Assembly (NCBI GenBank): GCA_964012805.1
Contig: CAXGUD010000071.1
Span: 1 to 14,427, forward strand
Direction of reading: 5' to 3'
DNA: 14,427 nucleotides
Source of the DNA: an uncultured Bacteriovoracaceae bacterium
Lineage (GTDB): Bacteria > Bdellovibrionota > Bacteriovoracia > Bacteriovoracales > Bacteriovoracaceae
The stretch's first letter is position 1, and every line of letters starts with the position of its first letter. The position numbers and the translations under genes are program-made. Under the pieces are notes generated by a model. The model saw only the letters and a program-made list of their open reading frames with translations, ran no database searches and was not told where the DNA came from. This document shows positions 1 through 14,427 of the stretch, piece after piece.

Positions 1-45
1 AGGAGCTTCTTCACCAGGAGCTTCTTCACTAGGAGCTTCTTCAAT
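1..45 (-). repeat. 15-bp coding tandem repeat, 3 copies visible, encoding [I/S/G]EEAP; truncated by the window start
   Basis: Plus-strand units aggagcttcttcacc (1-15), aggagcttcttcact (16-30), aggagcttcttcaat (31-45). Confidence 0.9.
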
Positions 46-1032
46 TGGTGGTGCTTTATCTTTTGTCCGAGGTTTTTTCTCTCCAGGACCTTCTTTTTTC
101 TTATCCTTTTCTTCTTTCTTCTCTTCTTTCTTCTCTTCCTTTTTTTCTTCCTTCTTTTCTTTCTTCTTTTCTTTCTTCTTTTTTCCTTCAGCTTCTTCTT
201 TTTCACCTTTTTTCTTTTTCTTATCTTTGCTTTCTTCTTCTTTTTCACCTTTCTTCTTTTTCTTTTTCTTTTTCTTGTCTTCGCCTTCTTTTTTCTTTTC
301 CTCTTTTTCCTCGGTCGCAGGTTTGCCCATTGAGTCTGGGTTTTTCTTCATTTGGTTAAGTTCACTTTTAGGAATAGGTGCTTTTGTGATGGGAGATGAC
401 GATGAGGTTGGAATCTTTGCTTTCGTTCCCTGGGGGACAGACACACCTTTTGTATTCAAAATATTATCTAAGGTATTTGTATTGAATGTTGCAGAAGTTG
501 TTTGCGCTACTGTTACTCTACCTTCTACAACGTTGAGAGTATCGACTTTTCCAGTTGTTTCAACTGAAAAGTCAGTCCCTCTAACACCCATAGCAGCCGT
601 TTTTGTTTTGATAAATAATTTACTCTTGTTTCCTTTATCACCAGCATTTATGTAGTCTTTGACTACCTTTGATCTGATTTTCCCTTGAAGAAGATTAATA
701 ATACCAGCTTTCTTCTTTGAAAATTTAGCTATCGTCACAGATGATTTTGGAGCGATGTTAAGAGATGATTTATCTATAAAAAGCAATTTAACGAAACTCT
801 TTGCCTCCGTTTTGACAATCGCTCCTTCTGGAAGCCAGTCTCCTCTCTTTATAGAAACTTTAGTGCCATCTTTAGCCGTATATTGAGCACTTCCTTTCAA
901 AATAATGACTTTAGCAGCTTTCGACTGGGCATGTGCTTCTATGGAAACCAAGGAGAGAAAAAAGAGGGCAGATATTAAAAAGCTTTTAATCGAAATTGGA
1001 TTTGAATGTGTATAATTGCTATTTTTTAACAT
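1..1032 (-). CDS. Secreted FecR-domain protein with Lys/Glu-rich low-complexity region and EEAP repeats (3' end runs off the window, >=344 aa)
   Basis: Manual translation from ATG at 1032 is open to position 1: MLKNSNYTHSNPISIKSFLISALFFLSLVSIEAHA|QSKAAKVIILKG... (signal peptide with an AxA site). FecR-type motifs GDWLPEGAIVKT, LLQGKIRSKV, IKTKTAAMGVRGTDF (VRGTDF at 568-585) and LNVVEGRV, then a K/E-rich stretch and ...PPIEEAPSEEAPGEEAP. Confidence 0.85.
   Translation of the reverse strand, partial: MLKNSNYTHSNPISIKSFLISALFFLSLVSIEAHAQSKAAKVIILKGSAQYTAKDGTKVSIKRGDWLPEGAIVKTEAKSFVKLLFIDKSSLNIAPKSSVTIAKFSKKKAGIINLLQGKIRSKVVKDYINAGDKGNKSKLFIKTKTAAMGVRGTDFSVETTGKVDTLNVVEGRVTVAQTTSATFNTNTLDNILNTKGVSVPQGTKAKIPTSSSSPITKAPIPKSELNQMKKNPDSMGKPATEEKEEKKKEGEDKKKKKKKKKGEKEEESKDKKKKKGEKEEAEGKKKKEKKKEKKEEKKEEKKEEKKEEKDKKKEGPGEKKPRTKDKAPPIEEAPSEEAPGEEAP
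61..312 (-). repeat. Low-complexity Lys/Glu coding tract (poly-K, KKEE x4, KKKKKGEKEE x2)
   Basis: Pyrimidine-rich plus strand; minus frame reads EEKEEKKKEGEDKKKKKKKKKGEKEEESKDKKKKKGEKEEAEGKKKKEKKKEKKEEKKEEKKEEKKEEKDKKKEGPGEKKPRTK. Confidence 0.85.
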
Positions 1033-1216
1033 AAAAAAACGACTCTCTTTCCCGAGGGACCCAGGTCGGTTTAAACTATTAAAAACTGCTTCGGAAACTC
1101 CTAGATTCCCATTTAATTTAATTATATTTGATCATTAGAATTTGTTTTTAAGTACTTGATTTTATTATAAAATAACATTTATTTATGATTTGAAGTGGCA
1201 ACAAAGATTGGAGGCT

Positions 1217-1240
1217 AAAAGGGGATCCTGAGAGTCCCCT
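1217..1240 (-). terminator. Probable intrinsic terminator downstream of the ArsC-family gene
   Basis: Minus strand AGGGGA-CTCTCAGGA-TCCCCT followed by TTT (a run of four T including the last stem base), starting 14 nt after the stop at 1255. The U-tract is short. Confidence 0.5.
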
Positions 1241-1254
1241 ATTGATATATTTTT

Positions 1255-1608
1255 TTAAAGTAGCGCCTCTATTTCCTCAGGAGGTCTTCCAACAACCGCT
1301 TTTGAATCACTTTCCAAAATAGGTCGTTCTAGAAGTTTGGGGTTTTTAATGAGTACGTCTATCCATTGATCTTGGGTAAGCTTTTTCTCCGCCAACTTTA
1401 ACTCCTTAAATAAGGCTTCTTTTTTTCTTATAACCTCTTCAGGTTTTTTTTGAAGTTTTTTGAAAAGAGACTTCAGTTGGGTTTTTTTAAGGGGTGTCTT
1501 AAGGTATTCAAAAATGATAAAAGAGGCGCCTTTTTTCTCAAGGATTTCAAGCCCTTGGCGGCTTTTTTGACATCTTGGATTGTGATAGTAAGTTAGACTT
1601 TTTCCCAT
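1255..1608 (-). CDS. ArsC/Spx/MgsR family protein (arsenate reductase-like, YfgD-type)
   Basis: N-terminal YYHNPRCQKSR catalytic-Cys motif, C-terminal PKLLERPI and VGRPPE; Shine-Dalgarno AAGGAG upstream of the ATG. Confidence 0.9.
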   Translation of the reverse strand: MGKSLTYYHNPRCQKSRQGLEILEKKGASFIIFEYLKTPLKKTQLKSLFKKLQKKPEEVIRKKEALFKELKLAEKKLTQDQWIDVLIKNPKLLERPILESDSKAVVGRPPEEIEALL

Positions 1609-1707
1609 TACTTTTCTCCTTTAAGTCTTAGAGTTTAAGCTTTGCATTTCTCTTCTTTTTAAAGCATAAAGAACACGAAACGACGAGAAAGAAGCCAGAG
1701 GGATCTT

Positions 1708-2601
1708 ATGACTCATATTGTAAAAAAAGACTTTCATAACCACGTTTTAAAGCTTCAAGACCTTATTTCAGGTGAGCTTAGAAAAATTGATCCAGAGATT
1801 CAGTTAACTGAAGATCATTGGGAAAGAAAAGACCATGTTGGGAATGAAGGCGGTGGAGGAAGGACCAGAGCTTTTGAAGGCCCCATTATTGAAAATGCAG
1901 GTGTAAATACTTCACTTGTCTTTGGCGAAGTTTCTCCCGAATTTGCTTCAAAATTAAAAGGCAAGAGTACAAAGATGTGGGCCACAGGACTTTCTCTTAT
2001 TATTCACCCAAGAAACCCCAGAGTTCCTACCGTTCATGCGAATTTTAGAATGATTGAAAATGGGGATCAGGTTTGGTTTGGTGGTGGCGCTGATTTGACT
2101 CCTTATTTCCCGTATGAAAGCGATTTTGCTCATTTTCATAAAACCTGGAAAAAAGCCTGTGATCCCTACGGCACTTTTGAGGAATTTAAAAAAACTTGTG
2201 ATAACTATTTTGTAAATAAACATAGAACTGGAGAGATGAGAGGTATTGGAGGAATTTTTTATGATCACTACAATACTGGTGATTTAGAAAAAGATTCTAA
2301 AATGGGTATTAATCTTTCTAATCATTTTATTGAGTCCTATTTTCCGATTGTTGAAAAAAGAGTCAAAGAAGAGTGGACTCCTGAAGATGAAGACTTTCAA
2401 CTCCACCGTCGGGGTCGTTACGTGGAGTTTAACCTCCTCCATGATAGAGGAACCACATTTGGTCTTAAAACGAATGGAAGAACAGACTCTATTCTTATCT
2501 CGCTTCCAAAAAGGTGTAAATTTACTTATCGTTATGAGCCGGAAGAAGGAAGCCCACACGCGAAGATGATGGACTACTATCGACCTAAAGATTGGGTTTA
2601 A
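1708..2601 (+). CDS. hemF: Oxygen-dependent coproporphyrinogen III oxidase
   Basis: Motifs GGGGRT, ENAGVN, SLIIHPRNPRVPTVHANFR, WFGGGADLTP, RGIGGIFYD, RRGRYVEFNLLHDRGTTFGL and SILISLP. Confidence 0.97.
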   Translation: MTHIVKKDFHNHVLKLQDLISGELRKIDPEIQLTEDHWERKDHVGNEGGGGRTRAFEGPIIENAGVNTSLVFGEVSPEFASKLKGKSTKMWATGLSLIIHPRNPRVPTVHANFRMIENGDQVWFGGGADLTPYFPYESDFAHFHKTWKKACDPYGTFEEFKKTCDNYFVNKHRTGEMRGIGGIFYDHYNTGDLEKDSKMGINLSNHFIESYFPIVEKRVKEEWTPEDEDFQLHRRGRYVEFNLLHDRGTTFGLKTNGRTDSILISLPKRCKFTYRYEPEEGSPHAKMMDYYRPKDWV

Positions 2602-2608
2602 GTTTGGC

Positions 2609-3175
2609 TTAGTATTCTGGTGCTATGTAAACATCAATTTCTGGGTTGTTCATTTCGTCTCTCAAGATGCCTTTAATTGCTTCAAGCGTTCCAGTTGTGG
2701 AGCTGGGGCAAGTGCCACAGGCGCCTTGGTATTTAACAATTAGAACGTTATCCTCAAAACTTAGACACTCAATATCCCCACCGTCTCCTTGAAGGCCCGG
2801 TCTTATTGTCCGGTCAAGAATCTCTTCAATTTCCTGTACCTCTTTGGGGAGCTTTCTTCTTCTTTCTGCTGCAGGGTCTGGATCGAAGTAATTGGGGTTA
2901 TGGTTAGGCATTTTTTCTTGAATGCATTCAGATACAAGTGGTTCTATATTGTCCCATTCTTCATATCCAAATTTCGTTATAGTGATGACATTATCAAAGA
3001 AGTGAATTTGATCGACTCCTCTTATAGTAAAGAGAGCACTAGCGAGTGGATTTTCGGTGGACTCTAAAGGTGATCTATAGCTTGAATTACCTTCTTCCTT
3101 CACTTTTTTATTAAGAATAAATTTAAGAGCATTAGGGTTTGGCGTTGGCTGAACTGTTAGATGTATGTCTGACAT
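2609..3175 (-). CDS. NifU/Nfu-family Fe-S carrier/scaffold protein (Nfu N-terminal domain plus NifU-C domain)
   Basis: TPNPNALKF N-terminal motif; IRPGLQGDGGDI and YQGACGTCPSS (CxxC). Start placed at MSDIHL (3175) because of the AGAGGAA Shine-Dalgarno; the track start at 3199 is less likely. Confidence 0.9.
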   Translation of the reverse strand: MSDIHLTVQPTPNPNALKFILNKKVKEEGNSSYRSPLESTENPLASALFTIRGVDQIHFFDNVITITKFGYEEWDNIEPLVSECIQEKMPNHNPNYFDPDPAAERRRKLPKEVQEIEEILDRTIRPGLQGDGGDIECLSFEDNVLIVKYQGACGTCPSSTTGTLEAIKGILRDEMNNPEIDVYIAPEY

Positions 3176-3206
3176 ATTCTTTCCTCTTTTAATTTTCAAA
3201 TGATGA

Positions 3207-4424
3207 TTAGAAAAATTCCTTCACTTTATGAAGTCCAGTAATAAAAGCATCGATCTCTTCCTTGGTATTGTAAAAACAAAGGGAGGCCCTGGCTGTACCG
3301 GGAATATTCAAAAACTCCATAAGAGGTTGGGTGCAATGGTGACCCGTCCTTATTGCAATACCTTGTTTATCAAGAAGTGAACCGATATCTTGTGGATGAA
3401 TGCCTTCCATAACAAAAGAAAGAACACTCGCTTTTCTTTTTGAAGTTCCTACAATTTTGAGTCCCTCAATTTTTTGCAGCTTTTCCGTGGCGTACTCAAG
3501 TAATTCTTGCTCATAATGAGCGATATTTTCTAGACCTATTTCCTGAACATAATCCAATGCACTTTTTAAAGCGATAACTCCAGCAATATGAGGGGTTCCA
3601 GCTTCAAATTTAAAAGGAAGTTCATTAAAGGTTGTCTTTTTGAAGCTAACTTTATCAATCATTTCTCCGCCACCTTGGTAGGGAGGCATTTTATTTAAAA
3701 GTTCCTCTTTTCCGTAGAGAACACCTACACCAGTTGGACCAAAAATTTTGTGGGAACTAAAGGCCAAAAAGTCACAATTTAATTCTTTAACATTTAGACT
3801 GTTGTGAGCGACGGCTTGAGCTGCATCCACCATAAAAATAGACCCAACTTTGTGGGCCATTGGGATCATTTCTTCTATGGGGTTGATTGTTCCCAAGGCA
3901 TTTGATGTATGAGAAATAGAAACAACTTTTGTTTTGTTATTTAAGAGCTTTTTATACTCTTCTAAAAGAATTTCCCCTTCCTCATTAATGGGAATTTCCT
4001 TTACTATAGCTCCTTTTTTTTGTGCAATAATTTGCCATGGAACAATATTAGAGTGGTGTTCAAGCGTAGATAAGAGAATTTCATCACCCTCTTGGAGGAA
4101 GGCATCTCCAAAACACTGGGCCACTAGATTAATAGACTCCGTCGTTCCTTTTGTGAAAATAATCTCATGAGAGTGCTCGCTTCCAATAAATTTTTGAACT
4201 GCCTCTCTTGTTTCTTCAAATTGACGTGTTCCTTTCTCACTTAAAAAATGAAGACCTCTGTGAACATTGGCAGTATCTTTTTGGTAATGCTGATCTAGAG
4301 CATTAATAACGGGCTTTGCTTTAAGAGTTGAAGCAGCATTATCAAAGTAAATGAGGTCTTTTCCATTAACCTTTTGAGAAAGTGCTGGAAATTGTTTTCT
4401 TACTTTTTCTATATCAATTGCCAT
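3207..4424 (-). CDS. sufS: SufS-type (group II) cysteine desulfurase
   Basis: YFDNAAST, ANVHRG, FTKGTTESIN, EHHSNIVPW, AFSSHK (PLP Lys), FEAGTP and RTGHHCTQP (catalytic Cys). Start at 4424 (or 4427) behind an AGGAG Shine-Dalgarno, overlapping the sufD stop. Confidence 0.95.
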   Translation of the reverse strand: MAIDIEKVRKQFPALSQKVNGKDLIYFDNAASTLKAKPVINALDQHYQKDTANVHRGLHFLSEKGTRQFEETREAVQKFIGSEHSHEIIFTKGTTESINLVAQCFGDAFLQEGDEILLSTLEHHSNIVPWQIIAQKKGAIVKEIPINEEGEILLEEYKKLLNNKTKVVSISHTSNALGTINPIEEMIPMAHKVGSIFMVDAAQAVAHNSLNVKELNCDFLAFSSHKIFGPTGVGVLYGKEELLNKMPPYQGGGEMIDKVSFKKTTFNELPFKFEAGTPHIAGVIALKSALDYVQEIGLENIAHYEQELLEYATEKLQKIEGLKIVGTSKRKASVLSFVMEGIHPQDIGSLLDKQGIAIRTGHHCTQPLMEFLNIPGTARASLCFYNTKEEIDAFITGLHKVKEFF

Positions 4425-5730
4425 CATTGGCTCCTTGTGTTTTTTCGTCAAGAATTTTGAATTGATTGAAGTAATTTTCAACTAGGGGAGAAACAAATTT
4501 TCTAATCCCAATATGAGAAATTTGGTCGAGAGCCTCTTGAACAAAAGCCTGGCACAGAATTTCCTGGGCCTTTCTTTCACTGACACCTCTTGTTCTTAAG
4601 TAAAAGGCTTGATTTTCATCAATTTGACCAATTGTGGCTCCATGAGCACATTTTACATCATCGGCTTCAATTTCTAAGATAGGCCTTGTGTTTACTTTTG
4701 CAGATTTACTAAGGAGTAGATTTTTATTGAGCTGGCCAGAGTTAACTTGTTGGGCATCTGGATTGACAATGACCTTACCTGTGAAAACCCCATGGGATTT
4801 CTCATCTAAAACGCCCTTAAAAAGTTGGTCGCTTGTTGTATTCGCAACTTTATGATCGATGACACTATAATTATCACAATGCTGATCTTCTTTAATAACA
4901 AAGAGACCGTGGATATTTGTATGGGCCCAAGTATCTTCTAAAAGTGAACTTATATTATTACGGGCAAGGTTTGCTCCAAGGCTCAGAGTAAAAGACTTAA
5001 AAGCACTATCTTTTTTGACTATTGCTTTTACTTCAGCGATATGAACTGCTTTTAAAGAGTCTCTTTGGCATTTTACATGCTCTACAGATGAGCCTTCTTC
5101 ACAAATAATAGATGTTTGAGCATTAACAAAGTAATGAGGTGTTTTTTCATATGCTTCGCAAAAGAAATGCTCAAGGGTCGAAATTTTTGAGTAAGAACCA
5201 ACTTTTATATGAACCCTTGGGCAATTTATAAAACTATCATTTTCTAATGTAGTTAAGTGTAGGATTTCAAGTGGTTCTTCTAAAACAAAATTAGGCTTTA
5301 TTTCGATGAATATTTCTTCAGGAGATATTGCTTTATTAAGTAGACCAAAAGAGTCTTTAGAAAATCCATTTGGCAAATCAGACTCTTTCTTTATAGAAAG
5401 AGAAATATTTTCATTTAAAAAAGTATAGCTAGACTCCATATTCCCATTAATAAAAACAATTCTATTACTATCTGTATTAATTAAATAACCTTCGATCATT
5501 TGAGGTGTTATTGCCTTTTTTGGAGCTCCTAATTTTAAATTTGAGTTAAGAAAAGAGGAAGCATTTGTATATTTCCAAATCTCTTCTTTTTTATCTGGGA
5601 GACCCAGTTTTTCAAATTCAGAAAGAGCATTTTTCTTTAGATTAAAAGAAGCTTCAGGATACTCCTTTTTGAGTTCCTTATGGAAAGCTTTCACTTCATT
5701 GATGAGGTGAGTGGACATATCTTGGGACAT
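4414..5730 (-). CDS. sufD: Fe-S cluster assembly protein SufD
   Basis: WKYT N-terminal motif, VFTGKVIV, NKNLLLS, PILEIEADDVKCAHGATIG and FYLRTRG. Start MSQDM at 5730, immediately after the sufC stop. Confidence 0.93.
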   Translation of the reverse strand: MSQDMSTHLINEVKAFHKELKKEYPEASFNLKKNALSEFEKLGLPDKKEEIWKYTNASSFLNSNLKLGAPKKAITPQMIEGYLINTDSNRIVFINGNMESSYTFLNENISLSIKKESDLPNGFSKDSFGLLNKAISPEEIFIEIKPNFVLEEPLEILHLTTLENDSFINCPRVHIKVGSYSKISTLEHFFCEAYEKTPHYFVNAQTSIICEEGSSVEHVKCQRDSLKAVHIAEVKAIVKKDSAFKSFTLSLGANLARNNISSLLEDTWAHTNIHGLFVIKEDQHCDNYSVIDHKVANTTSDQLFKGVLDEKSHGVFTGKVIVNPDAQQVNSGQLNKNLLLSKSAKVNTRPILEIEADDVKCAHGATIGQIDENQAFYLRTRGVSERKAQEILCQAFVQEALDQISHIGIRKFVSPLVENYFNQFKILDEKTQGANDGN

Positions 5731-5731
5731 T

Positions 5732-6508
5732 CTAATTTCCTTTTCCTTCAGTAGATTCCTTAATAAGCCAGTCATAGCCTCTTTTCTCAAGCTCAAGGGC
5801 CAGCTCTTTTCCACCAGACTTAATAATGCGACCTTTATAAAGGACATGAACTTTGTCTGGAACGATAAAGTTTAAAAGTCTTTGGTAGTGTGTTACTAGA
5901 ACTGTGGCATTGAATTTACTTTTAAGGGCATTAACCCCCTTTGCGACAATTTTCAAAGCATCGATATCAAGCCCTGAATCAGTTTCATCAAGAAGAGAGA
6001 GTCTTGGGTTTAAAACGGCCATTTGAAGAATCTCATTTTTCTTTTTTTCTCCGCCAGAAAAGCCTTGATTAACACTTCGGTCTAGAAAGCTACTTTCCAT
6101 TTCTAAAAGATCAAGTTTTGACTGTAGAAAAGTCCTAAACTCAGGGGCTTCCATTTCTTGGGCGCCTTGGTGAGTACAGATAGAATTGAAAGATTCTCTT
6201 AAAAAGCCAATATTTGTAACCCCTGGGATTTCAATGGGGTATTGGAATCCAAGGAAGATCCCTTCTTTGGCCCTTTCATCAGGTTCTAATTCCTGAATAT
6301 CTTTATTTTTTCCATTAACATCGTACTCAATACTCCCACCCGTCACTTCATAAGAAGGATGGCCAGCTATGACTTTTGCAAGAGTGCTTTTTCCGGACCC
6401 GTTGGGACCCATTATAGCATGGACTTCCCCAGCGTTAACTGTCAGATTAATCCCTCTTAAAATTTCACTACCTTCAATATTTGCATGTAAATCTTTAATC
6501 TTAATCAT
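5732..6508 (-). CDS. sufC: Fe-S cluster assembly ABC ATPase SufC
   Basis: Walker A GPNGSGKST, FQYPIEIPG, signature FSGGEKK, Walker B LLDETDSGLDIDAL and VTHYQRLL. Confidence 0.97.
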   Translation of the reverse strand: MIKIKDLHANIEGSEILRGINLTVNAGEVHAIMGPNGSGKSTLAKVIAGHPSYEVTGGSIEYDVNGKNKDIQELEPDERAKEGIFLGFQYPIEIPGVTNIGFLRESFNSICTHQGAQEMEAPEFRTFLQSKLDLLEMESSFLDRSVNQGFSGGEKKKNEILQMAVLNPRLSLLDETDSGLDIDALKIVAKGVNALKSKFNATVLVTHYQRLLNFIVPDKVHVLYKGRIIKSGGKELALELEKRGYDWLIKESTEGKGN

Positions 6509-6583
6509 TTCTACTTACCTTTAAACTTTTTTGATCTTTTGTTTGATTTTATTTATGTCTCTATTTTTTAATTTGTAATATCT

Positions 6584-8020
6584 TTAACCCACGCTGTTTT
6601 CTAATTTCATCTCGAGTAATTTTACGGCTTCAACAGAAAACTCTAAGGGAAGTTCTTTAAAAACCTCTCCGCAAAAACCGTTTACGATCATGGAAATACA
6701 TTTTTCCATATCGAGTCCTCTCGACTGAAGATAAAAAAGTTGATCTTCGCTAATCTTTGATGTCGAAGCTTCATGCTCCATAGTTGCAGTATCATTTTTT
6801 ACATCTATGTAAGGGTAGGTGTTAGCACTACACTTATCACCGACAAGCATAGAATCACATTGGGAATAATTCCTTGCTCCCGTTGCAGAAGGATTGATTT
6901 TAACCAAGCCCCTATAGTTATTTCTCGACTCATCTGCAGATATTCCCTTAGAAATAATAGTGCTTTTGGTATTTTTACCAATATGAATCATCTTAGTTCC
7001 AGTATCTGCCTGCATCTTATGGTTTGTAAGGGCGACTGAATAGAAAGCACCTTGGGAGTTATCACCGATAAGGTTACAGCCAGGGTACTTCCACGTGATA
7101 GCTGAACCAGCCTCTACCTGGGTCCAGGAAATCTTAGAATTTCTTCCTAAACAATTGCCCCTTTTTGTAACAAAATTATAGATGCCACCATCTCCATTTT
7201 TGTCACCGGCATACCAGTTTTGTACTGTAGAGTATTTAATTTCGGCATCGTCTAAGGCAATAAGCTCAACAATGGCAGCGTGGAGTTGGTTTTCATCTCT
7301 TTCAGGTGCGGTACAACCTTCTAGGTAGTTTACAAAACTGCCTTCATCAGCAATGACCAATGTTCTTTCAAACTGGCCTGTTTCTTTTGCATTAATTCTA
7401 AAATAAGTTGAGAGGTCAATAGGGCATTTGACCCCTTTGGGGATATAGACAAAAGATCCATCACTAAAAACAGCTGAGTTTAAGGCTGCATAAAAATTGT
7501 CAGAAAAAGGAACAACTGTTCCCAGGTATTTTTTGACAAGTTCAGGGTAGTCTTTAACAGCTTCAGAAATAGAGCAAAAGATAACGCCTAACTTTTTTAA
7601 ATCTTCTTGATGAGTTGTTGCCACTGAAACGCTATCAAATACAGCATCGACGGCCACACCAGAAATTCTTTTTTGTTCGGAGAGAGGGATTCCTAATTTT
7701 TCAAACGTGGCCAATAACTCAGGATCAACCTCGTCCAAACTTTCAAGTTCAGGCTTTTTCTTTGGAGCCGCATAATAATAGAGGTCTTCAAAGTCAATTT
7801 CAGGAATATCTAAATGGGCCCAGTTGGGATGAGTCATTGTTTTCCAATGGCGGAAGGCCTTAAGCCTATAATCCAGCATCCACTCAGGTTCATTTTTCTT
7901 TTTAGAAAGGAGTCTGACTATGTCTTCATTAAGCCCTTTCGGAAACTCTTCAGTTTCAATATCAGTATAGAACCCATACTTGTAATCTTTATTTTTGTTG
8001 ATCATTTCTTCCGAGCTCAT
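6584..8020 (-). CDS. sufB: Fe-S cluster assembly protein SufB
   Basis: [63 protein letters not shown] and HEASTSKI. Start MSSEEM at 8020 with GAAGGA upstream; the track start at 8128 overlaps the Rrf2 gene. Confidence 0.97.
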
Positions 8021-8064
8021 TACGAATCCTTCACTACTTGATTTTGTTTTAATAACGTTATTTT

Positions 8065-8538
8065 TTATTTTATTCCTAGCATTTCTTTTAAATTGGGTTT
8101 GCCTGCTTCGCCTTCTAGATCCACCCACTGATCATTTTCAAAGAAGAGCTCTTCAAGGCTAATTTGTCCTAAAAAAGCCATGACCTTACTGTTCAGGCGG
8201 TCTATGGGGGTAATAATATTGCAGGTACTGTGGAGGTTACAGAGTCCTTTGTTGCTCTGGCAAAAGTTGTCCTCTTTAATGTCTTCTGCAATTTTTGTAA
8301 TTTCCATAAAGGTAATATCACTTAAATTTTTGTGGAGGGTATAACCTCCTCTAAGCCCTTGGATGGATTTGACAATGCCGTGGTGGTTCATTGCTTGCAT
8401 CACCTTAGCAGTCGTATCAAACGGGGTTTTTAGAGCATCACAAATTTCTCTAACTGTGATGATAGAGTCTTCCTCTTTTTCACCCATAATTTTTAAGGCC
8501 ATGAGGGCGTACTCTGTTTTTTTGTTAATTTTTAACAT
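8065..8538 (-). CDS. Rrf2-family transcriptional regulator (IscR/SufR-like) heading the suf operon
   Basis: TEYALMAL helix, winged [11 protein letters not shown] wing, C-terminal C-x6-C-x5-C (8221-8262); first gene of the suf cluster. Confidence 0.9.
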
Positions 8539-8603
8539 TTAAAAAACCTATTAAAATTTCGAAATCCCCATAAAACCTATGAAATCCAAAGCCTTGTACC
8601 CCA

Positions 8604-8666
8604 AAATAGGGTAAAAATAAACCTAATTCTAACTTACCATGAAATAGGTTAAAATTTGCCTTATTT
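8604..8666. promoter_or_regulatory. Two 25-bp imperfect palindromes (7-11-7), candidate Rrf2 operators flanking a minus-strand -10 element
   Basis: AAATAGG-GTAAAAATAAA-CCTAATT (8604-8628) and AAATAGG-TTAAAATTTGC-CTTATTT (8642-8666). Minus-strand TAGAAT (8626-8631) and TGGTAAGTT (8631-8639) lie between them, the former overlapping the edge of the first box. Confidence 0.55.
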
Positions 8667-8731
8667 ATTACTTTTCAAAGTAAGATCTTTTCTAGACTTA
8701 AAGCTTATATTCCATATTTTTTATTGAACTA

Positions 8732-10486
8732 TTACATTCTTTTAGGACAAGGAATACCAAGGAGCGAGAGCCCTTTCTCCATAACCTTGGCCACAGATGC
8801 TGAAAGAAACAGGCGCGCCTGCTTGAGCTTTTCAGTCTCTGCCTTGGCCACAGAGCACTCAGCGTAAAAGGAATTATAAAGTTTTCCTAAATCATAAAGG
8901 TATGAGCAAAGGGCGCTTGTCTTGTATTGTTGGCATGCCATTTCAACGGTTGAGTTAAAAAGTGCTAGCTGGATCATAAGGTTCTTCTCCTGATCCTTTT
9001 CTAAGACACTCCAGTCAAAAGAAGTTTGATACTCAGGAAGGCCAACTTTTTGAATAAGTGATTGGATACGAGCATAAACATATTGAAGATAAGGACCAGT
9101 TTCTCCATCTAATTTGAGCCACTCTTTCATATCGAAAACAATTTTTCTATTATTATCAACTCTAACCATCCCATATTTTATAGCGCCATTAGCAACCATT
9201 TTTGCCGTTTCATCAATTTCTTTCTGGTCCCACTCGCCCAGGTATTGGTTCAGGTATTGCTCTTTAATCGCCTTTTCCATACTAGTTAAAAGGCTCATAA
9301 GAGGGACTATGTTTCCCTTCCTTGAGCTCATGGCACCATCTGGAAGTTCAACAACATTGTATTTTAAGTGAAAGCAGTTTTTTGATTGCTCAAATCCCAT
9401 TTTTTCTAGTGTTTTAAAGATTTGGTTGAAGTGGTGGGCTTGTCTATCGTCTACAACATAAATACTTTTTTCAATTTGGTATTCTTCAAACTTTTTCTTA
9501 GCAAGAGAAATATCTTTAGTTGCATAATTACCATTACCATCTGATTTAATAAGAATACAAAAGCCGAGCTTGTCTTCTTTGAGGTCTATTCCTATGGCCC
9601 CCTCTGACTCAACAAGCGTTCCTTTTTTATGAAGCTCTTGGGCCAATTCAACAGATGAATGATCTTCCTCAGACTCAAAAAACCATCTTTCAAAATTAAC
9701 CCCTGCCCAATCATAAGCGTCTTTCATTAGTTCTAAAGACCATTCCCTCGTTTTTTTCCAGAGGTCGTAGAATTCTCCTTCTTCTTTTTTTAATTGCTGC
9801 AGGATTTCTCCAAGCTGTACTCGGTTATTAGTTTCTTTATTTGTCCCTAATTCCTCTTCAAGCTTCGCAGTTGCTCTTGTGTAAAGTGTTCCTAACCAGG
9901 CTCCCTTATCTGTTTCTGGGAGAGGATCTTCGTTGTGGTTTTTTAAGTACCATAAGCATTTGGCAACATGGGTACCAGAGTCTCCTGGGTAGGTTACTGG
10001 AATTGTTTTATGGTTACAATATTGATGAAGAAGAACAATCGCATTTCCCAAACAAAGGTTTCTCATGTGGCCTACATGCAATTCTTTATGAGTGTTTGGT
10101 TGAGAAAATTCAATCATAGTTTTGGGGGCATTTTCGAAGATTACTTTTTGAAAATATCCACCTTCTAAAATATCAAGGAGGACATGCTCCCCTAAAAAAA
10201 GTGGGGAGACAAAGACGTTGAGGTAAGGTCCCTGAGCTTGGTAACTTTCAAGAAGGTTATTTTCTTCAATATTGTCAGCAATTTTTTGAGCGATGGCCGC
10301 GGGAGACATCTTAAAACTTTTGGCCAAAGGAAAACAAGGAAATGCAAAATGACCCATTTTTGGGTTTGGTGGTTTTCCAATTTGGTCGTAAATATCTTTT
10401 ATCGTAAGTTTTGCTTCTGGAAAAGATTGTTTGATGGCCTTTTGAAGGAGGTTCGCTAGCTCAGAAAATGTTTTGTTGTGCATCAT
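8732..10486 (-). CDS. argS: Arginine--tRNA ligase
   Basis: GHFAFPCF and GPYLN N-domain motifs, EFSQPNTHKELHVGHMRN (HIGH), KSDGNGNYATKDI, MSSRKG (KMSKS equivalent), GETGPYLQY, NSFY and C-terminal KRM. Confidence 0.97.
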   Translation of the reverse strand: MMHNKTFSELANLLQKAIKQSFPEAKLTIKDIYDQIGKPPNPKMGHFAFPCFPLAKSFKMSPAAIAQKIADNIEENNLLESYQAQGPYLNVFVSPLFLGEHVLLDILEGGYFQKVIFENAPKTMIEFSQPNTHKELHVGHMRNLCLGNAIVLLHQYCNHKTIPVTYPGDSGTHVAKCLWYLKNHNEDPLPETDKGAWLGTLYTRATAKLEEELGTNKETNNRVQLGEILQQLKKEEGEFYDLWKKTREWSLELMKDAYDWAGVNFERWFFESEEDHSSVELAQELHKKGTLVESEGAIGIDLKEDKLGFCILIKSDGNGNYATKDISLAKKKFEEYQIEKSIYVVDDRQAHHFNQIFKTLEKMGFEQSKNCFHLKYNVVELPDGAMSSRKGNIVPLMSLLTSMEKAIKEQYLNQYLGEWDQKEIDETAKMVANGAIKYGMVRVDNNRKIVFDMKEWLKLDGETGPYLQYVYARIQSLIQKVGLPEYQTSFDWSVLEKDQEKNLMIQLALFNSTVEMACQQYKTSALCSYLYDLGKLYNSFYAECSVAKAETEKLKQARLFLSASVAKVMEKGLSLLGIPCPKRM

Positions 10487-10528
10487 TTATTTAGGCCCTC
10501 TTTTGACGTGGGATAAAAATTTCGCGCA

Positions 10529-10537
10529 TGATATAAT
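10529..10537 (+). promoter_or_regulatory. Extended -10 promoter element (TGnTATAAT) for the 10573 ORF
   Basis: TGATATAAT is a perfect extended -10, 35 nt upstream of the ATG. TTGACG at 10503-10508 is 23 nt away, too far to be its -35. Confidence 0.45.
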
Positions 10538-10572
10538 TCTTAAAAGGAACTGAAAAGATATCTGTAGGTGGG

Positions 10573-11004
10573 ATGGTGAGTTTTTTTAGGATAAAAAATC
10601 GCTTTGTGTTTTTTTCTCTCTCCCTTTTTCTTTTAGGAAGGTTTTTCTCCGTTTTTAATGAGGTCGTCGCAGTTGAAATTGAGCTTGATCCAGAGCAAAA
10701 GGAGCAGGAAAAAGTCCTTAAATATGGAGTTGGAACATTTGATAAAATGGGCGACGATATCAGAATTTCACGGTTTTATAGAAGAGGACCTTATCTAATT
10801 TACGATTGTAAAGGAAAGCACTTCGCATGTGTTATAAAGGAAAATTTTGAAAACTGTGAAGAGAGAAGAAAAAAGGCAAAAATATGGAATAAAAGTGGCT
10901 TAGCTTGCGTTCCTTTAAAAAAATTTGAAAATCGTTTGAACTGTGAAAAAACTCATAGAGAAAAGTTACCTCAGAGGTCGCCTGAACCTCTCTGCAAAAA
11001 CTAA
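10573..11004 (+). CDS. Hypothetical exported protein with six cysteines
   Basis: 143-aa ORF filling the gap between argS and the GNAT gene; basic then hydrophobic N-terminus; six Cys in the C-terminal half; AGGTGG upstream (short spacing). Confidence 0.7.
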   Translation: MVSFFRIKNRFVFFSLSLFLLGRFFSVFNEVVAVEIELDPEQKEQEKVLKYGVGTFDKMGDDIRISRFYRRGPYLIYDCKGKHFACVIKENFENCEERRKKAKIWNKSGLACVPLKKFENRLNCEKTHREKLPQRSPEPLCKN

Positions 11005-11008
11005 TCTT

Positions 11009-11452
11009 TTATTTATCAAGATATTTAACCATGAGAAGGTGCTTTCCAACTGGAGGGATGTCAAATAAATCTCCGATTCCTTCAAACCCTATCTTCCTAT
11101 AAAACCCGATAGCTTCTTCTCTTGCGTTACACCAAACAAGGTGGCAAAGGTTTTGTTTTACTATAGGAAAAGCGACTTGCAGGAGTGCAGAACTTAATCC
11201 CTTGTATTGATGCTCAACGAGCGTTGCCATCCCTTGAAGCTGGTACTGGTAAGGCTCTTCAATATCCGGATGTTTTTCAAAGTACATCGATGCAACACTG
11301 ACAAGTTGGCCATCAATAAAGGCTCCCAAGTGAAAAGTTTGGTCTTCATCATCGCCTTTAAAGTTGCAGGACTCAATTGGATTATCCCCACCAAAAAGTA
11401 TCTTACTTCTGATAGGGTACGTATCTTGAGCCGATATTCTCAATACTTTCAA
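11009..11452 (-). CDS. GNAT-family N-acetyltransferase (YitI/ElaA-like)
   Basis: TFHLGAF, QLQGMAT, HQYKGLSSAL (motif A), WCNAREEAIGFYRKIGF (motif B) and FDIPPVGKHLLM. TTG start. Confidence 0.9.
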   Translation of the reverse strand: MKVLRISAQDTYPIRSKILFGGDNPIESCNFKGDDEDQTFHLGAFIDGQLVSVASMYFEKHPDIEEPYQYQLQGMATLVEHQYKGLSSALLQVAFPIVKQNLCHLVWCNAREEAIGFYRKIGFEGIGDLFDIPPVGKHLLMVKYLDK

Positions 11453-11529
11453 TTGAAAACCTTTGTCATTGAAACACGGAATCTTTATCTATAATACGGT
11501 TTGGGTAAAAAGTCACCTTTTGTGGAGGG

Positions 11530-12195
11530 TTAAAATGTCTTGCTCATTCTAAAAAGGTTTTTCATTGCAAGTTCGGAAAGGGCTTTGGAAAAGAAAGCAA
11601 AGACTGTGTTATTTATGCCTGAGTGAGGTCCGATCCAAGAAGCCGTAGTATGAAAAAGGCATTGATTTTTTGAGTCTGCAACGTGGATAATTCCCTTTAA
11701 ATTTTTCAAAAATCCTTGGTCAAAAAGGAAGTGGTAAGTACCAGGAGACTTTATCCTTGGAATTTTAAAATTAAGCCTCATGTCAAAAGGAAGAAGCAGC
11801 GATGATAAAAGGAAGTCAACTCTACCTTTACTCTCTAAATAGCGGCTCTCTTTTATAAAACCTATATGATTTTTATAGATTTCGTATTGAGAAAGCTTTC
11901 TAAGGGCAAACCTGCAGGATTTTTTATGAAGTCCTGTAACTGAAAACTTTAACTTTTGTTTCTGTTCTTTTTTTTCTTTAAGAGTTTTAACATCAGATGA
12001 GCTAATAATAATACCTTTGGTGATTTTTTGAATAAGCTTTGGTGAATAGGGGAGGGTATCTAAGCGGATTAATTTCGCCTTTTTATGAGAATAAGGCATT
12101 TTTTCTGCATTTTGTGCTTGAGTTGGAAAAAGAAAAATGGAACAAAGGAAGATGATCAAATGAGTTGGAAAGAAAGATCGGCGGTTGTTTTGCAT
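11530..12195 (-). CDS. Hypothetical exported protein, possible START/SRPBCC-like fold
   Basis: Start MQNNRR (12195, AAAGG upstream; 12216 is an alternative) with a signal-like IIFLCSIFLFPTQA. LSQYEIYKNHIGFIKESRY and QGFLKNLKG loosely resemble START/polyketide-cyclase motifs. The fold call is tentative. Confidence 0.7.
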   Translation of the reverse strand: MQNNRRSFFPTHLIIFLCSIFLFPTQAQNAEKMPYSHKKAKLIRLDTLPYSPKLIQKITKGIIISSSDVKTLKEKKEQKQKLKFSVTGLHKKSCRFALRKLSQYEIYKNHIGFIKESRYLESKGRVDFLLSSLLLPFDMRLNFKIPRIKSPGTYHFLFDQGFLKNLKGIIHVADSKNQCLFHTTASWIGPHSGINNTVFAFFSKALSELAMKNLFRMSKTF

Positions 12196-12312
12196 TGTGC
12201 CTTTTCTAGGTTTCATTAGCTCTCTAACCTGAAATTAAATCATTCAAAATAAGATTATGTTAGGTCATAAAGACTAGAGTTTACCTTAAATAAATAAGAT
12301 GGAATTAAAAAA

Positions 12313-14427
12313 ATGGCAATTGAATCTGTAAAAAGAAAAGGGAAGGCTAAAGAGGCTACCATTGAAAAGAAAGATCAAAGGTGGCATTGCAGGAATAGGA
12401 TATCACTGGTCTTTGGAAGTAATCATCATGAAGACTTAGATACCTATGTTTATGGTGAGCATTCTGTCGATTTTAAAACCGTTAAATTTCATCAGGCCAA
12501 AAGTAAGGCCATAGAGGAAATTTTAGACAACTGTATTGATGAGTTCTACAGAGGCCATGTGACCCAAATCCATACTACTTTATCAGATGATAATAAAAAA
12601 GTGATCATCGAAGATAATGGAATTGGTTTTCCCCTAACTAAGGTTCAGCAGGTTTATACAGAGTTTCGAACAGGTTCTAAGTTTAAGGATGAAGAAGTTG
12701 ACTCAAAAGGTTTTCTAAATCGGACTCTTGGCCAAAATGGTTTAGGAGCTGCCGCAACTTGTCTCACAAGTGACGAGTTTAAGGTAACTGTAAGGCATTA
12801 CAATTCGAAGAAAGAGCAAGTTTTTAACTTTTTAGATGGAGCTTTAAAAGTTAAAAAAAATAGGCCAAAACCTTTTAAAGGTCATTCCGGCGTAAAAATA
12901 GAGCTTATTCTTGCTAAGGAAGTTTATAAAAATAATAAAATAGATGAAGAACTTCTAAGAAAAAGGATCATTGATTTAGCGTATAACAATCCAGGTCTTA
13001 CTTTCTATTTCAATAAAGAAAAATACCTTTTTAAAAAAGGTCTTTATGAATTAGCTCAAAGAGTTGATGAAAAAAATGCTCAGCTTTTTGGAGAGGATTG
13101 CTATAAATATGAAGTTAAGGGGACCAAGAGTAAAAAAACATTAAAGGGTCAAATCGACTTATCCCTATCTTTGACTATTGATAAACAAAATGAAGATAGA
13201 GAGAGGTTTATTTCTTTTGTTAATTCAACTCCAACATTTGATGGTGGTTTCCACCACGATAGAATCAGAAGACTTTTTGTCAATGCAATTAAAGACAAGC
13301 TGGAGAGGCAGGCTAAGAAGGGTAAATTAACCCTAACAGATAATGATATTCTGACTGGAATTACCTTTATTGTTGGCGTGACTATGCCTAATCCTAGATT
13401 CGAATCCCAAACAAAGAGAAAGCTTGTAAGAGATGCGCATCTAGAAAAGGCCATTGAAATTTTTATGAAGAAGGCAATTGATAAATTCTTCAGAAAAAAT
13501 AAAGAGTTTTTAGAGCTAGTTTTGGAGAGGTGTCGTTCACGTCATCGCTTTCAAGAGCTAAAAGATGCATCGAAAAAGGCAAGAAAGCAGAAAAAACAAA
13601 GGATTGAGAAGCTTCTTGATGCGAATGAAAGAAAGCATAGAGATAAATGCACTCTTTTTATTTGTGAGGGAGATTCGGCCATTGGGGGGTTGAGATCTGC
13701 TCGAAATAAACTTTACCAAGGTGGGATTGCCCTTAAAGGAAAACCCATGAATGTTGCTCAAGCCAATATTAAGGAAATTCTTGATAACCAAGAATTCTCA
13801 GACATCATGGCCTCCATTGGACTTGTTATAGGACAGCAACCAGACTTTAAAAAACTTAGATTTTCAAAAATTGTTTTTTTAGCAGACTCTGATGTTGATG
13901 GTGGGCATATTAATACACTTCTTACGAACTTTTTCTATCAATTTTGGCCTGAACTTTTTGAATTTAAAGTGATTCAAATAGCAAGGGCTCCTTTATTTGA
14001 AATTGTTACTGAAAAAGGAAGAAAATTTGCTGAATCTCCAGGTGAGTTAGAGCAAATTAAAAAATCTGGAATCAAAATTAAAGAAATTCAAAGAAATAAA
14101 GGGTTAGGGGAAATGTCTCCTGAAGCTTTTAAGTATATTTTAGGAAGGGAAAATTATACGGCCATTGAAATTGAAGACAATATCGCCGCAAAAGGAATGC
14201 TTGAAATTTGTTTTGGAAAAGACTCCGCTCCTCGAAAAGAACTTCTTATGGCCCCTTCCTCTGAGGGTGAAGAAAGTATCTCTGTTTATTTCAAAGGAAA
14301 AAAGAAAGTAGTCTCTTCTAAAAAAGAAACTAAGAAAAAAGAAACTAAGAAAAAAGAAACTAAGAAAAAAGTAACTAAGAAAAAAGTAACTAAGAAAAAA
14401 GTAACTAAGAAAAAAGTAACTAAGAAA
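12313..14427 (+). CDS. Divergent type IIA DNA topoisomerase subunit B (GHKL ATPase, transducer, TOPRIM) with Lys-rich repeat tail; 3' truncated (>=705 aa)
   Basis: Manually translated, no stop from ATG 12313 to the end. EEILDNCIDE (12514-12543), EDNGIG (12610-12627), TGSKF, GQNGLG (12730-12747), SFVNS..GGFH, PRFESQTK, EGDSA (13666-13680), LKGK (13732-13743), DSDVDG (13885-13902), KGLGEM (from 14098) and RKELL. Confidence 0.95.
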   Translation, partial: MAIESVKRKGKAKEATIEKKDQRWHCRNRISLVFGSNHHEDLDTYVYGEHSVDFKTVKFHQAKSKAIEEILDNCIDEFYRGHVTQIHTTLSDDNKKVIIEDNGIGFPLTKVQQVYTEFRTGSKFKDEEVDSKGFLNRTLGQNGLGAAATCLTSDEFKVTVRHYNSKKEQVFNFLDGALKVKKNRPKPFKGHSGVKIELILAKEVYKNNKIDEELLRKRIIDLAYNNPGLTFYFNKEKYLFKKGLYELAQRVDEKNAQLFGEDCYKYEVKGTKSKKTLKGQIDLSLSLTIDKQNEDRERFISFVNSTPTFDGGFHHDRIRRLFVNAIKDKLERQAKKGKLTLTDNDILTGITFIVGVTMPNPRFESQTKRKLVRDAHLEKAIEIFMKKAIDKFFRKNKEFLELVLERCRSRHRFQELKDASKKARKQKKQRIEKLLDANERKHRDKCTLFICEGDSAIGGLRSARNKLYQGGIALKGKPMNVAQANIKEILDNQEFSDIMASIGLVIGQQPDFKKLRFSKIVFLADSDVDGGHINTLLTNFFYQFWPELFEFKVIQIARAPLFEIVTEKGRKFAESPGELEQIKKSGIKIKEIQRNKGLGEMSPEAFKYILGRENYTAIEIEDNIAAKGMLEICFGKDSAPRKELLMAPSSEGEESISVYFKGKKKVVSSKKETKKKETKKKETKKKVTKKKVTKKKVTKKKVTKK
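14320..14427 (+). repeat. 15-bp coding tandem repeat, 7 full copies plus a partial, encoding KKETK x3 then KKVTK x4; truncated by the window end
   Basis: aaaaaagaaactaag x3 (14320-14364), aaaaaagtaactaag x4 (14365-14424), then aaa; in frame with the topoisomerase. Confidence 0.95.

Follow-up and report, generated by a model that had tools for sequence, protein, structure and literature searches.

Surveys of type IIA topoisomerases describe the bacterial enzymes, gyrase and Topo IV, as a single clade apart from those of phages, giant viruses and eukaryotes (PMC9752973 and PMC2647321, as far as their available text goes). A gene at the end of a contig from an uncultured member of the Bacteriovoracaceae, a family of predatory bacteria, raises the question of how an enzyme with phage- and eukaryote-type characters comes to lie among bacterial housekeeping genes, and what it does there. 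The window, that is, the whole stretch of DNA that was analysed, is the entire contig C71 (14,427 nucleotides). From this stretch alone, the original prediction had described the gene as the B subunit of a domesticated virus-derived or deep-branching lineage that perhaps replaces Topo IV as the decatenase. The evidence presented below points to a two-subunit type IIA core enzyme that forms a deep branch of its own and likely works as a decatenase/relaxase in place of Topo VI, a reading that we hold with good confidence.

The gene pair and its predicted activity

The features concerned are the following, with positions in the window unless a contig is named:

12313..14427, forward strand: B subunit of a type IIA topoisomerase, 705 codons in the window, running off the contig end
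12364..12420, forward strand: N-terminal strap (aa 18-36), with a phage-type H..R....GS instead of the bacterial RKRPGMYIG
12421..12513, forward strand: 31-residue segment (aa 37-67) with the phage/eukaryote-type insert, a predicted beta-hairpin (strands 39-47 and 52-60)
12508..13032, forward strand: GHKL ATPase domain (about aa 66-240), with E69, N73, D101, G103/G105, K123 and a GQNGLG lid (aa 140-145)
13105..13569, forward strand: transducer domain, PF00204 (aa 265-419), with Q366 and K368
13651..13950, forward strand: TOPRIM domain, PF01751 (aa 447-546), with EGDSA and a D-x-D-x-D metal site and without the large GyrB insertion downstream
14083..14247, forward strand: GyrB C-terminal region, PF00986 (aa 591-645), scoring under the curated cut-off
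14263..14427, forward strand: lysine-rich tail from a 15-nt repeat, at which the assembly breaks
G000:C50:99-1562, outside the window: A subunit, 487 aa, 22 nt past the B stop codon
11530..12216, reverse strand: divergently oriented neighbour, 228 aa, no Pfam match, conserved in 28 of 29 relatives' loci
11009..11452, reverse strand: GNAT acetyltransferase neighbour, context, in 22 of 29 relatives' loci (short flanks)

All segments quoted in the original prediction were located in the frame opening at 12313 on the forward strand, and its description of them was largely borne out: the canonical strap is replaced, exactly 31 residues separate FGS from EEILDN, no large insertion follows the TOPRIM domain, and the catalytic GHKL and TOPRIM residues are all there. 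The end of the frame had been misplaced at 14250; it stays open through the lysine-repeat tail to the contig end and finishes on a second contig, C50 (stop codon at G000:C50:74-76), giving a full-length protein of 726 aa (P0002). The order GHKL-transducer-TOPRIM, together with the catalytic residues, is that of the B moiety of a type IIA topoisomerase. In particular, E69, N73, D76, E77, D101, G103, G105 and K123 are invariant in 120-121 of 121 Bacteriovoracaceae proteins, as are G140/G143/G145, Q366, K368, E452-G-D-S-A, K477 and D525/D527/D529, while the 31-residue spacing is found in 114 of the 121, against about 5-13 residues in GyrB/ParE rows. Two positions of the ATP pocket, I104 and V194, differ in the alignment from E. 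coli GyrB, where we take them to correspond to Arg76 and Thr165. The AlphaFold (AF2) model of the subunit has a pLDDT of 92.7 and shows the insert as a beta-hairpin. In an alignment of 85 rows, phage, giant-virus-like and eukaryotic enzymes have counterparts of the insert, the GxNG lid and a C-terminal RK motif, none of which was seen in the GyrB/ParE rows; a GHKL deletion (KVQQ--VYT), FESQTK and KGLGEMSP resemble bacterial/Bacteroidota ParE. The tails of the Bacteriovoracaceae B proteins have a median length of 66 aa (range 4-136) and a median of 38% K+R. Repeats resembling the tail repeat also occur at other contig ends and loci of the same genome.

The original prediction had proposed recovering the downstream A subunit, with a search for a GyrA box or beta-pinwheel, and an inventory of gyrAB and parCE. 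Contig C50 opens with the same 15-nt lysine repeat in which the window terminates, the two overlapping by 55 exact nucleotides inside the repeat, and it carries the A subunit. This protein has HPHG and the catalytic Arg120-Tyr121 (PF00521 at 290 bits), and thus presents the winged-helix Arg-Tyr and C-gate of a type IIA A moiety, while neither a beta-pinwheel nor a GyrA box was found in it. Full-length homologs have frames of 465-544 aa, all of them lacking the pinwheel. The two genes 3' of A are putatively ihfA-like and merR-like. In this genome, which is 100% complete, GyrB domains occur at only two loci, and GyrA domains likewise at two. The other pair, on contig C20, passes the GyrB/GyrA cut-offs, bears six pinwheel repeats (PF03989 matches this gyrA only) and GyrA-box-like motifs, and is by its domain content an ordinary gyrase; its GyrB is 25% identical to the B subunit studied here.

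Type IIA enzymes combine an ATP-operated clamp, cleavage by a tyrosine and strand passage. Applied to the present pair, an A2B2 tetramer would take up ATP in the GHKL clamp, cut both strands of one duplex by means of Tyr121 of A and the TOPRIM metal site of B, and pass a second duplex through the cut. Since A has no wrapping domain (beta-pinwheel or GyrA box), DNA would not be wrapped, and the outcome would be relaxation and unlinking with no supercoiling, which would be left to the separate gyrase on C20. The assignment of wrapping to the CTD, and the relaxing activity of gyrase deprived of it, are reported in the available parts of PMC2647321 and PMC8216471. The basic tails of B and A may, speculatively, replace the DNA contacts of the missing CTD. 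As judged from domain content, the enzyme is likely an ATP-driven decatenase/relaxase that does not supercoil.

Core genes of the Bacteriovoracaceae

The B gene is present in 62 of 62 Bacteriovoracaceae genomes, and in 114 of 120 in a wider draw, at 68-77% identity, the assignment of these genomes to the family resting on homolog names; none of 189 other Bdellovibrionota genomes has it at a threshold of E<=1e-70. The A subunit was found in 78 of 81 Bacteriovoracaceae genomes and follows B in 29 of 29 relatives' loci; in genome G185 B and A are unlinked. A block argS-GNAT-B-A-ihfA-merR bridges the contig break in L090, L094, L095, L166 and L167, and the housekeeping synteny is kept across genera, including in single-contig genomes. 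The Atlas look-alikes of the 228-aa neighbour have an SRPBCC/polyketide-cyclase fold; this gene is context, outside the enzyme. Two of the six genomes without the B gene were inspected: G258 (98% complete) is also devoid of Topo VI and of the flanking gene on either side, a pattern consistent with an assembly gap, while in G269 the upstream flanking gene is missing and the downstream one present. Among 1.84 billion representatives, Bacteriovoracaceae proteins match at 62-95% identity, and nothing further appears until 38% or less; the top match from outside the family, P0126 at 31%, is viral and is itself 96% identical to an IMG/VR contig. The DNA of the locus also occurs in marine metagenomes. 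Metatranscriptome contigs over parts of the gene, from two runs, were set aside as evidence of expression, as contigs cannot show transcription and the runs had been found with this gene.

A prophage integrated in the flanks or a chimeric assembly had been named at the outset as what would overturn the prediction, and a mis-binned contig was weighed alongside them. That such artefacts exist is shown by a 330-kb phage-like contig in another predator MAG, and nothing at the present locus speaks for one. The presence of the genes throughout the family, the synteny over the contig break and the host-like base composition and codon use (GC content, GC3 and codon usage of the B gene all match the host genome) rule it out to the point where we give it practically no credence; the two unannotated neighbours have no PHROG match either. 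The enzyme pair is a set of intact core chromosomal genes of the Bacteriovoracaceae. Database labels for B are gyrB, 'toprim domain protein' or hypothetical, and the enzyme has been hidden by this annotation.

Phylogenetic position and origin

Trees were inferred with FastTree for B alone (198 rows) and for B, A and B+A (45 rows), with IQ-TREE under LG+G4 for B+A (32 of the 45 rows, 13 being dropped for run time) and under C20-PMSF (26 rows); a further B tree, from a quick search, included deep unnamed rows (47 rows). The trees are unrooted, and they contain a single Bacteroidota row, which pairs subunits of two genera, and no chlamydial, spirochaete or Mycobacterium smegmatis sequences. The Bacteriovoracaceae enzyme forms a clade at 100/100 on a long stem under both LG+G4 and C20-PMSF, and for B and A separately. 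The bacterial side, composed of Bacteroidota Topo IV, the WRP3 and pBS32 enzymes, gyrase and Topo IV, excludes this clade at 100/100, so that the nesting inside GyrB or ParE clades that would have spoken against the original prediction is not seen. The clade joins between the bacterial side and the remaining rows, those of phages and eukaryotes, at 95/92 (LG+G4) and 97/95 (C20-PMSF), and the branch joining it to the bacterial side is short (0.15-0.19; support 0.96 for A alone). In AU tests, whose groupings were picked after preliminary trees, a grouping with eukaryotes/NCLDV (p=5e-59), with core gyrase/Topo IV (p=2e-7) or with Bacteroidota Topo IV (ParE/ParC; p=4e-5 and 2e-5) was rejected, as was nesting with the IMG/VR clade alone (p=1.5e-4, a fixed-topology test); T4 plus eukaryotes was weakly rejected (p=0.03 and 0.018), and a position as sister to ORM_20 and the IMG/VR phages was not (p=0.19 and 0.095). 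A mosaic origin was also considered and dropped, as per-region likelihoods gave no region strongly preferring another placement. As judged from these alignments, the enzyme branches deeply and separately, with bacterial gyrase and Topo IV to one side of it and the phage and eukaryotic enzymes that were sampled to the other. The likeness to eukaryotic Top2 and T4 noted earlier stands as far as common signatures go, while a special link to eukaryotic Top2, or to T4 together with eukaryotes, is disfavoured by the AU tests.

Among the closest known enzymes are the T4-type and large-phage Topo IIA (gp39+gp60/gp52; ORM_20, Atu_ph07 and Asteriusvirus; an uncultured IMG/VR clade), with which the pair has in common the insert, the GxNG lid, the absence of the TOPRIM insertion and a short CTD-less A, and which give the top pairwise scores at 28-35% identity; the Bacteriovoracaceae enzyme differs from them in being a chromosomal core gene, in its lysine-rich tails and bacterial-style KGLGEMSP, and, in the trees, in not nesting in a sampled phage clade. 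Eukaryotic and Nucleocytoviricota Top2 likewise have the N-terminal insert, the lid asparagine and several A-subunit motifs, whereas here two genes are involved and PF16898 is not reported; the best fused proteins of more than 1140 aa match at only 28% identity. DNA gyrase agrees in fold and catalytic residues and differs in its CTD and GyrA box, both missing from this A; moreover, B scores 283-299 bits against GyrB/ParE cut-offs of 740-882 and is not nested among gyrases. P0187, with a similar strap, is 30% identical, lacks the insert and is not sister in the 47-row B tree. The atypical Topo IIA of M. smegmatis, proposed as a possible fifth subfamily beside four in the available text of PMC2647321, is described as stand-alone and a recent arrival, in contrast with the family-wide core gene found here, a comparison made by description only.

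Bacterial Topo IV, including its CTD-less chlamydial form, comes near in another way, in that it too has an A2B2 gene layout, occurs alongside a separate gyrase, lacks a GyrA box and fits the predicted decatenase role. The pair could alternatively be a fast-evolved Topo IV without a CTD, of Bacteroidota, Chlamydia or spirochaete type, whose phage look comes from long branches. The GHKL deletion, FESQTK and KGLGEMSP are indeed common to Bernardetia ParE, a chlamydial ParC without a CTD is described in the available part of PMC8216471, and A scores 176 bits on a spirochaete ParC model, against 86-133 for phage A subunits. A real Bacteroidota ParC, however, reaches 753 bits on that model and 406 on the chlamydial one, where this A has 120, and these controls argue against a chlamydial or spirochaete type for A. 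With the pair falling far under every ParE/ParC cut-off and outside the bacterial clade, the AU tests rejecting both Topo IV groupings and the 31-residue insert aligning with phage and eukaryotic enzymes, we regard this explanation as very improbable.

The position of the branch leaves two main accounts of its origin. The same activity could belong to a cellular relic, an ancient CTD-less IIA lineage older than the split of gyrase and Topo IV that was either retained or taken up again from cells of a lineage now extinct; the maximum-likelihood trees, with the clade sister to all bacterial-side enzymes, and the cellular context of every member found, none being in viral contigs, agree with it. 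Yet very many losses would be needed to leave it in one family of one phylum, nothing lies between 62% and about 38% identity, and the tree is unrooted with a short joining branch; further, the sister position to ORM_20 and the IMG/VR phages was not rejected, and the phage/plasmid enzymes WRP3 and pBS32 also fall on the bacterial side. Taken together, a relic seems unlikely. Within the decatenase/relaxase reading, we lean towards capture from an unsampled large-phage lineage by an ancestor of the Bacteriovoracaceae. The phage-type characters are the N-terminal insert, the GxNG lid, the length of the A subunit and a C-gate region that is colinear with the one in enzymes of uncultured IMG/VR phages, and the combination of an insert common to phage and eukaryotic enzymes, the lid asparagine and a CTD-less A is that of phage Topo IIA.

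Three scans of viral contigs with the Bacteriovoracaceae proteins gave no member of the clade and only relatives at 25-39% identity, and searching viral sequences with P0127 and Bernardetia ParE gave no match. A scan of the genome collection with a phage-clade alignment reduced 128 candidates to only 3 loci and failed to recover the Bacteriovoracaceae themselves, and is thus insensitive. The 330-kb phage-like contig mentioned above encodes a related enzyme. Two further lines were discarded as evidence of origin: the PHROG score, as the genome's own ordinary GyrB scores 564 on phrog_543 against 486 for this B, and the fold search, as gyrase, Topo IV, human Top2 and the phage T6 enzyme come out at similar Foldseek ranks. 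The deep-branching and domesticated parts of the original prediction therefore stand, and because the clade nests in none of the phage clades sampled and the viral scans gave no member of it, its virus-derived part is something we infer, a viral origin being likely.

Relation to Topo VI

The suggestion that the enzyme replaces Topo IV was not supported. Among the 189 other Bdellovibrionota genomes, 178 show one GyrB-type gene (two or more in 8, none in 3), so that most of them have no Topo IV that could be replaced. Of these 189 genomes, 174 carry Topo VI B, as against 0 of 62 and 0 of 120 in the Bacteriovoracaceae, which makes Topo VI the likely displaced enzyme; Top6A was not found in the bacterium's own genome either. 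Most likely, then, the enzyme stands in for Topo VI and not for Topo IV, the complementarity of the two being a single event on one branch and not statistically independent evidence. A GyrB proxy tree grouped f1 with f2 and resolved neither the phylum backbone nor the direction of change. Top6A and Top6B adjoin in 10 of 10 regions from other families; an in-situ swap was rejected, as Topo VI sits at unrelated loci in all 10 regions checked. The two enzymes likely do the same job, as second type II enzyme beside gyrase, and differ in belonging to separate families with only the GHKL fold in common (28-32 bits) and in their mutually exclusive distribution.

The 15 other genomes without Topo VI comprise three of f3 with a second GyrB/ParE-like gene, two single misses in families that otherwise have Topo VI, and ten from the small-genome families f2, f5, f7 and f14, which have one GyrB-type gene and neither enzyme; gyrase alone thus apparently suffices in some small-genome families. 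The enzyme might then have a specialised job, such as relaxation in filamentous multi-chromosome growth or the digestion or handling of prey DNA, with gyrase decatenating and the loss of Topo VI a separate matter. Such gyrase-only genomes in the phylum, a locus that is not that of Topo VI and the very variable length of the basic tails are in keeping with it, but near-universal single-copy retention at high identity with invariant catalytic residues, and a distribution that mirrors Topo VI, make it a quite unlikely account, and replacement of Topo VI as decatenase/relaxase is preferred.

The available text of PMC11302465 accounts for Topo VI in bacteria without Topo IV by a role as decatenase, and unpublished data cited there have it complement an E. 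coli parE-ts mutant; that text covers Topo VI in Bdellovibrio and leaves Bacteriovorax unmentioned. PMC11318664, in the part available, lists the B. bacteriovorus Topo VI and labels Bd0005 'Top IV', unlike PMC11302465. Bacteria are monophyletic in PMC9752973, where Bacteriovorax marinus SJ occupies one row of Table S1 and is not named in the main text, and the available text of PMC12642874 treats only gyrA. No description of the enzyme was found in the literature searched, which did not extend to tree files, bioRxiv supplements or subscription papers, among them a Biochimie review of 2007. What is new is the lineage, a deep-branching type IIA enzyme without a CTD that has become fixed in a family lacking Topo VI; the kind of enzyme is already known. 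More tentatively, and at less than even chances, it could be a further deep IIA subfamily, the closest living outgroup of all bacterial gyrase and Topo IV, phage-like and CTD-less, and an essential decatenase swapped for a IIB enzyme.

As a cellular, family-wide exception whose branch lies between those of phages and bacteria, the enzyme touches the open question of the viral recruitment of Topo IIA by cells. Its mirror pattern with Topo VI offers a clean test of the role of Topo VI in bacteria, a point left open in the available text of PMC11302465. If the more tentative reading of a further deep subfamily is true, the Bacteriovoracaceae would be a natural case of a IIB enzyme giving way to a IIA one, and would offer a model that can be cultured for the proposed passage of Topo IIA from viruses to bacterial cells. 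Cultured Halobacteriovorax strains carry the enzyme, so that both genetics and biochemistry are feasible.

Genes around the topoisomerase and locus exceptions

In the window, the B subunit of the type IIA topoisomerase is accompanied by the following genes.

1-1032, minus strand: FecR-domain protein whose long tail, of low complexity and made of Lys and Glu, is open at the other contig end
1255-10486: housekeeping genes (ArsC family, coproporphyrinogen III oxidase, NifU/Nfu, arginyl-tRNA synthetase)
within 1255-10486: SUF-type Fe-S cluster genes and an Rrf2 regulator (the SUF names are our own reading)
11530-12216, minus strand: gene of 228 aa that has no annotation and stays in close linkage with the topoisomerase throughout Bacteriovoracaceae

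The stretch from 1255 to 10486 is ordinary housekeeping context. The Atlas look-alikes of the 228-aa neighbour, found at 0.93-0.97, suggest that it adopts an SRPBCC/START-like fold. Exceptions to the locus arrangement occur among relatives (L092, L094 and genome G185): about 1.9 Mb separates B from A in G185, where the two are unlinked (C2:2346802 and C2:398075), and in both G185 and G230 there is additional DNA between B and the conserved upstream gene.

Fused, plasmid-borne and phage relatives

Type IIA enzymes also occur as single chains of 1074-1087 aa with B and A fused (P0132, P0140, P0167, P0237), which are placed in trees within the two-subunit IMG/VR clade of uncultured large phages, away from the eukaryote/NCLDV fusion. 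Their separate tree position suggests that the fusions arose independently. The Topo IIA pair on Bacillus subtilis plasmid pBS32 (L097, 948-5009) adjoins the replication initiator and forms one group with Lactococcus phage WRP3 (support 100/100), outside gyrase and Topo IV.

A 330-kb large-phage contig, G251:C2 (L098, L118-L121), is included in a Pseudobdellovibrionaceae MAG and carries an IMG/VR-clade Topo IIA, a phage DNA polymerase, rIIA/rIIB, a ribonucleotide reductase and a tail protein. Its binning hints, weakly, at Bdellovibrionota as possible hosts of such phages, or else may be an artefact. The same genome has an additional, second ParC-like gene (752 aa).

Second type II enzymes in other Bdellovibrionota

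Against the archaeal model, Topo VI B scores far higher in family f10 (L065-L068; mostly E about 1e-150) than in other families (about 1e-115), and was possibly acquired separately there. A fused, eukaryote/giant-virus-like Top2 in an f13 MAG (G095:C4; L078, L122) is probably contamination. In the small-genome family f3 (L076, L079, L113), which is without Topo VI, a divergent pair of GyrB/ParE-like type (B 812-816 aa, A 772 aa) is present as the second one, a third solution for the slot that Topo VI or the Bacteriovoracaceae enzyme would fill. Genomes of 0.9-2.2 Mb in f2, f5, f7 and f14 (G003, G005, G035, G218 and kin) carry a single GyrB-type gene, gave no match in the Topo VI search, and are apparently gyrase-only.

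Residues with a possible bearing on drug sensitivity

Residues 75-85 of the A subunit (G000:C50:99-1562) include no equivalents of GyrA Ser83/Asp87, and the B subunit has Ile/Val at the positions of Arg76/Thr165 (E. coli numbering). Judged from these residues, the enzyme may possibly be less sensitive to quinolones and coumarins.
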